Sequence record: MN655998.1
Strand: one strand, 5' to 3'
Source: Escherichia phage E26
Length of the DNA stretch: 64,000 nucleotides
Shown piece after piece: positions 1 through 64,000 of the stretch. How positions within the stretch are numbered: position 1 is the first letter of the stretch; each line of letters starts with the position of its first letter. The position numbers and the translations under genes are program-made. The notes beneath the pieces were generated by a model. That model saw only the letters and a list, made by a program, of their open reading frames with translations, was not told where the DNA came from and ran no database searches.

Positions 1-10
1 TAATTCCAAA

Positions 11-39
11 GGGAAGACTCGAAAGGGTCTTCCCTTTTT
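11..39 (+). terminator. Rho-independent terminator, probably ending the upstream late gene
   Basis: Hairpin GGGAAGAC-loop-GTCTTCCC followed by TTTTT. Confidence 0.5.
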
Positions 40-55
40 GCGTATTATATCCCGT

Positions 56-63
56 TATAAATA
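56..63 (+). promoter_or_regulatory. T4-type late promoter motif TATAAATA
   Basis: Exact TATAAATA just after the terminator. Confidence 0.4.
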
Positions 64-423
64 AGGTTGCAAGCCTATATTCTATTGTGAGCGAAAATAG
101 ATACACACAACAAAGACAGGAAGATGCAGAACATCGGTGGGTTGCTAGCCTAAATCCGGTGGCTATGATATGTGATTTCTTTTGATGCTGGATTTATTAA
201 AACACAACAAACAATTCCACCAATTTTCGTAGTAACTGCATGGCAAAGGGACCAATGAATGAAATGAGCGTTCATGTTGATATTGGGTCGGATAGATTTG
301 GTAGATATACAGATCTGGTGTATGCCGACCTTGTTATGACATTCCAGTGTGACGCTAGCGGTATTTTTGGTTTTGGTACGCTGTTCCCTGAATTAACCCA
401 AAATTCTCCATAAGGAGGAATGC

Positions 424-576
424 ATGAGTAAGAAAGAAAACAGCTATGTTATGACTCGTAAGGAATACAACAAATTGATGTTAGCATTAGCTTATGCAAT
501 TATTCGTTCTGATCATGCAATTAATCTGGTAAACAAAGTTAACCGTAGCGTTGATAATGTTTCTAGGAAGAAGTAA
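424..576 (+). CDS. small hypothetical protein (50 aa)
   Basis: Manual translation MSKKENSYVMTRKEY...; strong SD AAGGAGGAA 6 nt upstream; not in ORF track (<60 aa); terminator downstream. Confidence 0.4.
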   Translation: MSKKENSYVMTRKEYNKLMLALAYAIIRSDHAINLVNKVNRSVDNVSRKK

Positions 577-585
577 GTTTATTTT

Positions 586-612
586 GGAATCCTTCGGATT
601 CCTTTTTCTTTT
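586..612 (+). terminator. Rho-independent terminator
   Basis: GGAATCC-TTC-GGATTCC hairpin followed by TTTTTCTTTTT. Confidence 0.55.
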
Positions 613-614
613 TG

Positions 615-622
615 TATAAATA
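615..622 (+). promoter_or_regulatory. T4-type late promoter TATAAATA for gene 24
   Basis: Exact TATAAATA about 37 nt upstream of the gp24 ATG. Confidence 0.55.
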
Positions 623-658
623 TGATATATCCATTAAGCAAATACAGGATTCATAAAC

Positions 659-1900
659 ATGACTCATATTTTTACTGAACTGTTGCGGGAATCTACTTCC
701 TCAGTAGCTAACCAGACAGCGCGACCGCAACTATTATCATTAACTCGCGCGGTAAACAACCTGATTTTCTCTGATCTGGTAGCAATCCAGCCAACGGATC
801 AACCAGTATCTGCATTGTACGGCCTACGTTATCTTAATCGTGATGGTCAGATGACTTTCCGAACTGCTACAACCTACGGTGGCGCGGCTGGTGATCGCAC
901 AGAGATTGAAGAGTTTTCAAAAGAAAAATCTTATGACGAAGGCGCACTGTTCAAATCAGACGATGTTGTATACGAAGTTGTGACCGCTGGTACAGTCGGT
1001 GAAGATGCCGAAACTCCAGAAGCTGCAATCTTTAAAGGCGTAATGACAAACAAAATTCGTTTCTATAGCGATTGTGCATCGGTAGAATACTTTGAAGATA
1101 AAAACACCGAAATTTCGTCTACCTCTATGCAGTTTGATAAATGGCAGGTTAATGTAGGTTCTCGTAAACTGAAAACCTCATTCACGACCGAATTGATGCA
1201 GGATCTTGAGGCAAGCCAAATCAACTCTGAAAACTCTGTAATTGATCTTCTGGCTACGATCGCTTCCGAAGAGATCAACAAAGATATTATTCAGAAGTTG
1301 ATCACTGTATCATCTCGCTATAAAATTAAAGGGATCACCCCTGACGGCGTACTTTCTCTCGTTAGCGTTCAGGATGCACCAGCACAAGCGCGTGAACTTT
1401 ACCGCTATGCTTGCGAAATGAGCAATCAAATGTTGCGGACTTCCTCCTTTGCTGGTACATACGTTTTGGCGTCTTCTCGCGTGGTTGGCCTCCTGCAATC
1501 TTCCGGTTGGATGGAAGAAACCGACAATGCTCTAAGCGAAGGTCGTCTACGTTGCGGTCTGGAAGTGTACGCAGACACGACAACACCTTTCGATTATATG
1601 CTCGTTGGTTGTAAGCACATGATCGGTGATATGGAGAGTGTAGGTTCTCTGTTCTACTCCCCATATACAGAAGCCGACGGCGCTGGCGCGTATAAGAGTG
1701 TAATTGACCCTAATAGCTTCCAGCATCATGTAGCTATTATGAATCGTTATTCACTCTCTGTCAACCCATATACATCAAAAGTTGATCAGGAAGAACACCA
1801 GGTCATCAAGGGTGACGATTGGGGTAAAATGGCTGGACGCTCTGAAATGTCCTACATTTTAGGAATCGAACTGCCACCGCTTGAGATTGACAACGCTTAA
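659..1900 (+). CDS. 24: head vertex protein gp24
   Basis: 413 aa; motifs shared with T4 gp24 (ELLRES, LTRA, INKWQ, SRKLKT, EINKDI.QKLITVS, MAGRS) and gp23-like fold. Confidence 0.9.
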   Translation: MTHIFTELLRESTSSVANQTARPQLLSLTRAVNNLIFSDLVAIQPTDQPVSALYGLRYLNRDGQMTFRTATTYGGAAGDRTEIEEFSKEKSYDEGALFKSDDVVYEVVTAGTVGEDAETPEAAIFKGVMTNKIRFYSDCASVEYFEDKNTEISSTSMQFDKWQVNVGSRKLKTSFTTELMQDLEASQINSENSVIDLLATIASEEINKDIIQKLITVSSRYKIKGITPDGVLSLVSVQDAPAQARELYRYACEMSNQMLRTSSFAGTYVLASSRVVGLLQSSGWMEETDNALSEGRLRCGLEVYADTTTPFDYMLVGCKHMIGDMESVGSLFYSPYTEADGAGAYKSVIDPNSFQHHVAIMNRYSLSVNPYTSKVDQEEHQVIKGDDWGKMAGRSEMSYILGIELPPLEIDNA

Positions 1901-2488
1901 CTAAATATCTAACCAAGACAAGTCAGATCCGCCCAAGATTTTTTCGACGGCGGATCTATTTTCTTGATGATATAAGTTAAAACATGGTATCCCATGTCTA
2001 CGGGCAACATAAACAGCAATTCTAGTTCCTCCCGAAACGATTCCATTAACTTCTTTCGCCCAGAATATCACACAATCTACAGGATCATCAAGTGTCTCAC
2101 CTAAGACTTGAGCAACATTTCTAGAAAACAGATTTTGCATGTATAACGGTATAGAACGAGGATTATCATAAACGTGTTCTAATTCATCCATCGCCAGATT
2201 TTTTTGTTCTAAGGTTTGCCATGCAATCACATCATGACCGTTATGCTTGTGGTCATAAAACTTCCAATTTGGAATGAAAATTTTTCTATAATCTGGATCG
2301 TAATACTTCATGAAAGCATTGTCCATACCGTAAGCCCCTCCAGAATGCGCTACAACGCGATTTTCTGACAATACCCTCCCAATGGTACTAGCCATTATCA
2401 AAATGTCGCTAGGCGCTTTTCTAGAGCCTATTAAAGCACATCTACGAAGTGGTTTTACTCCAAATAGATCTTGTAACTGGTCAAACAT
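1901..2488 (-). CDS. SLOG/DprA-like Rossmann-fold protein, function unknown
   Basis: 195 aa; motifs AHSGGAYGMD and SGGTRIAVYVARRHGIP resemble DprA/Smf-LOG nucleotide-binding folds; occupies the T4 rnlB position but is not an RNA ligase. Confidence 0.5.
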   Translation of the reverse strand: MFDQLQDLFGVKPLRRCALIGSRKAPSDILIMASTIGRVLSENRVVAHSGGAYGMDNAFMKYYDPDYRKIFIPNWKFYDHKHNGHDVIAWQTLEQKNLAMDELEHVYDNPRSIPLYMQNLFSRNVAQVLGETLDDPVDCVIFWAKEVNGIVSGGTRIAVYVARRHGIPCFNLYHQENRSAVEKILGGSDLSWLDI

Positions 2489-2640
2489 AATATTTCCTCC
2501 ATAGAAAGCAATATCATACTACAAGTTAATAACAAATACAAGTATCCGCGTAGCGGAAGCGAGCACAGCGAGCAATAAAACACTTCCAGTAATTGATTAA
2601 TAAATGTTCGAAACAAATTTTTATTATTCTATAAGATAAG

Positions 2641-2666
2641 TCTTCGTTTTGATCATAATTTAATCA
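2641..2666. repeat. 26-bp direct repeat copy 1 (TCTTCGTTTTGATCATAATTTAATCA)
   Basis: Identical copy at 2791-2816 inside a 414-bp ORF-free AT-rich gap. Confidence 0.8.
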
Positions 2667-2790
2667 TACATGTAAAAAACTACACAAAAGGATATCGCTT
2701 CGCGAACTCCTACGGAGTATAACATTTGTGTTACAATATGTAGTGATTAATAATTAACCAAAGATACATTTTCTATGTTCTAAAGATCTT

Positions 2791-2816
2791 TCTTCGTTTT
2801 GATCATAATTTAATCA
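2791..2816. repeat. 26-bp direct repeat copy 2
   Basis: Identical to 2641-2666. Confidence 0.8.
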
Positions 2817-2867
2817 AACAGTATTAATATTGTGCACATGTAAACTAAAATTATGTTAATAACATAT

Positions 2868-2894
2868 ACAAAAAAGCCGCCCCGAAGGACGGCT
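2868..2894 (-). terminator. Rho-independent terminator (minus strand)
   Basis: On minus-strand RNA GCCGUCC-UUCG-GGGCGGC followed by UUUUU; downstream of ORF 2903..3340. Confidence 0.6.
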
Positions 2895-2902
2895 AATGTT
2901 AA

Positions 2903-3340
2903 TTATTTGTTGATAACGATCTGATTTCGGCGAATGGTAACATTACTCTTAGAGATGATCAGATCATCCGGCACTACGTTAGTTTTGTATGGCTGGAAGC
3001 GAACAAGCATCTGATTGCGTTTAGACCCTTCCTTAATCTTGATTTCCATCTGGATATTGTTGCCTACGTGAGCAACCGCAATTTCACCTTTATTCTCATA
3101 GACCAACTTGCTGGTAACGTCTCCTGCAAAAGCCTTAATAACTTGCAATGCTTCGTCGTATGCGGTAGAGCTGTGAACTTTCAGAAGGCCAGCCGTAGCA
3201 AGACGGGAGCAAGTGATCGCCGGAGATTGCCAAACATCAACATTAATTTGCTCAATCAGAGTAACACCGCCCTGATCAACTGCTTTGAATGCTTCAAACA
3301 TTGCCTTTTTCATTGCTACGTGGTTTTTACGGAATTTCAT
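2903..3340 (-). CDS. hypothetical protein
   Basis: ORF track 145 aa; no recognisable motif. Confidence 0.5.
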   Translation of the reverse strand: MKFRKNHVAMKKAMFEAFKAVDQGGVTLIEQINVDVWQSPAITCSRLATAGLLKVHSSTAYDEALQVIKAFAGDVTSKLVYENKGEIAVAHVGNNIQMEIKIKEGSKRNQMLVRFQPYKTNVVPDDLIISKSNVTIRRNQIVINK

Positions 3341-3386
3341 AATTAGTCACCTCTATTGATTAGTTATTCAAAATATTAATTACAAA

Positions 3387-3662
3387 TCAGGACATTGCCC
3401 GTTTGAATGCGTCCATTATAACAGTGTTATTTGGCTTGTCAACACGTTTTTGAACTTTATTTTTAAATTTTTTGTTGATGTGGTGTTTACGATAAACAAC
3501 CTTTTCACGGTTGGCGTAAGCCTCGCGTGCGTCTTTTACCATCAACCATGCCTTAGCCGCATCTTGTCCGCTGATCCCGCCAATCTTCTTAGCAATATCA
3601 ACAAAATTAAGACCGTGGTCTTCGCGTAGCATGTAAACCATTAACGCTGTTTTCTTGTCCAT
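3387..3662 (-). CDS. hypothetical protein (start placed at internal Met MDKKTALM)
   Basis: Track ORF 3387..3770 overlaps upstream ORF by 108 nt in another frame; internal ATG gives a 1-nt overlap with the stop of the 3662..3859 ORF. Confidence 0.4.
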   Translation of the reverse strand: MDKKTALMVYMLREDHGLNFVDIAKKIGGISGQDAAKAWLMVKDAREAYANREKVVYRKHHINKKFKNKVQKRVDKPNNTVIMDAFKRAMS

Positions 3663-3859
3663 CACTTCGCCCCATTGACGATTAACAGGATAGTGATCAG
3701 TACCGGAAACTGGATCATGACAGTACCAAAAAACCGGATAAACGCATTTTCCGACTTCCACACATGACATGCGACTAGCTGATAGACCATTGTTGCAACC
3801 AAAGCCAGAAAATACATCTCGATTGGTGCTTCTTTGATCAATCGTACAATCTCATTCAT
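3662..3859 (-). CDS. small membrane protein
   Basis: 65 aa with two hydrophobic helices. Confidence 0.4.
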   Translation of the reverse strand: MNEIVRLIKEAPIEMYFLALVATMVYQLVACHVWKSENAFIRFFGTVMIQFPVLITILLIVNGAK

Positions 3860-4021
3860 ACTTCACCTCATACATTCATAAACACAACAACGAATAATAC
3901 AGTAACAGTTATCAACGCCATTTTCAACCCCATATTCATAATATTTTCTTCGCCTCACGATGACAGTAGCATGTCGATGCGTGCCATTATAGGCATCTAA
4001 ATCGCTCTGTCAAGCACTAAA

Positions 4022-4050
4022 AACAAAAAAGCCACCCCGAAGGATGGCTG
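4022..4050 (-). terminator. Rho-independent terminator (minus strand) after hoc
   Basis: Minus-strand RNA GCCAUCC-UUCG-GGGUGGC followed by UUUUUU. Confidence 0.6.
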
Positions 4051-4060
4051 ATAGATTTCA

Positions 4061-5275
4061 TTAAGCAGGATGCGTTTCACGAATGCATAGAACTCGCTCT
4101 AACGTATCTCGGTCCAGTTTATGTAAATCTTTGGAATGATACATGAAACCATTGCGAGATTCCATGCAAGTGCAATCACTATATTTTTCTTCCGCTGCCG
4201 CGATTGTCTCCAGATCTTTGGCGTACTTGCTGGTAGAATAAACTTCTCGGTCACGCCACTCTAACCCAGCCTCATTGAATTTAACAATCTCGTCAAATAC
4301 CCACCATCCAATGTAGATAAATGAAGTTTTGCGCCACGGGATCGGGTGTACGTAACGAAACATTTTAACAACTTCCATTGAACATTTTCTACTTGTACTT
4401 GTTGCAACTTCTACTGTTTCATTTTCGATCTGTTGATATAGTTTAGCAACACACCAGAATTTGGCTGTGTCATCGTAAGTAGCACTCTCTTTGAACAGAT
4501 GACCGTCTGGAGTGATAGAAAATCCTTCCTGTGCTTCGCCGACCTCATTACCGATCAGAGTCGGTGACAGTTGCCCTTCGCGCTGCAAATACCAGTTATG
4601 TTTGATCGTCAATTCAGGCATACCGCTAGAATCGCCTACAATGTCCTCTGACACAACATAATTAAGTAAGATCTCATTACCTAGTGCCACGGTCTTTGAT
4701 TCCACCACATCCTGTTCTACGTTCATTGTTGCCAGCATGATTTTAGTCGATGCGCTATTGGCTGAATCTTCCGACTCACCCCACACTTTTACAGTATACA
4801 CGCCGTTTTTATCTGCTGTAAATTTTTGGATTGTAATATCCTGTTTTGTGTCTATAACTTCTTCGCCCTTACTCCAACTATAATGTAGTTCATAGTTGTC
4901 TGATGGAGTCTTCCCACCAGAAAAATTTACTGTTGCATGTAATTCTACGTCTGTTTGTGATGATACGTAGAAATGCTGCGGTTCGGTGATATTTACGATT
5001 AATTCCGCTTCTTCCATGAGGAAAACTTCAGATTCTACTGATGTCGTCGTATCGGTATCTTGTACCGTTACTTTATAGCTACCCGCATTTTCACTTGTTG
5101 CGCCTTCTACAGTTAGCGTAGCTGTGTTATTTTCATGCGGTTGGTCGTCTTTTGTCCATGTATATGTCAAATTGCTGGGTAATGGTTCGTCACCCTCTAC
5201 AGTCGCCGTTAAGGTGAAACCATCGCCAGCAAGAAAACATCTTTTGTCAGATTTAATTGATACTGTGAAAGCCAT
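4061..5275 (-). CDS. hoc: highly immunogenic outer capsid protein Hoc
   Basis: 404 aa; Ig-like N-terminal repeats; C-terminal capsid-binding motifs YVHPIPWR, GWWVFDEIV, ESRNGF matching T4 Hoc. Confidence 0.85.
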   Translation of the reverse strand: MAFTVSIKSDKRCFLAGDGFTLTATVEGDEPLPSNLTYTWTKDDQPHENNTATLTVEGATSENAGSYKVTVQDTDTTTSVESEVFLMEEAELIVNITEPQHFYVSSQTDVELHATVNFSGGKTPSDNYELHYSWSKGEEVIDTKQDITIQKFTADKNGVYTVKVWGESEDSANSASTKIMLATMNVEQDVVESKTVALGNEILLNYVVSEDIVGDSSGMPELTIKHNWYLQREGQLSPTLIGNEVGEAQEGFSITPDGHLFKESATYDDTAKFWCVAKLYQQIENETVEVATSTSRKCSMEVVKMFRYVHPIPWRKTSFIYIGWWVFDEIVKFNEAGLEWRDREVYSTSKYAKDLETIAAAEEKYSDCTCMESRNGFMYHSKDLHKLDRDTLERVLCIRETHPA

Positions 5276-5444
5276 ATAAAGCCACTCCCATCGAAAATCC
5301 GAATTTAATTAATTGAAATAGTTGATTGTCATCAACCAGATAACCATTGCGAGATTCCAATACATGAGTATTAGAATAGTGATGCAACGAGGCCGAAATA
5401 GTATCGATCTCGTCTGGGTATTTGTTCTGTTTGATGTAATACAT
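5253..5444 (-). CDS. small ORF carrying a Hoc C-terminal-like motif (ESRNGY)
   Basis: 63 aa; KYPDEID...ESRNGYLV resembles the Hoc C-terminus; overlaps hoc start by 23 nt. Confidence 0.35.
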   Translation of the reverse strand: MYYIKQNKYPDEIDTISASLHHYSNTHVLESRNGYLVDDNQLFQLIKFGFSMGVALYGFHSIN

Positions 5445-5540
5445 TGATTTTGTTAGACATGTAGTATCCTCTTTTTAATTGCATAACGGAACTACAATTA
5501 AAATTATAACAAATATTTCACAACTTTTATCACCCAAAAA

Positions 5541-6266
5541 TTACTTGAGTGTGTGGAATTGGCTATGTTTAGTCTCTCGCACCTTGACAGACCCATCGCG
5601 TTTGATATAATAGATCAGTGACTTGAGGGTGTCGTGTACATACGCGTGCGGGAAACGCTCTGGATACTTCTTCCAATCTGGAGTATTAACGATCCAGTCG
5701 AAAATCCACCACGGGCAGGAGTAGTAACCACGACCGCCACCGATCAAGCAAATGGTCGGACGGAAGCCAGTAAGATCGCAAAATGAATCAGTGTCATGTG
5801 ATGGGGAACGATGTTCTGCTTCGTCAGAGAAAATGTTTGCTACCGGAGATTTCACTTTAACTTCCGGTGCTTCTTCAACATCTGACTTAACTTCTTCGAC
5901 CACTGGTTCAACTGCTGGAGATTCTTCTTTTGTTTCTTCAATGACGATCTCAGTTTCTTTCATTGCTTCAACCAGAGACGGGTCAACTTCGTCGAATACC
6001 ACTTTATCATCTGCGGTGTCTGCTGCCAGAATAAGATCGTTAATACTGGTTCCTTCTGCCGGAGTTTCTTCTTCCATTTCGGAAGCCAGTTTAGTTAATT
6101 CGGTTTCTACGAACTCGATCATGTTCTCTAGTGATAAAGTCTTTTTGACCTTAATATCAAATTGTTTTGCGTAGTCAGCTAATTCTGTTTTAGCTGTTTT
6201 CTGTGCTTCTTTGTCGTCGGACGCCGCAATAGCGCGGAGTTCTTCGAAATATTCTTTATCAAACAT
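5541..6266 (-). CDS. acidic protein with Hoc-like capsid-binding C-terminal motif; possibly Inh-like by position
   Basis: 241 aa; acidic N-terminal half; C-terminal CPWWIFDWIV...YYIK resembles Hoc GWWVFDEIV; located between hoc and uvsW where T4 has inh. Confidence 0.55.
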   Translation of the reverse strand: MFDKEYFEELRAIAASDDKEAQKTAKTELADYAKQFDIKVKKTLSLENMIEFVETELTKLASEMEEETPAEGTSINDLILAADTADDKVVFDEVDPSLVEAMKETEIVIEETKEESPAVEPVVEEVKSDVEEAPEVKVKSPVANIFSDEAEHRSPSHDTDSFCDLTGFRPTICLIGGGRGYYSCPWWIFDWIVNTPDWKKYPERFPHAYVHDTLKSLIYYIKRDGSVKVRETKHSQFHTLK

Positions 6267-6292
6267 GTTATTCTCCTGATTGGGGGTGTTTG

Positions 6293-6300
6293 TATAAATA
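6293..6300 (+). promoter_or_regulatory. T4-type late promoter TATAAATA for uvsW
   Basis: Exact TATAAATA 22 nt upstream of the uvsW ATG. Confidence 0.5.
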
Positions 6301-6321
6301 TTTGTATACTGTATTTATTGA

Positions 6322-7839
6322 GTGAGGCTATTCGCTATGCAAGATATTAAAATTCACTTTCTGAACTACTCCCATGTTCAAATTGAATGTAGCGATTCAA
6401 TTTTATTAGAAATGCGAGATTATTTTAGTTTTGAAGTCGAGGGAGCGCGGTTCCAAAAAAGATTTAAGTATGGTGGATGGGATGGGCGTATTCGTCTTTT
6501 AGATTACAACGGAAAGCTGCCAATCGGCCTAACTAAAACCGTGGGAATCTTCGCTAAAAATATGGGCTATAGCGTATGGGTAGATCCTCGCTTATTCGAA
6601 AAAGAACAAGTTACAGAAGAAGAAATTACAAAATGGTGTAATGACTTAGAATTATATTCCGGTGCTAACAGGATCACCCCGCACTGGTATCAATCAAAGG
6701 CTGTCTTTGAAGGTATTCATCATAAACGCCGTATGTTAGTTTTGCCTACGTCCGCTGGTAAATCTGCGATTGCTTGTATGTTGTCTCGTTGGTACTTAGA
6801 GAACTACGAAGGGAAAGTGCTGATCATCGTTCCTACCACGTCGCTAGTGCTGCAAATGCGTGATGATTTTGTTGATTATCGCCAGTTTCCTTATGAAGCA
6901 ATTCATACTATCATGAGCGGTACTAGTAAACACGTAGGTGATCGCCTGATCGTTGTTAGTACGTGGCAATCAGCATGTAAACAGCCTCGTGAGTGGTTCC
7001 AACAATTCGGGATGGTTATTGTTGACGAATGTCACAAGGCTACTGCTAAAAACCTGCTAAACATCGTTACTGATATGGATCATTGCCAGTTTAAGATCGG
7101 CATGACTGGTTCCCCTCGTGACGGGAAAGCTAACATGATGCAGTATGTCGGGCTTTTCGGTGATATTTCTAAGATCGTGAGTATTGACCGCCTGATGGAA
7201 GAAGGGCAGGTGACAAAACTGAAAATTAACTGTCTTTTCCTTCGTTATACCGATGAGGAATGTAGCGCGGTTAAGGGTAGAGAATATGCGGAAGAGATCA
7301 AGTATATTACGTCTAACCCACGACGAAATAAGTTTGCTTGTAATTTGGCGCTAAAACTCGCTAAGAAGGGCGAAAACGTATTCCTGATGTTCCGCAATAC
7401 TAAGCACGGAAAACTTATGTATGATGCGTTACAGAAGGTACACGACAAGGTTTATTATATTGACGGTGGAGTTAAGACAGAAGAACGTGATGAATTTAAG
7501 AAAATGGCGGAGGGTGACACCGGGATCATTTGTGTTGCGTCTTATGGTGTGTTCTCTACTGGTGTTTCAATTAAGAATTTGCACCATGTTATTTTCGGTC
7601 ATCCAGTGAAGGAATCAACTATCGTTCGTCAGAGTATCGGTCGTGCATTGCGTAAACATGGTTCTAAGGATATTGCAACGGTCTGGGATCTTATCGATCA
7701 TCTGGCGGTGAAGACAAAGAGCAAGAATGCTAAGAAACAGTTTAGTCACCTTAATTATGCTCTTAAACATGCCCTTGAAAGAATAAAAATTTACAACACC
7801 GATCGATTCGAATATGTCACGAAAACCATCGAGATTTAA
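6322..7839 (+). CDS. uvsW: UvsW RNA-DNA and DNA-DNA helicase
   Basis: 505 aa; near-colinear with T4 UvsW (IKIHF, FRYGxWDGRIRLLDYN, PTSAGKS Walker A, DECH, helicase C motifs). Confidence 0.92.
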   Translation: MRLFAMQDIKIHFLNYSHVQIECSDSILLEMRDYFSFEVEGARFQKRFKYGGWDGRIRLLDYNGKLPIGLTKTVGIFAKNMGYSVWVDPRLFEKEQVTEEEITKWCNDLELYSGANRITPHWYQSKAVFEGIHHKRRMLVLPTSAGKSAIACMLSRWYLENYEGKVLIIVPTTSLVLQMRDDFVDYRQFPYEAIHTIMSGTSKHVGDRLIVVSTWQSACKQPREWFQQFGMVIVDECHKATAKNLLNIVTDMDHCQFKIGMTGSPRDGKANMMQYVGLFGDISKIVSIDRLMEEGQVTKLKINCLFLRYTDEECSAVKGREYAEEIKYITSNPRRNKFACNLALKLAKKGENVFLMFRNTKHGKLMYDALQKVHDKVYYIDGGVKTEERDEFKKMAEGDTGIICVASYGVFSTGVSIKNLHHVIFGHPVKESTIVRQSIGRALRKHGSKDIATVWDLIDHLAVKTKSKNAKKQFSHLNYALKHALERIKIYNTDRFEYVTKTIEI

Positions 7840-7882
7840 TAAATAGGGACTTTAATGTCCCTTTATTCTACGGAGATTAAAA

Positions 7883-8119
7883 ATGATTAGCTTTAAACGT
7901 TTTTTGGTTGAGGCCGCTATTGACGGTTTCATGAGTAAGATTTATTCTTGTAATACTATCGAGGGATTAAATGAACTTGAGGCATATTATGAGAAGCGCA
8001 AGAAAGAAACAGAATTGAAACCTGCTGATGATATTTCGATCCGTGATGCCATCGCTGGACGCCGTAAGCAATTGGAAGCGGACAACGAGCCAGAAGAGGA
8101 GCCGGAAGAGGATTTTTAA
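7883..8119 (+). CDS. uvsW.1: UvsW.1-like small protein
   Basis: 78 aa directly downstream of uvsW, matching T4 uvsW.1 position and size; acidic C-terminus. Confidence 0.65.
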   Translation: MISFKRFLVEAAIDGFMSKIYSCNTIEGLNELEAYYEKRKKETELKPADDISIRDAIAGRRKQLEADNEPEEEPEEDF

Positions 8120-8124
8120 GATAT

Positions 8125-8149
8125 AAAAAAGCCCCATCATTGATGGGGC
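8125..8149 (-). terminator. Stem-loop terminator (minus-strand orientation)
   Basis: GCCCCATCA/TGATGGGGC inverted repeat preceded by A6 on plus strand (U-run on minus). Confidence 0.45.
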
Positions 8150-8182
8150 AAAATAAACCAATTAAAATCGGTTATCAACAAA

Positions 8183-8359
8183 TTACATTAACAGCATTGT
8201 TTGCTCTACGAGTTGTTCTTGTTCTTCGCCGTTCGCATCTTCACTAATCGAACGTTCTGTTACTAGCTGTAAGCAGTAGCCAGTGTGAACAACGCCGTTT
8301 TCTGTCTGGACGGCTAACGCATCCTCGACAGGTTGTTTACAACAAATACAGATTTTCAT
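8183..8359 (-). CDS. small Cys-rich hypothetical protein (58 aa, uvsY.-2 position)
   Basis: Manual translation MKICICCKQPVEDALAVQTENGVVHTGYCLQL...; SD AGGAGG; not in ORF track. Confidence 0.45.
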   Translation of the reverse strand: MKICICCKQPVEDALAVQTENGVVHTGYCLQLVTERSISEDANGEEQEQLVEQTMLLM

Positions 8360-8379
8360 AAAATTCCTCCTGTATGTAT

Positions 8380-8787
8380 TTAGCGACCAGATTCCAGCAT
8401 ACGCAATTCTATAGCATTCTTGATCGCAAATCCACGAGATTTAACGATATCAAGTGCGCGACCAGCGAAATCCATTACCATCTGGTAATATGCAATTTTC
8501 GTATCAAGTGGTAAGATCTCGTCGTCTGCTGCCATGACAACTTTCAATTCTGATTTCTCATACTCAGCGCGACACCAGTCATCACTACGATTAGTGTAAA
8601 AGTCAAGACGATTTTTCATAGCCTTTTTCTTTTTAGCCTCAAGAGCAATCGTCTCTCTTTTCGCCTCGCTGTAAATCCTTAACCACTTTGAGTATACTAC
8701 CGGATTATTCAGCGCCTCCCATTGCAACTTAGTCGCATCGATCTTCATGTCAGCTTCTAATTGTTCTTTCAAATCGTTTAGGTCCAT
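8380..8787 (-). CDS. uvsY: UvsY recombination mediator
   Basis: 135 aa; motifs shared with T4 UvsY (LQWEALNN, YSKWL, RLDFY, YEKSE, IKSRGFAIKN). Confidence 0.9.
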   Translation of the reverse strand: MDLNDLKEQLEADMKIDATKLQWEALNNPVVYSKWLRIYSEAKRETIALEAKKKKAMKNRLDFYTNRSDDWCRAEYEKSELKVVMAADDEILPLDTKIAYYQMVMDFAGRALDIVKSRGFAIKNAIELRMLESGR

Positions 8788-8834
8788 AATATCCCCTTAT
8801 TCACACTAAGACCTATATCATATCACACACAAAA

Positions 8835-9233
8835 TCACTTTGCAAGTCTTATGCGTAGTTGTTCAAGATCATCTGGGTTATCTATTACTGAAAAGTAGAT
8901 TGATACTATGATTGAGTTATCGTCGTACTGCGGAGTTACTTCTACTGTCAGGTTTCGGACCCGTGGTTCATAGTTTCGGATCGCCTCATTGATGTTTTTT
9001 GATAAGGTATCCACTGTCAGTGGGTTCATGTTCTCAAACAGTGATTTATTGAGATCGCATCCAAACAGTGGATCAAATGGACGAGATCCCTTGCGAGTAG
9101 TAACGATCAGTAGAATAGAATCCTTAACCGCTTTAATCCCTATGTTCTTTTTAACGTCGTTATTCCACGATCTGGATATATTGAGATCCAAATCAGTATA
9201 CATCTGATTAATAGTTGCCATGTTATACCTCAA
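8835..9233 (-). CDS. 25: baseplate wedge subunit gp25
   Basis: 132 aa; TTRKGSRPFDPLFGCDL, NYEPR, FSVIDNPDD match T4 gp25. Confidence 0.92.
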   Translation of the reverse strand: MRYNMATINQMYTDLDLNISRSWNNDVKKNIGIKAVKDSILLIVTTRKGSRPFDPLFGCDLNKSLFENMNPLTVDTLSKNINEAIRNYEPRVRNLTVEVTPQYDDNSIIVSIYFSVIDNPDDLEQLRIRLAK

Positions 9234-9859
9234 AGAATTTTAAGGAAACTGGATAGACCTGATAATGAATATACACCAGATTCCCCGCATTCGCACTTGA
9301 TCGGTACTGCCAGCGTGATTTGATTTCTTGTTAGCTCGTCGATCACTTCTTCCACTTTATCCGTGGTAAGCATATCCAGCACGCGGTCAAAGTCCTGTGC
9401 GTTCAGGTCGTCTATATTGAATTGCTGATCGCCGATCACGATATATTCGATACATGCAATTACCATCTGCATAATATCAACATCTTCTGTAAACTTAGGT
9501 TGACGAAACTTGATTTTTACTTGTCCTAAGTCCAGAATATACGGTTCAACTTCTGGTATCTGTGTGCGTGAAACATCAAGAGAATATACTTTCTCTTTAT
9601 TGCATACACCGCATACCCAAGTAGCATCAATTTTCATCTTATTGAGGCTGTGACACCATAAGAGAAGAAAAATATATTCTGCTTCGCATTTCTCTAGCTC
9701 TAATGCATTGATCCCCGTACATTCATGTATGATCTCTATAACAACCTCTGACAGCTTGCCAGTCTCTTTTGCTGCTACCAGTTTTTGAAATTCGCCGAAG
9801 GTGAAAGCACGGGCGTGTATCAACTTTTCGCCTAATTGGATCTTGAAAAAGTATTGCAT
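9230..9859 (-). CDS. 26: baseplate hub subunit gp26
   Basis: 209 aa; position between 25 and 51; overlaps 25 by 4 nt; CxxC pairs. Confidence 0.75.
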   Translation of the reverse strand: MQYFFKIQLGEKLIHARAFTFGEFQKLVAAKETGKLSEVVIEIIHECTGINALELEKCEAEYIFLLLWCHSLNKMKIDATWVCGVCNKEKVYSLDVSRTQIPEVEPYILDLGQVKIKFRQPKFTEDVDIMQMVIACIEYIVIGDQQFNIDDLNAQDFDRVLDMLTTDKVEEVIDELTRNQITLAVPIKCECGESGVYSLSGLSSFLKIL

Positions 9860-9901
9860 AATAAAACACCCTTTATAAACACATAGAATTATTTAGTATT
9901 T

Positions 9902-9909
9902 TATAAATA
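9902..9909 (+). promoter_or_regulatory. T4-type late promoter TATAAATA for gene 51
   Basis: Exact TATAAATA about 21 nt upstream of the gp51 ATG. Confidence 0.55.
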
Positions 9910-9929
9910 CCCGAAAGGGGGATTATACC

Positions 9930-10700
9930 ATGAATATTATCCGAATAAAACTACCGGAAGGTGTGCAGAGATTTAAACCATTCACGGTAAAAGATTATAG
10001 AGATTTCCTTCTGGTGTCAACTGAAATTAAGATGAATCCAGAAGAAGAACAAACGATTCTTGATGAGCTATTAGAAGAAATATATCCAGAAGTAGATCCT
10101 GCATTTCGTGAATATATTTTCCTGAATGTCTTTACTAGTTCAATTGGTAAAACTAAGATACCGCTTTGTTTTACTTGCCCGACTTGCAACAAAGAAAGAA
10201 AAATGTTGCTTAACTTACAGATTGAAGCACTAAAACCAATCGTTCTGGAGGCCGCAGGGCTTAAAATAACTTTCCGGTATGTGAAACCATCAACCGACTA
10301 TGCAAAAACGTTTCTAGATGCGATAGAGCGTGTATCTGATGGTATTAATGATTATCTATGGACTGAATTACCGGAAGAAGTTAGAGAACAGGTTATCGAT
10401 TCAATCTCATTTGCTGAATTTGAAGAAGTTGTTAAGCAGATGCACACGATCAAGATCGAACAAAAGATATCTTGTTGTGAAAGTCATGATCTAAAATACA
10501 TAGGTCTTCTTCCATTATTCAAATTGTTGTTGAATCCAGATGAGTTATTCATCTTTTATCGAATAAACCATCTATTGGCAAAATCAAATTATTCTATCAG
10601 TGATCTTATGGATATGTTACCGATTGAGAGAAACATTGCATTGACACTGGTCGAGAAAGACGTAAAAGAGGCAAACAATGCAAAGAACGGGGTTTCCTAA
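9930..10700 (+). CDS. 51: baseplate hub assembly protein gp51
   Basis: 256 aa; position and size as T4 gp51; shares a CxxC-containing segment with gp26. Confidence 0.75.
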   Translation: MNIIRIKLPEGVQRFKPFTVKDYRDFLLVSTEIKMNPEEEQTILDELLEEIYPEVDPAFREYIFLNVFTSSIGKTKIPLCFTCPTCNKERKMLLNLQIEALKPIVLEAAGLKITFRYVKPSTDYAKTFLDAIERVSDGINDYLWTELPEEVREQVIDSISFAEFEEVVKQMHTIKIEQKISCCESHDLKYIGLLPLFKLLLNPDELFIFYRINHLLAKSNYSISDLMDMLPIERNIALTLVEKDVKEANNAKNGVS

Positions 10701-11787
10701 TGTCTCAATAAAACTTTATCAGGATTATGAGGCGTTTCTAAATCATCGCTTTATAGAGTTGGGTGCTACCTTTGTTACAATGACTCTGCGTGATTCGATC
10801 CGTGGGGTCAATGAAGGATTGTTGCAATTCTATGATAATAAAGCGATGCATACAAAATTAAACGGACGAGAGATTATTCAGATTTCGCTATCCACTGCCA
10901 ACACAGATGAAGTGTTCAACCGAATCTATGGGATCTCTCATAGTAATGTAACTATTGACCAAAAATCTGACAACATTTTAACATTCCAGTTAAAGAGCTA
11001 TCACGAAACACTAAACCTTAAATTTTCTCGCGCATTGACAAATAACGCTGTTAATAACGTAACCAGTATGATTGATGCCATCTATAAGGAAGTTCCTTTA
11101 TGGAAACCTACTATAAAGGGCGATAACGTTGTTATTCCTCGTTGCCCGTGGGTTAGTACCATAAATGACTATATGGATTTTGTTAGGGCATACGGGCAAA
11201 GCGTAGAAACCGAGTCTTTCGTGTATTGCTGGGAAGATTTTGATGGTATAACGATCGCTGGACACGATACAATATTAAAAAATGAGCCAATACCAGCTAT
11301 AATCTGTGAGCCTAGACTCATGGGGCAATTTATTGATATGTCGCCTAATCTGATGGTTTTTAATTTCGAGTGGCAGACTAAGAGCAATGCTAAAGTTAAA
11401 AATTCATTTAGCAATGTGACATACACAACTATTGATTTTGTTACTAAGCAGTATAATAAAATTGTTGTTGGTAATGGGGATAATATTGCACACTTTGCTC
11501 ATGGTGGCGCTTATGGTAATTTAACTTATAAGAATGCGTTTTTGGAAGGTTCTAAACTTGCCATAATAGAACAATATGATTCATATGCTACCGCCGTGTG
11601 TCACGGTAATTTTTCGTTGCGCCCCGGTATGGTTATTCGATTCTTTGATGAGAAACAACAAGCACGCAATGATTTTATTGTTGACGAAGTTGTGCATGAA
11701 ATTAGCCGAGAGCAATCATTAACTCACCTGTATATGATCGGTAACAGCGAAGAATTACAGGAAGTAAAATTTGAAGGTAAGATATAA
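10678..11787 (+). CDS. 27: baseplate hub subunit gp27
   Basis: 369 aa; synteny 51-27-28-29; size close to T4 gp27. Confidence 0.8.
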   Translation: MQRTGFPNVSIKLYQDYEAFLNHRFIELGATFVTMTLRDSIRGVNEGLLQFYDNKAMHTKLNGREIIQISLSTANTDEVFNRIYGISHSNVTIDQKSDNILTFQLKSYHETLNLKFSRALTNNAVNNVTSMIDAIYKEVPLWKPTIKGDNVVIPRCPWVSTINDYMDFVRAYGQSVETESFVYCWEDFDGITIAGHDTILKNEPIPAIICEPRLMGQFIDMSPNLMVFNFEWQTKSNAKVKNSFSNVTYTTIDFVTKQYNKIVVGNGDNIAHFAHGGAYGNLTYKNAFLEGSKLAIIEQYDSYATAVCHGNFSLRPGMVIRFFDEKQQARNDFIVDEVVHEISREQSLTHLYMIGNSEELQEVKFEGKI

Positions 11788-12305
11788 TGACAGAAACTAA
11801 ACCTATGTTAAAATTTGTTGTTCCTGTAAAAAAATTAGAGATAAACGGGAAACATATTAAGATCCCAAAAATGGGGATTAAGCAACATCGATTATTAAAA
11901 GATGTTCGTAGCTGTGATGAAACATTAAAGATTCTTCTTGATTCAATCTGTCCTGGGTTAAACGCTGCCGAGTCTGAATTGGTTATGCTTAACCTTTGTG
12001 CGTTTAATGGTAAGTGTCTGGAAGAAAAAGATGGTCTTAAGCTGTCTGATGTGTATATTTGTACAGAGACCGAATTTACTTTAAATGGTAAAGTCTTTAA
12101 ATTTAAAAATCCAATGTATACTTCTGACCCCATTATCGATGACGCTGATTTCTTGAGTCATCATTATCACGATCCTAGCGTAGACTTCCATGATTTCCCA
12201 GCTTTTATTATGGATTGGGCTACAGGATTAAGAAAAACTATTGCACTGGATACACCGGAAGGTACTATCTATGGTGGAATTAACATATTGGATCGCCTAT
12301 CATGA
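11787..12305 (+). CDS. 28: baseplate hub distal subunit gp28
   Basis: 172 aa; synteny and size as T4 gp28. Confidence 0.75.
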   Translation: MTETKPMLKFVVPVKKLEINGKHIKIPKMGIKQHRLLKDVRSCDETLKILLDSICPGLNAAESELVMLNLCAFNGKCLEEKDGLKLSDVYICTETEFTLNGKVFKFKNPMYTSDPIIDDADFLSHHYHDPSVDFHDFPAFIMDWATGLRKTIALDTPEGTIYGGINILDRLS

Positions 12306-14035
12306 ATGACGCATTAACATCATTTCGCGGGATGCGCAAGGAAGCGGAAGAAAACCCGATTGATAAACTTAACAAATTAGATAAACTTGATTCTATTGAT
12401 AATTTGCAAGCCGCTACCGAATTGGTGGCAGAGACAGTAGAACAAAAATCTAATGAAGTTGTTGGTGCGGTAGAGGATAACACCGCAGCCAATGAATTGA
12501 CGGCAGAGAATACCCAATCTACCGCTGGCAATACCCAAAAAACTTATGAAGAATTGCAAAAACTCAATAATTTCTCTTCTCAGATGAATGAGAAATTACG
12601 TGGTTTTGGTGTTATGATGGAACGTAGATTTGGTGTTGTCAGTAAAATGGCTAGCGGTATTGGTGCGATTGAAGAAGCACTGAAAAAACCGGAACAACCG
12701 CAAACAATGCCATCACCTCAGCCAGTTTTGCCTACTGTACCGGAACAGCCTAATAATGACAACTATCAAGGTCTTCCAAAGAAAAAACCAGATGTTGAGG
12801 AACGGAAGAAAAAGAACGCCGCAGATAAGCGTAATGCGGATTCTATGGAAAATCTTCTTAAAGTTGTTCGTGGAGGATTTAAAGAAACCATAGGCATCTC
12901 TAATAAGGTCTTAGGGATGTTATTTAAGATCACCTTGACCGCTATGGCAGAAGCCGCAAAATGGGGCGCTATTTTGATGGGTATTGTTTTTGCCATCGAT
13001 ACCCTTATGATTCATTTCAGATATTGGAGTGATTTATTCGAAACACAATTCGATGAATTTATGGATAAGGCCGGAGAATGGGCTGGACCAATTAGTGATA
13101 TTCTAACAACTATTCGTCAAGTTCGAGATTATTGGTCTAAAGGTGAATATGGAGAATTAATTAAATCGCTGGTTATGGGTATTGGTGATGCATTCTATAA
13201 AACCTTTATCCAACTTGATCGAATTATCACTACTGGTATTGCTAAAATTCTTCGCATGATCCCTGGTATGGGTGATTATGCCGATAAGTTAGAATATGGT
13301 GCTTTAAAATCTGCTGTCGCTCAAGGCTATACGCCAAATGAAAGAGAACTCGAATTAATGGATAAGGTCGAGTCTGAACACGAAGAGGACAAATACGGGG
13401 AGCGCACAGGGTGGACCGGAAAAGCCCGTGATATTGGCGAAGCTATTGGGGATTCTATTAAGGATAAAGTTAACGAAGGTCTTGTTAGTCTGGGTTGGAG
13501 AGATCAAAAGGATGTTGACGCAGAGAAACGACAAGAAGAGTTAAAGCGCGGGGAATACAAGTCTGTTTCTGCTGAACAACGATCTGCTAGTCGTAAACTT
13601 AAAATTAAAAGCGAGGGAGCGATCAATAATATTAATGAAGTTATGGAGAATTTGAGCGGTGACTATGACAAAGAAAGAATGGGAGAGTTGAAAAAGGATA
13701 TTGATGTTTACCGTGAGAAAGTTCAAGATCCTACATTAGTTGAAAGTGATCGTTCTCAGTTAGAGCGTCTTATTGAAAAATTTGATGAGATGTATGCTGA
13801 TAAAACTAAGGGTGTTGTGCAAACACAGCCAGTTCCGGCAACTGAAACGGAAACAGCAAAACAAGCGGAGCGTACTGAACAAATGCAGAAACAAGCTGCA
13901 ATCCAGCAACAAACGACAAATCAGACCTCAAACGTAAATAATACACAAATTGTAACAAACAATAGAACTATTAAACAGGGTGCACCAACAACTAGAATTG
14001 ATGCCCCCGGTACAATTAATATGGGGAACTTTTAA
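12302..14035 (+). CDS. 29: baseplate hub subunit and tail length determinator gp29
   Basis: 577 aa; tape-measure-like low-complexity helical protein in the T4 gp29 position. Confidence 0.8.
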   Translation: MNDALTSFRGMRKEAEENPIDKLNKLDKLDSIDNLQAATELVAETVEQKSNEVVGAVEDNTAANELTAENTQSTAGNTQKTYEELQKLNNFSSQMNEKLRGFGVMMERRFGVVSKMASGIGAIEEALKKPEQPQTMPSPQPVLPTVPEQPNNDNYQGLPKKKPDVEERKKKNAADKRNADSMENLLKVVRGGFKETIGISNKVLGMLFKITLTAMAEAAKWGAILMGIVFAIDTLMIHFRYWSDLFETQFDEFMDKAGEWAGPISDILTTIRQVRDYWSKGEYGELIKSLVMGIGDAFYKTFIQLDRIITTGIAKILRMIPGMGDYADKLEYGALKSAVAQGYTPNERELELMDKVESEHEEDKYGERTGWTGKARDIGEAIGDSIKDKVNEGLVSLGWRDQKDVDAEKRQEELKRGEYKSVSAEQRSASRKLKIKSEGAINNINEVMENLSGDYDKERMGELKKDIDVYREKVQDPTLVESDRSQLERLIEKFDEMYADKTKGVVQTQPVPATETETAKQAERTEQMQKQAAIQQQTTNQTSNVNNTQIVTNNRTIKQGAPTTRIDAPGTINMGNF

Positions 14036-15093
14036 TGAAAATTAGTGTTATCAATGATGCCGTTGATAGCTTTAAAGCGGGGGTTAAAACCTCCGCTGGT
14101 TTTACCTCAAAAAATAAAGGGAAAACATTAACCGCTCAATTCCCCGCTGAACGTGCTAGCGGTAATGATGCTAGCGGTTATTATATCAACGACTTATATA
14201 ATAATGGTCTGTTATTCACTGCATACGATTATACATCTCGTACTACTGGATCGTTGCGTGATTTCAGGAAAAAGAAAAATGTTGCTAGCGGTTTTGGCGG
14301 TAGCGTTAATATCGCTGGTTTTGATTTAAATTTGGGTGGGAGAAATGCTGCATTTGACCGAGAGGCAATTGCTAATATTCTTCTTCCTCGTAGTCAATCT
14401 GACGTTGACGCTGCTAGCCATAAGTTTAATGATGTTGGTGAATCTGTCATTTCTCGCGGCGGTGGTACTTTAGGCGGTGCTCTTTCTAATATGGCATCTA
14501 CTGCCGTTTTTGGTGGTATCGAAAGTATTACTGGTGGATACCTTGCCGATCACGGTGAACAGATTTATAATACTGCGCGAAGCATGTATGCGGGTGCTGA
14601 CGCACGAACTAAAAACTACGTATGGCATCTAACCCCACGTAGTATTGAAGACCTTCGCAATATTCTGATCATATACGAAACGTTTTTAGAATTGTCTTAT
14701 GGTTCTAGTGGTATTTCCAGCACCGCAAAAGAATTAAAAGCGGAAGTTGATGCGTGGTATAAAAATACACTATTGAGAAAATCCACCCCAGAGGAAGCGA
14801 AGAGAAATGATACTCTGTTTGAAGGGATCACCGATTTTCTATCAAACGCAATTACTGTATCTAACCCGACAATATGGATGATCTCTAACTTCGGTAAGCG
14901 TACATCGTTTGAAGGGCGTAGCGATGTATTTGGTCCCGCTCAGATCTCAAGTGTACGTCTGGACAAGTCGCCTGATGGTAAGTTTAATGGCCTTGCTATT
15001 TCTCCTAACTTGCCGAGTACCTTTGTTCTGGAAGTATCATTTAGAGAGATCTTGACACTTTCCCGTGGTACTATATTTGGGAGTGCGGCATAA
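14035..15093 (+). CDS. 48: baseplate tail tube cap gp48
   Basis: 352 aa; synteny and size as T4 gp48. Confidence 0.8.
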   Translation: MKISVINDAVDSFKAGVKTSAGFTSKNKGKTLTAQFPAERASGNDASGYYINDLYNNGLLFTAYDYTSRTTGSLRDFRKKKNVASGFGGSVNIAGFDLNLGGRNAAFDREAIANILLPRSQSDVDAASHKFNDVGESVISRGGGTLGGALSNMASTAVFGGIESITGGYLADHGEQIYNTARSMYAGADARTKNYVWHLTPRSIEDLRNILIIYETFLELSYGSSGISSTAKELKAEVDAWYKNTLLRKSTPEEAKRNDTLFEGITDFLSNAITVSNPTIWMISNFGKRTSFEGRSDVFGPAQISSVRLDKSPDGKFNGLAISPNLPSTFVLEVSFREILTLSRGTIFGSAA

Positions 15094-16025
15094 TGTTTGA
15101 TTTAAATGACTTTAACGAACAAGCCGCTAACCTTGACTTTCAGCGATCTAACTTATTCAGCGTGGCATTTGCCACCACTCCAAGTAATAAGACACAAGCG
15201 ATCCTAGAAAGTATGGGCGGTGCGGTATATGATATTATACCAAATGCATTAAATGACTATTTCGGGATTACTCGTGGTGATTATACTGACGCATTAACAA
15301 ATCTTGCTGTACAGGGTGTTAGGCGTGCTGTTGATTCATCTGGTGTCAAAAAGTATCTTTTAGGTGCAATGTCATCCCGCGTAGTTCAATCTCTTCTGGG
15401 GCAATTTGATGTTGGTACATATGCGCTTGACTGGTTCAATATGGCATATAAGACAAGCGGTCTTCTGGTGTATGCTGTTAAGGTTCCAGAAAACAGATTG
15501 AATTATGAAATGGACCGTAACCACAATGCGCCAAACATTCGAATTACCGGACGTGATTTCGATCCGCTTGTATTGAGCTTTAGAATGGACTCTAGCGCAT
15601 CAAACTATCGAGCAATGCAGGATTGGGTTAACTCAGTAGAAGACCCCGTTACAGGGCTTCGTGCGCTTCCTGTTGACGTTGAAGCAGATATTCAGGTCAA
15701 CTTACATAACCGAATGGGAGTTCCTCACACGATCATGATGTTTAATGGTTGTGTTCCTGTTGGTGTGAGTGCACCGGAATTAAACTATGAAAACAACAAC
15801 GAAATCACAACATTCGATGTTACTTTCGCATATCGTTCTATGCAAACTGGTGCTGTAGGAGAGCAAGCCGCGCGAGAATGGATTGAGGATAAGGCAATAA
15901 ACGCAATAACAAACACGTTCGGCAATAATTTACTTGATAGTGGGTTATCTGCTGCTGGTAATGCTTTATCGCGTCTAAATGGCGTTGGTGGGCGTGTGGT
16001 GAATACTGTCACTAACTGGTTCTGA
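15093..16025 (+). CDS. 54: baseplate tail tube initiator gp54
   Basis: 310 aa; synteny and size as T4 gp54. Confidence 0.8.
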   Translation: MFDLNDFNEQAANLDFQRSNLFSVAFATTPSNKTQAILESMGGAVYDIIPNALNDYFGITRGDYTDALTNLAVQGVRRAVDSSGVKKYLLGAMSSRVVQSLLGQFDVGTYALDWFNMAYKTSGLLVYAVKVPENRLNYEMDRNHNAPNIRITGRDFDPLVLSFRMDSSASNYRAMQDWVNSVEDPVTGLRALPVDVEADIQVNLHNRMGVPHTIMMFNGCVPVGVSAPELNYENNNEITTFDVTFAYRSMQTGAVGEQAAREWIEDKAINAITNTFGNNLLDSGLSAAGNALSRLNGVGGRVVNTVTNWF

Positions 16026-16035
16026 TAAGCGAAAG

Positions 16036-16060
16036 GCGGGGATAATCCCCGCCTTTTTAT
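16036..16060 (+). terminator. Rho-independent terminator after gene 54
   Basis: GGCGGGGA-TAA-TCCCCGCC hairpin followed by TTTTTATTT. Confidence 0.65.
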
Positions 16061-16569
16061 TTGATTAAATCATCACATTGTTTGCGTAGTTTATAGCGAT
16101 ACTGTTTTGATTGTAGCAATTGAAGTTTTTCATAATCCCCTTCCTCATATGCAGCCGAAAGATCATCTTGATATGCTGCTTCCGTCCCGATTACACATAC
16201 TCCAAATTTTCTACGACGGTCGGCATCTTCCATTGCTTTGCGATTCATTTCTTCAATTGAATTTTCATGACCATAATAATATTCGTAAATGCGTTTCTTC
16301 TCTGCTTCTTTATCTGCCTTAATCTTTGCGATCTGTTCTGCTGATTCCGGTTGACGACCTAAACGCTGTAATGAGGCGTCTTTCTTTTCAAGGTAGTCAA
16401 TCACGCAATCTTCAACGCTATTAAATGGAAAACGTGACTCTTTCTGCCATCGTTCACATGACCGTACAAACTCGTGTGTATTCTTAGATGCAAGTGCCAG
16501 ATCATGCACAGCGCACCCATTAAGCATAGCCACTAAAGCCGCAAGACCAATCAGTTTAATCATTTTCAT
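16057..16569 (-). CDS. predicted lipoprotein
   Basis: 170 aa; signal peptide MKMIKLIGLAALVAMLNGC with lipobox-like LNGC; ATGA start-stop overlap with upstream Alt-like gene. Confidence 0.6.
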   Translation of the reverse strand: MKMIKLIGLAALVAMLNGCAVHDLALASKNTHEFVRSCERWQKESRFPFNSVEDCVIDYLEKKDASLQRLGRQPESAEQIAKIKADKEAEKKRIYEYYYGHENSIEEMNRKAMEDADRRRKFGVCVIGTEAAYQDDLSAAYEEGDYEKLQLLQSKQYRYKLRKQCDDLIK

Positions 16570-17390
16570 TTAGTCACCTCACCGAAAATTGTAAATTGTC
16601 TACGATTCTCATCACCGAAAGATTCTACTACGTCGTTTACCTTGACGCAAGTCCCGCGCGGTAAAATTACTTCACATTCGCAAGGATTCCATGCAATTGA
16701 CCCAACAACAAAACCTTTATGATCTTTTACGTCAATTACCCACGATACATTACAAGAATGTTGCATCTTTCCGGTCATGGATTCATATCGATTCTCACAA
16801 TAAAGGCTAGTGCTGTTTGATAGCCAGCCTCCAAAGATGATCGGTGTCATGCTGGTTGACACAAAGTTTTTAAAGGTAAATTCCTTATCTTCAATAATAC
16901 GCTCTATTGTCTGAATGTCAAGATGTTGACCGCGATAAAGAGTACCGTTTAACTTTTCGGTTTTATCCATGACGCAATCCATCAAATCAACAATCTCTGA
17001 TATCTCATCGGTCATGTCTTCTTCCCCTAAGAGAGCACCATTTACCCATTCGTATTGTTCAGACACATAATCACAGATTGCATTATATTCTGCTGGGGTT
17101 ATGTTGTTATGTTTGTAATGTTTGAATACATTATCTCCAAAGTCTTCGGAGTGTACTTCATACATCACATTAATGATTTTCTTGACAAATCCATAATCTT
17201 GTGTCTCACGCTCAAGGAAGCGGATAACCTTCACATAATCATCAAAGTTAATCTGATCGCTGATCATCTCAGTGATCATGTAACCATTAATCCCCTCAAT
17301 GTCATATGTTTCGATGTAATTATCCATACGTTCCATCATTGATTCGCGTGATTCTTCTGAAAGACGAAAATCCTGTAATTTCTTGAACAT
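16566..17390 (-). CDS. Alt-like ADP-ribosyltransferase paralog (catalytic domain only)
   Basis: 274 aa; R-S-E ART motifs LYRGQHLD, FVSTS, ECEVILPRG, parallel to those in the adjacent Alt. Confidence 0.7.
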   Translation of the reverse strand: MFKKLQDFRLSEESRESMMERMDNYIETYDIEGINGYMITEMISDQINFDDYVKVIRFLERETQDYGFVKKIINVMYEVHSEDFGDNVFKHYKHNNITPAEYNAICDYVSEQYEWVNGALLGEEDMTDEISEIVDLMDCVMDKTEKLNGTLYRGQHLDIQTIERIIEDKEFTFKNFVSTSMTPIIFGGWLSNSTSLYCENRYESMTGKMQHSCNVSWVIDVKDHKGFVVGSIAWNPCECEVILPRGTCVKVNDVVESFGDENRRQFTIFGEVTK

Positions 17391-17409
17391 TTTAAGCCTC
17401 CCATATAAC

Positions 17410-17442
17410 AGAAAACGGGGCTAGTATAAAACTAGTCCCCGT
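17410..17442 (-). terminator. Rho-independent terminator (minus strand) after alt
   Basis: ACGGGGCTAGT/ACTAGTCCCCGT inverted repeat; U-run on minus strand. Confidence 0.55.
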
Positions 17443-17468
17443 TTGAGTCAACCATTATTTCTTAAAAA

Positions 17469-19520
17469 TTACATTTTAAATTTATCTGGCATTGCGTCTA
17501 CAGATACCAGATCAGCGATAAGCTGACGTAGAGTTGCCTTATCTGCTTTCTTACGTTCGGTTTTAGCTTCGCTAATGAAGCTGGAGAAAGACAGGTCAGA
17601 AGCAGGTTTAACAACACCTTCACGGATGAATGCATCACCGTCCGCGATCATCTCGCCAGATTCTTGTAATGCTGCCAGTTCATTTTTGTTCATAATATGT
17701 GCCTCAATGTAATAAGTTTCTTGTGAATCCGTCGATGCCGTAGCACGAGTTACCGTATCAAAGGATAACACAACACCGCGAGGAAGTAAAATCTCGCATT
17801 CTTTGTAAGCAAATGCTTTGTTACCTACTGGCAAGACAGGGATGTTTTCCGCGCCAGCAATGGAGAAAGCAACATTAGCGCCACCTTCACCGCGAGAGCC
17901 AGCCATAGAATCAACACCAGCAACGGCACTAGCCACGTTTGCATTCCAGCCGCCAAAAATGTTAGGTGCAAGGGAAGTGCTCACATAGTTTTTAAAGTAA
18001 AACGCTTTTTGCTTACGTGCAGTTTCCCACATTTGCGACCGGAAGTCCATACCACGATACAGAATAGTACCCGGATCAAGTTTAACTCCATAGTTGGAGA
18101 AGGCATTATCCAGTGCATCGCACATCTTGACCAATTCTTCTGGATCTGCGATGCCTTCAAACTCTTCCAGCTTACGATCAGTTAGGAAGTTGTTCATATT
18201 GATGTATGCTGCATCGGCATATTCGCTCAATACAAAACCTTCCGCGCCAGGCAGATCAAGATCAATATCTGCCATCATTTCACCCATGTTGCTAGCAATT
18301 GCTTCAAACATACCGGAAGCAACATTACGTAGGGCATCGGTTTTAATCTGTGTGATGTGACTACGCAGCATTTCAGCTTTTACATCTGCTGGCATAGACT
18401 GGTCTACTCGATCCATTGCCAGGGCGGTGATCTTGTTTTCGAATACTTCCTCGCTCATGATTTCTTTTAAGCGTTTGATTGATGCTGCGATAACTTCCGC
18501 AGACAACGGATCATATTGATCCTGAACTTTTACCAGTTCGCTTACTGCGTATTTTGCATCGGCTTCGCTTTCAAAAATAGTACGCATGAAACCATAGCGA
18601 GTGATAATATCACTTGTCCAGTCATTCAGAGAACGGGCGGTTGAACGTTCTAAGGCTTGACGATCAATCAGAGTATTAAACTGTTTCTTAGGTTCGGCTT
18701 CGGTGATATCTTCTTCTGGTTTAAGATTAATTTTTTCTGGATGATTCACGTAGTCGCTGTTATATGTCGCTTGAGTTTTCAGCATTTCTTCTTTAGTCAA
18801 ACGAGATTTAGCCGCTACGCGTTGTTCTGCTTCCGCGTTTCGTTCTTCTTCTGACACAAGACTAGCCGCATATGCCTCATCTTTAGTCAGAGATTCACCA
18901 GTAGCCTTAGATACCCAGCGATCACCTAAATCACTTTCTACTTTAGTGAACAAGGATTCATCAAGTTTAATCCCTTTAATCTTATCAATCGCCATCCCGC
19001 GACGCTTGACAACAACTAAAGCGATCTTTTTGCTGGTCATTACTTCCTGCTGGAATACTTCAAACTTCGGTGTACGACGCACCAAACGCTCTATAACGCG
19101 CTTAACCAGTTCGGTCTTACCTTTCATGCGGGATACGTTAAAACGGAACATAACAGCGTCTAATTGCGCTTTACGGGCTGTTTCCATAACCACATCAAAA
19201 GCACTTGCCATAACTGCAATCGGGTTATCGCCTAGACCATTTTTAAGCTGTACAATACGACCGCTTTTGTTCATTTCGCACAGTACAACATGTGCGGTTT
19301 TGTCACCCATACGAATGATTTTAGGTGTTTTGTTGGTGAAGTTACAAAGACGGACAATCACATCTTTATCGCGTGTCTGTACTGCAAAAAGCTGTTTAGG
19401 ATTCTGCTTAGGCTTTAAGCACTGTACCGGAGCAATACTGCCAAAGTTTTCTTCCTCTTCCGTCAACAGCCATTTCTCGAAAGATTCAATCATTAGATCG
19501 TCGATTTCTAAGTTAAACAT
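17469..19520 (-). CDS. alt: Alt ADP-ribosyltransferase
   Basis: 683 aa; ART motifs LYRGMDF, YVSTSL, ECEILLPRG; size and position as T4 Alt. Confidence 0.85.
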   Translation of the reverse strand: MFNLEIDDLMIESFEKWLLTEEEENFGSIAPVQCLKPKQNPKQLFAVQTRDKDVIVRLCNFTNKTPKIIRMGDKTAHVVLCEMNKSGRIVQLKNGLGDNPIAVMASAFDVVMETARKAQLDAVMFRFNVSRMKGKTELVKRVIERLVRRTPKFEVFQQEVMTSKKIALVVVKRRGMAIDKIKGIKLDESLFTKVESDLGDRWVSKATGESLTKDEAYAASLVSEEERNAEAEQRVAAKSRLTKEEMLKTQATYNSDYVNHPEKINLKPEEDITEAEPKKQFNTLIDRQALERSTARSLNDWTSDIITRYGFMRTIFESEADAKYAVSELVKVQDQYDPLSAEVIAASIKRLKEIMSEEVFENKITALAMDRVDQSMPADVKAEMLRSHITQIKTDALRNVASGMFEAIASNMGEMMADIDLDLPGAEGFVLSEYADAAYINMNNFLTDRKLEEFEGIADPEELVKMCDALDNAFSNYGVKLDPGTILYRGMDFRSQMWETARKQKAFYFKNYVSTSLAPNIFGGWNANVASAVAGVDSMAGSRGEGGANVAFSIAGAENIPVLPVGNKAFAYKECEILLPRGVVLSFDTVTRATASTDSQETYYIEAHIMNKNELAALQESGEMIADGDAFIREGVVKPASDLSFSSFISEAKTERKKADKATLRQLIADLVSVDAMPDKFKM

Positions 19521-19560
19521 TTTATATCCTCTAGTTGATAACCTATAAACCTATATTTAT

Positions 19561-19582
19561 GAAAAGGGGGCTTAACGCCCCC
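19561..19582 (-). terminator. Rho-independent terminator (minus strand)
   Basis: GGGGGC-TTAAC-GCCCCC hairpin with U-run on minus strand. Confidence 0.55.
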
Positions 19583-19587
19583 ATTTA

Positions 19588-19800
19588 TTATAATGCACCA
19601 TCGAGCAATTGCTCTAATGTGTATCCTGAATAGTCTTTTTCAATCAGGATATATTTTCCTACTCGTTTAATACAACCGCGCATTTCAACGTATTCTGCGT
19701 AGTTGATGGTGCGAGTTGTTCCATCTTCTAGCAAAGCAGTACCGATTTCGTTAATGCGGTCATAAGTTACGTCGGTAATGATGATTTCGATGTTAGCCAT
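19588..19800 (-). CDS. small hypothetical protein
   Basis: 70 aa; preceded by promoter cassette and SD; N-terminus MANIE shared with ORF 21684..21935. Confidence 0.55.
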   Translation of the reverse strand: MANIEIIITDVTYDRINEIGTALLEDGTTRTINYAEYVEMRGCIKRVGKYILIEKDYSGYTLEQLLDGAL

Positions 19801-19836
19801 TTGATACTCCTTAGTAGTTCGTTTCGGTATGGGTGT

Positions 19837-19865
19837 ATTATGATATACACCCTCTGTTATGTCAA
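19837..19865 (-). promoter_or_regulatory. PeSL-like early promoter cassette 1
   Basis: Minus strand TTGACA-N17-CATAAT; palindrome GGGTGTAT..ATACACCC across the -10. Confidence 0.55.
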
Positions 19866-19871
19866 CAACTT

Positions 19872-20051
19872 TTAGAACATTTTTGAAATTAATTCTGCTT
19901 TGATTTCGCAGAGAACATCTAAAGATTTCTCGTCACCCGCTTTTGCTGCTTCTGATTGCATTTTTGAAATGGCTTCAACGTAAGTGCAATTATAAGCCGC
20001 TTGAACTTTAGCGATTGCGATGATTGCCGATTCGATGGTTAAGTGTTTCAT
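19872..20051 (-). CDS. small hypothetical protein (59 aa)
   Basis: Manual translation MKHLTIESAIIAIAKVQAAY...; SD GGAGAATCAA; not in ORF track. Confidence 0.4.
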   Translation of the reverse strand: MKHLTIESAIIAIAKVQAAYNCTYVEAISKMQSEAAKAGDEKSLDVLCEIKAELISKMF

Positions 20052-20083
20052 GTTTGATTCTCCTTTCGTTTCGGTATGTGTGC

Positions 20084-20112
20084 ATTATAGGGGATCACCG
20101 ATCCCCTGTCAA
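20084..20112 (-). promoter_or_regulatory. PeSL-like early promoter cassette 2
   Basis: TTGACA-GGGGATCGGTGATCCCC-TATAAT; perfect palindromic spacer with two GATC sites. Confidence 0.6.
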
Positions 20113-20676
20113 CAACTTTTTTGAATTATTTTTTAATTGCTCATCTTGTAATAGAGCAATAACATGCTGGCGATGTTCTTCCGATTGAGGCACACCGAAA
20201 AAGTTTGTTTTGTAGAAATATTCTAATCGATCTTCTCGTGTGCTCTCTTCCATCATGATCGCGGGTAGTCCGAGATTTCGGAAACGTCGCTTTTCTGCTG
20301 GCGTAAAATCACTGTAATACAACATAGAATCATCATTACCAGCAATGCTAAACTCATCTTTCATAAAGGAGAATATTGCGTTTAAACGCTGTTTACCGTC
20401 CACGATTTCGATCTCATAGCGAGAGCCATCATCAATCTTAGCCATTGCGATAGCACCAACCGGAAAATCATTAATCAGGTTTTCGATAAACATACGTTTG
20501 TTTTCGGTGTCCCATACCAAAGGACGCTGATAATCTGGGTTCATGTTGATATAGCCATCTTCTAACCACGCCTCATAAACAGAGATGACAAAGTTTTTAG
20601 TATTGGTATAGTAACGGCGTTTAGGCGTTAAACGGTTCATGTTATAGTCTCCTGAATGGATCATCACGTAAATCAA
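20095..20676 (-). CDS. DUF262 (ParB-like / GmrSD N-terminal domain) protein
   Basis: 193 aa; signature motifs PDYQRPLVW and VDGKQRLNAI. Confidence 0.7.
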   Translation of the reverse strand: MIYVMIHSGDYNMNRLTPKRRYYTNTKNFVISVYEAWLEDGYINMNPDYQRPLVWDTENKRMFIENLINDFPVGAIAMAKIDDGSRYEIEIVDGKQRLNAIFSFMKDEFSIAGNDDSMLYYSDFTPAEKRRFRNLGLPAIMMEESTREDRLEYFYKTNFFGVPQSEEHRQHVIALLQDEQLKNNSKKLLTGDR

Positions 20677-20971
20677 TATCTTTTAAGAACTCATCCCATG
20701 AATGGCGGATATTGTTCTTAATTCTCCAGATAAGCGCAGGGATTGAACGCTCTCCCATCTGGAAGTAAGGATCATATGATCCATATGCCCAATATGCTAC
20801 TACAATTCCACAATCAGCGCAATAATATTCTATTTCACTTGCTGGCGACCAAAGTCCATCAATATGATCGGTGATCCTGCTTTCGATGTTATGGCTATGG
20901 CAATCAGGGCAACGGATGCAATGACCTTGTTTATCGTAATTTGACGTTAGCGAATACTTAAACAATCTCAT
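20642..20971 (-). CDS. zinc-ribbon protein
   Basis: 109 aa; CIRCPDCHSH and CADCG Cys pairs; overlaps both neighbours. Confidence 0.5.
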   Translation of the reverse strand: MRLFKYSLTSNYDKQGHCIRCPDCHSHNIESRITDHIDGLWSPASEIEYYCADCGIVVAYWAYGSYDPYFQMGERSIPALIWRIKNNIRHSWDEFLKDIDLRDDPFRRL

Positions 20972-21687
20972 TATAGATCCTTATTTGCTTCAAATACTGC
21001 CTTTGCGAATCCTCGCGGGGTAAGTGACCTTATAGTCTTTGTTTTCGTTCCTTTCCCGCCTAGCTTAGAATGCTGTTTACTGTACCCTTTATTAATCTGC
21101 AACGGTTTCTTTTCTGGCATTATAAAGCCTTGTCCGGTCCATAAGCAAGTCCTTTTCGGGTACATATCACGGGCGGCAATATACTCAGGAAAAGTAGGAT
21201 GTTTATCATCTTCCGGCAAATAACCGCCATATTCCCACGGATGGAACATATAATCAGGCTTACGCCACATGCTAGAGATAACGCTTACAGGATTCTCTAT
21301 CATGTAGGGAACTCCTAGCCATTCACCCAAATAAGCGGTTATTTTAGCTGCCCGTACATCATGAACTTGAATCAATGGTCCTTGCTCTCGTTTCTTTCGT
21401 TCAAAGTGTGCAGCGCCACTAACAGCTAAATTGGTGCACGGTGGGAATGCAAATATAATATCCGGTTTCCCCCATTCAAGGTCCATTGCTCTTTCTAGCC
21501 AGTTCAAATCAATCCATGTGTTTACATATGTAATGTTTGGATGTTCAAATCGGGTATTATATTTTTTGTATGTACCGTGGTCGCCATCGTCAGCATTAAA
21601 GCAGATCACCTTATGACCTGCTTTAGCCCATTCTAACCCCATTATCCCCGATCCGTCAAAGTTGCAGAATATTAATTTTTGTTTCAC
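20971..21687 (-). CDS. minimal C5-cytosine methyltransferase-like protein
   Basis: 238 aa; motif I-like FDGSGIMGLE, motif IV-like FAFPPCTNLAVSGA, motif VI-like MIENPV, motif IX-like RSLTPRGFAKAV in correct order and spacing. Confidence 0.6.
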   Translation of the reverse strand: MKQKLIFCNFDGSGIMGLEWAKAGHKVICFNADDGDHGTYKKYNTRFEHPNITYVNTWIDLNWLERAMDLEWGKPDIIFAFPPCTNLAVSGAAHFERKKREQGPLIQVHDVRAAKITAYLGEWLGVPYMIENPVSVISSMWRKPDYMFHPWEYGGYLPEDDKHPTFPEYIAARDMYPKRTCLWTGQGFIMPEKKPLQINKGYSKQHSKLGGKGTKTKTIRSLTPRGFAKAVFEANKDL

Positions 21688-21935
21688 GCTGCCCCCATTG
21701 GTTTGATAGTAACAGAATCTAAAAGACCTTTGTTAGCCAGTTCGCGGCAAGTTTTCAGATCCGCAACTTCCCAGCCAGCCGCAATCAGGTTATCAATCAG
21801 GCTGTTAGCAATTTCTTCGCTCATGAAAGAGCACTGTTTGCCGATGGTGTAGCGTACACGCTGTAATTTCAGTTTACGGAAGCCTTTAACGTTCAGGTCT
21901 TTAGCGATTTTCTTTGCGGTTTCGATGTTAGCCAT
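21684..21935 (-). CDS. small hypothetical protein
   Basis: 83 aa; preceded by promoter cassette and SD. Confidence 0.55.
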   Translation of the reverse strand: MANIETAKKIAKDLNVKGFRKLKLQRVRYTIGKQCSFMSEEIANSLIDNLIAAGWEVADLKTCRELANKGLLDSVTIKPMGAA

Positions 21936-21975
21936 TGTTTGATTCTCCTAAGTGGTATCTCGTCTTGATGGTTGT

Positions 21976-22004
21976 ATTGTAGGGGAGTTATCCTCCCCTG
22001 TCAA
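21976..22004 (-). promoter_or_regulatory. PeSL-like early promoter cassette 3
   Basis: TTGACA-GGGGAGGATAACTCCCC-TACAAT; palindromic spacer. Confidence 0.55.
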
Positions 22005-22018
22005 CACTTTTTATAAAA

Positions 22019-22186
22019 TTATTTGTTAATTTCCGGTGCGTTGCTTGGATAGTAACCTTCTTTAACTCCGAGGTATTTCGCAACCATCCCTACAATCTTC
22101 TGTGCTACTACAATGTCAAATTTCAGATAATCTTCACCGTAGGTTTCAATGATATATGCTTCACATGCTGCTTTAGTCTCGAACAT
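22019..22186 (-). CDS. small hypothetical protein (55 aa), paralog of 25287..25454
   Basis: Manual translation MFETKAACEAYIIETYGEDYLKFDIVVAQKIVGMVAKYLGVKEGYYPSNAPEINK; not in ORF track. Confidence 0.5.
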   Translation of the reverse strand: MFETKAACEAYIIETYGEDYLKFDIVVAQKIVGMVAKYLGVKEGYYPSNAPEINK

Positions 22187-22219
22187 TTTGATTCTCCTAT
22201 TTCGTTTCGGTATGTGTGT

Positions 22220-22248
22220 ATTATAGGGGATCTCCCGATCCCCGTCAA
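22220..22248 (-). promoter_or_regulatory. PeSL-like early promoter cassette 4
   Basis: TTGACG-GGGATCGGGAGATCCCC-TATAAT; palindrome with GATC sites. Confidence 0.6.
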
Positions 22249-22263
22249 CAACTTTTTTTAAAA

Positions 22264-22545
22264 TTATTCGTGATTAGTTTCGATGTTGTGCATTTTGCAC
22301 CAGTTCAGCCAATCGCCCAGTTCTTGATAGTTGATGCTTTTATCTGCTGCCATCGTTTTTGTCTTGATACCCATATGTGCGTTATGAGTAAGCATTTTTA
22401 CAGTGAACTCGATTTTATCGCCTTTAGCTTTAACATCAACCAGTTTGGTCCACTGGCTACCAGCACCGCGAATGTTCATGCCAACGATGTTTCCGATGTA
22501 TGCTTCTTTGTTTTTCAGGATTTCGGTTGCTTTGATGAATTTCAT
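22264..22545 (-). CDS. small hypothetical protein
   Basis: 93 aa; promoter cassette and SD upstream. Confidence 0.55.
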   Translation of the reverse strand: MKFIKATEILKNKEAYIGNIVGMNIRGAGSQWTKLVDVKAKGDKIEFTVKMLTHNAHMGIKTKTMAADKSINYQELGDWLNWCKMHNIETNHE

Positions 22546-22578
22546 TTTTGATTCTCCAGTTCGTTTCGGTATGGGTGT

Positions 22579-22607
22579 ATTATGCTATGTTCTTACTTTG
22601 GTGTCAA
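22579..22607 (-). promoter_or_regulatory. PeSL-like early promoter cassette 5
   Basis: TTGACA-N17-CATAAT. Confidence 0.5.
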
Positions 22608-22615
22608 CAACTTTT

Positions 22616-22885
22616 TTAGATATTTTCAGAAATAAATTTTAAAACTTGACGTAAATGTTTCTCATCTTTGATAGTCGCCGGAAGTTCTTCTTTTACTTCC
22701 TGTGCAAGATAGATATTTCCGTTCCAAGTGAAAGATCCGTCTTCGTTTACGCGATAGCTGAACATCCACTCGCAATCATTTTCGATTTCATATACACACA
22801 GAAGAGTGTAATCTTCAAAGCTATTGAGTTCAAGGTCGAAGCCGTGACGTTTTGCAAAGTTGGTAGTGGTTTTAGTCAGTGCCAT
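22616..22885 (-). CDS. small hypothetical protein
   Basis: 89 aa; promoter cassette and SD upstream. Confidence 0.55.
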   Translation of the reverse strand: MALTKTTTNFAKRHGFDLELNSFEDYTLLCVYEIENDCEWMFSYRVNEDGSFTWNGNIYLAQEVKEELPATIKDEKHLRQVLKFISENI

Positions 22886-22925
22886 TGTTTGATTCTCCTA
22901 AGTGGTATCTCGTTTCGATGTGTGT

Positions 22926-22954
22926 ATTATGCTATAGGCGTGTTCTGGTGTCAA
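22926..22954 (-). promoter_or_regulatory. PeSL-like early promoter cassette 6
   Basis: TTGACA-N17-CATAAT. Confidence 0.5.
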
Positions 22955-22978
22955 TTCTTTTTTTAAAATTTTATGCAA

Positions 22979-23004
22979 TAAAAAAGCCGACGCTAAGGTC
23001 GGCT
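22979..23004 (-). terminator. Rho-independent terminator (minus strand)
   Basis: AGCCGAC-GCTAAG-GTCGGCT hairpin; U-run on minus strand. Confidence 0.55.
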
Positions 23005-23011
23005 AATAAAA

Positions 23012-23320
23012 TCATTTAGACAAATAATCATTCTGTGCAATCCGGTCAGCATGTTCCGGCGTTACGTCAATTGCAATCACTTTAACGCGTGCTTTCTTGC
23101 GACCTGGGTTTTCTCGTAGCCAGTGCGTGTGACCGTACAAATTTTTATACTTTGATGCTTCTTCGAAGGTACGGATCGGACCTGGGTAATCAGCGTAAAG
23201 GATCTCTAGATCTTCGGTGATGTAAAAATATACATCGTAATTGCTGTTCTCTAGCTTAAGCAGAGACTTTCGGAACATTGGGAGATTTTCGCGGGTAAAT
23301 TCAAAGATATTATCTTTCAT
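23012..23320 (-). CDS. HxHW-AVDV family protein, copy A
   Basis: 102 aa from internal Met MKDNIFEF; motifs VYFYITEDL, HTHW, IAIDV; track N-terminus reads through the terminator hairpin. Confidence 0.55.
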   Translation of the reverse strand: MKDNIFEFTRENLPMFRKSLLKLENSNYDVYFYITEDLEILYADYPGPIRTFEEASKYKNLYGHTHWLRENPGRKKARVKVIAIDVTPEHADRIAQNDYLSK

Positions 23321-23343
23321 AGTATTATCCTCAATAGTTGGAT

Positions 23344-23366
23344 GAAAAGGGGGGCTTAACGCCCCC
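23344..23366 (-). terminator. Rho-independent terminator (minus strand)
   Basis: GGGGGGC-TTAAC-GCCCCC hairpin. Confidence 0.5.
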
Positions 23367-23371
23367 ATATA

Positions 23372-23659
23372 TTAAAACAGTCCTTCCTGTACACCGTAAT
23401 AGAGTTCGTCGCTGATAATTTCATTAATGCGACGGTGTGCATATTCCTGATTTGCGAAGTTGTCAGCAAGTTCTACTTTAGTTTCTCCGTCATGAGTCCA
23501 TTTAGTGATAACTTTACCATCTGCAAATTTGAAGTTGAACTCTTTAGCTACCGCATCGCGTACCAGACGTGCAAACTTATTGTTGCGGATTGCATTGTCG
23601 GTTTCGTGTGCAGCGTGAGCGAATTTGTTAACTTTCAGAGTGATAGTAATGTATGCCAT
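23372..23659 (-). CDS. small hypothetical protein (AKEFN motif)
   Basis: 95 aa; shares AKEFN-containing segment with ORF 26672..26983. Confidence 0.55.
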   Translation of the reverse strand: MAYITITLKVNKFAHAAHETDNAIRNNKFARLVRDAVAKEFNFKFADGKVITKWTHDGETKVELADNFANQEYAHRRINEIISDELYYGVQEGLF

Positions 23660-23705
23660 AATTTGATTCTCCTAGTTAGAAAGTGTATCTCGTTTCGATG
23701 GGTGT

Positions 23706-23734
23706 ATTATGCTATACACCCGACCTTATGTCAA
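23706..23734 (-). promoter_or_regulatory. PeSL-like early promoter cassette 7
   Basis: TTGACA-N17-CATAAT; palindrome GGGTGTAT..ATACACCC across -10. Confidence 0.55.
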
Positions 23735-23740
23735 CACTTT

Positions 23741-24019
23741 TTATAAAATAATTTTTTGATATTTTTCTATGATGTTCGTGTAAGTCACATCAACCGCTAG
23801 CACCGTTGCTTCGAATCCACCGTTTAGCCAATGGCTATGGTCATGATCGTGAAAGAAACCAAGACCAGTACGAAGACCTTCTTTATATTCTGCGCGTACA
23901 TTTAGATCATCATCGATAAACAGATAAAACCATGAATTTTTACTAGGATTGATGATACAACCTTTCAGATTAGGGAGAATATCACGACTAAGAATAAACT
24001 TATCACCTACTTTGAACAT
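23741..24019 (-). CDS. HxHW-AVDV family protein, copy B
   Basis: 92 aa from internal Met MFKVGDKF (SD GAGGA); motifs WFYLFIDDDL, HDHDHSHW, LAVDV. Confidence 0.55.
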   Translation of the reverse strand: MFKVGDKFILSRDILPNLKGCIINPSKNSWFYLFIDDDLNVRAEYKEGLRTGLGFFHDHDHSHWLNGGFEATVLAVDVTYTNIIEKYQKIIL

Positions 24020-24033
24020 AATATTTTCCTCAC

Positions 24034-24342
24034 TTATAAAGTTTGACCGTTGTTTTTCGCGTAATGCTGAATGCGTGCTTGATCTGCTTCCGCTGGTGAT
24101 AGATTCCATGCAACCACTACAACTTCTGACGCATCGTCATCCGTTTTTGATACCCAATGATTATGATTCATACAATTGTTTGCTATCGCGTGAGCAAATG
24201 ATTTCATCACTGGAGATGTATAATCATAGTAACGGATTTTCAGATTTTCATCAACATACAAGTAGATCGTATAAGGTTTATATTCAGTAACCAGTAACAG
24301 ACAGTTACGCAATTCTGGGAAAATCTTTTTAGTTAATTTCAT
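24034..24342 (-). CDS. HxHW-AVDV family protein, copy C (divergent)
   Basis: 102 aa from internal Met MKLTKKIF (SD GAGGA); motifs YLYVDENL, NHNHW. Confidence 0.5.
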   Translation of the reverse strand: MKLTKKIFPELRNCLLLVTEYKPYTIYLYVDENLKIRYYDYTSPVMKSFAHAIANNCMNHNHWVSKTDDDASEVVVVAWNLSPAEADQARIQHYAKNNGQTL

Positions 24343-24343
24343 T

Positions 24344-24565
24344 TTATAATCCTCGGTCGCGGCTATAGTACACGGTACGCCATACAATTTCATGTTTCGT
24401 GTCGCTCCAGCACACGATCTCATTTACTCTTAAATCTTTGTTATCAACAAAAGATGAACATTGTGACGTTTCTTTCATCATTTTATCTGCTGTTTTCTCA
24501 TCAAATACAGCACAGATTTCTTTATACACTCGATAATCTTTAAACTTGCTCATAATTAACACCAA
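24344..24565 (-). CDS. small hypothetical protein (MSKFKDY family)
   Basis: 73 aa; tandem paralog of 24556..24765; start may be the internal MSKFKDY Met. Confidence 0.5.
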   Translation of the reverse strand: MVLIMSKFKDYRVYKEICAVFDEKTADKMMKETSQCSSFVDNKDLRVNEIVCWSDTKHEIVWRTVYYSRDRGL

Positions 24566-24765
24566 TCAAGAGTTTTTGAAAACACATCTATCCATTGTTG
24601 AGTATATGCGGTTTCTTTCCATGATACAATACCGGTAGAATAATGGTTTTTGTTTCCAGAAAAGGACGGGCATTTTGATGCATCTTCCATCATCTTTTCG
24701 GCGAACTCTGGTTCGTATACTCGCAAGATCTGTTGATATGCTTTGTAGTCTTTAAATTTGCTCAT
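24556..24765 (-). CDS. small hypothetical protein (MSKFKDY family)
   Basis: 69 aa; MSKFKDYKAY...MMEDASKCPSF parallel to neighbour. Confidence 0.5.
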   Translation of the reverse strand: MSKFKDYKAYQQILRVYEPEFAEKMMEDASKCPSFSGNKNHYSTGIVSWKETAYTQQWIDVFSKTLDWC

Positions 24766-25030
24766 AATCGTTAACTACCTTATCAGCTTCTTTTATTGTT
24801 TTTACATCAACTGCGATAACCCGTAAAGGTTCGTCGTGGTTCCACCAATGATCGTGAATATCAGCTTGTGATTTATCACCAAAGGAATCACGAATATCAT
24901 TTTTACATTTATAGCTAATGTGACCGTCATAGTCAACATAAAGGTAATTATCGAAAATCGGCGTTTTTAAGATCATACCGAAAAATCTTTCTTTGTGTGT
25001 CTTATCCAGCGTTGCAGTAATTCGCATCAT
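24752..25030 (-). CDS. HxHW-AVDV family protein, copy D
   Basis: 92 aa; motifs YLYVDYDG, HDHWW, IAVDV. Confidence 0.55.
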   Translation of the reverse strand: MMRITATLDKTHKERFFGMILKTPIFDNYLYVDYDGHISYKCKNDIRDSFGDKSQADIHDHWWNHDEPLRVIAVDVKTIKEADKVVNDYEQI

Positions 25031-25042
25031 AATATATTCCTC

Positions 25043-25222
25043 TTAGAAAGGGATGGTCATTTCTTGAGCTTGTACATTCTCGTTAGGATTAAACTTCATC
25101 CAACCGATATTGTCTACCAGCATATGTACATTTTTATCATACCCTACGTGAGTAGTCAACACTAAATGTGCTTTACCTTCAACGATGATTTCCATGTACT
25201 TCTGAACTTCGATAGCTTTCAT
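25043..25222 (-). CDS. small hypothetical protein (59 aa)
   Basis: Manual translation MKAIEVQKYMEIIVEGKAHLV...; SD GGAGAATCAA; not in ORF track. Confidence 0.4.
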   Translation of the reverse strand: MKAIEVQKYMEIIVEGKAHLVLTTHVGYDKNVHMLVDNIGWMKFNPNENVQAQEMTIPF

Positions 25223-25254
25223 TTTGATTCTCCGTTTGTTGTCTTGATGGGAGT

Positions 25255-25283
25255 ATCTTACTACTCCCTTTAATCATTGTCAA
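25255..25283 (-). promoter_or_regulatory. PeSL-like early promoter cassette 8
   Basis: TTGACA-N17-TAAGAT; palindrome GGGAGTA..TACTCCC across -10. Confidence 0.5.
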
Positions 25284-25286
25284 CTA

Positions 25287-25454
25287 TTATTTGTTAATTT
25301 CCGGTGCGTTGCTTGGATAGTAACCTTCTTTAACACCCAGATATTTTGCAACCATTCCGGTGATCTTCTGTGCTACTACGATATCGAATTTCAGGTAGTC
25401 TTCACCGTGGGTTGCTACAATGTATGCTTCGCATTCTGCTTTAGTCTGGAACAT
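25287..25454 (-). CDS. small hypothetical protein (55 aa), paralog of 22019..22186
   Basis: Manual translation MFQTKAECEAYIVATHGEDYLKFDIVVAQKITGMVAKYLGVKEGYYPSNAPEINK; not in ORF track. Confidence 0.5.
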   Translation of the reverse strand: MFQTKAECEAYIVATHGEDYLKFDIVVAQKITGMVAKYLGVKEGYYPSNAPEINK

Positions 25455-25488
25455 TTTTGATTCTCCTATATCTCGTTGGTATGTGTGT

Positions 25489-25518
25489 ATTATAGGGGAT
25501 CTCCCGATCCCCTGTCAA
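25489..25518 (-). promoter_or_regulatory. PeSL-like early promoter cassette 9
   Basis: TTGACA-GGGGATCGGGAGATCCCC-TATAAT (18-nt palindromic spacer with GATC sites). Confidence 0.6.
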
Positions 25519-25526
25519 CAACTTTT

Positions 25527-25835
25527 TTATTCTTCATCTTCATTTTTATCTTTATATGCGTACTTCATAAATTTGTCTGCTACTTTGTCCGCGTTTTCAG
25601 GTTCTACGTCTGACGCTAGGACAACAGCTAGTTCGGTTTTGTCGTTTCCATCATACCAATGATTATGAGTGTCGTTTTCTTTGATATAAAACGAATCATT
25701 TGGAGTTGTGCGACAATATACGTCTAAATTCCCATCGATATAAAAGATCCAATCCGAATACAAAATGATTGTTTTAGCCAGATTTTTATTGTCTCTTACA
25801 AAAGGTTCCGCGACAAATAGCTTAGTTTGTTCCAT
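25527..25835 (-). CDS. HxHW-AVDV family protein, copy E
   Basis: 102 aa from internal Met MEQTKLFV (SD GAGGAAA); motifs IFYIDGNL, THNHW, LAVVLASDV. Confidence 0.55.
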   Translation of the reverse strand: MEQTKLFVAEPFVRDNKNLAKTIILYSDWIFYIDGNLDVYCRTTPNDSFYIKENDTHNHWYDGNDKTELAVVLASDVEPENADKVADKFMKYAYKDKNEDEE

Positions 25836-25851
25836 AGTAATTTCCTCAAAA

Positions 25852-26043
25852 TTATACAGCTTCGTAAACTTCCCAATGTCCAACACCAGCACGCTTAACG
25901 AAAAGGTTTTCTTTGATGTTATTCATAAACGTCTGGATGGATTTAATGCGGTTGGAAGGTTTCCAGTCTTCGTTAGCATTGCGGCGATACATTATAACAT
26001 TACCAGATCGCTTATATTCAGCAACCATTTTAAGACCACACAT
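25852..26043 (-). CDS. small hypothetical protein
   Basis: 63 aa; SD GAGGA upstream. Confidence 0.45.
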   Translation of the reverse strand: MCGLKMVAEYKRSGNVIMYRRNANEDWKPSNRIKSIQTFMNNIKENLFVKRAGVGHWEVYEAV

Positions 26044-26099
26044 AATAATATCCTCAATTTGTGGGAGAGTATTACCCTCCCAATTATTGTTATACTACA

Positions 26100-26402
26100 T
26101 TACGCAAAATGGCGTGTCAATGCTTCTTTTGCTGTTCCGCTAAGATTCTCGATCTCTCCTGGCATAACATCAACCGCCAGAACTTCTACAACATCCTCTG
26201 ATCCTAACCAGTGAGTATGACCTTTGTAGAACTTGATATCCCATTTAACGCTATCGCTAGCCCACCACACATCACCGTCGATAAAGTTGATGTAAAGCAC
26301 ACTACGACACATTGAATTAATTACTTTCAATACTGCGCCTTTCATCTCTTCCACGGTATGGTCTTCCATTTTGAAGACCTCACCTACCTGAACTTTTGCC
26401 AT
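26100..26402 (-). CDS. HxHW-AVDV family protein, copy F
   Basis: 100 aa; motifs LYINFIDGDV, HTHW, LAVDV; SD AGAGGTG. Confidence 0.55.
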   Translation of the reverse strand: MAKVQVGEVFKMEDHTVEEMKGAVLKVINSMCRSVLYINFIDGDVWWASDSVKWDIKFYKGHTHWLGSEDVVEVLAVDVMPGEIENLSGTAKEALTRHFA

Positions 26403-26419
26403 TTAGTCACCTCTCTTTA

Positions 26420-26599
26420 TTACATAACAATCACGCCAGCCGTTGAAAGTTGATGTTTCAACTGAGCATTTTCTGCTACCGTCAAATCAATGATTTCTTG
26501 TGACGCTGCAATCATATAGCCATTGGTGATATTGTTTTGCATCAGTTCAATGGTTTCTTCGTTGTAGCGGATTTTAGCGATGATTTCGTTGAAGTTCAT
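26420..26599 (-). CDS. small hypothetical protein (59 aa)
   Basis: Manual translation MNFNEIIAKIRYNEETIELMQNN...; not in ORF track. Confidence 0.4.
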   Translation of the reverse strand: MNFNEIIAKIRYNEETIELMQNNITNGYMIAASQEIIDLTVAENAQLKHQLSTAGVIVM

Positions 26600-26633
26600 A
26601 ATTGATTCTCCTAGTTCGTTTCGGTATGTGTGT

Positions 26634-26663
26634 ATTATAGGGGAGTTTAGCCTCCCCTGTCAA
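26634..26663 (-). promoter_or_regulatory. PeSL-like early promoter cassette 10
   Basis: TTGACA-GGGGAGGCTAAACTCCCC-TATAAT; palindromic spacer. Confidence 0.55.
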
Positions 26664-26671
26664 CAACTTTT

Positions 26672-26983
26672 TTAAAGTTTTTCCATGATAACGGTCATAA
26701 TTACATCTTCTGCGCGAGCGGTCAGATTATCAGCGTCAGCATGTGGGCGGTTGGTTGTTACAGAGATAACACCGTTGCGCACTGGTTTGATATTGATATC
26801 AAGATGATCCGCGAAACGTTCGCCAGTTACAGAATGAATTTTGGTGTTAAATTCTTTTGCCAGTGCCTTGCGAACTTCACGAATCAGGATAGCGTTTTTC
26901 AGTTGGTTCTCCGCGCTCATGGTCTTCTGGGTGTTCATGGTTCCGTCGAAGTCAATCATTGGCAGCGTTACGATGTATTTCAT
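26672..26983 (-). CDS. small hypothetical protein (AKEFN motif)
   Basis: 103 aa; paralogous segment with 23372..23659. Confidence 0.55.
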   Translation of the reverse strand: MKYIVTLPMIDFDGTMNTQKTMSAENQLKNAILIREVRKALAKEFNTKIHSVTGERFADHLDINIKPVRNGVISVTTNRPHADADNLTARAEDVIMTVIMEKL

Positions 26984-27028
26984 TTTTGATTCTCCGTTTA
27001 AGAAAGTGTGTTTCGTTTTGATGTGTGT

Positions 27029-27057
27029 AGTATAGGGGATCGGTGATCCCCTGTCAA
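27029..27057 (-). promoter_or_regulatory. PeSL-like early promoter cassette 11
   Basis: TTGACA-GGGGATCACCGATCCCC-TATACT. Confidence 0.55.
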
Positions 27058-27070
27058 CAACTTTTTTGAA

Positions 27071-27415
27071 TTATTTTTTCATGAGCTTAATTGCTTCTTC
27101 CATAGCCAACACATTTCGATAGTTAGGGTATCGTGTTAGATCGTCATACATTCGCTTAAGGGTGGAAACTTCCTCAAACTCTGGGTTTTCTAGATACAGT
27201 TGAACAAATTGTTTCTCTATCATCTCTGCTTTTAGCTTGTCTGCTTGTTCCTGTTCATATGATTTAGTTGGACCCAACACCAACAAAATGATAAAGGTGA
27301 TCAACGGGCTAATGATCAACGATAGGATAACATAACCGATAACGCTACGGTTTAAACGGCTTGCATACATGCCTACCAGGAAAACAAAAAGGATATAGAT
27401 AAACAGAAAGAACAT
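27071..27415 (-). CDS. membrane protein
   Basis: 114 aa; two N-terminal transmembrane helices. Confidence 0.5.
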   Translation of the reverse strand: MFFLFIYILFVFLVGMYASRLNRSVIGYVILSLIISPLITFIILLVLGPTKSYEQEQADKLKAEMIEKQFVQLYLENPEFEEVSTLKRMYDDLTRYPNYRNVLAMEEAIKLMKK

Positions 27416-27422
27416 ATAATGG

Positions 27423-27896
27423 TTACTCCTTATTTTCGCGCTCGTACTTTTCGAAATAAAATTCTACTGGCTGGTCATTAATTGACAGCAAGCCAAAGCG
27501 TTTAGCCGCTCGCAATCCCATATTGCGCTGAATGTACTTCTGGAAGTTCTCGCGTATACACTTACGCCAGTATTCTAAGCCCATACAGCTTTTATAAAGA
27601 TTGCATTGCACACACGCCGGATTCATGTTATCAAGTATATCATGTTCCGGTTTATGCATTCCTACAACCTTATACTTCCACGATCCATCATCATTACGGG
27701 CAATTCGTCCATTTTCATCATAGACTACCTTTGAGCGTCGCAATACTGGTTTGATGTGGTCTGCGTGCCAGCGATCCCCTAGTTCCTCGCCACAATAGGC
27801 ACAACGTCCACCATATTTCATTTTCAGGATCTGGCGTTGCTCTTTCTTTGACAATTTTTTAGGTTTAGGGGCTTTTGCCCCTTCATTATCACACAT
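27423..27896 (-). CDS. HNH endonuclease (freestanding, homing-endonuclease-like)
   Basis: 157 aa; CAYCGEEL...WHADHIKP HNH core and second Cys pair CVQCN; start overlaps end of ligase gene. Confidence 0.75.
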   Translation of the reverse strand: MCDNEGAKAPKPKKLSKKEQRQILKMKYGGRCAYCGEELGDRWHADHIKPVLRRSKVVYDENGRIARNDDGSWKYKVVGMHKPEHDILDNMNPACVQCNLYKSCMGLEYWRKCIRENFQKYIQRNMGLRAAKRFGLLSINDQPVEFYFEKYERENKE

Positions 27897-29391
27897 CGAA
27901 TACCTCTTTTACTGTATTTGCAGTGGTCTTGTCGTAGCGAATACGTTTGATGATTGGGAGAAATAAAGAGAACTCCGGTTCATCTTCTTTACGTGATTTG
28001 CTGCGGATATACCCGTTGCATGTCATCTCAATGACTTTTCCAATCAGGTTATGACGATCAGCCCATAACATTTCTCGGTCGAGTTCATTTCTACGATCGA
28101 ACGGAATTACACGTTCAATACCATCATCACCTTTTTCGGTTGTAGTGTCGGTTAATCCAGATCCGGTGTTAGTCATCATTCGTCCGCACGCACTACGGAC
28201 AGTAAAACCGCCTACCTTATTGGGGTCTTTACTATGCGGATATACATCAACAATTTCCGCGTCGAAGTCAATCACTTCTTTAAATTTAACCTGATCTTTA
28301 CTACGGCGATCTTCAAATACACCATGTAAATTTTTAAGGATAATACCTTCTAAGCCCATGTTTACATAGCGATGATATACTTCGCGAGCTTCGTCTATAT
28401 TGTTAACTACAGTGTTTTCGATTATCTGAACACGAGGATCGTTAAGTTCTTCAACAATCTGTTTTAGTTCTTCGAATCGATCTTTATATTGCTTCGTTGC
28501 TTTCTCGTTTCCGTAATACACATCACGGTCGATAACATCCCAGACAGTGTAAACAATACATTGGGCTTCTTCTTTTGGAATAGTTCCTTTCAGTGATTTG
28601 TTGAGGATACCATTTCCGGTCTGACGATCTGCAACAACGGATTCTTTTACTGCTTCCGCTACTGGAGTTAATGGCATTTCCTCTTCTTCAAATATCCATG
28701 ACAGAGTACCATCATAAACGCTCTCAACGAAGTTCTGCGCTGGTGTTTGTGAAAGGGTAGGCATATATACCAATTCGCCATCTAGAACAATTCCACGGCC
28801 TCGTAGACGCTCTAAAACCGCAAACAAATCATCAAGCCCTTGATAGGTATTACCTGAGCGGGTATAGATTGCTAATGTTTCCCCGTCAATATCAGCCATA
28901 CCACGAGCGCCATCGCTTTTAAGTTGTGCATACGCCGGATATTTGATATTGGCAATAGTCTTATCAGAACATGACGATGCAAGGTGGCACGGTTGCTGAG
29001 GAATCAGTTTCTTCCATACCTTGTTTGCAGTGGTAGCGGAACAGCCGCATTCCAGATCACGATTCAGGACCATCATCGCAACTTTAGCATCATCCTCTGA
29101 CAAGCAAGTCAGAGTATCGGTAACTAGCTGTAATGCTGCATTACCAGTTACTTGACGCGTGGCAAGTTTATTTTTAAAGACCTGTAATGCACCGGATAAA
29201 GACAATACAGACGAATAGCGAGATGGTTTATCGTATTTCTTTACGCCAAACGTAACCTGTTTGCAATATGCCAGATAAAAGCATTCTTTCAGCGTTTCAT
29301 TGCTCGCGGATTCTTTCAGGATCTTTTCTTTCAGCGATGTTTTGTCGGTTGCTGCAAGCTGATTAATGATATTAAGAATTGACATTTTCAC
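27889..29391 (-). CDS. 30: ATP-dependent DNA ligase gp30
   Basis: 500 aa; KADGAR adenylation motif, DGELV, EGIILK, near-colinear with T4 DNA ligase. Confidence 0.92.
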   Translation of the reverse strand: MKMSILNIINQLAATDKTSLKEKILKESASNETLKECFYLAYCKQVTFGVKKYDKPSRYSSVLSLSGALQVFKNKLATRQVTGNAALQLVTDTLTCLSEDDAKVAMMVLNRDLECGCSATTANKVWKKLIPQQPCHLASSCSDKTIANIKYPAYAQLKSDGARGMADIDGETLAIYTRSGNTYQGLDDLFAVLERLRGRGIVLDGELVYMPTLSQTPAQNFVESVYDGTLSWIFEEEEMPLTPVAEAVKESVVADRQTGNGILNKSLKGTIPKEEAQCIVYTVWDVIDRDVYYGNEKATKQYKDRFEELKQIVEELNDPRVQIIENTVVNNIDEAREVYHRYVNMGLEGIILKNLHGVFEDRRSKDQVKFKEVIDFDAEIVDVYPHSKDPNKVGGFTVRSACGRMMTNTGSGLTDTTTEKGDDGIERVIPFDRRNELDREMLWADRHNLIGKVIEMTCNGYIRSKSRKEDEPEFSLFLPIIKRIRYDKTTANTVKEVFDV

Positions 29392-29851
29392 CTCGTTTTG
29401 TTAAACGTTCACGAATATCATTGAGGATACTACAAAATTCCGATTCAGTCAATATAGTCTTTAACGGATCAGTTCCACCTATACTATGACGTAATTTCTT
29501 ATTTCCGGTCGAGAGTAATGCTTTACAAAATTCTGGGTTATTCCGTGCCATCGTAACAAATGCCAGATGTACCAGTCTGTAATAATGCTCACTCATTCGA
29601 TGAATCGGGCGACCCTGAAAATATAACATGTGATTCTCAATCTTTTCAGTTCTTCCGGTTCTTTTTGCTTTGCCACCATGCATCAAAAAGATTTCTCTTT
29701 GTCTCTGAGGGTTCTTAAATCTTAGCCCCTGTAAAAATCCTTCTGTGCTGTTAATATCGCAACCAAATAGACGGAATGGTCTTTTATTGAAATTACTCAA
29801 TTCACCAGATGGATAAGGTCCACCCGCATAGATATCAATTTCAGAAGTCAT
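29372..29851 (-). CDS. NADAR / YbiA-like (DUF1768) protein
   Basis: 159 aa; N-terminal GELSNF...PF...EGFLQGLRF pattern typical of YbiA/NADAR. Confidence 0.55.
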   Translation of the reverse strand: MTSEIDIYAGGPYPSGELSNFNKRPFRLFGCDINSTEGFLQGLRFKNPQRQREIFLMHGGKAKRTGRTEKIENHMLYFQGRPIHRMSEHYYRLVHLAFVTMARNNPEFCKALLSTGNKKLRHSIGGTDPLKTILTESEFCSILNDIRERLTKRGENVNS

Positions 29852-30005
29852 TGAAACTAATCTCGCTAATCAGAGAGAACGGATCATAATCGTCATGAGG
29901 AATATCGACAGTAATCGAATGAGGATTTACCCATACACCAAACTGGTCTTCTTCGGTGAATACTTCGGTATGGATTTCGTGGATGTTTACATTCATAGTT
30001 TTCAT
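29841..30005 (-). CDS. small hypothetical protein (54 aa)
   Basis: Manual translation MKTMNVNIHEIHTEVFTEEDQFGVWVNPHS...; SD AAGGAA; overlaps next gene by 11 nt. Confidence 0.4.
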   Translation of the reverse strand: MKTMNVNIHEIHTEVFTEEDQFGVWVNPHSITVDIPHDDYDPFSLISEISFNDF

Positions 30006-30087
30006 AATAAAATTCCTTAATAATCAATAACTTACAAAATCATATAGCCAAAATATAGGCGGGATTATTTCCCGCCGTTTAAAATCA

Positions 30088-30411
30088 TTAACCGTAAACT
30101 ACCACAATATTCTGTTTGTGCGTTACAGTCCATTTCAGGTCGATCTCTTCTTCCTTCTTAACGCCGTTAATAACGTCTGGATGAGGAACTTTATTAAGTT
30201 TCCCATGAGGAAGCAATACAGTCTTGCCCAGCAATTCTTTATCAACGTTATCACCGATATCAATAATCTTACCGACTAAAGGAATCTCTCCCATAGTTCG
30301 TTTTTGCTCGATGATAATACCAAAATCGCTCTTTACTTCGGTCCCTGCGCTTTCCGCTTTAGCTTCAATGATCACATAGTCACCAAGTGCTTTAGGAGTT
30401 TTAACGGTCAT
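30088..30411 (-). CDS. 31: co-chaperonin GroES homolog gp31
   Basis: 107 aa; position after gene 30 region; GroES-like pattern GDYVIIEAKAESAG...G.IIE...GEIPLVGKIIDIG. Confidence 0.75.
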   Translation of the reverse strand: MTVKTPKALGDYVIIEAKAESAGTEVKSDFGIIIEQKRTMGEIPLVGKIIDIGDNVDKELLGKTVLLPHGKLNKVPHPDVINGVKKEEEIDLKWTVTHKQNIVVVYG

Positions 30412-30447
30412 AATTTTCTTACCTCTTCAATTCATCTCAATAGTAAA

Positions 30448-31065
30448 TTATTTATATTTCGCGACCTTTGGATTTCTCCGCAGACCGGAATGTATTTGCG
30501 CTATACAACAATAAGAAACATTAAACATATCAGCTATAATTTGCTTCTTAACTTTTCCTTTAAGCCGCATTATTTCTTCGACTTGCGCATTTGTCAGTTT
30601 TGCCCGTGAGTGGTTTTCACCGACATTGTTATTGAGTCCAGTTCTAAATGAATGTCTCATATTTTCTAGTAAGGTTACTATTTCTAGATTCCACACATAA
30701 TTGCAGGTTTTTACACCATTGATGTGATTAACCTCAAGTCCGGTAACGTCTCCTAGAAATGCATTTGCTACAAGTCGATGTATCTTTTCGGCTTTAACTG
30801 AGATTTTACCATTGTCTTTTTGTTTTGACAATGTTGAATAATAATATCCATATCGGTCTAAAATTGGTTTTATTATTTTACCAGCACGTTTTTGTTTTAC
30901 GAGCTTAATATTACCGGGAGAAACTTCTCTATAAAATTCGATACTTCGGTCAATAGATCTCAATCTACCATAATTAGAGATTTCATACCACGGATAACCT
31001 ACAGCTTGTCTCCATTCTTCCGGCGCTGGTAATACGATATTATCATCTTTTGTTTCCATTGTCAA
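30448..31065 (-). CDS. HNH homing endonuclease with NUMOD4-like N-terminus
   Basis: 205 aa; WYEISNYGRLRS (NUMOD4-like) and HRLVANAF...EVNHINGVKTCNYVWNLE (HNH_3). Confidence 0.75.
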   Translation of the reverse strand: MTMETKDDNIVLPAPEEWRQAVGYPWYEISNYGRLRSIDRSIEFYREVSPGNIKLVKQKRAGKIIKPILDRYGYYYSTLSKQKDNGKISVKAEKIHRLVANAFLGDVTGLEVNHINGVKTCNYVWNLEIVTLLENMRHSFRTGLNNNVGENHSRAKLTNAQVEEIMRLKGKVKKQIIADMFNVSYCCIAQIHSGLRRNPKVAKYK

Positions 31066-31388
31066 CTGCCACCGTAAATTTCGACGATCTGCGCTGGAGT
31101 CAGCCCGTCTACATTAATCAGACTATCAAGCCCAAAACTACGGAAACCTTCAACTGCAATTTCATATACTGGCAAAGATGTTTCTGAGTCTTTACGCGGT
31201 TTTTCAACATTCGGAACTAACCACTTTTCGTATGTTTCGAAAGGCATCAGTGCCGGATCTCGCGTGGCGATCATCTCACGGACAGTACCATCTTTCTTAG
31301 TAAACTGCAAAGAGTGAGTACCGACCGAAAACATTTTCTTTAGTGCTTCACGAAGTGCGATATTATCAACTTGTTCAGTCATTATCAA
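31062..31388 (-). CDS. hypothetical protein
   Basis: ORF track 108 aa. Confidence 0.5.
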   Translation of the reverse strand: MIMTEQVDNIALREALKKMFSVGTHSLQFTKKDGTVREMIATRDPALMPFETYEKWLVPNVEKPRKDSETSLPVYEIAVEGFRSFGLDSLINVDGLTPAQIVEIYGGS

Positions 31389-31881
31389 TACCCTTCAAAT
31401 CAGTCAATAATGCTTTTGGAATACGCGTGATCGTAATATCTGCATTATTCAGAATATCAGCCCAATCACGCCCACCATTTCGATCATATGTGTCGCAATA
31501 GTATAGATGTTTAATTCCACTGTTTGCAATTGCTTTAGCGCAATCTGGACACGGTGAAGCAGTACACCACATACTAGCGCCTTCAATCGATACACCGCTA
31601 CGGGCAGCAAACAAAATAGCATTTAATTCAGCGTGGATCTCGTTTTTCTGTGACCATGCACTATGCTCTGGTCGTTTTTCTGGGATCATTTTGCCGTCAT
31701 CATCCAGCCAACCGTTTTTATGTGCATGACAGCTACAATTTACTTGCCCTGCTGGAGTTCCGTTAAATCCAGTAGAAATGATTCGCCCGTCTTTTTCGAT
31801 CAGTGCGCCTACCTTCCACGAAACACATTTAGAGTTCTTTGCGATCAGATAGGCGATCTGCATGTAAGTTTGTGACAACAT
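31375..31881 (-). CDS. cd: dCMP deaminase
   Basis: 168 aa; zinc-binding deaminase motifs HAELNAI and PCPDCA. Confidence 0.88.
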   Translation of the reverse strand: MLSQTYMQIAYLIAKNSKCVSWKVGALIEKDGRIISTGFNGTPAGQVNCSCHAHKNGWLDDDGKMIPEKRPEHSAWSQKNEIHAELNAILFAARSGVSIEGASMWCTASPCPDCAKAIANSGIKHLYYCDTYDRNGGRDWADILNNADITITRIPKALLTDLKGIDND

Positions 31882-31902
31882 AATATAATCCTCACATATT
31901 AA

Positions 31903-32106
31903 TTAACCGTATACGCGAAAGTATTCTACTGACCCGTCGCTATACTGTTTTACATTGAATGTATTCACACCATGATTATTTCTCATGATGACATATACAC
32001 TACGACGTTCATCGCTAAACGGCATAACTGGTGCGGGTTCAATATCAACATTAAAACCACGTTTAGCAAGTGCTTCGCCCAATTTCTTGATTTTATCGGT
32101 AAACAT
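31903..32106 (-). CDS. small hypothetical protein
   Basis: ORF track 67 aa. Confidence 0.45.
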   Translation of the reverse strand: MFTDKIKKLGEALAKRGFNVDIEPAPVMPFSDERRSVYVIMRNNHGVNTFNVKQYSDGSVEYFRVYG

Positions 32107-33005
32107 TAAAAGTCTCCGTAGTTAACCTGAAAACATTCTACACCAATTGAGCGGTACATGTCAACCACTTGATCACGATCATCTACTGCCAACACAACAT
32201 GATAACGTGGTGCAATTTCAGAGAAGAAAATCTCTTTCTTCACTTCATGATCAGGACGACGATCATTAGTTTCACGTTGAAAGTGATCACTCGGTTCAAT
32301 ACCCTGTTCACGCAACCATTGCAGAGTATCTTCTTCGCAAACATCCTCACGCCCTGAGCATGTAATGATACGATAACCATTATCACGATACAGTTTAAGC
32401 ATTTCGATAACTTGCGGACGCGGTTTATCTTCTTTGACCTTTGTCCAGTCAAACGGATGACGACCGCCCTTATCCGCTAATGTTCCATCAATATCAAAGA
32501 TCACTGCCTTCGGCAGCATGGTATTCGGTTTGTATACTTCTTGACCCATATATTCCTGCATCAGATAAAATTGGTTACGCAAATGAGAAAGTGGAATTGC
32601 TTTCTCGCCTCGATAGAAATTACGTTTCTTTAGTGTCTCAAATGATTCATTGAACACTTGTTCAGTATACACCGCGTTAAATTCTTTTGCAAGTTCTTTG
32701 TAGAATACACGATGTTTTTCTTTCAGGTTGGTATCGGAGATAATGATACTCAATCCGCGTGATAGAGTCTCGCGAGCAATCATTCTCTGAATAGACTCTA
32801 CCAGCTTTTCCTTTTCCTTAGTATATTTGTATTTCAAAGGTGAGTCAACACCAAACAACATAAGACGAAGATCATCACGATTCACATTACGATAATTACT
32901 AAACCGTTTACATGTTTCCATAGCCCATGTAGTTTTACCGGACCCAGAACAACCAACGGTTAAAATCACTTCACATTTCGGCATTATTTCTCCTTCGGTT
33001 TGCAC
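32106..33005 (-). CDS. pseT: polynucleotide 5'-kinase / 3'-phosphatase
   Basis: 299 aa; Walker A GCSGSGKTTWA, HAD motif VIFDIDGTLA, LAVDDRDQVV; colinear with T4 Pnk. Confidence 0.92.
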   Translation of the reverse strand: MQTEGEIMPKCEVILTVGCSGSGKTTWAMETCKRFSNYRNVNRDDLRLMLFGVDSPLKYKYTKEKEKLVESIQRMIARETLSRGLSIIISDTNLKEKHRVFYKELAKEFNAVYTEQVFNESFETLKKRNFYRGEKAIPLSHLRNQFYLMQEYMGQEVYKPNTMLPKAVIFDIDGTLADKGGRHPFDWTKVKEDKPRPQVIEMLKLYRDNGYRIITCSGREDVCEEDTLQWLREQGIEPSDHFQRETNDRRPDHEVKKEIFFSEIAPRYHVVLAVDDRDQVVDMYRSIGVECFQVNYGDF

Positions 33006-33436
33006 CGTTCCTCATTAAGTTCTTTGCGATAATAACACAGGATCAACTTACTTTCAAGTGTATATCTCTTAATATCAGCCAACCAGACTCTAAATTTTTG
33101 GGAGTCCTCCCACGACATAGAAACTCTAGGTTTACCGTCTATTGTATCCACTTTCAGGTCAATGTCAACTTTTTCTATTGGTGCTGGTAGTGGAGGATGT
33201 AATTTCGGTTCCTGTGAATAATGGTCCATTGTACACGAAGAAAGAGCAAATACAATAGGCACAGCGAAGACATGGATTATGGCGGTCTGAAAATTCTTAT
33301 GTGCTTTCTTAAACATCCAGTGTATCACGAAAATTGAAAACACCATCAGGATAATAATGCTTGCACCTATCCACAGATAATCAACCAGATTAAAATTGCT
33401 TATCTGCTCTTGTGTAGGCAATATTTCTATGCTCAT
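32984..33436 (-). CDS. membrane protein
   Basis: 150 aa; N-terminal transmembrane helices. Confidence 0.5.
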   Translation of the reverse strand: MSIEILPTQEQISNFNLVDYLWIGASIIILMVFSIFVIHWMFKKAHKNFQTAIIHVFAVPIVFALSSCTMDHYSQEPKLHPPLPAPIEKVDIDLKVDTIDGKPRVSMSWEDSQKFRVWLADIKRYTLESKLILCYYRKELNEERCKPKEK

Positions 33437-33756
33437 TTAGTAGCCTCCTTTAATTCTTCGGTAAACTCCTTAAATGAGTCATTAAGCTGTTTCTCTACCA
33501 ACCTGGGTTTTTGTGCTACTACATAGCCTCGTGTAGCGTCTTTCATTGCTTTGTTTTGTTCTTCTGCAAACTTAGTTCTTATTCCGTACATCTCTTTTTG
33601 CAGCGAGTCTACGACCTTCATCTTTTCATCTGTCTTTTTCTTATACTCTGTAAATTCCTGATTCAGTCGATCTACCTCCTTTTTATTTTCCCACCACATA
33701 TTGCCACCGACCCCCAGCAATACAGAGATGATAACAATGTATATCAGCTTTGACAT
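33433..33756 (-). CDS. membrane-anchored coiled-coil protein (start at internal Met MSKLIYIV)
   Basis: Track ORF start 33807 lies upstream of the terminator hairpin; internal start is after the terminator. Confidence 0.45.
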   Translation of the reverse strand: MSKLIYIVIISVLLGVGGNMWWENKKEVDRLNQEFTEYKKKTDEKMKVVDSLQKEMYGIRTKFAEEQNKAMKDATRGYVVAQKPRLVEKQLNDSFKEFTEELKEATK

Positions 33757-33769
33757 ATTACCCCCAACG

Positions 33770-33794
33770 ACAAAAGGCGGGGAACTAGCCCCGC
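33770..33794 (-). terminator. Rho-independent terminator (minus strand) after rnlA
   Basis: GCGGGG-AACTA-GCCCCGC hairpin; U-run on minus strand. Confidence 0.55.
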
Positions 33795-33800
33795 TTATTA

Positions 33801-34970
33801 TTACCAATCAATCTTATCAGCCGGAATCAGTTTCTTATAATTCCGTAGATAGTAAGTTTTCATTGAATCCAGAATACGGTCATAATCAAGACCATCAAAT
33901 GCAATCATCAGACACATGAAAATATATGCTTGTGCATCACCATGTTTACGCGATTCGATAGTCGCATTGGATGCATATGTCTTTCTATCTTCTCCCGCGT
34001 GTGCGTTATAAAACTCTGTTGCTGTCGTAAAGGCATTGCGAAGAATAGACCTGAATGCTTCCTCGAATAGCTCGATTCGTTCCAGTGCTTCCGGTTCGCC
34101 TTCATATGCAGCACGCAAATCATCGGTTTCGCTTTCTACGACATAGTAGATCAGGTTATTAGGAAACATCGATGTGTTTTTAATGTTATGCACACCAATA
34201 TACCATTCACTCTTCACTTTGAACATTTGACCGTCTTTAGTGCGTGCAACAATTCCTTCGATGCCTTCTGCGATCCGAACTTCATCAAGAATATTGCTAA
34301 AACGCGCTGAATCAACCTGTAACGCATTTACCAGATGAGGACGTAGGATTGCGTCCGCAAATAGCATTTGATGCGGTACGTACTCTCCTGTGACGTTATG
34401 GCGTACATTCAGAAGTGTTAGCGACGGTTCAGAATATTCTACAACAATTCGGTTGCTGGGCGCTGTATATTCAAAGTTGAAAGTATAATCAGACCCAATA
34501 TCAGCAATCTTAGCGCGTAGATCCGCATACTTCTCTGAATACAGAAGACCGTTTGCTCTCTCTGCCTGGCTTGAGTACAAGGCCGCTTTAGACTTCAACT
34601 GAACATAGCCGTTATCAATGTATGTGCTTACTAGACTACCGTCCATTTTGTCCATGACCATTTCCACATCTTCCGGCTTAAAGCGAGCGCGATCATTCTC
34701 ACCCAAATTAAAAAACTTCTCCATAGGACGAGATGCGATGCGGACCGGACGACCTTTATCGTCAATTTCAAACATGATCCCGCGACACTCTAACGCATCT
34801 GGTTTATTCCACATTTCAGGTTTGCTCAAGTACATATAGCTAAAAATGCGCATACGGGTTTGCATCGCCGTAATTTCATCTTTGTAATAGAACGTATCAG
34901 ATCCGTCACACAGTGCCATAAGATTTTTGAACAATGCTAAAACTTTTTTGTTGTTTTCTTTTGTTGACAT
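33801..34970 (-). CDS. rnlA: RNA ligase 1
   Basis: 389 aa; ALECRGIMFE, RIASRPMEKFFNL, KMDGSLVS (lysine-adenylate motif), KDGQMFKVKSEWY; colinear with T4 RnlA. Confidence 0.92.
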   Translation of the reverse strand: MSTKENNKKVLALFKNLMALCDGSDTFYYKDEITAMQTRMRIFSYMYLSKPEMWNKPDALECRGIMFEIDDKGRPVRIASRPMEKFFNLGENDRARFKPEDVEMVMDKMDGSLVSTYIDNGYVQLKSKAALYSSQAERANGLLYSEKYADLRAKIADIGSDYTFNFEYTAPSNRIVVEYSEPSLTLLNVRHNVTGEYVPHQMLFADAILRPHLVNALQVDSARFSNILDEVRIAEGIEGIVARTKDGQMFKVKSEWYIGVHNIKNTSMFPNNLIYYVVESETDDLRAAYEGEPEALERIELFEEAFRSILRNAFTTATEFYNAHAGEDRKTYASNATIESRKHGDAQAYIFMCLMIAFDGLDYDRILDSMKTYYLRNYKKLIPADKIDW

Positions 34971-35367
34971 AATTTGTGTTCCATTCTGGTTTAAATTTGG
35001 TGATCAAAACAGGTTCTTCGATATCGGCAGTGCTTATAATATCCTTACCCGTTGGATTCTCGATGTACAACTCAAAGCACTGGCGGTAATAGAATGTTAC
35101 TGTCTTACCTTCCTCTAGCGCCTTATGAATATTCTTACTCTTGCGAGTATCCGCTGTTGGTGTTTGTCTGTTAATGCTAGTCCGGTAATAATTGATCCGC
35201 TTTCTGAGATTGACAGTCTGACCAATATATACCAGTTCATCATCAACCGCAATAGCGTAAAGAACATTTAAACGGTTCTTCTGAGGCGGCAGAATCACAT
35301 CACCATCTTTACACTCTAAACATGAATATTTAACGAATCCATAGTTTTCTATTAGCTCATTAATCAT
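34906..35367 (-). CDS. denA: endonuclease II (GIY-YIG family)
   Basis: 153 aa; VLYAIAVDDELVYIGQTVNLRKRINYYRT closely matches T4 DenA. Confidence 0.88.
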   Translation of the reverse strand: MINELIENYGFVKYSCLECKDGDVILPPQKNRLNVLYAIAVDDELVYIGQTVNLRKRINYYRTSINRQTPTADTRKSKNIHKALEEGKTVTFYYRQCFELYIENPTGKDIISTADIEEPVLITKFKPEWNTNYVNKRKQQKSFSIVQKSYGTV

Positions 35368-35384
35368 TATCCTTTCCTCACGTC

Positions 35385-35410
35385 ACAACAAAGGCGGGAT
35401 TTCTCCCGCC
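35385..35410 (-). terminator. Rho-independent terminator (minus strand)
   Basis: GGCGGGA-TTTC-TCCCGCC hairpin; U-run on minus strand. Confidence 0.55.
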
Positions 35411-35417
35411 CACCTTA

Positions 35418-35816
35418 TTAACTTTCCAGAATATCGCGAGCTTCGTTACGCTCCTTGATGATTTTCAGGACAAATTCCAGTTTTTCTTTGTTCAGCGTTC
35501 CATTTTCCATTGCTTCTTTGACGGTAAACACTCCGCCACCTTGCCCGTATACAGTGACAGTGATTTCACCTAACATCGTGGTATGAAAACCGCCAATTTT
35601 CGGTGATTCGAAAGAAACAATTACCTCGCGGACAGTATTACCGTCGTTGATTTCTGAGAGGGTAATGTCGTTTTTGTAGGCGGTTGCTTTAACCATACGG
35701 ATCAGCATAGTCTGATCTGGGGAGATGGTCATTTTGTCCATTGCATGTTGCAATGCAGCGTAACCGAAAACTTTAACGAAGTCCAGAACGTCTTTGCGAG
35801 TTTGAAATTTAATCAT
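35418..35816 (-). CDS. hypothetical protein
   Basis: ORF track 132 aa; promoter cassette upstream. Confidence 0.5.
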   Translation of the reverse strand: MIKFQTRKDVLDFVKVFGYAALQHAMDKMTISPDQTMLIRMVKATAYKNDITLSEINDGNTVREVIVSFESPKIGGFHTTMLGEITVTVYGQGGGVFTVKEAMENGTLNKEKLEFVLKIIKERNEARDILES

Positions 35817-35849
35817 CTTGATACTCCTTAGTTGTTTTGGTATGGGAGT

Positions 35850-35878
35850 ATCTTACTACTCCCGTGATATGCTGTCAA
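35850..35878 (-). promoter_or_regulatory. PeSL-like early promoter cassette 12
   Basis: TTGACA-N17-TAAGAT; palindrome GGGAGTA..TACTCCC. Confidence 0.5.
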
Positions 35879-35886
35879 CTGCTTTT

Positions 35887-36036
35887 TTATGCAACCGCAA
35901 ACATCAACATTTGAACATTCTTGGCTGTCTGGCTTTCAAAGTTCTGACATTCTTTGATAATGTCCTCTACTTTCTCGCCGGAGATCTCCGCGTAAGTTTC
36001 GATTGCCATTTTCAGTACCGCGTCAAAGTTGTTCAT
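35887..36036 (-). CDS. small hypothetical protein (49 aa)
   Basis: Manual translation MNNFDAVLKMAIETYAEISGEKVEDIIKECQNF...; not in ORF track. Confidence 0.4.
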   Translation of the reverse strand: MNNFDAVLKMAIETYAEISGEKVEDIIKECQNFESQTAKNVQMLMFAVA

Positions 36037-36074
36037 TTGATTCTCCTTAAAGTGTATTTCGTTTCGATGGGGGT

Positions 36075-36103
36075 ATATTACTACCCCCGTTATTCAGTGT
36101 CAA
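36075..36103 (-). promoter_or_regulatory. PeSL-like early promoter cassette 13
   Basis: TTGACA-N17-TAATAT; palindrome GGGGGTA..TACCCCC. Confidence 0.5.
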
Positions 36104-36322
36104 CTACTTTTTAATGACAAGTTCGAATTTTGCTACCTTGCGTCCTCGTTTATTGAAAGCAACCCACGGACGGTTTTCAATGTAGAACAATTCTTCGCCA
36201 ATAATGAATACTGGCTGATTGTAAAGGCGACCCATCAGGTCACGCTGGCGAATGGTAGTAGATTCGTATACTTCTCCTACTACAAAGTGCTTGCTGATAG
36301 AGTCGGTGCAAGTAAATTTCAT
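36104..36322 (-). CDS. small hypothetical protein (72 aa from internal Met MKFTCTD)
   Basis: Track N-terminal extension is read-through of the promoter cassette leader. Confidence 0.45.
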   Translation of the reverse strand: MKFTCTDSISKHFVVGEVYESTTIRQRDLMGRLYNQPVFIIGEELFYIENRPWVAFNKRGRKVAKFELVIKK

Positions 36323-36353
36323 TTTGATTCTCCTTTGTTTTCTTGATGGGAGT

Positions 36354-36382
36354 ATTATGCAATACCCCCTAATGTGTGTCAA
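36354..36382 (-). promoter_or_regulatory. PeSL-like early promoter cassette 14
   Basis: TTGACA-N17-CATAAT. Confidence 0.5.
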
Positions 36383-36546
36383 CTGCCTTTTTGAAAGTTT
36401 TCTGCTTTTCTTAGGTGAAATTTCGAGGAATAAAATTTAAAGTCTTCCTCTTTCACGATACTAATTGACGTTGCAAGGTTTTCGTCCCAATGGTTGATGA
36501 TATAGAGATTTCCTTCCGCTCTAAAATACCAACGTTGTGCTTTCAT
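36379..36546 (-). CDS. small hypothetical protein (about 55 aa)
   Basis: Manual translation MKAQRWYFRAEGNLYIINHWDENL...; SD AAGAGGTG; 3' end overlaps promoter cassette; low confidence. Confidence 0.3.
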   Translation of the reverse strand: MKAQRWYFRAEGNLYIINHWDENLATSISIVKEEDFKFYSSKFHLRKAENFQKGS

Positions 36547-36555
36547 GTTCACCTC

Positions 36556-36723
36556 TTAGCTAAACCAGATTTTACCATCGTTAGATACTTCGCAGATCAG
36601 GCGATTGCGCCATGTGCAGAAGTAAACACGTCCGAATTTACCTTCACCTGCATCGTGCTCGAAAGTAACGCCTTTGTTTTTCTTAGCCATGTTGCAAGCC
36701 TGACGATAAGTTAAAGTTTTCAT
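36556..36723 (-). CDS. small hypothetical protein (55 aa)
   Basis: Manual translation MKTLTYRQACNMAKKNKGVTFEHDAGEGKFGRVYFCTWRN...; not in ORF track. Confidence 0.4.
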   Translation of the reverse strand: MKTLTYRQACNMAKKNKGVTFEHDAGEGKFGRVYFCTWRNRLICEVSNDGKIWFS

Positions 36724-36756
36724 TTGATTCTCCTTAAAGTGTGTTTCGATGGGTGC

Positions 36757-36785
36757 ATTATGCTATACCCCGATCCGATTGTCAA
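36757..36785 (-). promoter_or_regulatory. PeSL-like early promoter cassette 15
   Basis: TTGACA-N17-CATAAT; GATC in spacer. Confidence 0.5.
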
Positions 36786-36832
36786 CACCCAATAACAAAA
36801 AAGTCGCCACTATGGGCGACTTTGAACAAACA

Positions 36833-37309
36833 TTAATCATGACCGTGATTTGCAATATCCGCGCGTGTCTTATCTTTGTGGTTCCCTACATCAAAGACAC
36901 GATAGCCGTTTTCTCTGAGAACTTTAATCACTTCTGGGTTATCCTCAAAGACTCCCACTACTTCATCTTTATCAAAGGATTTAATTACCTCTAATTTGAT
37001 GTGATAGTCTTTACGGGAATCGGTACGGCCTCTCATAAAGATTTTATCAAAACACACCCCGTTAGAAATTAACCAATCAATTGTTTCCATGTAAGCATGT
37101 GAACTTCGTCCGGTGAGGATGTAAATCAAATGCCCGTTGTCGGAAAGAGCATTAATAACACGAATTACATCGTAAATGGGGGAATCTCCCCCACATGCCT
37201 TGTTATATTCGATCCATGACTCTACTTTATCAAGATTTTCGGTTGGCATCTTTGCTAGTCGATGTGTTGGATCTGTGATCGTAAAATCTAAATCAACAAA
37301 ATATATCAT
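36833..37309 (-). CDS. HAD-superfamily phosphatase-like protein
   Basis: 158 aa; N-terminal DLDFTITD (DxD motif I), later ILTGRS and FEDNPE motifs. Confidence 0.55.
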   Translation of the reverse strand: MIYFVDLDFTITDPTHRLAKMPTENLDKVESWIEYNKACGGDSPIYDVIRVINALSDNGHLIYILTGRSSHAYMETIDWLISNGVCFDKIFMRGRTDSRKDYHIKLEVIKSFDKDEVVGVFEDNPEVIKVLRENGYRVFDVGNHKDKTRADIANHGHD

Positions 37310-38466
37310 AGATATTTCCCGAATCGGTTGTAGTCATCGTCTGTTAAATCGGTATTAACCTGAGATACCAGATACATGATCTCTACTTCTTGCGCCGCGT
37401 TTTGAACTTCGTCAGAGTTCAACCATTTACGCATCCACGGTAAAGGATGACGACGAACACTAAACGGGCTTTTCAGTCCGGCAGCACGCATACGGGAATC
37501 TGCCAGGTATTCTACATAGGTTTTCAGAATTTCCGGTGACAGGTTAGGAATTGCCCCCATTGCGAATAGGTGGTCTACCCATTCTTTTTCTTGCTCGACA
37601 ACATCCAGAAAGATTTTCGTTGCTTCGCCTTCAAGTTCTTCCGCAATCTGTTTCCACTCATCACCATCAACCCCCGTTTGCCATTGACGAATAATGTATT
37701 GTGTGCCTTTTAAGTGAAGTTGTTCATCACGCGCAATAAATTTCATGATCTTCGCGTTACCTTCCAGTAAACCACGTTCGGCAAAGCTGAAAGTACATGC
37801 AAAGGACACATAAAAACGAATTGCTTCCAAAGCATTAACGCAGTGTGCACACAGATAAATCGAAGCCATCAGATCTCGTTTTGTATCTTCAAAAAATCTT
37901 CTTGCATCATCTAATGCTGCCTGGTCGTCTCGTTCTTCCCAATAGCGGAGATCTTCTTTTGCATTCTCATACTTACGAATCCAATAAAGAACATCATCAT
38001 AATATTTCCCGATAGATTCCGCTCGCTTCATGATAGCAGGGTTATCGATGATCTGGTCGAACTCACTAGCCGGATCAATAAAACAGTTACGCATAATGTG
38101 AGTATAACTGCGGCTATGAATCGTTTCGCTGAATGTCCATGTTTGTAACCATGTATCGAGAGTTGGATCAGATACAATTGGACCAAATGCTGCGGACGGT
38201 GCGCGACCTTGAATAGAATCAAGTAATGTCTGATACTTCAAGTTTTCGGTAAAGAAACGCTTTTCAACGTCACCCATATTAAGATATTGAATGCGGTCGG
38301 TTGCAAGTGAAATCTCTTCTGGACGCCAGAAAAATGACAATTGCTTTTCGATTAGTTCTTCAAATACTTGATGACGCTGAATATCATAGCGAGCGATACC
38401 CAACCCACTACCCAGAAACATCGGTTCGTTCATAATATCAACATGTTCGCGGTTAAATACGCTCAT
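37306..38466 (-). CDS. nrdB: ribonucleotide reductase small subunit
   Basis: 386 aa; di-iron R2 motifs (EAIRFYVSFA, ERGLLEGN); no intron interruption. Confidence 0.9.
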   Translation of the reverse strand: MSVFNREHVDIMNEPMFLGSGLGIARYDIQRHQVFEELIEKQLSFFWRPEEISLATDRIQYLNMGDVEKRFFTENLKYQTLLDSIQGRAPSAAFGPIVSDPTLDTWLQTWTFSETIHSRSYTHIMRNCFIDPASEFDQIIDNPAIMKRAESIGKYYDDVLYWIRKYENAKEDLRYWEERDDQAALDDARRFFEDTKRDLMASIYLCAHCVNALEAIRFYVSFACTFSFAERGLLEGNAKIMKFIARDEQLHLKGTQYIIRQWQTGVDGDEWKQIAEELEGEATKIFLDVVEQEKEWVDHLFAMGAIPNLSPEILKTYVEYLADSRMRAAGLKSPFSVRRHPLPWMRKWLNSDEVQNAAQEVEIMYLVSQVNTDLTDDDYNRFGKYL

Positions 38467-38481
38467 TAATTCACCTCACTA

Positions 38482-38649
38482 TCACTTTTTAACACAAAAG
38501 AACTTAGTATTTCTGTTTATTTCGCTATCCTGTTGTAGTTCCCGCAAAGCCTCAAAACAACTTTGATGAGATGTAAACTCTACACCAGTGACCGTGCCTT
38601 TATTATACACACCAACACTAACGGAAAGCAATAACCATATTGTAGCCAT
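38482..38649 (-). CDS. small signal-peptide/membrane protein (55 aa), tandem paralog
   Basis: Manual translation MATIWLLLSVSVGVYNKGT...; TAATG stop-start overlap. Confidence 0.4.
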   Translation of the reverse strand: MATIWLLLSVSVGVYNKGTVTGVEFTSHQSCFEALRELQQDSEINRNTKFFCVKK

Positions 38650-38822
38650 TAGTTCACCTTCTGCTTTTCAACACAGTACAGATTCATAAAGCGTTTATTG
38701 TCTTCGCGGATAATCTCGCGAGCTTTAACGCAATCCTGCTTTGTGGAAAATTCAATGCTTGACATATTTCCGTAATTATACATTGAATTGCTTATTGCAA
38801 TCAATAACCATACAGTAGCCAT
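38649..38822 (-). CDS. small signal-peptide/membrane protein (57 aa), tandem paralog
   Basis: Manual translation MATVWLLIAISNSMYNYGN...; TAATG overlap with upstream ORF. Confidence 0.4.
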   Translation of the reverse strand: MATVWLLIAISNSMYNYGNMSSIEFSTKQDCVKAREIIREDNKRFMNLYCVEKQKVN

Positions 38823-38989
38823 TATCCGACAACCTCAAAACATTTATCATCAGGAAGAATAGCCCATTCTACGCCGTATTCATCCTTAACGTAGTAGCAA
38901 GTCCCATCATGTCGAGCATCATATTCATCACCGACAACAAAGCTATCAGCTAGCTCAAAATCTACCGCAACACATTTTAATTTTGCCAT
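38822..38989 (-). CDS. small hypothetical protein (55 aa from internal Met MAKLKCVAVDF)
   Basis: Track start 39052 lies inside the promoter cassette; internal ATG has SD GAGGA. Confidence 0.45.
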   Translation of the reverse strand: MAKLKCVAVDFELADSFVVGDEYDARHDGTCYYVKDEYGVEWAILPDDKCFEVVG

Positions 38990-39020
38990 AATAAAATCCT
39001 CATTTGTTTTTGATGGTTGA

Positions 39021-39049
39021 ATTATAGCGGGGATTTCTCCCCGCGTCAA
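39021..39049 (-). promoter_or_regulatory. PeSL-like early promoter cassette 16
   Basis: TTGACG-CGGGGAGAAATCCCCGC-TATAAT; palindromic spacer. Confidence 0.6.
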
Positions 39050-39057
39050 CACTTATT

Positions 39058-41301
39058 TTACAGCTTGCAAGATGAGCACTCGCTAGCGTCTTCCGTACCA
39101 TCTGCACCATCACGCACGTTAGCGTAATACAGTGTCTTGAGGCCGTAATATTGAGCAAACAACATATCATCTAATACATCAGCAATATCGACTTTACCAG
39201 TCTTATAAGTGCTTGGATCGTAGGATGTGTTGGAACTAATCGCCTGATCTACAAACTTCTGCATGATCGCTGCCAGTGTCAGATAAGGCTTGTTACCTTT
39301 CTTGATCAGTGTCCAAAGCAGGTCAATAACATCAGCATTATTCTCTACGTTCGGAATAACCTGATTAAATTGCCCTTCTTTCGATCCTTTAACCGATACA
39401 ATCCCGCGAGGCGGTTCAATACCGTTTGTGCTGTTAGACACCTGAGAAGACGACTCACAAGGCATCAGAGCCGAAAGCGTACTGTTACGAATGCCATATT
39501 TTTTCAGGTCTTCGCGCAGTTCTTCCCAATCCATCTCATACACCGGATCAACCAGTTCATCTACTGTCTTTTTGTACCAGTCAATAGGAAGTTCACCGCG
39601 ACCATAACGTGTTTCGTGCATCAGTTCGCAAGCGCCCTTCTCTTTAGCCAGTTGCACACTAGCTTTAATCAGAGCATATTGCAAGCGTTCAAACGTTTTA
39701 TGCGTAAACTCGTTAGCGTCTTCATATGTGAAGAAATTATCCGCAAGATATGATGCAAAGTTAGTCACGCCAACACCCAGAGAGCGACGTTTTTTGGCTG
39801 TCAGAGCTTGTTCTACTGGATAATCCTGGTAATCTAACAAGTTGTCAAGCGCACGCACCATAACCATAGCAATGCGTTCTACTTCTTCCATGTTTTCGAT
39901 ATCGAAATTACCTAAAACATATGCTGCCAAAGTGCATAGACTGATCTCTGAATCATCACGACCCATCGGTTTTGTCGGCAGAGCAATTTCACAACACAGG
40001 TTAGATTGTTTAATCGGTGCTACATTACGAATAAACGCCCCGTGATTGTTCATGTTGTCTGTGAACGCTGGATAGATTCGACCAGTGTTAAAACGTTCAA
40101 TTGCCACCGCTAAAAACAGGTCTTCGGCTTTAACACGAGTTTTACGAACACTCGGATCTTTTTCCAGTTTTTCGTAAAGCTGACGGAATCCTTCCTCATC
40201 TCGGAAGTACAGATCCCACAACAAGCCACCCGCAACATCTGGACTAAACAGAGTAATGTAATCCCGTTTAAGGAATCGCTCTACCATCAGGTTATTAATC
40301 TGTACGCCGTAATCAAGATGACGAATGCGGTTATCTTCTACCCCTTTGTTGTTCTTCAACACAATAAGACTTTCAAACTCTAAATGCCACATTGGGTAAT
40401 AGAGAGTCGCCGCTCCGCCACGAATACCGCCTTGCGAGCATGACTTAACAGCAGTCTGAAAATGTTTCCAGAATGGGATAACGCCAGTATGACGAACTTC
40501 ACCATGTCCGATCTTAGATCCTTCCGCGCGAATCATACCAGCATTGATACCGATACCAGCACGCTTACTAATATACTTGATGATTGCATTTGCTGTTTCA
40601 TTGATGCCCTGCAATGAGTCATCACTTTCAATCACCACACACGAACTAAATTGTCGTGTTGGAGTACGCACACCCGCCATAATCGGAGTAGGCAGAGAAA
40701 TTTGCTTATTCGCAACAGCATTATAAAAATCAATCACATGTTCAAGTCGATTTTCTGTCTCTTCTTGATGTAAGCACATACCGATCAGCATATAAGCAAA
40801 TTGCGGTGTTTCAATGATTTTCTTAGTGCTGCGATCCTGAACAAGATATTTCTCTTTTAACTGCATCGCACCAGCGTAGGTCATTTTAAAATCAAGTTTA
40901 TGATCGATGAATTTCTCCAGATATTCCACTTCTTCACGGGAATACTTTTGCAGAATTTCGCGATCATATTTTCCGGTTGCAATATTACGCTCAATATGGC
41001 TATAAAAATCAATCGGTTGGAATTGACCGTATACTGATTTACGAAGCGCGAACATTGCAAGGTTACTTGCTACATATTGATAATCAGGTGTTTCTACAGT
41101 AATGTTATCTGCGGCGACCTTAATCAATACTTTCTGGATATCATTGGTAGACATACCTTCTGTCAGAAGTGGTTCAACCATATCAAACAATTCATATGGA
41201 TCAACGTTATGACCTTCGGCTGCCGCTTCCAGAATTTTCATTACTTTTTCTTTTTCAAACGGAACAGTCAGACCGGAAGACTTAACAACATTTTTAATCA
41301 T
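39058..41301 (-). CDS. nrdA: ribonucleotide reductase large subunit
   Basis: 747 aa; ATP-cone N-terminus, class Ia R1 catalytic motifs, C-terminal CSSCKL. Confidence 0.92.
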   Translation of the reverse strand: MIKNVVKSSGLTVPFEKEKVMKILEAAAEGHNVDPYELFDMVEPLLTEGMSTNDIQKVLIKVAADNITVETPDYQYVASNLAMFALRKSVYGQFQPIDFYSHIERNIATGKYDREILQKYSREEVEYLEKFIDHKLDFKMTYAGAMQLKEKYLVQDRSTKKIIETPQFAYMLIGMCLHQEETENRLEHVIDFYNAVANKQISLPTPIMAGVRTPTRQFSSCVVIESDDSLQGINETANAIIKYISKRAGIGINAGMIRAEGSKIGHGEVRHTGVIPFWKHFQTAVKSCSQGGIRGGAATLYYPMWHLEFESLIVLKNNKGVEDNRIRHLDYGVQINNLMVERFLKRDYITLFSPDVAGGLLWDLYFRDEEGFRQLYEKLEKDPSVRKTRVKAEDLFLAVAIERFNTGRIYPAFTDNMNNHGAFIRNVAPIKQSNLCCEIALPTKPMGRDDSEISLCTLAAYVLGNFDIENMEEVERIAMVMVRALDNLLDYQDYPVEQALTAKKRRSLGVGVTNFASYLADNFFTYEDANEFTHKTFERLQYALIKASVQLAKEKGACELMHETRYGRGELPIDWYKKTVDELVDPVYEMDWEELREDLKKYGIRNSTLSALMPCESSSQVSNSTNGIEPPRGIVSVKGSKEGQFNQVIPNVENNADVIDLLWTLIKKGNKPYLTLAAIMQKFVDQAISSNTSYDPSTYKTGKVDIADVLDDMLFAQYYGLKTLYYANVRDGADGTEDASECSSCKL

Positions 41302-41312
41302 ATTACCTCACT

Positions 41313-41615
41313 TCATATATCAAGCGTATTTTCTGGAGTATCGCCGAAAACTCTATTAACGAGATCCGCCAATACTTCACCGTGGCATTTCTTAGGGTAG
41401 CAAGTACAACCTAAGCGCATATGTCTTAATACTTCTAAATGCGCTCGTGTTATCTCACCATTTCGAATCTTATTATACAACCACTCTTTGTATAATGCAA
41501 TAGCTTTCTCGCGTCCGTATTCTTTGGCGGTGTATGGATTTCCCCACATAGTACCACGCTGAATATTAACATCAAAATCGCTATTGTACTTGTTTACAAC
41601 GCGGCATATTTTCAT
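41313..41615 (-). CDS. DUF4326-like protein
   Basis: 100 aa; N-terminal pattern KIxxVVNK...FDVNIQRGTMWGNPY. Confidence 0.45.
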   Translation of the reverse strand: MKICRVVNKYNSDFDVNIQRGTMWGNPYTAKEYGREKAIALYKEWLYNKIRNGEITRAHLEVLRHMRLGCTCYPKKCHGEVLADLVNRVFGDTPENTLDI

Positions 41616-41650
41616 TTGATACTCCTGGCGGGGATTTCTCCCCGCCTTTG

Positions 41651-42871
41651 TTAGACTGCCATTTGAGCGGTGATCGCTGGATGGCTTTGATAGTTGTGAA
41701 TTTTAAAGTCTTTCGGAGTTTTTGTCAATACCTCCTCTAAAGATTTAAATTCCGGCAACTCAATTGTTGGTTTATCAAACGGAACACGGTTTAATTGCTC
41801 CATAACTTGATCAAAATGGTTTTTGTAAATGTGAGTATCTCCACCAGAGAAAATCAGTTCTCCTACCTCAAGATCACACATTTTCGCTATGATGTGAGTT
41901 AACAGCGCATAGCTGGCGACGTTAAAGGGCAAGCCCAAAAAGCTGTCTACGCTTCGCTGAAACCACATACAAGACAGTTTACCTTCATTGACGTAGAATT
42001 GCACGAAAGGATGACATACACCTAATACAGCATTATGTGTTCCTTGTACGTTCCATGAGTCAATAATGATCCGGCGATCCGTTGGATTGTTTTTAATTTG
42101 TTCAATCACGTTTTGTAACTGGTCTTCCCAAATCTTCGGGCGATAGACATATTCTTCATCGTCTTTAGTGCTTGATGTGTCTACGTCCATACTAACAAAC
42201 ATCGTGGTATCCGGTGCTAAAATGTCGCCACCCAGATAATCACTATCAAGCAGATAATCGAAATAACCACTATCTACCCATTCCTGGAATCCCCACAAGC
42301 AATATGCATCATTAACAAAATTAGATTGAGTCTTCCAGTGGTCTGCTACCAGAATACAATCAAACTCTTCATAAATCATACCACGCCAGATAGCACATAA
42401 ACGGTCTTCTGTTTCATTGGTTGGCGTAAAGTCTTCTACCCACGGGTGTTTAAATGTATGTGTATATTTGCTCTTAACACGCTTAATTTTGATCTCACCG
42501 TGTGGATGAATCGGTTTGCGTCGCCATGCCATGCCATACATATTCCCAACATTATAACCATTGAATCGCAAAGGATTCTTTTCTTTCATATCAAGACAGT
42601 TGCCGCGCCAAATGTCGAAGGCTTCTTCGTCAAACTTACCGCGTGTAATTTCCTGTAAGCGACGGCGGTCAAGTGATCCCTCCATAAACCATAGCAATTC
42701 GCCAATTACAGAGGCTGTAGCCATCTTTTTAGTGGTAAGTAAGGGGAAACCCTTGCTTAAGTCAATTCGCATTTCTGTACCGAATTTAGAGAGCGTACCT
42801 ACCCCAGTTCGGTCGTCACGAGGCCAACCATTATCAAGAACATCACGCAATAGTTTCAAATATTCTTTCAT
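41651..42871 (-). CDS. td: thymidylate synthase with large in-frame insertion
   Basis: 406 aa versus about 286 in T4 Td; conserved ThyA blocks flank an extra segment of about 115 aa. Confidence 0.85.
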   Translation of the reverse strand: MKEYLKLLRDVLDNGWPRDDRTGVGTLSKFGTEMRIDLSKGFPLLTTKKMATASVIGELLWFMEGSLDRRRLQEITRGKFDEEAFDIWRGNCLDMKEKNPLRFNGYNVGNMYGMAWRRKPIHPHGEIKIKRVKSKYTHTFKHPWVEDFTPTNETEDRLCAIWRGMIYEEFDCILVADHWKTQSNFVNDAYCLWGFQEWVDSGYFDYLLDSDYLGGDILAPDTTMFVSMDVDTSSTKDDEEYVYRPKIWEDQLQNVIEQIKNNPTDRRIIIDSWNVQGTHNAVLGVCHPFVQFYVNEGKLSCMWFQRSVDSFLGLPFNVASYALLTHIIAKMCDLEVGELIFSGGDTHIYKNHFDQVMEQLNRVPFDKPTIELPEFKSLEEVLTKTPKDFKIHNYQSHPAITAQMAV

Positions 42872-43205
42872 CCCACATCACCTTTTTCTTGTTGATTGCT
42901 TTCTTACGCAGTTTTGCTACTGTCTCGTCAATATCGATAAAGACAACGCCACGGTCGAATACAGTTGCAGGTCTTGAGATATCGCTATTTTCTTGCACAG
43001 GAAGCCATGATGCGCTCGCTTCATCATAGAGATATTGTAAACCGTAATAATCTACGGCTACTGCGTAGTTTTCACTGGTAGCTGACCATAATTGAATAAT
43101 ACCGACTTTCATTATTGTTCCCGTCCGCAATGTAAGCACCGGACTACCAGCAAACATCAAAGATTCACCACAATGTTTGCACTCATAATCTGTCAGAATT
43201 TTCAT
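42843..43205 (-). CDS. hypothetical protein
   Basis: ORF track 120 aa; N-terminal CKHCG. Confidence 0.5.
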   Translation of the reverse strand: MKILTDYECKHCGESLMFAGSPVLTLRTGTIMKVGIIQLWSATSENYAVAVDYYGLQYLYDEASASWLPVQENSDISRPATVFDRGVVFIDIDETVAKLRKKAINKKKVMWDERIFETIA

Positions 43206-43206
43206 G

Positions 43207-43806
43207 TTACGCCTTCTTACGTTCTAAAATTTGTTCGCTGATCAGGTAATCATCAAGGAAGTAATTATGTTCTTCTTTTGTTGCAAAGTCAAAATATAAT
43301 TCCTGAATCATTTCCTTAGAGATACCAACATCATATTCAAATGGATCGTTGATCCCTGAACGTTGAACATACGTTAACACAATACGGTCCGCAAAGTCAA
43401 CTGCTTTTTCAATCAGGGAAGGTCCACCGATAACGCTTACCATACCTTGCAATTTCTCTATGACTTCCAATAAATCCTTCAAACCACCATCATTAGTAAT
43501 CGCGGTATACACATCAGGATGTTCGCCGTTTTTTGCTTTCGGTGCTGGCTTACTGGTATCGGTGCTAACAACCACATTCACACGACCTTCCAGTGCTTTA
43601 GGGAGACTTTCAAAGGTATTACGTCCCATTACAACCGCCGCAAGATCAACATCTCCCATAGTGCGCATTTTAAAGTTTTCCATGTCCTTTTTGATTGGAC
43701 GTCCCCACGGTAAGCCGCCTTTAAAACCAAACGCCCAATTTTCATCCGACATTTTAGTGTCACCAATCGCAAATACACATTGAATCATAATATAATCTCC
43801 TGTCAA
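43207..43806 (-). CDS. frd: dihydrofolate reductase
   Basis: 199 aa; DHFR motifs FAIGD, GLPWGRP, VIGGPSL; start may be the internal Met at 43788. Confidence 0.82.
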   Translation of the reverse strand: MTGDYIMIQCVFAIGDTKMSDENWAFGFKGGLPWGRPIKKDMENFKMRTMGDVDLAAVVMGRNTFESLPKALEGRVNVVVSTDTSKPAPKAKNGEHPDVYTAITNDGGLKDLLEVIEKLQGMVSVIGGPSLIEKAVDFADRIVLTYVQRSGINDPFEYDVGISKEMIQELYFDFATKEEHNYFLDDYLISEQILERKKA

Positions 43807-44132
43807 ATCAGTTTAAAGAAGTTTTCGTTTACATTTTCTTCGGTGATTGCTGTCTTAAATTCTTGACCGTTATCCGGTGTGATGAAATAACGGTCAGAAT
43901 AATCACGAAAACGTTTTAAGTGAGATAACCCAACATTAACACCATTTTCCCAAAAACGAAAGGTAATCATTTTTGGTTCATATCGATAGTCGCTGGTTAA
44001 CACAGTACCATCACCGCGACGGGCTTCATAAACCGTAATACATTCACGATTAGCGGCTTTAAGGCATTCTTCAATAGTGCCACACGAGATAATACTTACT
44101 TTTTCATCTACGATTTGCTCTACAGTCCACAT
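43803..44132 (-). CDS. hypothetical protein
   Basis: ORF track 109 aa. Confidence 0.5.
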   Translation of the reverse strand: MWTVEQIVDEKVSIISCGTIEECLKAANRECITVYEARRGDGTVLTSDYRYEPKMITFRFWENGVNVGLSHLKRFRDYSDRYFITPDNGQEFKTAITEENVNENFFKLI

Positions 44133-44162
44133 AATATAATCCTCTCTTCGTTTCGATGTTTG

Positions 44163-44191
44163 TATTATACATCATCTGTGTTCGGCGTCAA
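44163..44191 (-). promoter_or_regulatory. PeSL-like early promoter cassette 17
   Basis: TTGACG-N16/17-TATAAT. Confidence 0.5.
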
Positions 44192-44517
44192 CCTTTTTGT
44201 TCCATGAAAAGCGGTGCTGTTTCTTCTTTCAGTTTAATAACTAGCGCGGAAACTTCATCAAGAAAATCTTTTTCCATATGAGCAAGCATTGATTTAGAAT
44301 CTTTGATGACTTTCAAAGAATATTCACTTAGATTTCCGTTTCCTAACAATAATGCAGGATACACACTATGTGGGATCTCGATTTCATGATATTCGCTCAT
44401 AGTATAATATTTGTGAATTTTTAAATCTATATTTCTTCGTTGTACGTCCACATCAGCAATGACATACAGAAGTTCGATTTTATCGCTTTTCTGGGAAAGG
44501 GTAGCATTCAAAAACAT
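44188..44517 (-). CDS. hypothetical protein
   Basis: ORF track 109 aa. Confidence 0.5.
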   Translation of the reverse strand: MFLNATLSQKSDKIELLYVIADVDVQRRNIDLKIHKYYTMSEYHEIEIPHSVYPALLLGNGNLSEYSLKVIKDSKSMLAHMEKDFLDEVSALVIKLKEETAPLFMEQKG

Positions 44518-44546
44518 TGTTAATCCTCCATTGTTTCGATGTGTGC

Positions 44547-44574
44547 ATTATACATTACCACATAAGCATGTCAA
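44547..44574 (-). promoter_or_regulatory. PeSL-like early promoter cassette 18
   Basis: TTGACA-N16-TATAAT. Confidence 0.5.
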
Positions 44575-44599
44575 CATCTTTTCATAAATTTTTAGGCAA

Positions 44600-44626
44600 T
44601 AAAAAAGCCTCCCCGAAGGAAGGCTT
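44600..44626 (-). terminator. Rho-independent terminator (minus strand) after gene 32
   Basis: Minus-strand RNA GCCUUCC-UUCG-GGGAGGC followed by UUUUUU. Confidence 0.6.
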
Positions 44627-44635
44627 TAAAATTCA

Positions 44636-45610
44636 TTACATCCCTAACAGAGCGTCAAGATCATCCAGATCAGAAGCGGAGGAAGTACCGCCACCCAGGT
44701 CCAGAGATGCCATCAGGTCATCAGCGGAAGAATCTAACGCCGTGCTAGCTGCGTTAATACCAACTACAGTGCTAGCTGCGGTCATACCAGAATCGAATGC
44801 ATTCATCTGTGCGTCAAAATCGTCAAGCTGGCTGTTAATCGCTGCCGCAGCACTGGAAGCCGCAGCACCAGCTACCATAGAAACGCCCATAGTTTTCTTA
44901 AATTTGGTTTCCAGTTCATCGAACGGTTTAAACTGGCTAGGCGCTACAATCTCACTCAGATCAACCATGTTTTCCATCAGATATTTCTGATATGCTTCGT
45001 CTTCAATTTTCGGAAGCTGTGATTGCTGCATGAAACGAGAATCATCATAGTTCTGGTGTTTATCAACCTTCTTAGCTTTCAGGAGGAAGTTAGCACCGGA
45101 GAACACACAAGTTACATCTACCGGAACTTCGCCCATATCGGTATTCACGTTCACCATCGCAACGATCTTATCATAAATTTTCTGACCGAAGCGGAATTTG
45201 AATACCTTACCTTCGTTTTCTGGTGCTTGAGGATCTTTCAGTACCAGAATATTTGCGTAGTAAGACGCTTTACGTTTAATCAGTTGCCATTCGGTTTTAT
45301 CGGTATTGTACAGATCTTTTTCGTTAATATATTTGCACACCGGGCAAGAATCAAAATCACCGTGGGTGCTGGAGCAGTTTTCCCAATACCATTTTCCATT
45401 AACTTTGAAGGAATGGTTTACCAGTTTCACAATCGGCAGACCGTCTTCTGTCTTAGACGGCAGGAAGCGAATCAGGGCTTCACCGTTACCCGCTGCATCA
45501 GTCTTAATCTTCCACTCTTTCGGATCTTCTTTGGAGAAACCGTTGCCACCTTTCAGTGCGGCCAGTTGAGCTTGCAGTTTGGAGCTATCTTGACGTTTAA
45601 ACATATTCAC
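44636..45610 (-). CDS. 32: single-stranded DNA-binding protein gp32
   Basis: 324 aa; [20 protein letters not shown] zinc site, [12 protein letters not shown]; colinear with T4 gp32. Confidence 0.92.
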
Positions 45611-45657
45611 TATTCCTTCTTTTGATTAATTTACTAGACTATTATACAGATTTAAAT

Positions 45658-46251
45658 TTACTTGTCAAATACTTTATTAATTATATCTAACAACTTTGGT
45701 TTTCTATTTTCAAATTCTAACATTTCTTCGGGAGAAATGTCAACTACTTCTGTTTTATGAAAGAAATCAGGATCTATTGCATCGGCAACAAAGTTTCTAG
45801 CTAACGCAGCGGCCTTTTCGTAATCATAAAGACCTAGATACAAAAGTTTCCCTCTATCAACCTGAATACATGCTTTATATTTACCATCTCGTTTATAAAA
45901 ACTTACTCCGATATACTCAGACGTCTTACCTTTTTGCTTTCCAACATTTCTTGAGTTTTGTTGGTCGGTCGCATCTCTCAAGTTTTCAATCCGATTATCG
46001 GTTATAACTCTGTTTACATGGTCAACACATTTTGGCATATATCCATGATGCATGAAGAAAATTATTCTATGCTCTTTGTGCAATCGACCATCAAACTTAA
46101 CTACTCTATATCCAGTTCTTGGATTTACATAGCCCGCTCTAGATCCGACTTTATGCTTTCGGTTTGTCGATATCTTGCGAATCAGCTTACCGTTATCATA
46201 TTTAAAGAGTTCATGACAACGAGCATACAATTCAGGGTCATATGTTTTCAC
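45658..46251 (-). CDS. HNH endonuclease with AP2-like DNA-binding domain (freestanding)
   Basis: 197 aa; HVNRVITDNRIENLRDATDQQNSRN (HNH_3) plus SEYIGVSFYKRDGKYKACIQ (AP2-like). Confidence 0.7.
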   Translation of the reverse strand: MKTYDPELYARCHELFKYDNGKLIRKISTNRKHKVGSRAGYVNPRTGYRVVKFDGRLHKEHRIIFFMHHGYMPKCVDHVNRVITDNRIENLRDATDQQNSRNVGKQKGKTSEYIGVSFYKRDGKYKACIQVDRGKLLYLGLYDYEKAAALARNFVADAIDPDFFHKTEVVDISPEEMLEFENRKPKLLDIINKVFDK

Positions 46252-46915
46252 CTTTTAACCTCGATATTTCTTTACACTCTTTAACTACTTTAACAAATAA
46301 TGCTCTTGCTTTTGCGGCGTCAATAACAAGTAGTTTCTTGTACGCCTTCATTTTAACACTATAAGTTTGCCAAATCAAGTCTTTGGCTACCTTGTCGTGT
46401 TCGTCGATTATATTTAGAAAGCTATCTAACAACATAAACGACTCAAACGATATAATCCGATTTTGCAGTAGTTTAAAGATACCGCTTGTTTCGGTTGCGG
46501 GATTGTATGTAATTAGCTCTTTAAGAGTAACCCCGCGTTTCTCGGAGAAGTATACCAGACTTTTAATGTCATCGTCAAATCGTGTTGCTGCATCGGTTAT
46601 CTTTCCTATGTATTCCATATAAAAGCCGTATGCGTCAACATCAGTGATTTCACCTACCCATGCATCGGTATTGGCTACCAGATTGCTTAGGAATAGGAAG
46701 TATAATTCTCTTAGATTGTACTTTTCCGCTAATTTTGCGAAATAATACTTATCTCTGCGTTTATTGAATGCGGCATCAGACAACCGCATCCTCCAATTGT
46801 ATTTTACGCAATCATAACGCCCGTTCATATGAGCTTTCATCATGCAATATAACATATACACAGATTTAGCATTAATTCGCATATCTGGATCTGGAGGAAG
46901 ACGGTTTCTGATCAT
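46238..46915 (-). CDS. 59: gp59 helicase loader
   Basis: 225 aa; NGRYDCVKYNWRMRLSDAAFNKRRDKY, LVANTDAW, FKLLQNRIISFESFMLLDSFLNIID match T4 gp59. Confidence 0.9.
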   Translation of the reverse strand: MIRNRLPPDPDMRINAKSVYMLYCMMKAHMNGRYDCVKYNWRMRLSDAAFNKRRDKYYFAKLAEKYNLRELYFLFLSNLVANTDAWVGEITDVDAYGFYMEYIGKITDAATRFDDDIKSLVYFSEKRGVTLKELITYNPATETSGIFKLLQNRIISFESFMLLDSFLNIIDEHDKVAKDLIWQTYSVKMKAYKKLLVIDAAKARALFVKVVKECKEISRLKGENI

Positions 46916-46924
46916 ACATACCCC

Positions 46925-47194
46925 TTAAATATCGAGAGTGTTGGTCGGTTCGTCGATCACTCCCTTCCTGAGCGTTCTATTTACTATACATTCTTGTGTG
47001 ATCTTGTCAATAATGGACACCGGAATATACTTCTGATAGTGACCATATTCTATAGAGTTTTCCTCTACAAACTGAGTGGTCGCTTCAAGATAAGTCAATC
47101 CCTCTTCAACAACCAGTTTTTCGATTGCAAGACCGTTTGCTGTTTTGTTCGCGGCTTTTACCGCATGTTCATTAAGCATTGAACACCCGATCAT
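46925..47194 (-). CDS. 33: late transcription co-activator gp33
   Basis: 89 aa; segment TYLEATTQFVEENSI resembles T4 gp33; synteny 59-33-dsbA. Confidence 0.65.
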   Translation of the reverse strand: MIGCSMLNEHAVKAANKTANGLAIEKLVVEEGLTYLEATTQFVEENSIEYGHYQKYIPVSIIDKITQECIVNRTLRKGVIDEPTNTLDI

Positions 47195-47447
47195 AGAGTT
47201 CTACTGCTTCATCGCGTTCTGCTTCGAAGGTTTCGCGCTGTTGCTGGTGATACAGTTTAAACAGAATGCCCCACATTTTACCATCTACGCCTAATTCTTC
47301 TTTAGCACGCTGTTTGATCTCTTTGATCTTATCGCCATATGCTTCTTGAATGGTTTTCTGATCGCTGGCTTCTTTAATCAGTTGTGCCAGGGTATTTCCG
47401 TGCACTGCTTCGTCAAATACTACTTTTTCTTTTTTCTGTTCAGTCAT
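47172..47447 (-). CDS. dsbA: dsDNA-binding late transcription protein DsbA
   Basis: 91 aa; LFKLYHQQQRETFEAE resembles T4 DsbA; synteny. Confidence 0.65.
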   Translation of the reverse strand: MTEQKKEKVVFDEAVHGNTLAQLIKEASDQKTIQEAYGDKIKEIKQRAKEELGVDGKMWGILFKLYHQQQRETFEAERDEAVELYDRVFNA

Positions 47448-47451
47448 AATA

Positions 47452-48048
47452 TTAACCCTCTTTAGTCATTAATTGAAAACCACGTTCAGCTTTTGAAATT
47501 TCGCTAGGACTTAAATCGTCACCAACATATTCTAGCATCATTTCTCGGATAATGTCAAGTGCTTTTTCATCACCTGATTTTAACTCGAACTCAAGTTCAT
47601 AGTGAGCCTCTCCCATTCTTTCGCCGACTTTACAATAATAGAAAGTGTCTTTGCACATTTCCACTATAGCACACTCAAAGTCAAGTGTCAATGACTTGCG
47701 GTATGTCATTACTTGCAATAAAGGAACGATAAGGTCGGAGTTTACGCCTAGACTATCAACATAGTGATAGAAATCATCCGTTGTTGAAAAAGTAATTTCT
47801 TCTCGGTTGAATAGTCCAGATTCACTATCACCTATTTTGACCATGATCAATGATCTGTTAACGTCAAGTCGAGCATAAATTCCTTTTCGACGCAGTGCAT
47901 GATCTTCGGTATCATAATAAAATTCGTGTTTTAATATGTTATATCGATCGACGAGATTGTACCCGTCATACATTGCTACCCACAAATCACAGATGGTTTC
48001 GACGCCAATTGGTGATTGTGCATAGTATTTTAATTCAAGTTCTTTCAT
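47452..48048 (-). CDS. CYTH-like (triphosphate tunnel metalloenzyme) protein
   Basis: 198 aa; N-terminal ELELKY (ExExK) and C-terminal HYELEFELK acidic motifs typical of CYTH domains. Confidence 0.5.
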   Translation of the reverse strand: MKELELKYYAQSPIGVETICDLWVAMYDGYNLVDRYNILKHEFYYDTEDHALRRKGIYARLDVNRSLIMVKIGDSESGLFNREEITFSTTDDFYHYVDSLGVNSDLIVPLLQVMTYRKSLTLDFECAIVEMCKDTFYYCKVGERMGEAHYELEFELKSGDEKALDIIREMMLEYVGDDLSPSEISKAERGFQLMTKEG

Positions 48049-48058
48049 ATGTCAACCC

Positions 48059-49006
48059 TTAGAACTCACCAATTTTCTGCAACATTTTAACTAACGCATT
48101 TGTTACAAAATAGTTATAAATTTTACCGCGTGGTGCTGGTTTAGATTTTTCCCATGCTAACAAAATTTCATATTCGATGTTATCAGGAATAAATTCAAAA
48201 TCAATAAGTTCGCGGTTTTCGTCAAAGCGTCGTGCTTCTTCCTCTGTCATCAAAGACTTTGGATCTTCGGCATCGAAAATTTGCTCTAACCATTTGGTTG
48301 CAATTGGTTTAGCTCGTTCACCTTCCAGCCGTGAGATAATGAAATCACTACGGCACTTGATAGAAGCTACACCGTCTTTTGCGTCACCCTTAACACATTT
48401 TACCATAAGGTCTTTGTAAGGACTACCATATTTGCATTTCTTCCATGCTTTCTGTACTGGTGCCCACTGTTTCACATTTTTGTATTTGTGCAACTGTGTG
48501 TAGTCACCATCGCCGGAGTTGATTAGCACCTGGCGACCTTCTACAGAAAACTTTTTAGTTAATACAGCGATTATATCATCTGCTTCAACTTTGTCAACCT
48601 TAATAACGTGATAAGGCATGTTCTCTTTAAACTCTTCGGTGATCTTATTGATCGCAGCAAAGATCATCTCCCAATCACGCGGATCTGCGTCTCGTTTTTC
48701 CTTACGGTTGCGTTTATAGTAAGATGCGATATCACGTCGCCAGTAACCTTTGCTTGAATCAAAGGCAAGTACCGTAATTGGGTATTGCTCTTTGAATTTT
48801 GTCATATTATAACGCATGGTGTCAAGGATAAGATGACGGATCATGCCTTCATTAATAGGATCTTCCGGTTTAAAGGTATGCGAGATAGTAGCAATCATAA
48901 GCTGCGACATATCAATCAAATGCACACCGTCCGGTAGTTTATCTTCTGGATCATCGAAGAAATCATTAAGTGTAGCGGTAGTTTTTGTAAACGGGTTATA
49001 AGTCAT
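48059..49006 (-). CDS. rnh: RNase H (5'-3' exonuclease)
   Basis: 315 aa; GYWRRD, KVDKVEADDIIAVL, SGDGDYTQLHKY, PRGKIYNYF; colinear with T4 Rnh. Confidence 0.92.
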   Translation of the reverse strand: MTYNPFTKTTATLNDFFDDPEDKLPDGVHLIDMSQLMIATISHTFKPEDPINEGMIRHLILDTMRYNMTKFKEQYPITVLAFDSSKGYWRRDIASYYKRNRKEKRDADPRDWEMIFAAINKITEEFKENMPYHVIKVDKVEADDIIAVLTKKFSVEGRQVLINSGDGDYTQLHKYKNVKQWAPVQKAWKKCKYGSPYKDLMVKCVKGDAKDGVASIKCRSDFIISRLEGERAKPIATKWLEQIFDAEDPKSLMTEEEARRFDENRELIDFEFIPDNIEYEILLAWEKSKPAPRGKIYNYFVTNALVKMLQKIGEF

Positions 49007-49008
49007 AA

Positions 49009-49194
49009 TTAAGTTCTCTCCACTCTCACAACAACATATTCACCAAACGAGTTAGATACTTCACGGTCATACCCGTACTTCTCCATAACTCGCAGAATTG
49101 CATTGTTTAATTCGGCACGGAAATAATTATAATCCTTATCAGGGATTCTGTCAACTACCCATTTTGCACCGTCTGACAAATCAAATTTAACCAT
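49009..49194 (-). CDS. small hypothetical protein
   Basis: ORF track 61 aa. Confidence 0.45.
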   Translation of the reverse strand: MVKFDLSDGAKWVVDRIPDKDYNYFRAELNNAILRVMEKYGYDREVSNSFGEYVVVRVERT

Positions 49195-49232
49195 AATATA
49201 TCATCCTCTTTTGTTTCTATCAAGCCTTATTT

Positions 49233-49240
49233 TATAAATA
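49233..49240 (+). promoter_or_regulatory. T4-type late promoter TATAAATA for gene 34
   Basis: Exact TATAAATA 29 nt upstream of the gp34 ATG. Confidence 0.55.
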
Positions 49241-49268
49241 TGAACATACTATAAAAGGAGACCCAATA

Positions 49269-52200
49269 ATGGCAGATTTTTCTCAACATTTCAAGGCCAC
49301 GTTTGGCTTTGACGCTGGTAATGAAAAGGTCGTCAATGTAGCATTGGCTGATAAGAATGTCAACACCGATGCGGTCAACGTTGAATTTTTCAATTACCAT
49401 AATGGTATTACTCAGTATGACACAACTCGCGGTTATGATCAATACGGAACTACAATCTATCAAAACCGTCCGTATTATGCAAAAGAAGATATCACAAAAC
49501 CGGCAGGTGATTTTGACCCGACTAAATGGCAAGCACTGCGCACGGACCCACGTTGGGATTATATTGCAGCAACTTCCGGTGATACTCCTTTAAAGTCTGG
49601 TGATTATATCGCAGCAGATGGTCAATTTGCAAACTTGACTTTCTCTATGCCAACTAAACCAGCAGAGGGAGACACTATAACAGTAAAAGATATCGGTGGC
49701 AAGTGTGGTGTTAACGAATTATCGTTCTTGAGTTCAGGACATGAGTTTTACCATAACGGTAATGTGTATAACCGAAAATGGTATTGCACTACCCCGTATG
49801 CAATGAACTATTTCATCTTTGTTCGTAATCGTTGGCATGTTTATCAGACAGGAACAGAGCCACGCGGTGTGTACGCACAGCCAGCGATTGATGCTATTCA
49901 AATGCAGAATGGTGACCAGGTATTTCGTCGTAGTTCGTTGGGTAATATTACCTTAGTGCTTCCTAAGTTTGCCAACAATGGCGACATGATCCAGACTACA
50001 GACCTTGACGGATTAACCGCAACCAACCACGTTACGGTTAAAGTTCATGAGCACGCAGAAGAACAATCAATTGGCACGTCCGGTCTAAAAGAGATTATCG
50101 GTAAGCGTAGCGGTCATGGTGTATTCATCTTTGACAAGACGGAAAACTTATGGCGTTTGTGGGATGGTGATCAGTCTGTTCGTCTTAAACCGATCATCGA
50201 TGACACTCGCTTGCAACCTAATAGCTATGTTGCTGTATTTGGTGATCGTGATGTTACTCTGACGCTGCCGACCAATGTCGAGCCGGGTGATCGTATTCAA
50301 GTTTCTATGCAGTATATGCACGGAAACCAGAATTGCCGTATTATCACCGCCACAGAGGATACAAAAATCCTTATGTCGAAAAACATGGTTCAGTTTCCGA
50401 AGCGTAGCGAGTACCCATTCAACGGGACCGACACATGGAAGGAAGTGTCTGAATTGTCGTTCAATGCGGCTAGTGATTATGTACCTTATCTGGAGTTCTC
50501 TTATTCAGAAGGTGATGATGGTAAGAAACATTGGCTGGTAGCACACTCTCATCCGATCGTCGAACGAGTAGACCCTACTCGTAAAGAGCGTGTTGGTGTA
50601 ATTGCACTGGCTACCCAAACTGAAACGAATAAAAACCATGAAGAGAATCCTAGCGACGAAGTTGCAGTAACACCAAAAATGCTGGCTAATAAAACCGCCA
50701 ACGAAACTCGACGCGGTATTGCTCGCATTGCGACTCAAGCGGAAACGCATCAAGATACTGGTTCTAACTTCCTGGATGATGTTATCGTTACGCCTAAAAA
50801 GTTAAATGACTGTGTTGCTACCGAAGCCCGTCGTGGTGTGATGGAAATTGCAACTCAACATGAAACCAATGAAGGTTTAGACGATACCCGCGCTATTACT
50901 CCTAAGAAATTAGAAGAACGTCGCGCTTCCGAAGATCTCGCTGGCATTGCTGAAATTGTTCAGGCTGGCGGTAGTGCTGCCGCTCGACGTGGCGAAGCTG
51001 GTACAGGGATCTATAACATCAACGACCATGCTAAAATTGTTACGCCACAAAACATCAACGAAGTCAAGGCGACCGAAACTTCCCGTGGTGTTGGCTATCT
51101 GGCAACTGACGCGGAAGTGCAAGGGGCTACAGAATCAACCCCGCAAGATGCTTTACTAATCACGACTCGCACGCTAACGAAACGTACTGCTACCGAATCG
51201 CGCACTGGTATCGCTGAAATTGCAACTCAGGAAGAAACAAACTTAGGTCAAAGTGATAACCATATCATCACGCCTAAAAAGCTGCATGGCAAAAAAGCCA
51301 CCGAAGGTAAAGAAGGTATTATCCGAGTTGGTACTCAAGCCGAAACCGTGGCTGGTACACTGGCTAATGTAGCAATTTCTCCGAAGAACTTCAAATATGT
51401 TGTTCAGACAGAGGATACATGGAAAGCAACAGAAGCGCGTCGTGGATTCTTGAAAGTTGCTACTCAGGAAAACTGTTTTGTTGGTGATAATCTGCAAGGT
51501 TCTACTCAAGAACTAGGAAACTACCAGCATGACGGAATTGCTGTTACCCCTAAAGGATTAAACTACGCACTTGCTAATTTCTTACCTAAGATGGCAACCG
51601 CTCAGAATAGTTTGAAATTGGGTAACGTAGAGGCCGCTAAATGGGCGCGTAGAGACATTGACCAGACCATAGAGAGCAATTACACGTTTAATAAAAAAGT
51701 TAACGTGAAGGGCGATTTAGAGTGCTTAAAATCAGGTTCCTTTGAAACTCTGTATGTGACTAAGAACTCTACTGATGATCCGAGTAATGGTCATCTGGTG
51801 TTGGGTGAGCGTGGAGTTGACGGTCACACCGGAATTACTCTGCATGGCACAACCGCATCGGAAGGCATGAAAAACTCCTGGTCTATTATCGTTGGTGGTA
51901 CTGGAACGGCGCAAGCAGTTAATAGTGGCGCTATCGCTTTCGGTCAAATCAATGATGGTGGAGTCGTCGAGCATTACGCCTTTGCTATGGAACACACTGG
52001 CGACGCGACAGCATATAGAAACTTAATGGCAGGTCGTAACCTGTATGCAAAACAAGGCGGTTTATACATTGTTGACCTGTCTAATCCGGCAATGACTCGT
52101 TCCTCAGATGGTATGCTGAATATCGGTCACGGTGGAAGTGTTAACATCAAGGCAGGTTATCAGAATCTGACTACAGAGATCGCCGGACAGAAATATCAGA

Positions 52201-52703
52201 TCGTACACACAGGAAACGCTGACGAAGTTCTTAACCGTCAGTTTGTTAAGAATGCTGGCGATACAATGGTCGGTAAGCTGACTATGGATAATGCGCCTAT
52301 TGTTTCTGTTAAGCATGAAGCTAGCGCGGCAACCGCCCCAGCAATCGGTAACATCGGTTTCTGGAATATGCGAGTTACTACCCAGAACATCAAAGAAACT
52401 TATCCAGAGAAGAAAAACGGTACTCTGATGCAATGGGGTACTGACGCGGACGGGCTTACCCAGCTTTGGTCCCCTGATGGTACTCATAAACATTATATCC
52501 GTTCCGGTACTGGTGGTCAATGGACCGCATGGGGTGAAATTTACACCAAACAGAATAAGCCTACCGCTCAGGAAATCGGGGCAGTAGTTGCAGAAGGTGG
52601 TTTAATGAACTCTATGACGGTTCGTGATTGGATCAAAGTTGGTAATGTTAAAATCATCGCCAATAATCTGACTCGTACCGTAGACTTTATCTGGGAAGAC
52701 TAA
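49269..52703 (+). CDS. 34: long tail fibre proximal subunit gp34
   Basis: 1144 aa; MADFSQHFKA N-terminus and repeated GIAEIATQ.ET.. motifs as in T4 gp34. Confidence 0.88.
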   Translation: MADFSQHFKATFGFDAGNEKVVNVALADKNVNTDAVNVEFFNYHNGITQYDTTRGYDQYGTTIYQNRPYYAKEDITKPAGDFDPTKWQALRTDPRWDYIAATSGDTPLKSGDYIAADGQFANLTFSMPTKPAEGDTITVKDIGGKCGVNELSFLSSGHEFYHNGNVYNRKWYCTTPYAMNYFIFVRNRWHVYQTGTEPRGVYAQPAIDAIQMQNGDQVFRRSSLGNITLVLPKFANNGDMIQTTDLDGLTATNHVTVKVHEHAEEQSIGTSGLKEIIGKRSGHGVFIFDKTENLWRLWDGDQSVRLKPIIDDTRLQPNSYVAVFGDRDVTLTLPTNVEPGDRIQVSMQYMHGNQNCRIITATEDTKILMSKNMVQFPKRSEYPFNGTDTWKEVSELSFNAASDYVPYLEFSYSEGDDGKKHWLVAHSHPIVERVDPTRKERVGVIALATQTETNKNHEENPSDEVAVTPKMLANKTANETRRGIARIATQAETHQDTGSNFLDDVIVTPKKLNDCVATEARRGVMEIATQHETNEGLDDTRAITPKKLEERRASEDLAGIAEIVQAGGSAAARRGEAGTGIYNINDHAKIVTPQNINEVKATETSRGVGYLATDAEVQGATESTPQDALLITTRTLTKRTATESRTGIAEIATQEETNLGQSDNHIITPKKLHGKKATEGKEGIIRVGTQAETVAGTLANVAISPKNFKYVVQTEDTWKATEARRGFLKVATQENCFVGDNLQGSTQELGNYQHDGIAVTPKGLNYALANFLPKMATAQNSLKLGNVEAAKWARRDIDQTIESNYTFNKKVNVKGDLECLKSGSFETLYVTKNSTDDPSNGHLVLGERGVDGHTGITLHGTTASEGMKNSWSIIVGGTGTAQAVNSGAIAFGQINDGGVVEHYAFAMEHTGDATAYRNLMAGRNLYAKQGGLYIVDLSNPAMTRSSDGMLNIGHGGSVNIKAGYQNLTTEIAGQKYQIVHTGNADEVLNRQFVKNAGDTMVGKLTMDNAPIVSVKHEASAATAPAIGNIGFWNMRVTTQNIKETYPEKKNGTLMQWGTDADGLTQLWSPDGTHKHYIRSGTGGQWTAWGEIYTKQNKPTAQEIGAVVAEGGLMNSMTVRDWIKVGNVKIIANNLTRTVDFIWED

Positions 52704-52736
52704 TTAAAGGGGGCGAAAGCCCCCTATGGGGTTATT

Positions 52737-53876
52737 ATGACACAAGAGATAGAATTACGCAACACTGGAATTAGGTTTGCGCATTTCGACGAAGACTCTG
52801 CGACATTTACCAGCATTTCAGAAAATAACTCTGTGATGTATAAGCTGGAAGTGCGCGGATCTAATGCGGATTCTACCAAACCAGCAAGGATTAGATTTAA
52901 TGGAGTGGAGATCGTTGGCACTGGCTATGAAAATGGCCTAAATTTTAAAGTTCTTACTCCAACTGGACAATTACACGAAGAAAAGGTATTCTATGGTCGC
53001 GGTGCTGTTTTGGCAATGCGTGATTATCTTTCTTTGCTGAAAGGTGACTATATCATTGCGATGGCAACGCATGGAGAATTGTTTGCAGATCCGGTAAGTG
53101 ATGTTGTATTTTCTAAGCTGGGATCTGTATCATTCCCGAATCACATTTTGTTACAGCAAATGCCTCGTGTATCATATGCAGCAATTTATTCTACTAAAAT
53201 GGGTAAAATTGTGTGCGAAGGGATGCAAGCAACTCACGGGGAAGGACAAGATTCATCTATACAAATTGAGAAAGTCTATGATACTATAGATGATCTTGCT
53301 ATAACAGGAACACCACAACGATTTTTAGATTATCCGGTTGAGTATGTTAGCGAAGATGCCGAACATTTCGAGCTAATACAATGGCCTCACGATGAGATCA
53401 GCGCCCCACTTGAGGATTTTAACATAAAGGCAGGTGACAAACTATCAATATCCTTTGAATTGTTCCGTGATAGTGCCGCAGCCGCAGCCAACGTAACCGC
53501 GCGTTTCTATCACAACTACTTCACCGATGGACAATATCAAACTGGTGTTCGATACAATGCCAGCAAAAAAGATCAATGGGAAAAGTTTGAAGCAGTCTAT
53601 ACCGTACCGGAAGGTGTCGATAGTGTAGTAACTGGTTGTATCAGATATCCAACCAACTCAAATGAAGGTATTGTTAAAATTAGAAACATACTAATAACGC
53701 CGATCAGTGGAGTCGTCAAAACTACTGGTCCTACTTCATTTGGTGTTAATGGTGTTAGAACAACTCATATTCAGGATAACGGTGATTTTACTAACCCTGT
53801 AATGAGTCTTCTTAAACTGCCTAGAGATAATAAACACATCACATCCAACAACTTTAAAGAGTTCGATGTTGATTAA
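52737..53876 (+). CDS. 35: long tail fibre hinge gp35
   Basis: 379 aa; synteny between 34 and 36. Confidence 0.75.
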   Translation: MTQEIELRNTGIRFAHFDEDSATFTSISENNSVMYKLEVRGSNADSTKPARIRFNGVEIVGTGYENGLNFKVLTPTGQLHEEKVFYGRGAVLAMRDYLSLLKGDYIIAMATHGELFADPVSDVVFSKLGSVSFPNHILLQQMPRVSYAAIYSTKMGKIVCEGMQATHGEGQDSSIQIEKVYDTIDDLAITGTPQRFLDYPVEYVSEDAEHFELIQWPHDEISAPLEDFNIKAGDKLSISFELFRDSAAAAANVTARFYHNYFTDGQYQTGVRYNASKKDQWEKFEAVYTVPEGVDSVVTGCIRYPTNSNEGIVKIRNILITPISGVVKTTGPTSFGVNGVRTTHIQDNGDFTNPVMSLLKLPRDNKHITSNNFKEFDVD

Positions 53877-53887
53877 CATTTTTAACA

Positions 53888-53917
53888 AGCCGATCCATGT
53901 GGTCGGCTTTATTTTTA
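53888..53917 (+). terminator. Rho-independent terminator after gene 35
   Basis: GCCGATC-CATGT-GGTCGGC hairpin followed by TTTATTTTTAT. Confidence 0.6.
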
Positions 53918-54037
53918 TACAGTTGGTTAAATTGTAACCAAAACGAAGAAAGATCTTTAGAATAATAGAAAATTTGTTTCGGTTAAAAATTAGTCAGTGC
54001 CTACGGCACGTCGCGAAGCGATATTTTGTTAACATTC

Positions 54038-54045
54038 TATAAATA
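54038..54045 (+). promoter_or_regulatory. T4-type late promoter TATAAATA for gene 36
   Basis: Exact TATAAATA 34 nt upstream of the gp36 ATG. Confidence 0.55.
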
Positions 54046-54078
54046 CTCGGAACTATAACTAATTTTTGAGGTTACTTT

Positions 54079-55569
54079 ATGGCAGATTTGAAATATGGAT
54101 CTACTGTAGGCGGATCTCCCATTTGGACGCAAGGAAACTTGACGATCCAGCCAGCGGGGGATCAGCTTTTCTACAAAGGTCATAAAATCTATACCGCTTT
54201 TGATAGACCTTCGGCTACCGATTTTGATGCTGTTAGTGCATCCGAAGGTGGCACATTTCAAAAGCAAGTTCATTTCGAGGAAGGTTTAAGCGTAGGTAGC
54301 GCATCGGCTGGAGAAACCAAAAAGAATGGTATCTTTAAAGGCCAGAGTGATGCCGCTAATTTTGACGGCGTAAGCTGGGGTTTGCATTCATGGAAGTCAA
54401 TCGGCTTTGTTAATGCCCGTGATGGCGTTATTATGGCGTATATTGACACCACAACGGGCGAATTTAAGTCTAAAGGGACTATCGAAGGGACAACCATTAA
54501 AGACACAGGTCAACGCGTCTATAGCCCTGTTAATAAACCAACGAATAATGATTTAGATTTGGTATCTCGTCGCGGTGATACTCTCACAGGAACATATAAT
54601 TTAAACACTGTCACTGTTAAACTATCGGTTGATTCGAAATTAATTGCAAGGGAACGTGATTTAATTAATTTTGATGCGACTAAGATCTATTATGGTAACG
54701 TTCTTGATACGTTGGTATTCCGAAGTAAAGATGAGCCTACCATTTTTGTTAATGGCAGAGAAGGTCGTTTTTATCACACCAACAATAAACCAACTAAAGC
54801 CGATGTTGGGCTAGGCAATGTCACCAATGATGCACAGGTTAAACGTGCTGGTGATATTATGGAAGGTAACTTGCAAGCGCCTAGAATGTTGGCGACAAAC
54901 GATCCTGCTGGTCCTAATGAATTGGTTCGTTTGAGCTACTTTGAGAGAAAATCAATGGTAGCAAATCCAACCATCATTGGAAACGTTGATTGGAACACTC
55001 TTATTAATCGCGGTATCTATCGTGTGGAAAATGCTGGGTCGGGTACTAATAAACCGTCTGATAGTTATTATAACGGCGTTTTAATGGTATATCGCCCAGA
55101 AGATGCGGTCGGTACTCGTCGAATTGTTCAGGTGTATTATCCTGAATCTATTGACCATCCGATGTGCTGGCGTTCGTGTTCTAATGAATCATGGACTGCA
55201 TGGAACTATGTAGATCACCGTAAATTGGCTGATATTCGCTATGTTAACGTCACCGGCGATACCATGACAGGACCGTTAACTGTTCCGGCTGCAAACGGTG
55301 TTAGAACGGCTAGAGGTGCATATAATGGTGATAACTACTATGCCGGGTTAAATAGTGCTGATGGTACTGCTATGATTCACCGCATTAGTGATATTAAAGG
55401 GACCGAAAAGCTGGGGATCACCCACGACTCAAAGGTCGTGTTTTTCCGTTCTAGAAACAATACTCAAACCCTGGACCGCTATCAGCTTTATCATGAAGGT
55501 AATAAACCTACTCCGGCTGATGTTGGAGCGGTTCCACTTAATGCGGTGATTGATTTTGGTACTTTCTAA
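54079..55569 (+). CDS. 36: long tail fibre distal subunit gp36 (enlarged)
   Basis: 496 aa; N-terminus MADLKYGSTVGGSPIWTQGNL...PAGD matches T4 gp36, which is about 221 aa. Confidence 0.8.
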   Translation: MADLKYGSTVGGSPIWTQGNLTIQPAGDQLFYKGHKIYTAFDRPSATDFDAVSASEGGTFQKQVHFEEGLSVGSASAGETKKNGIFKGQSDAANFDGVSWGLHSWKSIGFVNARDGVIMAYIDTTTGEFKSKGTIEGTTIKDTGQRVYSPVNKPTNNDLDLVSRRGDTLTGTYNLNTVTVKLSVDSKLIARERDLINFDATKIYYGNVLDTLVFRSKDEPTIFVNGREGRFYHTNNKPTKADVGLGNVTNDAQVKRAGDIMEGNLQAPRMLATNDPAGPNELVRLSYFERKSMVANPTIIGNVDWNTLINRGIYRVENAGSGTNKPSDSYYNGVLMVYRPEDAVGTRRIVQVYYPESIDHPMCWRSCSNESWTAWNYVDHRKLADIRYVNVTGDTMTGPLTVPAANGVRTARGAYNGDNYYAGLNSADGTAMIHRISDIKGTEKLGITHDSKVVFFRSRNNTQTLDRYQLYHEGNKPTPADVGAVPLNAVIDFGTF

Positions 55570-55575
55570 TTTTAG

Positions 55576-55599
55576 CGGGGAGACAATCCCCGCTTTTCT
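55576..55599 (+). terminator. Rho-independent terminator after gene 36
   Basis: GCGGGGA-GACAA-TCCCCGC hairpin followed by TTTTCT. Confidence 0.5.
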
Positions 55600-55639
55600 A
55601 AATAATGTTATTCTAATAACCGTTTAAGGATTTTATAAA

Positions 55640-58585
55640 ATGGCAGATTTAAGCAGAATCCAATTTAAACGCACTAGCACTAAAGGTCGTCGACCGGATG
55701 CTAGTACGATGAATCCGGGGGAATTGGCAATCAACCTTGCGGATCAATATCTTCTTACTAAAAATGATTCCGGTGCTATTATCAATTTAAGTTGTCCTCC
55801 GGTTTATGACCGTGACGTTACAATGGCGGGTAAAGTTAAAGGTAATAATTATATCTTAAGTAAAACCGCTAACTATCTGGAAGATCAGACAGCGCGAGAT
55901 CTTAACTACTTTGGCGCTTTCCGTACCAATGGTCTTGATGGTTTTCTAGAACTAACGCTAAACGTTCCTCATCCTACTGGTGTTCAGCATGGTCGAGGAT
56001 TTACTTTCCAGTATGGACACACTGGATCGCGTGTAGAAACTTATGGCTATAATAAAGAAGGTCAAAAAGCATTTAGCTATAAAATGTATCATGAAGGTGA
56101 TAAACCAACTCCAGGAGAATTGAACGTTTATAGCAAACAAGAAGTAGATAGAATGTTTGTTAAGAACGTTAAACTTGCTACATCTCCTAGTGATATCGTT
56201 GAAGGCTATTTTAAATTAGCAACTGCAATGATTCCACAAAACGGTCTTAGCGTATTTTTCCGTATTCATGGTGGTAACGGATATAACGTTACTGCATACG
56301 ATCAAGTTGATATTGTAGAAATTGTTATTCGCAGTGGAAATGGTCGCCCTAAAGGTGTTAACGTTATTGCATATCGCCGAAATACAAACAAATCATTTGA
56401 TGTTTTGGCTGTTAATACTTCTGGTGATAACTATGATATCTATGTGAAATATCAGCGTTACACTGATAACGTTATTGTTGAATTTGGTAAAAGTGTTGGT
56501 GTTAATCTGGTAGTTCATGACGTTCCAGACTTTGTTGTTGATCGTCCTGTTGGTGATAATGTTATTGGCGGTCGCGCGGTAACTCTTTTTAACACCGAAA
56601 ACAAACGAGGTGTGTTGAGTTTTGACGATAACACACAAAATAGTTATGATATTGTTCACTTGAGTAATGATAAAGGTACTGGAAGGAAATATATTCGTAA
56701 ATTCCGTAGTAACTATAATGAAATGATCTGGCATGAGACTGTTCAAGGTTCTACTTATCGACTCGCCACGGGTAGTACAGATGCTCAGGAGATTCTATCC
56801 GTTGAATCTAGTAGCTCTATTGCTGGGACTCATAAAGGTAATATTCTTTCTGGTCGAATGATGTTAGGTGGCGGTAGTAATGTTATTACCTTGCGGCGTC
56901 CTGCTGGTCAATCCAACCATATTGCGTTTCAAGATAATCGGACTGGAGCTATTACCCGTCAAGGGTGGATCGGTTATGGTAATGCTGATACTAACGTTTT
57001 TGAATGGTATAGTGATGTAGGTGGTAGTTCTATTCGTCACCACATCGACGGACAGATCGAACTTGCAACCGGTAACACAAAACGCGTTTATACTAACGCT
57101 CAATTCATCTCAATGAATAGCGACGCCTACCGCATGCTCTACGGTAATTATGGTGCATTCTGGCGTAATGACGGCGTTAAAGTTTATCTTCTTTCTACTG
57201 CCGAAAATGATACAATGGGCGGATGGAATGCCTATCGTCCATTCATTTATGATTTAACTTCCGGTAACGTTCAATTAGGCGGTGATGGTAACGAAGAAGC
57301 ATTAACGTTAGAACGTGCTTCTCGTGCCGCTCGCTTTAGTAATGACGTTTACATTAAGAAAGGGCTTTTGACTTTCGACGCTGGTCGCTCTGGATCTCGC
57401 GATTATATTCGATTTAATCATTGGGGTGATAGTAATAATGCCCGTGATAACGTTTTGTACATAGAAGATAGTCAAGGCCGACATTTTAGCACAGAACGTG
57501 CGATGGGTACTGGTGCTCTTAAAGCATACTTCTTAGGCGATCTTGAAGTCGGTGGTAAGTTTACTTGGGGTAAAAATACAGCTACATCTAGCTTTAATAT
57601 TCGTGCATGGGGTAATGATTCCCGTAAACAAGTATTAGAATGCGCGGATGAAAGTGGTTGGCATTGGTATACCCAACGTCCAGGCGGTCCGGGAACAAAT
57701 GAGATTATATTCAATGTTAACGGGAAAGTTCAATCTCAGGGTTTTGAGACTTCTGGTAATATTAAGATAACTGGACCAGACATTGAGTTTCGTCGCACTG
57801 GCAATAAGCACATCTGGTTTAGAGATCCTGACGGCTTAGAATTGGGTTTGATTTATTGTGACGACAACGGCGTTATTCGTTTCCGTGGTCAAAAACAAAC
57901 TCAAGATTGGATATTTGGCAATAAGACGATCCAATTAGGAACTAGTGCTACTGTTAGTGGATCTGGTAACGGTTTGATTCGCGGACAAGTTCAAGGTGGT
58001 GCTTGGACACAATGGAGAGATCGTGCTGCTGGCTTATTGGTTGATTGTCAGAATACCGAAAACTCTGCACATAACGTGTGGAAAGCGACACATTGGGGCA
58101 AATTCCACATTGCAGCTATGGGTATTCACGTTTCAGGTGGAAATATAGCAAACGCATTGGCGCGTCTACATGTTAATGATGCAACTTTTGACCATAGTGC
58201 GAGCGGTGACTTCCAGGCAAGCCGTAATGGTAGCTTTAACGATGTTTATATTCGTTCTGATGCTCGCCTTAAAATCAATAAGGAAGAGTATAAAGAGAAT
58301 GCCACAGATAAAGTTAATCGCTTGACGGTATACACCTATGACAAGGTTAAATCTTTAACCGACCGTACTGTCATTGCTCATGAAGTTGGTATTATTGCAC
58401 AGGATCTTGAAAAAGAATTGCCGGAAGCAGTAACAACTTCTAAGGTCGGCGATCCTGATAAGCCAGAAGAGATCTTAACAATTTCTAACTCTGCTGTCAA
58501 CGCTCTTTTAATTAAGGCGTTTCAGGAAATGAGCGAAGAATTGAAAGCCGTTAAAGCTGAACTAGCGGAACTTAAAAAGAATTAA
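55640..58585 (+). CDS. 37: long tail fibre distal subunit gp37 with C-terminal intramolecular-chaperone-like domain
   Basis: 981 aa; N-terminus MADLSRIQFKRTS...PGELAINL as T4 gp37; C-terminus SDARLKINKEEY...IAHEVGIIAQDLEKELPEAV resembles peptidase S74 chaperone domains. Confidence 0.85.
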   Translation: MADLSRIQFKRTSTKGRRPDASTMNPGELAINLADQYLLTKNDSGAIINLSCPPVYDRDVTMAGKVKGNNYILSKTANYLEDQTARDLNYFGAFRTNGLDGFLELTLNVPHPTGVQHGRGFTFQYGHTGSRVETYGYNKEGQKAFSYKMYHEGDKPTPGELNVYSKQEVDRMFVKNVKLATSPSDIVEGYFKLATAMIPQNGLSVFFRIHGGNGYNVTAYDQVDIVEIVIRSGNGRPKGVNVIAYRRNTNKSFDVLAVNTSGDNYDIYVKYQRYTDNVIVEFGKSVGVNLVVHDVPDFVVDRPVGDNVIGGRAVTLFNTENKRGVLSFDDNTQNSYDIVHLSNDKGTGRKYIRKFRSNYNEMIWHETVQGSTYRLATGSTDAQEILSVESSSSIAGTHKGNILSGRMMLGGGSNVITLRRPAGQSNHIAFQDNRTGAITRQGWIGYGNADTNVFEWYSDVGGSSIRHHIDGQIELATGNTKRVYTNAQFISMNSDAYRMLYGNYGAFWRNDGVKVYLLSTAENDTMGGWNAYRPFIYDLTSGNVQLGGDGNEEALTLERASRAARFSNDVYIKKGLLTFDAGRSGSRDYIRFNHWGDSNNARDNVLYIEDSQGRHFSTERAMGTGALKAYFLGDLEVGGKFTWGKNTATSSFNIRAWGNDSRKQVLECADESGWHWYTQRPGGPGTNEIIFNVNGKVQSQGFETSGNIKITGPDIEFRRTGNKHIWFRDPDGLELGLIYCDDNGVIRFRGQKQTQDWIFGNKTIQLGTSATVSGSGNGLIRGQVQGGAWTQWRDRAAGLLVDCQNTENSAHNVWKATHWGKFHIAAMGIHVSGGNIANALARLHVNDATFDHSASGDFQASRNGSFNDVYIRSDARLKINKEEYKENATDKVNRLTVYTYDKVKSLTDRTVIAHEVGIIAQDLEKELPEAVTTSKVGDPDKPEEILTISNSAVNALLIKAFQEMSEELKAVKAELAELKKN

Positions 58586-58625
58586 GGAAACTCCCAGGGA
58601 AGGGAACTACTAAGGAGAAACGGCT

Positions 58626-58865
58626 ATGGTCTATAATATCGTCATTGGTGCTTTGTCTAATTTCGGAATGAAATTATTGTCAAAGTTAATTAGTGAAAAG
58701 ATGCTCACTAAAATTTTCTTCTATTGCGCTCGTCGTCTTGCGGCTTATACCAATACGCCAATTGATGACCGTTTCGTGGAAGAACTTTATAAGGAGTTTA
58801 ATAAAGATCAGTCAGAAGATAGTAACGAGCAAGATAAACCTAGTGATAGTCAACTACCTAAATAA
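58626..58865 (+). CDS. small membrane protein
   Basis: 79 aa; N-terminal hydrophobic helix, acidic C-terminus; occupies the gene 38 position without resembling gp38. Confidence 0.4.
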   Translation: MVYNIVIGALSNFGMKLLSKLISEKMLTKIFFYCARRLAAYTNTPIDDRFVEELYKEFNKDQSEDSNEQDKPSDSQLPK

Positions 58866-58898
58866 GAGTACACTGTCATAGTTATCTTAGGGCATTAT

Positions 58899-59555
58899 AT
58901 GCAAGTTTCTGAAAAAGGGAAAGACTTTGCTATCTCAAATGTCCTGCGCGCTATTTTCACAACTAAAAGCACGGAGTTGCTCGTACTTCGTGTTTTTGCT
59001 GCCGTCGTGTTGTCCATATTGGCATTTGTCGTTTATAGTAAAAACGAGTTATTTGCGCTTTATAAAGAGACTCGTTATGAGACTTATGCTCACATTCTCC
59101 AGGTAGAGAAAGACCGCAATTTTGATAATGCAGCACAGGAGCAGTTACAGATAGTTCATGTGTCGGCTGATGCCGATTTTTCTGCTGTTTTTAGTTTTCG
59201 TCCGAAAAACCTAAACTATTTTGTTGATTTGGTGGCATATGAAGGAAAGCTACCGCACACAATCGATGAAAAAAATTTAGGCGGATTCCCTATCAATAAA
59301 ACGAGTGAAGAATATCGTAGGCATCTTTTAGGTAAATCATATTTTACCGATAAAGATTTCCAGTATATTCCATCAAGAGAAAAGAAATTAGAGAATATCG
59401 ATATAGGTTTCATGTATTCTTGTCCTATATTCAATCTCGATAATGTCTATTCTGGTAGTATCGCCATTTCATGGAAGAATAAACCGGATATTGACATTGA
59501 GAATTTAGATACTCTTTGCAATCAATCTGCCAGAATCCTCGGAAGGATTAGATAA
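58899..59555 (+). CDS. t: holin T
   Basis: 218 aa; QLQIVHVSADADFSAVFSFRPKNLNYFVDLVAYEGKLP, MYSCPIFNLDN, ARILGR match T4 holin. Confidence 0.9.
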   Translation: MQVSEKGKDFAISNVLRAIFTTKSTELLVLRVFAAVVLSILAFVVYSKNELFALYKETRYETYAHILQVEKDRNFDNAAQEQLQIVHVSADADFSAVFSFRPKNLNYFVDLVAYEGKLPHTIDEKNLGGFPINKTSEEYRRHLLGKSYFTDKDFQYIPSREKKLENIDIGFMYSCPIFNLDNVYSGSIAISWKNKPDIDIENLDTLCNQSARILGRIR

Positions 59556-59561
59556 CTTAAA

Positions 59562-59596
59562 GGGGAAGCCTTTCGGCCTCCCCTTCTTTTTATTGA
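59562..59596 (+). terminator. Probable terminator after t
   Basis: GGGGAAGCC-TTTC-GGCCTCCCC imperfect hairpin followed by TTCTTTTTATT. Confidence 0.45.
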
Positions 59597-59838
59597 CGCA
59601 TAGACGCGCCTGAATCACATTTTGACGCTGTATGATGAAAACATGTAGCGTACCAGTCATCGGCTTGTTTGTCTTCGTCAGAAAACGCGTAATTTCGTTG
59701 TATGCCGTTTTCTACTTTGACCAGTGCAATAGCTGTTTCTGGAAGATCAATCAATCGGACAAAATCACCATCTTCCCACTCTACACGAGCAATATCATAG
59801 CCCATCTCAAAGTATACAATCGCTTGTTCTAATTTCAT
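59590..59838 (-). CDS. hypothetical protein
   Basis: ORF track 82 aa. Confidence 0.45.
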   Translation of the reverse strand: MKLEQAIVYFEMGYDIARVEWEDGDFVRLIDLPETAIALVKVENGIQRNYAFSDEDKQADDWYATCFHHTASKCDSGASMRQ

Positions 59839-60164
59839 TCTGGAAACTTCCCGTAAACATTCTCTGCCAGCTTACGTGCATCTTTTACAATATCTTTCAT
59901 GTAATGACTATAATTTTTAGCTAGATCAATGATGCAATCAACAAAGAAGTAATAGCGTCGCAGTGCTACCAGCTCAACATCTTCAAGATGACCATTTTCT
60001 CCAATCGCTGAAATATGTTTAAATTCCTTTCGGATCGCGTCCATCGCTACATTAACTTCTTTTATAATATCTTTCGTATTATATGCACCTCGACTAATCA
60101 AAATTTTGGTTAGGTCTTCTGCTTTTTCGTGAAAGTTGTCAATTTCAAACTCGATCATAATCAC
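59835..60164 (-). CDS. hypothetical protein (tandem paralog pair with 60273..60605)
   Basis: 109 aa; C-terminus AENVYGKFPE parallels ENIFGKF of neighbour. Confidence 0.5.
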   Translation of the reverse strand: MIMIEFEIDNFHEKAEDLTKILISRGAYNTKDIIKEVNVAMDAIRKEFKHISAIGENGHLEDVELVALRRYYFFVDCIIDLAKNYSHYMKDIVKDARKLAENVYGKFPE

Positions 60165-60272
60165 CTCTCATAATTTCACGCTGTTGTTTCAACATTTTTT
60201 CGTGGTTTGCTAATTCTATACCTTGTAATAGCATAACCAGTGCAATTTTCAATGATTCATCATCTTTCATAA

Positions 60273-60605
60273 TCAAAATTTACCGAAAATATTCTCTGTC
60301 ATAATTCTTGCTTCGTCGATTATTTTCGTCATGTTCATGGTGTAGTTATGATCATTTAGTGCTTTAATGACAACGAGCAAGGAATCTAAAAACACTCGAT
60401 AACGGGTATATTCTACACTATTTGTGAATACCGATGTTTTCTCTACTTTATCGATCAGATAGCCTAAAACCGATAGCGCCTCGTTTACTTCCCTTGTTAC
60501 TTTATCGGCGCTAAACAGTACCGGATAAAGACGCGGTGTGATTAACCGCGCTGCCTCTTTCAATTCTGTCGCTTTCCATGATTCATATTTGTCATAGTTA
60601 AACAT
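60273..60605 (-). CDS. hypothetical protein (tandem paralog)
   Basis: 110 aa. Confidence 0.5.
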   Translation of the reverse strand: MFNYDKYESWKATELKEAARLITPRLYPVLFSADKVTREVNEALSVLGYLIDKVEKTSVFTNSVEYTRYRVFLDSLLVVIKALNDHNYTMNMTKIIDEARIMTENIFGKF

Positions 60606-60617
60606 TGTATAATCACC

Positions 60618-60962
60618 TTACAGATGAAAACCTGTTACGATCACCGCATCGATCATACCGCTAGGAATAAACGGTTCGCCCTCTTTTATTTCAACTTTGA
60701 ATTGATGCCATTTCGCTAATACTTCTTCCGGTACACCCAGCGATTCGGCGTCTGCTTTAGTTTCATCCATAATCCAACTAGGCTGCATGAGAGCATAGTT
60801 TACATAGTCCATTTCTGGGGTCATGTCATCAATGTTAATATATTTGCAGTTGACACGTTTCAGAATTTCAAATTCTTTATCGTCAACTTGTACCATATAC
60901 AATTCGGTAGTTTCTGGTATCAGTTCCCACACAATCAGTACATTTTTCATAGTTAACCTCAC
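60618..60962 (-). CDS. hypothetical protein
   Basis: ORF track 114 aa. Confidence 0.5.
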   Translation of the reverse strand: MRLTMKNVLIVWELIPETTELYMVQVDDKEFEILKRVNCKYINIDDMTPEMDYVNYALMQPSWIMDETKADAESLGVPEEVLAKWHQFKVEIKEGEPFIPSGMIDAVIVTGFHL

Positions 60963-61327
60963 TTAACAAAGATTTTCTTTAATGCTTTCAGGATCGTTGC
61001 TTCCGGCGCTTCTTCCGGTGGAGGAAGCAATTCTACAACTTCCTCTTCCAACTCGATATAGTCTACCAGATATTCTACATAGAATGCAAGTGCTTCCATG
61101 AAATTAGATGCTACATCCGATTCGCCACACGCGCCCACATGCATTGTATAAACATCACTGCGATCAAGTTTGTGGATGCTTCCCAGATAGTTTCGGTTAT
61201 ACCAAACTTCCCACACTTTCAGTTTTCCGGTTTTGGTTGCGGTTTTATAGTCTGTTTCGTAGTGATGCAATTGACGTTGCAAATCATTGATAATAACACA
61301 TTTTTCGTAATTGTTTTGAATTTCCAT
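60959..61327 (-). CDS. hypothetical protein
   Basis: ORF track 122 aa; 4-nt overlap with downstream gene. Confidence 0.5.
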   Translation of the reverse strand: MEIQNNYEKCVIINDLQRQLHHYETDYKTATKTGKLKVWEVWYNRNYLGSIHKLDRSDVYTMHVGACGESDVASNFMEALAFYVEYLVDYIELEEEVVELLPPPEEAPEATILKALKKIFVK

Positions 61328-61337
61328 GATTTAATCC

Positions 61338-61529
61338 TCACTTATCGTTAAGAAGTTCTAAAACTTTCTGTCGTACTTTGTCAATATCGGTTGATTCAAA
61401 AACTGTACGGTATCCCCAGCTTTGACCGTATGAGCGGTTGCAATCTCCATATCCCCATTGTTCAACCTGGTAGTATTCAAGGAATTGGTGCTGCCGAACT
61501 ATGATACCATCGCGATTAAAAATTACCAT
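61338..61529 (-). CDS. small hypothetical protein
   Basis: ORF track 63 aa. Confidence 0.45.
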   Translation of the reverse strand: MVIFNRDGIIVRQHQFLEYYQVEQWGYGDCNRSYGQSWGYRTVFESTDIDKVRQKVLELLNDK

Positions 61530-61551
61530 GATATAATCCTCACGTCAAAAC

Positions 61552-61830
61552 TTATCTTCGGTTGTACTTCTGCCACTTTCGGTAATACTGCTTGTAATGT
61601 TGTTTAATGTTTGTTGGTTCGTCACTATACATGTTATCAACCATCATGTCAATAAGACCTTCCGGTGTTTGATAGTTACCCGCTCGAATGAGTTCCTTAA
61701 TCAAAAGATCTTGTGTCGCTTTATACTTGACAATAACAATTGTCTTTTCTGCCTTTCCAATTCCGATCCGGTCGTTAGCTCTCATAGCATCCCACCAATC
61801 TTTTTTAAACTTCATGTTGTTAAATTTCAT
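61552..61830 (-). CDS. hypothetical protein
   Basis: ORF track 92 aa. Confidence 0.45.
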   Translation of the reverse strand: MKFNNMKFKKDWWDAMRANDRIGIGKAEKTIVIVKYKATQDLLIKELIRAGNYQTPEGLIDMMVDNMYSDEPTNIKQHYKQYYRKWQKYNRR

Positions 61831-61833
61831 AAT

Positions 61834-62634
61834 TTAACCCTTCTTATATTCGCAAACATATTGAGTACCATAATCATAGCTAATGCGACCTTTCTCGATG
61901 ACTTCAAAGCGGATTTCATCGTTTTCCCCTACCCACATTTTGTACTCGTTGAAGTATCCTGCTACATCCGGTTTGCTCATACCAACAACCATATTTTTAT
62001 ATTGTTTGCTGCGTGTCAGATTTGATTTAAACACTTCGCGCTCATCAACATATACGAAAGAAGACAATTCACCTTCGGTCATGGTCATTTTCAGCTTGCC
62101 GCCCTTGTTGCCATAAGTAGAGTTGCCATACAATGGATCTTTGCGGCTGTCTGTTTCAATACCATCAATGATTTTCCATGTAAATTTTGCAATGCACTGA
62201 TAAGTGATAGATCCAGAGATTTTCTCTTCTTTCTTCTGTTCTTCCACCACTTTTTCTTCCTGTTTCGGTTGTTCTTCGTCAACCTTCACAGAAGTCTCTG
62301 AATCGCTTTCTGATGCGGTTTCTTCTTTAGGTAATACATTCATCAAGTTTTGGATTTGAGCGTTATATACAGCCTCCAGTGGCTGGATCTGCCCGATATT
62401 GATCATTGTATCACGAACAGTTTTATTCCAGTTGCGTTGCTCTTGTTTAAGAGACGGATCAATCTTAACAGCCTTAACATACACTTCATGAAGTTTAGAA
62501 TCCAGTGCGGAGATTGACTCATTAGCACAAATAAACTTCTCTGATTTGGTAGTAGCTTTAGCGCAATCGAAGGAAGCAGCATTAGCACCGAAAGCAGTAG
62601 CAGAAAGAACGATAGCAGCGATAATGTTTTTCAT
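61834..62634 (-). CDS. secreted DUF1311/LprI-like protein
   Basis: 266 aa; signal peptide MKNIIAAIVLSATAFGANA; FDCAKATTKSEKFICANESISALDSKLHEVY...QRNW pattern typical of DUF1311. Confidence 0.55.
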   Translation of the reverse strand: MKNIIAAIVLSATAFGANAASFDCAKATTKSEKFICANESISALDSKLHEVYVKAVKIDPSLKQEQRNWNKTVRDTMINIGQIQPLEAVYNAQIQNLMNVLPKEETASESDSETSVKVDEEQPKQEEKVVEEQKKEEKISGSITYQCIAKFTWKIIDGIETDSRKDPLYGNSTYGNKGGKLKMTMTEGELSSFVYVDEREVFKSNLTRSKQYKNMVVGMSKPDVAGYFNEYKMWVGENDEIRFEVIEKGRISYDYGTQYVCEYKKG

Positions 62635-62667
62635 AATATATTCCTCAATGTTTTTCTTGATGGGAGT

Positions 62668-62696
62668 ATCTTACTACTCCCTTAATCCGGTGTCAA
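62668..62696 (-). promoter_or_regulatory. PeSL-like early promoter cassette 19
   Basis: TTGACA-N17-TAAGAT; palindrome GGGAGTA..TACTCCC. Confidence 0.5.
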
Positions 62697-62703
62697 CTAC
62701 TTT

Positions 62704-62859
62704 TTAAATTTCTTCTACAGTAAAGTCTTCAATGTTGTTGTGCTCGGAGAACGTTGCTAGACCAGCATCCCATGCATCATCCTCAGAGAAGAATACACCG
62801 TAACGTTCATATCCTTTAGCGCCTTCAAATTTAACCATTAATTTGTGAGTATGTTTCAT
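62704..62859 (-). CDS. small hypothetical protein (51 aa from internal Met MKHTHKLM)
   Basis: Track N-terminus is read-through of the promoter cassette leader. Confidence 0.4.
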   Translation of the reverse strand: MKHTHKLMVKFEGAKGYERYGVFFSEDDAWDAGLATFSEHNNIEDFTVEEI

Positions 62860-62890
62860 TTTGATTCTCCTTCGTTGTCTTGATGAGTTT

Positions 62891-62919
62891 AGTATAGGGG
62901 ATCGCCGATCCCCTGTCAA
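62891..62919 (-). promoter_or_regulatory. PeSL-like early promoter cassette 20
   Basis: TTGACA-GGGGATCGGCGATCCCC-TATACT. Confidence 0.55.
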
Positions 62920-62931
62920 CTATTTTTTAAA

Positions 62932-63192
62932 TTATTTTCGCCATTCACCGGAAACAATGAAGTTTGTAAAGTGATTGTGGTCCGTGATAATGTCATTAAG
63001 TACCATATGCGGATATGCTTTAGTGTAATCACGTTTACGATCAGTCATCCAGCCAACGAAAGTCGGTGCAAAGTACGGCACACCGTCAGACGATGCCATA
63101 TTAAACCCTTTATCAACCATAAATGCAGCCGCCCGAAGATTTTTAATTGAAGTAGTGCGACTAATTTCAAAAACTTTATCGGTAAAATTCAT
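62932..63192 (-). CDS. hypothetical protein
   Basis: ORF track 86 aa. Confidence 0.45.
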   Translation of the reverse strand: MNFTDKVFEISRTTSIKNLRAAAFMVDKGFNMASSDGVPYFAPTFVGWMTDRKRDYTKAYPHMVLNDIITDHNHFTNFIVSGEWRK

Positions 63193-63404
63193 TTTAAGCC
63201 CCCCGCTCGTGCATTAATACGCATTTTCTGCATAGCCATAATCTGGCGTACTGCTTCTTCTTTGCGTTCTTGTGTGATAACGTGACCAGATTCCGCAAAC
63301 TCTCCAGCGACCTCTTCCACGATCTCGCGAACTTGAGAACGTCCAAAGATGCGGTTTCCTTCGTAGCTCATAAATTCAGTCACTACTTGCTCAATAGATT
63401 TCAT
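63189..63404 (-). CDS. hypothetical protein
   Basis: ORF track 71 aa; SD GGAGAATCAC. Confidence 0.5.
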   Translation of the reverse strand: MKSIEQVVTEFMSYEGNRIFGRSQVREIVEEVAGEFAESGHVITQERKEEAVRQIMAMQKMRINARAGGLK

Positions 63405-63433
63405 GTGATTCTCCTTTCGTCTGGTATGGGAGT

Positions 63434-63462
63434 ATATTACTACTCCCGTTTCTTTACGTCAA
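63434..63462 (-). promoter_or_regulatory. PeSL-like early promoter cassette 21
   Basis: TTGACG-N17-TAATAT; palindrome GGGAGTA..TACTCCC. Confidence 0.5.
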
Positions 63463-63469
63463 CTGGTTT

Positions 63470-63712
63470 TTAGAAATTTTTCGCTTCTTCTTCGGTCATC
63501 ATAACCGCGCATTCGTGCATAACTTTGAAAACCGGATCAATCATGTCGAATGCTTCGCGAGACAGTTTACGAGAAGCGATTTTGATTGCTTCAACGTCTT
63601 CTACTACAGGAACAAAAACAGTTTTCAGTTCATCGAGCACGGCAGCTTCTTTTTCATTCAGGAAGATTCCAGCGTCGTACAGTGCAACTTCGATAACATT
63701 AACTTTAACCAT
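63470..63712 (-). CDS. hypothetical protein (start at internal Met MVKVNVIEV)
   Basis: Track N-terminal extension overlaps the promoter cassette. Confidence 0.45.
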   Translation of the reverse strand: MVKVNVIEVALYDAGIFLNEKEAAVLDELKTVFVPVVEDVEAIKIASRKLSREAFDMIDPVFKVMHECAVMMTEEEAKNF

Positions 63713-63746
63713 TTTTATTTCCTCCAGTTCGCTTCGGTATGTTAGT

Positions 63747-63775
63747 ATAATACTACCGATGACCTTTGGTGTCAA
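63747..63775 (-). promoter_or_regulatory. PeSL-like early promoter cassette 22
   Basis: TTGACA-N17-TATTAT. Confidence 0.45.
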
Positions 63776-63985
63776 CTAGTTTTTGTTATTTTCGTGAAAA
63801 TTTTTCGTCTCCTCTAGGTTCTTTTCGACCTTCATCCATTCCGCGTATTCTTGCGCGGCTACTTTCGGATTTAGTCCGTCTTCGTACATTGCTTCAAGTA
63901 ATTCTTCGTCGGTGGGCTTATACCCTAGATAAGCCTCCACCTGATTTTTCCAAATTTTATACCAGTTCATATTATCACCAATCAA
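63776..63985 (-). CDS. small hypothetical protein
   Basis: ORF track 69 aa; its upstream region runs off the window. Confidence 0.4.
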   Translation of the reverse strand: MIGDNMNWYKIWKNQVEAYLGYKPTDEELLEAMYEDGLNPKVAAQEYAEWMKVEKNLEETKNFHENNKN

Positions 63986-64000
63986 GAGCGCGTGTCTCTG

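Follow-up and report, generated by a model that had tools for sequence, protein, structure and literature searches.

Organization of the tail fiber locus

[quoted passage not shown] The genes and their accompanying signals are located as follows:

49233..49240, + strand: T4-type late promoter box TATAAATA, 36 nt upstream of g34
49269..52703, + strand: g34, proximal long tail fiber subunit, 1144 aa (phrog_972, 1396 bits)
52737..53876, + strand: g35, hinge ('knee') protein, 379 aa (phrog_1154, E 2e-126)
53887..53909, + strand: terminator-like hairpin after g35, with a 9 bp stem, 5 GC pairs and a T-run
54038..54045, + strand: T4-type late promoter box TATAAATA, 41 nt upstream of g36
54079..55569, + strand: g36, connector of the distal half-fiber, 496 aa (phrog_16472 end to end, 1183 bits)
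55640..58585, + strand: g37, distal long tail fiber subunit, precursor of 981 aa, predicted mature form of 872 aa (phrog_1699, E 2.6e-192)
58626..58865, + strand: ORF79 (= 'Dc5' of RB49), 79 aa, unknown function, in the slot of the T-even g38 (phrog_402)
58899..59555, + strand: t, T-type holin, 218 aa (Pfam Phage_holin_T, 206.7 bits)

Judging from its similarity to known genomes, the region is the ordinary distal tail fiber block of an RB49-like Krischvirus coliphage (RB49/Phi1/ECD7 group). Its nucleotide identity to Krischvirus genomes ranges from 93.9% (ECD7) to 97.2% (011D4), and no record of the phage collection exceeds 97% identity over the region as a whole.

The promoter box at 54038..54045 is the probable start of a late unit comprising g36, g37, ORF79 and t. 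Between g36 and t, the terminator scan returned no intergenic terminator, and the + strand matches in that interval fall within coding sequence. The TATAAATA motif occurs 7 times in the window versus 5.6 times expected, which is not above chance, and its placement before g34 is suggestive.

The enlarged gp36

With 496 aa, gp36 is more than double the canonical size of ~216-221 aa, as the sequence-only reading had already noted. The RB33 protein has 216 aa, and a length of ~220 aa is given for the canonical gp36 (Trojet 2011). [quoted passage not shown] The Pfam profile Phage_T4_gp36 (PF03903) scores 21.4 bits, under its cut-off of 26, and phrog_1425 ('hinge connector… distal connector') is matched with an E of 5e-53. 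From the RB33 alignments, the phrog_1425 match and the position between g35 and g37, the protein is taken to be a genuine, though enlarged, gp36. It appears to be built from a canonical gp36 into which modules have been inserted, among them a pyocin-type knob. By sequence comparison, the large gp36 is typical of the genus and constant across it.

The putative knob is found at:

54976..55233, + strand: putative pyocin-type knob domain of gp36, about aa 300-385 (weak profile match and low-confidence model)

The profile of this segment matches residues 136-209 of the R1 pyocin fiber (6CL5) with an E of 0.0074 and an F2 pyocin side fiber with an E of 0.1. In Foldseek, the gp36 model was paired with 6CL5 at a probability of 0.97 but with a TM below 0.2, and the AF2 monomer has a mean pLDDT of 49.6; the knob stretch, at 65-77, is the best part of this poor model. 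Most Foldseek matches of gp36 were regarded as meaningless, and the 6CL5 lead was the one kept and rechecked by profile search. The assignment is supported by the NCBI names for homologous segments, which read 'pyocin knob domain-containing'. An NCBIfam scan of gp35, gp36, gp37 and ORF79 gave no matches. It is conceivable, though improbable, that the knob is an accessory glycan-binding site and helps to explain the use of several O-antigens by RB49-like phages. In the literature searched, no account was found of the role that a knob-bearing gp36 of double size plays in the fiber.

A sequence motif is shared between gp36 and its neighbors. Three copies of the short form [ND]KPT are present in gp36, and gp37 and gp34 have one each. 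The motif is fiber-specific, since the 79 ORFs of the window that encode 100 aa or more contain just one further occurrence. The sequence-only reading had described a longer motif repeated in both gp36 and gp37. The sharing holds for [ND]KPT, but the exact HEG[ND]KPT is not repeated and occurs as a single copy in each of the two proteins.

Architecture of gp37

Four segments can be distinguished in the distal part of gp37:

57044..57250, + strand: Gp34_trimer-type trimerization domain, aa 469-537 (Pfam PF21446, 87.9 bits)
57440..58189, + strand: variable distal shaft, aa 601-850 (compared in 50-aa blocks, 58-76% identity to Phi1)
58241..58255, + strand: DVYIR strand, aa 868-872, predicted mature C-terminus and docking surface for the N-terminal domain of gp38
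58256..58582, + strand: intramolecular chaperone (IMC) / Peptidase_S74 domain, aa 873-981, with predicted scissile Ser873 and Lys878

The trimerization domain matches the crystal structures of T4 gp34 (4UXE and 5NXF). Compared with Phi1, the blocks before the shaft are mostly 90-100% identical (one is 78%), and those after the shaft again reach 90-100%. The S74 domain is thus maintained beside a diverging shaft, which points to purifying selection.

An S74-type C-terminus had been proposed from the sequence alone. The HMM check bears this out: residues 873-932 match Pfam PF13884 with an E of 1.5e-11, and the score of 44.9 bits is twice the cut-off of 22. The assignment of the last 110 aa to a C-terminal chaperone domain also stands, except that the part predicted to be released comprises 109 aa. 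At the boundary between the fiber and the C-terminal domain, the junction reads NDVYIR^SDARLK, where Ser873 is followed by Lys878 five residues on. The same n+5 spacing of serine and lysine is known from T5 pb1 (Ser1264/Lys1269). In an alignment of 24 homologues, D874, R876 and K878 are invariant, S873 is conserved in at least 90%, and DVYIR is nearly invariant. The DVYIR of this phage is identical to that of the site DVYIR^SDGRLKI in T2-like phages, whose counterpart in S16, by alignment, is the cleavage site DLNVS^SDRRIKK (PMC7917993). Auto-cleavage of gp37 would accordingly be placed between R872 and S873.

The structural predictions are in line with this assignment. The last 100 residues of gp37 were modeled by AF2 with a pLDDT of about 80-90, with the terminal helix at residues 290-320 of the modeled fragment. 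Foldseek matched the C-terminus to the ICA domain of MyRF (7DC3; probability 1.00, TM 0.72 on the target), to 3GUD (probability 1.00) and to 3GW6. In the model, the C-terminus has the IMC fold, i.e. a mixed alpha/beta part followed by a long C-terminal helix of the trimeric coiled-coil type. The pre-cleavage tip has a pLDDT of 34-46 in the AF2 monomer (fragment residues 112-166), and the claim on the docking tip is limited to the sequence, namely to the DVYIR strand. The IMC module is shared by 937 phage records, among which many Tequatroviruses reach 67-77% identity.

The location of g38

As had been noticed before, no recognizable gp38 is present at the locus, nor anywhere in the 64-kb window: a scan for glycine-rich ORFs found none, and tblastn with RB49 gp38 as query returned noise alone. 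The absence of the gene from the locus does not imply its absence from the genome, because relatives encode g38 elsewhere. In RB49, g38 occupies positions 45,367-46,143 and g37 lies near 150 kb, so that the two genes are about 105 kb apart. RB49 gp38 matches the Pfam families GP38 (PF05268, 242 bits) and Gp38_N (PF21721, 65 bits), and is on these profiles a genuine adhesin of the T2/T6 type. A DNA similarity search traced the RB49-type g38 to 83 records, among them ECD7, Phi1, 011D4, Sf20, Makalu_001-003, JSE and GEC-3S. All 34 cross-checked relatives that hold at least 80% of the region possess it. From these relatives, we infer that g38 is present in the genome of this phage, outside the window. 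An exact look-up of gp37 matched no record, and an exact 48-mer taken from the variable part of g37 had no counterpart in viral_contigs.

The type of gp37 is informative as well. Residues 479-975 are 49.9% identical to residues 532-1013 of gp37 from the Tequatrovirus RB33 (over 503 aa, E 3e-147), where the locus is arranged as g36-g37-g38-t. The best sequence match of the gp37 C-terminus to a solved structure is the gp37-gp38 complex of S16 (6F45). In the T2/T6/S16 arrangement, IMC cleavage exposes the docking surface for gp38 (PMC7917993; Trojet 2011). The IMC of gp37 is no alternative to gp38, because the fibers of T2, T6 and S16 combine both. The sequence-only reading had proposed that the fiber folds independently of gp38 and ends in a different receptor-binding tip. 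This proposal finds no support, as the relatives carry an unlinked g38 and the S74-bearing gp37 is the usual partner of gp38. The receptor-binding tip is most likely an ordinary gp38 adhesin. The shaft at aa 601-850, being the most divergent part of gp37 among close relatives, leaves room for a contribution to host range.

ORF79/Dc5

The small ORF between g37 and t, named Dc5 in PMC6832132, is strongly conserved. It is 97.5-100% identical in RB49, TB34 and OZ035808 and 96-100% conserved among Krischviruses. Homologues of about 45% identity are present in Ounavirinae, between the last fiber gene and a gene that is called holin in one record. ORF79 homologues bear the Pfam tag PF26925. The fibers that precede them are T4-type, with gp37_C and without S74. 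An association of ORF79 with S74 or with the T holin was ruled out; the Ounavirinae homologues follow T4-type fibers and precede a different gene.

ORF79 has no GP38 or Gp38_N match in Pfam and no glycine-rich or hypervariable segments, and phrog_402 is a family of unknown function; the earlier judgment that it is not gp38-like is upheld. Its description as a membrane-helix protein could not be maintained. Its highest Kyte-Doolittle average over 19 residues is 1.31, short of the customary threshold of about 1.6, and the segment contains lysines. From its composition, this segment is amphipathic and does not make a convincing membrane protein. A Dc5-family ORF is conserved at the fiber/lysis junction in two myovirus lineages, and no account of its role was found in the literature searched.

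Proposed mechanism

Taken together, the late block 34-35-36-37-Dc5-t of this RB49-like Krischvirus would work as a fiber of the T2/T6/S16 type, to which we assign a probability of about 0.9. Three gp37 chains would trimerize with the aid of their own C-terminal IMC (aa 873-981). Once the triple beta-helix has formed, Ser873, activated by Lys878, would cut the R872-S873 bond, and the chaperone of 109 aa would leave. The bared DVYIR tip would subsequently be capped by one gp38 adhesin monomer, a docking suggested by the T2/T6/S16 fibers. This gp38, encoded outside the window, would set the receptor; RB49-like phages recognize OmpA or certain O-antigens. ORF79/Dc5 would merely fill the slot left by g38. 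For the prediction of host range, the receptor determinant would be the unlinked gp38, possibly together with the variable gp37 aa 601-850.

Alternative readings

In the model that had been put forward from the sequence alone, the fiber dispenses with gp38, and the bare gp37 tip itself binds the receptor after IMC cleavage, in the style of T5 pb1 or the K1F endosialidase. IMC fibers with their own receptor-binding tip do exist (e.g., T5 pb1), the window is without a gp38 gene, and aa 601-850 of gp37 is hypervariable among close relatives, as for a receptor-contacting region. However, a GP38 adhesin is encoded elsewhere in every relative examined, the host-range mutations of RB49 map to gp38, the distal half of gp37 has its homologue in a T-even phage with g38 directly behind g37, and the DVYIR docking strand is conserved. 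This model is considered highly improbable. An even more remote reading is that the S74 match represents a decayed remnant, with gp37 left unprocessed and its C-terminal domain kept on the virion. The score at double the Pfam cut-off, the confident predicted fold that matches solved IMC/ICA domains, and the invariance or near-invariance of Ser873, Asp874, Arg876 and Lys878 across homologues all speak against decay.

Two further readings concern Dc5. It may be asked whether Dc5 is a new fiber-tip chaperone or adhesin that stands in for gp38, given that it occupies the exact position of the T-even g38, is apparently co-transcribed late with g36, g37 and t, and has Ounavirinae homologues directly after the last tail fiber gene. 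That adhesins or chaperones may be encoded by small ORFs behind g37 in other phages has been considered possible (Trojet 2011). Yet the protein has only 79 aa and resembles neither kind of gp38, and it is almost unchanged where the gp37 tip and gp38 vary, the opposite of adhesin behavior. In Ounavirinae, moreover, it stands behind fibers without S74, so that it tracks neither the IMC nor gp38. The next gene is the holin gene t here and a 'holin' in one Ounavirinae record, so that a role in lysis is no less likely. A replacement of gp38 by Dc5 is very unlikely on these grounds. Somewhat less far-fetched, but still improbable, is a combined proposal: Dc5 would be a small accessory factor of distal fiber maturation (in chaperone release or in capping by the unlinked gp38) and not a lysis protein or a passenger, and, separately, the gp36 knob would serve as an accessory glycan-binding site. 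The T2/T6/S16-type fiber with an unlinked gp38 remains the preferred reading.

Comparison with known fiber systems

Among Krischviruses (RB49, Phi1, JSE, ECD7), the differences of this sequence are merely allelic. The gp37 C-terminal IMC is present and g38 is far from the locus in these phages as well. In this phage as in Phi1, gp36 has 496 aa; the identities to Phi1 amount to 98.2% for gp36, 99.5% for gp35, 100% for t and 98.7% for ORF79. The differences lie in gp37 aa 601-850, with just 58-76% identity, and in gp34, which is 85.6% identical and carries a 102-aa deletion after residue 673. The RB49 long tail fiber locus, with g38 away from g37, was reportedly described by Desplats in 2002. 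The RB49-type arrangement has since been published (Trojet 2011; Efimov/Golomidova 2022). The state of the distal fiber is already known from work published since 2002-2011, and the term 'remodelled', applied to it by the sequence-only reading, fits this genus-wide state and nothing that is peculiar to this sequence.

The T4 locus has its genes in the same order, 34-35-36-37-x-t, and gp36 and gp37 agree with their T4 counterparts at the N-terminus. In contrast, T4 gp37 has no IMC, and its own needle binds the receptor with gp38 as a non-structural chaperone, whereas a separate gp38 adhesin is expected here. The T4-type gp37_C (PF12604) is absent from the present gp37, as no match was obtained in a Pfam scan at E up to 0.1. 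T5 pb1 and the K1F endosialidase resemble gp37 in their C-terminal IMC, in the scissile Ser with a Lys five residues later, and in the fold. They differ in that their own mature tip binds or degrades the receptor, where a separate adhesin is expected for this phage.

The closest likeness in mechanism is to T2, T6 and S16 (6F45). The distal half of gp37 is homologous, the cleavage motif and the DVYIR strand are those of T2-like phages, and the relatives encode a gp38 of the same Pfam family (GP38/Gp38_N). The differences concern the layout and gp36: ORF79/Dc5 directly follows g37 and g38 is about 105 kb off (in RB49 coordinates), and gp36 has 496 aa with a putative knob instead of about 216 aa. 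A gene that is missing from its usual neighborhood should not be taken as missing from the genome as a whole. Where a gp37 of the T-even type bears an S74 chaperone, this is a sign of a fiber capped by gp38, not of one that does without it.

The fibre gene block and its relatives

The fibre locus of phage E26 is one more allele of the RB49/Phi1/JSE fibre locus, which is its closest known system. Six genes are arranged on the plus strand; ORF79, the 79-aa ORF between gene 37 and t, is known as 'Dc5' in RB49.

49269-52703, +, g34: 1144 aa; PHROG name proximal fibre subunit
52737-53876, +, g35: 379 aa; PHROG name proximal connector
54079-55569, +, g36: 496 aa; PHROG name tail fibre / distal connector
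55640-58585, +, g37: 981 aa; PHROG name distal subunit
58626-58865, +, ORF79: 79 aa; phrog_402, PHROG category unknown
58899-59555, +, t: 218 aa; Pfam Phage_holin_T (206.7 bits); PHROG name holin

The ORFs agree exactly with the sequence-only reading. A TATAAATA box is found 36 nt upstream of g34 and another one 41 nt upstream of g36, and a strong hairpin terminator lies directly 3' of g35. This suggests two units, g34-g35 and a late g36-g37-ORF79-t, in T4 fashion, a scheme that we infer rather than assert because the count of TATAAATA over the whole window is not above chance.

The 5.6-kb region is present over its full length in the Escherichia phages ECD7 (93.9% identity) and Phi1 (92.8%), and across 94% in vB_EcoM_011D4 (97.2%). 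At least 80% of it occurs in 34 records. The records holding the region come from Krischvirus, the 'pseudo-T-even' RB49 group. The annotation of Phi1 gives the same order: 34, 35, 36 (also 496 aa), 37, a hypothetical ORF and t. The protein identities to Phi1 amount to 99.5% for gp35, 98.2% for gp36, 87.2% for gp37, 98.7% for ORF79 and 100% for t. Hence both the 'enlarged gp36' and the small ORF are fixed across the genus.

The departures from the published relatives are allelic only, namely in gp37 aa 601-850 and in a deletion in gp34. Relative to Phi1, no part of the fibre block diverges more than the gp37 stretch (57440-58189; 58-76% identity in 50-aa blocks), whereas the C-terminal intramolecular chaperone (IMC; 90-100%) and most other parts are conserved. 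The gp34 of the window counts 1144 aa versus 1246 aa in Phi1, owing to one clean 102-aa deletion after aa 673 (about nt 51288). It is situated among G-[IV]-x-x-[IVL]-A-T-Q-x-E repeats; tail-collar-fibre profiles (phrog_910) match these repeats too.

The C-terminal chaperone of gp37

The proposed likeness of the gp37 C-terminus to peptidase S74-type fibres was borne out by the profile match, the conserved catalytic residues and the predicted IMC fold. In the HMM search, Pfam Peptidase_S74 ('Chaperone of endosialidase') matched residues 873-932 at 44.9 bits (cut-off 22). The junction reads NDVYIR-S873-D-A-R-L-K878; among 24 aligned homologues, D874, R876 and K878 never vary and at least 90% have S873. 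In the T5 L-shaped fibre, Lys1269 activates the scissile Ser1264, and S1264A abolishes cleavage (PMC4690869). Ser873 and Lys878 of gp37 show the same n+5 spacing. When the last 321 residues were modelled with AlphaFold2, the final ~100 were predicted confidently (pLDDT about 80-90) and include a long terminal helix. Foldseek matched the model to the intramolecular-chaperone auto-processing domain of MyRF (7DC3, probability 1.00, TM 0.72 on target) and also to two IMC crystal structures from phages, 3GUD and 3GW6. The predicted cleavage, if it occurs, would free 109 residues.

gp38: relocated, not lost, in the relatives

From these features the sequence-only reading had derived a gp38-independent fibre with a different receptor-binding tip. 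Its description of the locus and its domain call are correct, but the biological conclusion conflicts with what is already known: with a relocated g38, with gp37 with an IMC being the usual partner of the gp38 adhesin, and with gp38 experiments within the genus. What stands is that g38 does not follow g37, as no copy was found in the 64-kb window. However, RB49 and its relatives encode it far off, an arrangement already described for RB49 (Trojet et al.). In the RB49 record, gene 38 is located at 45,367-46,143 on the opposite strand, with g37 near 150 kb, and its product matches Pfam GP38 (242 bits) and Gp38_N (65 bits). On the RB49 map the window corresponds to about 96-160 kb, so the missing g38 is expected. 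RB49 g38 DNA was recovered in 83 phage records, e.g. ECD7, Phi1, 011D4, Sf20, the Makalu phages, JSE and GEC-3S. The gene has thus moved and is not lost. That this isolate itself lacks g38 would be very improbable, because every relative examined has it.

The gp37 itself points to the same partner. Over residues 479-975 it shares 49.9% identity (E 3e-147) with the gp37 of Tequatrovirus RB33, where the order is g36 (216 aa), g37, g38 adhesin and t. A total of 937 phage records contain the IMC module, many of them Tequatroviruses with 67-77% identity. In phage S16, loss of the last 113 residues uncovers the Gp38 docking surface; its site DLNVS^SDRRIKK was aligned to DVYIR^SDGRLKI of T2-like phages, in which DVYIR is the proposed triangular tip taking the gp38 tryptophans (PMC7917993). 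The window gp37 carries an exact DVYIR^SDARLKI, and the S16 gp37-gp38 complex (6F45) is the top solved-structure sequence match of its C-terminus. In the genus, RB49 host-range mutants carried gp38 E230K, with or without Y231S, as sole changes (Efimov et al., PMC9569957), and receptor use is set by Krischvirus gp38 variants (Lutz et al. 2025, PMC12032242).

Some further observations concern gp38. The similarity in gp37 aa 601-850 is seemingly independent of the relatives' gp38 type: ECD7 and Sf20 are about equally close to the window there, yet belong to different gp38 groups. In the RB33 record (KM607001; 4887-5327 of locus L005), the annotated g38 counts just 146 aa, and 390 nt without annotation separate it from t, which suggests a frameshift or truncated annotation. 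The database protein P0031 (303 aa, from an E. coli assembly) fuses a gp38 adhesin's N-terminal half (Gp38_N and part of GP38) to a gp37 C-terminal tip with S74; recombination, a frameshift in the gene call or chimeric assembly may account for it. Lastly, three stretches of 60-100 bp (20064-20122, 23654-23756 and 26980-27067) share 84-93% identity with RB49 intergenic sequence near g38 (42,957-43,041 and 46,414-46,509). They may be repeated 'PeSL' promoter/terminator motifs, as reported in T4-like phages (PMC4122927).

The enlarged gp36

The gp36 of the window looks like a canonical gp36 into which modules were inserted: it shares 50% identity with RB33 gp36 over residues 1-70 of both, residues 251-294 align to 167-210 of the latter, and the C-terminal ends are similar by eye (…VIDFGTF and …VQDFGYY). 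One insert stands out most clearly, at about aa 300-385, and carries the signature D-x-N-T-L…G-[IV]-Y…N-x-P…G-x-L-x-V-Y…Q-x-Y…W-x-x-W. Its profile matches one knob domain in the R1 pyocin fibre (6CL5 residues 136-209, E 0.0074); the match to an F2 pyocin side fibre is weaker. Homologous segments are named 'pyocin knob domain' by NCBI, and Foldseek matched the gp36 model to 6CL5 (probability 0.97), the model being poor overall (mean pLDDT 49.6). A pyocin-type knob is thus probable, not proven. The [ND]KPT motifs noticed earlier are real and fibre-specific: of six occurrences among the larger ORFs of the window, five fall in gp34, gp36 and gp37.

Two metagenomic proteins of about 826 aa (P0079 and P0081) align over 97% of gp36 (26-27% identity) and go on with Gp34_trimer and Peptidase_S74 domains. 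In other phages, gp36-like and gp37-like parts therefore form a single chain.

ORF79 at the fibre/lysis junction

ORF79 is present in published comparisons of pseudo-T-even fibre loci. As had been stated, it has no Pfam or PHROG likeness to gp38. Its description as a membrane-helix protein is not convincing: the top 19-residue Kyte-Doolittle mean is 1.31, and lysines lie within the segment. The homologues bear the Pfam tag PF26925 and share the core F..KL…E…K.FF..AR.LA..T.TPIDD.FV..L, while the acidic tail is Krischvirus-specific. In Ounavirinae (Felix O1-like phages), homologues of about 45% identity occupy the same slot (3992-4189 in locus L003, 3992-4186 in L004), directly after the last tail-fibre gene and before a ~123-aa gene called 'holin' in phage mistaenkt and 'hypothetical protein' in wV8. 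The neighbours there belong to other families than in the window: the fibres are T4-type (gp37_trimer/gp37_C) without S74, and the ~123-aa gene product is not a T holin. What ORF79 tracks is therefore the fibre/lysis junction and neither the IMC nor gp38. Its role would more likely be lysis-associated or neutral than one in the fibre.

Comparison with known systems

The gene order of the fibre block is shared with the RB49/Phi1/JSE locus. Mechanistically, the window fibre belongs with its kin, the T2/T6/S16 fibres, from which it differs by the unlinked g38 and the double-sized gp36 with its probable knob. It also differs from T4, where gp37 lacks an IMC and forms its own needle and gp38 is a chaperone, and from T5 pb1 and K1F, where the mature tip binds the receptor.

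Follow-up and report, generated by a model that had tools for sequence, protein, structure and literature searches.

Proteins of the LprI/DUF1311 family (PF07007) are associated with the antagonism of muramidase-type enzymes. The family received its "lysozyme inhibitor" name from Mycobacterium tuberculosis LprI, which has an MliC domain too, and the LprI-only ScwA of Salmonella conferred no lysozyme resistance and raised the levels of MltD (PMC7933661). Signal peptide-bearing, LprI-only proteins are furthermore encoded next to T6SS effectors with lysozyme-like, transglycosylase/LysM or pesticin domains and are predicted to act as immunity proteins; the pair formed by the pesticin-domain Pse15 and the LprI-domain Psi15 proved functional in competition assays. 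Among phages, T4 possesses Spackle, an early periplasmic helical protein which inhibits the gp5 lysozyme. To our knowledge, superinfection exclusion in T4-type phages beyond the T-even group is essentially uncharacterised. In RB49 and phi1, a promoter element termed the promoter-early stem-loop (PeSL) has been described (Arbiol et al. 2010; PMC2839356).

The gene considered here is located in a 64-kb stretch of DNA (hereafter the window) that belongs to Krischvirus, i.e. the RB49/Phi1/GEC-3S-like T4-type coliphages, and the 3 kb around it are 96-97% identical to MIZ6, Phi1 and GEC-3S. As the original prediction had it, an ORF of 266 aa occupies positions 61834-62634; it lies on the minus strand. 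It encodes a secreted protein composed of an LprI domain and a beta-barrel, ends with a TAA stop codon (61834-61836), and is preceded by the Shine-Dalgarno sequence GAGGAA (62641-62646, minus strand) 6 nt 5' of the ATG. A further ORF of 92 aa (61552-61830, minus strand) begins 4 nt past the stop codon. The locus is the hyperplastic region that extends from the holin gene t (58899-59555, plus strand), 2.3 kb away, to gene 52, and the gene lies within a series of small minus-strand early ORFs. We consider it a real gene because dN/dS, by Nei-Gojobori estimates, amounts to only 0.03-0.18 for the N-domain and to 0.12-0.32 for the C-domain within alleles. Its ortholog in GEC-3S, BN201_0263, is annotated as "hypothetical protein" with an early promoter 5' of it, and RB49ORF260c is allelic to the gene of the window. 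RB49ORF260c was listed by Nolan et al. (2006) with a weak DUF1311 match (E 0.2; PMC1524935). As UniProt already names the RB49 allele [quoted passage not shown], and the PGAP name given by NCBI to the E. coli prophage copies is "lysozyme inhibitor LprI family protein", the domain call itself is not new; our literature search found no paper on any phage member.

The gene is the first after a PeSL early promoter (62662-62696, minus strand). Here, a -35 element TTGACA (62696-62691), with an A-rich tract on its 5' side, is separated by a 17-nt spacer from the -10 element TAAGAT (62673-62668), which is spanned by the hairpin GGGAGTAGTAAGATACTCCC (62681-62662; -11.9 kcal/mol). The promoter cassette noted earlier ahead of the gene is the published PeSL. 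About 15 cassettes of the same design, in two hairpin flavours, are distributed over the minus strand of the window, and the GEC-3S record annotates the matching cassette as a promoter.

The protein begins with a Sec-type signal peptide (aa 1-19, MKNIIAAIVLSATAFGANA; 62578-62634, minus strand), called by rule from its n-, h- and c-regions and the AxA pattern at -3/-1. Its n-region is MK, its hydrophobic core comprises 13 residues, and A-N-A occupies -3/-1, SPase I cleavage being predicted before A20-S-F-D-C. The same AxA site followed by ASFDC is kept in five homologs of other phage groups, whose N-domains are 37-43% identical. A lipobox is absent, since the first cysteine comes 5 residues past the AxA site, with S-F-D in front of it and no L-x-x-C. 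The signal peptide is followed by the LprI/DUF1311 domain, predicted to be helical (aa 20-101; 62332-62577, minus strand), in which aa 24-76 (62407-62565) match positions 1-71 of the 106 in the PF07007 profile with 24.6 bits (E 3.5e-5), above the Pfam gathering cut-off of 22 bits. Although partial, this assignment is robust, as the JSE allele (24.4), Marfa (22.4), SSU5 (26.2), AS-sw (30.0) and D6 (24.7) each pass the cut-off on their own. Within the domain, Cys24 and Cys36 are invariant and represent the two family cysteines present, while four were reported for ScwA-type members (PMC7933661). AlphaFold2 (AF2) places four helices at aa 30-100 with low confidence (pLDDT 54-67), which we attribute to the invariance of the alignment in this part. 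A profile of the N-domain (pI 8.0, near neutral) retrieved a single PDB chain, 6AR7_A, at E 0.008 via the C...Y...QRxW motif, and its wider search returned 15 short phage or prophage fragments only.

Between both domains, an acidic linker rich in Glu, Lys, Pro and Gln (aa 102-138; 62221-62331, minus strand) is predicted to be disordered (pLDDT < 45); 14 D/E and 7 K/R are found among the 39 residues of aa 102-140, resulting in a pI of 4.4. The C-terminal part (aa 139-266; 61837-62220, minus strand; allele A) was modelled by AF2 as an antiparallel beta-barrel of 8 strands, reaching a pLDDT of 91 and a pTM of 0.84 when modelled alone. It is bracketed by Cys147 in the first and Cys261 in the last strand, which are invariant across all alleles and probably close the barrel by a disulfide. 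Pfam, PDB sequences and PADLOC, queried with the barrel as well as with the entire protein, yielded nothing besides PF07007, and the MliC model (PF09864) had no match in four barrel alleles even at E <= 10. The profile of type I barrels (see below), run against 1.84 billion representatives, found the family itself and weakly matching multi-repeat PKD proteins only; the latter were judged spurious, the match being a W-x-x-x-DG-x-x-T stretch. At the fold level, the matches were generic 8-stranded barrels, the best being Cap15, de novo barrels and OmpW. Each descriptive element of the original prediction is confirmed by these results, namely the promoter cassette, the cleavable signal peptide, the DUF1311 domain, the charged linker and the beta-rich C-terminal domain. 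The most unusual feature of the protein was overlooked, which is the polymorphism of this barrel.

While the first ~105 residues are nearly invariant among 20 cluster representatives, the barrel occurs in at least 5 alleles of two unrelated sequence types. Type I comprises A (the window, GEC-3S, Phi1), A', B (RB49, ECD7), B' and B'', which share 33-44% identity with each other, and type II (JSE) has no detectable similarity to type I past the first strand. As hhalign returned a probability of only 2.5% and aligned the first strand only, common ancestry of both types cannot be claimed. Among GenBank phage records, allele A (>= 95% identity) is present in 12 and other type I alleles in 45, with JSE being the only type II record. 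The cysteine framework and the signal peptide are kept in all alleles. Whereas dS of the N-domain is 0.05-0.25, it is about 2 or saturated between barrel alleles; within alleles, the dN/dS values given above indicate purifying selection on the barrel, and likewise on the N-domain. Since divergence between alleles is saturated at synonymous sites and dN/dS within alleles is below 1, we conclude that the barrel alleles are old, functional, and exchanged by recombination; hypermutation in situ is ruled out on the same grounds.

The exchanged unit is larger than the barrel. The variable block starts at the linker, whose length differs among alleles and which constitutes the left edge, and reaches past the start of the next ORF, whose first ~17 codons are conserved and constitute the right edge. 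The rest of this downstream ORF (61552-61830) co-varies with the barrel allele, its identity to that of the window being 95% in GEC-3S (A), 46% in ECD7 (B), 43% in L012 (B') and 75% in JSE, and the ORFs flanking the block are 95-100% identical. Excision from PeSL to PeSL is ruled out as the swap mechanism, because the block begins inside one gene and ends inside the next ORF. Co-variation with the barrel allele was further looked at in the local 10 kb, gp37 and gp5. Receptor masking was rejected, as the variation of the gp37 tip is independent of that of the barrel: among four genomes compared, GEC-3S has the identical allele A, yet a gp37 C-terminus of 85% identity. Likewise, the barrel does not track the phage's own gp5, whose lysozyme domain is 97-100% identical among about 59 Krischvirus records. 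What appears to be undescribed so far is the combination of two domains in which the barrel comes in ancient, exchangeable alleles, and likewise the recombination block ending inside the next ORF.

The same allelic structure extends to temperate phages. A chromosomal copy is present in 26 of 5426 complete E. coli genomes, its first 335 nt being 94-97% identical to the window, and an IMG/VR scan located the gene at the edge of proviral contigs of ~35 kb. For instance, strain 14EC017 carries it as the last gene within a prophage (with portal, terminase and Rha regulator) inserted in hicB, where it constitutes its own transcription unit with its own upstream region. Homology between prophage and lytic phage starts exactly at the ATG, and the prophage has no PeSL. 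In the prophage copy, the stop codon is followed by 25 codons left over from the Krischvirus downstream ORF; as this remnant came along, the cassette stems from a Krischvirus-like phage. The prophages contain the alleles A' (11 genomes), B'' (8) and type II (6), and therefore the same polymorphism is maintained in lytic and temperate phages. This set of alleles common to lytic Krischvirus and E. coli prophages likewise appears not to have been described, and with a dS of about 0.1 for the N-domain versus about 2 for the barrel, it represents an unusually clean case of polymorphism shared across lifestyles. Elsewhere, the module of signal peptide, LprI domain and linker is fused to other Cys-bracketed C-domains, the carriers being Klebsiella phage Marfa (gp026), Salmonella SSU5 (SSU5_101), the lambdoid ev099 (between exo and xis), Aeromonas AS-sw and the jumbo phage D6. 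In addition, a truncated copy is located in a lambdoid early-left operon. Prophage ends and the lambdoid early-left region are usual places for accessory protection genes, and the position at the prophage end, as that of a moron, fits an exclusion or protection role.

How might such a protein act? Tentatively, we favour the possibility that it acts in the periplasm against peptidoglycan hydrolases coming from outside, serving superinfection exclusion or toxin immunity. According to this model, an early, Sec-exported and soluble periplasmic protein would protect the infected cell, or the lysogen in the case of the prophage copies, by binding and neutralising an external peptidoglycan hydrolase. 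The prime candidate target would be the tail-spike lysozyme (a gp5-type muramidase) of superinfecting phages, and muramidase toxins delivered by T6SS or as bacteriocins could serve as alternative targets. The nearly invariant helical LprI domain, with a putative Cys24-Cys36 disulfide, would constitute the hydrolase-binding module, and the flexible acidic linker would tether to it the disulfide-closed 8-stranded barrel, which may provide a second, allele-specific contact with some partner.

Several observations are in line with this model. The early promoter position gives the timing expected of an exclusion function, and LprI-only proteins with a signal peptide recur beside T6SS effectors as predicted immunity partners, with one pair being functional. 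By tblastn with T4 Sp, neither the 64-kb window nor RB49 8-86 kb, a stretch that covers the syntenic 61-41 interval, gave a credible Spackle homolog, and within 142 kb of Krischvirus DNA no T4-lysozyme-like sequence other than gp5 was found. The invariance of the gp5 lysozyme domain matches that of the N-domain, and the protein itself is under purifying selection in its two domains. Furthermore, the predicted Krischvirus endolysin is a Peptidase_M15_4 enzyme and not a lysozyme, and therefore a periplasmic muramidase inhibitor would not block the phage's own lysis. The original prediction had likened the protein to Spackle, as an early blocker of the tail lysozyme of superinfecting phages. By analogy, this Spackle-like reading is plausible: it agrees with a secreted PF07007 protein behind an early promoter, with the T6SS immunity partners, with the lack of a Spackle homolog in the Krischvirus DNA examined, with the sparing of own lysis and with the prophage-end position. 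On the other side, the protein has no sequence relation to Spackle, the "lysozyme inhibitor" label originates from an LprI that bears MliC, ScwA gave no resistance, and Klebsiella phage Marfa encodes spackle as well as an LprI-type protein. Because Marfa has both, a substitution of Spackle by LprI cannot be general. The hydrolase model also leaves the purpose of the barrel polymorphism unaccounted for, since the alleles track neither the own gp5 nor the gp37 tip. The incomplete PF07007 match, with two of the conserved family cysteines, and the low AF2 confidence for the N-domain also speak against it. An extended version, which we regard as doubtful, would be a mobile periplasmic system of immunity with specificity cassettes, in which the constant LprI domain would act on a conserved muramidase and the barrel alleles would set the competitor or partner, with balancing selection maintaining the alleles across lytic and temperate phages. 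The competitors recognised in such a system might be a phage, a T6SS effector or a bacteriocin, or the barrel could alternatively recognise an envelope partner.

The polymorphism could instead mean that the beta-barrel is the working part, a view that we consider to be on the unlikely side. The barrel would then be a polymorphic binding module like the MliC/PliC/PhiA inhibitors or lipocalin-type ligand binders, whereas LprI would serve as a constant adaptor or anchor, and the alleles would differ in the envelope target that they recognise, for which proteins of the host's outer membrane or periplasm, lipid-linked intermediates and various incoming toxins come into question. This would lead to allele-specific exclusion or to blocking of a receptor or pathway, with an effect similar to that of T5 Llp or Cor. 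Indeed, the barrel is modelled confidently, M. tuberculosis LprI has the same order of an LprI N-domain followed by an MliC barrel, and alleles that are ancient, under purifying selection and present at 11:8:6 in prophages and as at least five in Krischvirus are what one would expect of specificity variants. However, the four alleles lack the MliC match, the fold matches are generic barrels, the protein is not a lipoprotein as Llp and Cor are, and the barrel does not track receptor specificity, as seen from GEC-3S and its gp37 tip. Moreover, the same N-module occurs elsewhere with unrelated, non-barrel C-domains, which argues that the N-module holds the common function. The very polymorphism that motivates the barrel view would in turn go unexplained if the protein were a ScwA-like modulator of the host cell wall, acting on endogenous peptidoglycan enzymes such as the lytic transglycosylase MltD and thus tuning wall remodelling for the benefit of the phage instead of blocking an incoming enzyme. 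In the literature covered, ScwA is the only LprI-only periplasmic protein with direct experiments, and besides its effect on MltD levels its overproduction lyses cells (PMC7933661), which would be compatible with a phage protein that is early and predicted to be periplasmic. Nevertheless, we find this role improbable, as the architecture of ScwA differs (an LprI domain at the C-terminus of a 275-aa helical protein) and a gene at a prophage end would gain no obvious benefit from it.

A contribution to lysis, also considered in the original prediction, could not be substantiated. T4 lysis inhibition employs the periplasmic protein RI, and with t (58899-59555) being only 2.3 kb away, the protein might be imagined as a periplasmic partner of the holin/antiholin system that adjusts lysis timing. 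However, Krischvirus has its own rI antiholin (PF24205, 81.7 bits), so that this role is not needed; the gene lies opposite to t in an early and not a late unit, and it would be out of context in temperate prophages and in the lambdoid and SSU5-like relatives, which have no T-type holin. We therefore regard such a function as highly improbable. That the gene could be ORFan cargo of no selective importance, shuffled through PeSL-mediated recombination and with an allelic pattern that is a mere by-product, seems scarcely credible: although the hyperplastic region is rich in PeSLs and the neighbouring ORF co-varies as expected of a recombination block, selection is purifying in both domains, no allele has lost the cysteine framework or the signal peptide, the prophages independently retain the gene in three alleles, and several unrelated phage groups have conserved the N-module.

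The model of a hydrolase antagonist, if correct, would have implications beyond this locus. Krischvirus appears to be devoid of Spackle, and the protein would be relevant to exclusion in T4-type phages outside the T-even group. Members of Krischvirus such as phi1, JSE and GEC-3S are used in phage-therapy cocktails, and a secreted blocker of phages or muramidase toxins would affect the mutual interference of cocktail phages as well as the resistance of lysogens to phages and T6SS attack. In addition, a small phage protein predicted to be soluble, with a near-invariant N-domain and natural domain swaps, could serve as a convenient system for studying the role of PF07007/DUF1311.

Compared with known systems, the promoter of the gene is like the PeSL cassettes in the hyperplastic regions of RB49 and phi1 in that a strong sigma-70 promoter is overlapped by a stem-loop, but the variable block of this locus is not bounded by PeSLs, running instead from the linker inside the gene into the next ORF, as far as its first ~17 codons. 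T5 Llp and Cor are receptor-blocking lipoproteins, whereas the LprI-barrel protein has no lipobox, and co-variation with the receptor-binding protein of the Llp/Cor kind was not seen among the four genomes compared. With periplasmic PF07007 proteins such as Pantoea Psi15 and Salmonella Dublin SED_RS06230 it shares the Sec signal peptide, an N-terminal Cys-x11-Cys, the putatively helical motif D...Y......QR.W and an HMM score above the gathering cut-off. It differs from them in matching about 70% of the model with two cysteines only, and in the acidic linker of ~40 aa that leads to a polymorphic beta-barrel; in contrast to the immunity proteins of this family, it is encoded by a phage, is predicted to be early and has no adjoining effector gene. 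ScwA is comparable as a soluble periplasmic protein (as predicted here) with an LprI domain and structural disulfides, yet its LprI domain is C-terminal within 275 aa, and it is chromosomal, all-helical, devoid of a barrel and without a role in lysozyme resistance (PMC7933661). [quoted passage not shown]

From T4 Spackle, the protein differs in several respects: there is no sequence similarity, as the Spackle chains in the PDB were not matched by the N-domain profile, and the phage LprI protein, with its second domain, is three times larger. Furthermore, Spackle is encoded between genes 61 and 41 but the LprI-barrel protein between t and gene 52; in RB49, the 61-41 interval is occupied by ORF017c, ORF018c, 61.1, dc1 and dc2, none of which has an export signal. 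Spackle binds to a highly basic patch on the gp5 lysozyme, whereas the N-domain of the phage protein is near neutral; Spackle itself we take to be acidic. Even so, both are early, signal peptide-bearing proteins with a helical module of about 75-80 aa that is stabilised by disulfide, in our case by prediction, and by analogy both could share the same role, that is, blocking the tail lysozyme of a superinfecting phage.

Immediately downstream of the LprI gene, which encodes the secreted LprI/DUF1311 protein, lies a 92-aa ORF (window 61552-61830, minus strand) that starts 4 nt past the LprI stop codon. It lacks a signal peptide and has no credible match in Pfam or PADLOC. Its conserved part is confined to the N-terminal ~17 residues (MKFNNMK..KDWWDAM), beyond which the sequence co-varies with the allele of the C-terminal beta-barrel encoded by the LprI gene: identity to the window version is 95% in GEC-3S (allele A), 46% in ECD7 (allele B), 43% in L012 (allele B'), and 75% in JSE (type II). 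Within the ORF, a strong sigma-70-like site (TTGACA-17-TATAGT, window 61652-61624, minus strand, 11/12 matches) is present, devoid of the hairpin of the promoter-early stem-loop (PeSL) cassettes, and judged by its sequence it could serve as an internal promoter. In E. coli prophages, the LprI gene is followed by a 25-codon remnant of the same ORF.

Two adjoining ORFs of ~110 aa (window 59835-60164 and 60273-60605, minus strand) are paralogs (BLASTP E 8e-08) with a common C-terminal ..EN[VI][YF]GKF. As versions only 53% and 31% identical stand in their place in ECD7 and L012, the pair constitutes a further variable block within the transcription unit of the LprI gene. The ORF next after gp37 (window 58626-58865) comprises just 79 aa. 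In RB49, gene 38 (RB49 45367-46143; L022 9367-10143), annotated as a T2/RB69-type adhesin, is located in a hyperplastic region, ~100 kb away from gene 37.

Altogether, the minus strand of the window carries ~15 PeSL-like cassettes, designed as A-tract, GTTGAC, hairpin, and -10 (positions 17451, 20112, 22004, 22248, 25283, 25518, 26663, 27057, 35878, 36103, 39049, 62696, 62919, 63462, and 63775). They occur in two flavours told apart by the hairpin, which is either GGGGATC..GATCCCC within the spacer or GGGAGTAGTAAGATACTCCC, with the -10 sitting in its loop.

With respect to lysis, RB49 (coordinates of L022, its 36-86 kb segment) encodes a clear PF24205 antiholin, rI (12388-12690), and a predicted endolysin, ORF102c (18719-19108), which is a Peptidase_M15_4 and not a T4-type lysozyme. 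The analysis covered 142 kb of Krischvirus DNA, in which the only T4-lysozyme-like sequence is that of gp5 (RB49 gp5, L022 29150-30952).

In E. coli 14EC017, the prophage bearing an LprI homolog sits in hicB (L016 9502-11065), truncating this antitoxin gene and leaving hicA intact. Klebsiella phage Marfa (L002) encodes both a homolog (144-425) of spackle, the T4 periplasmic inhibitor of gp5 lysozyme, and a 252-aa LprI-type secreted protein (2501-3259), their genes lying ~2 kb apart and flanking the primase gene.
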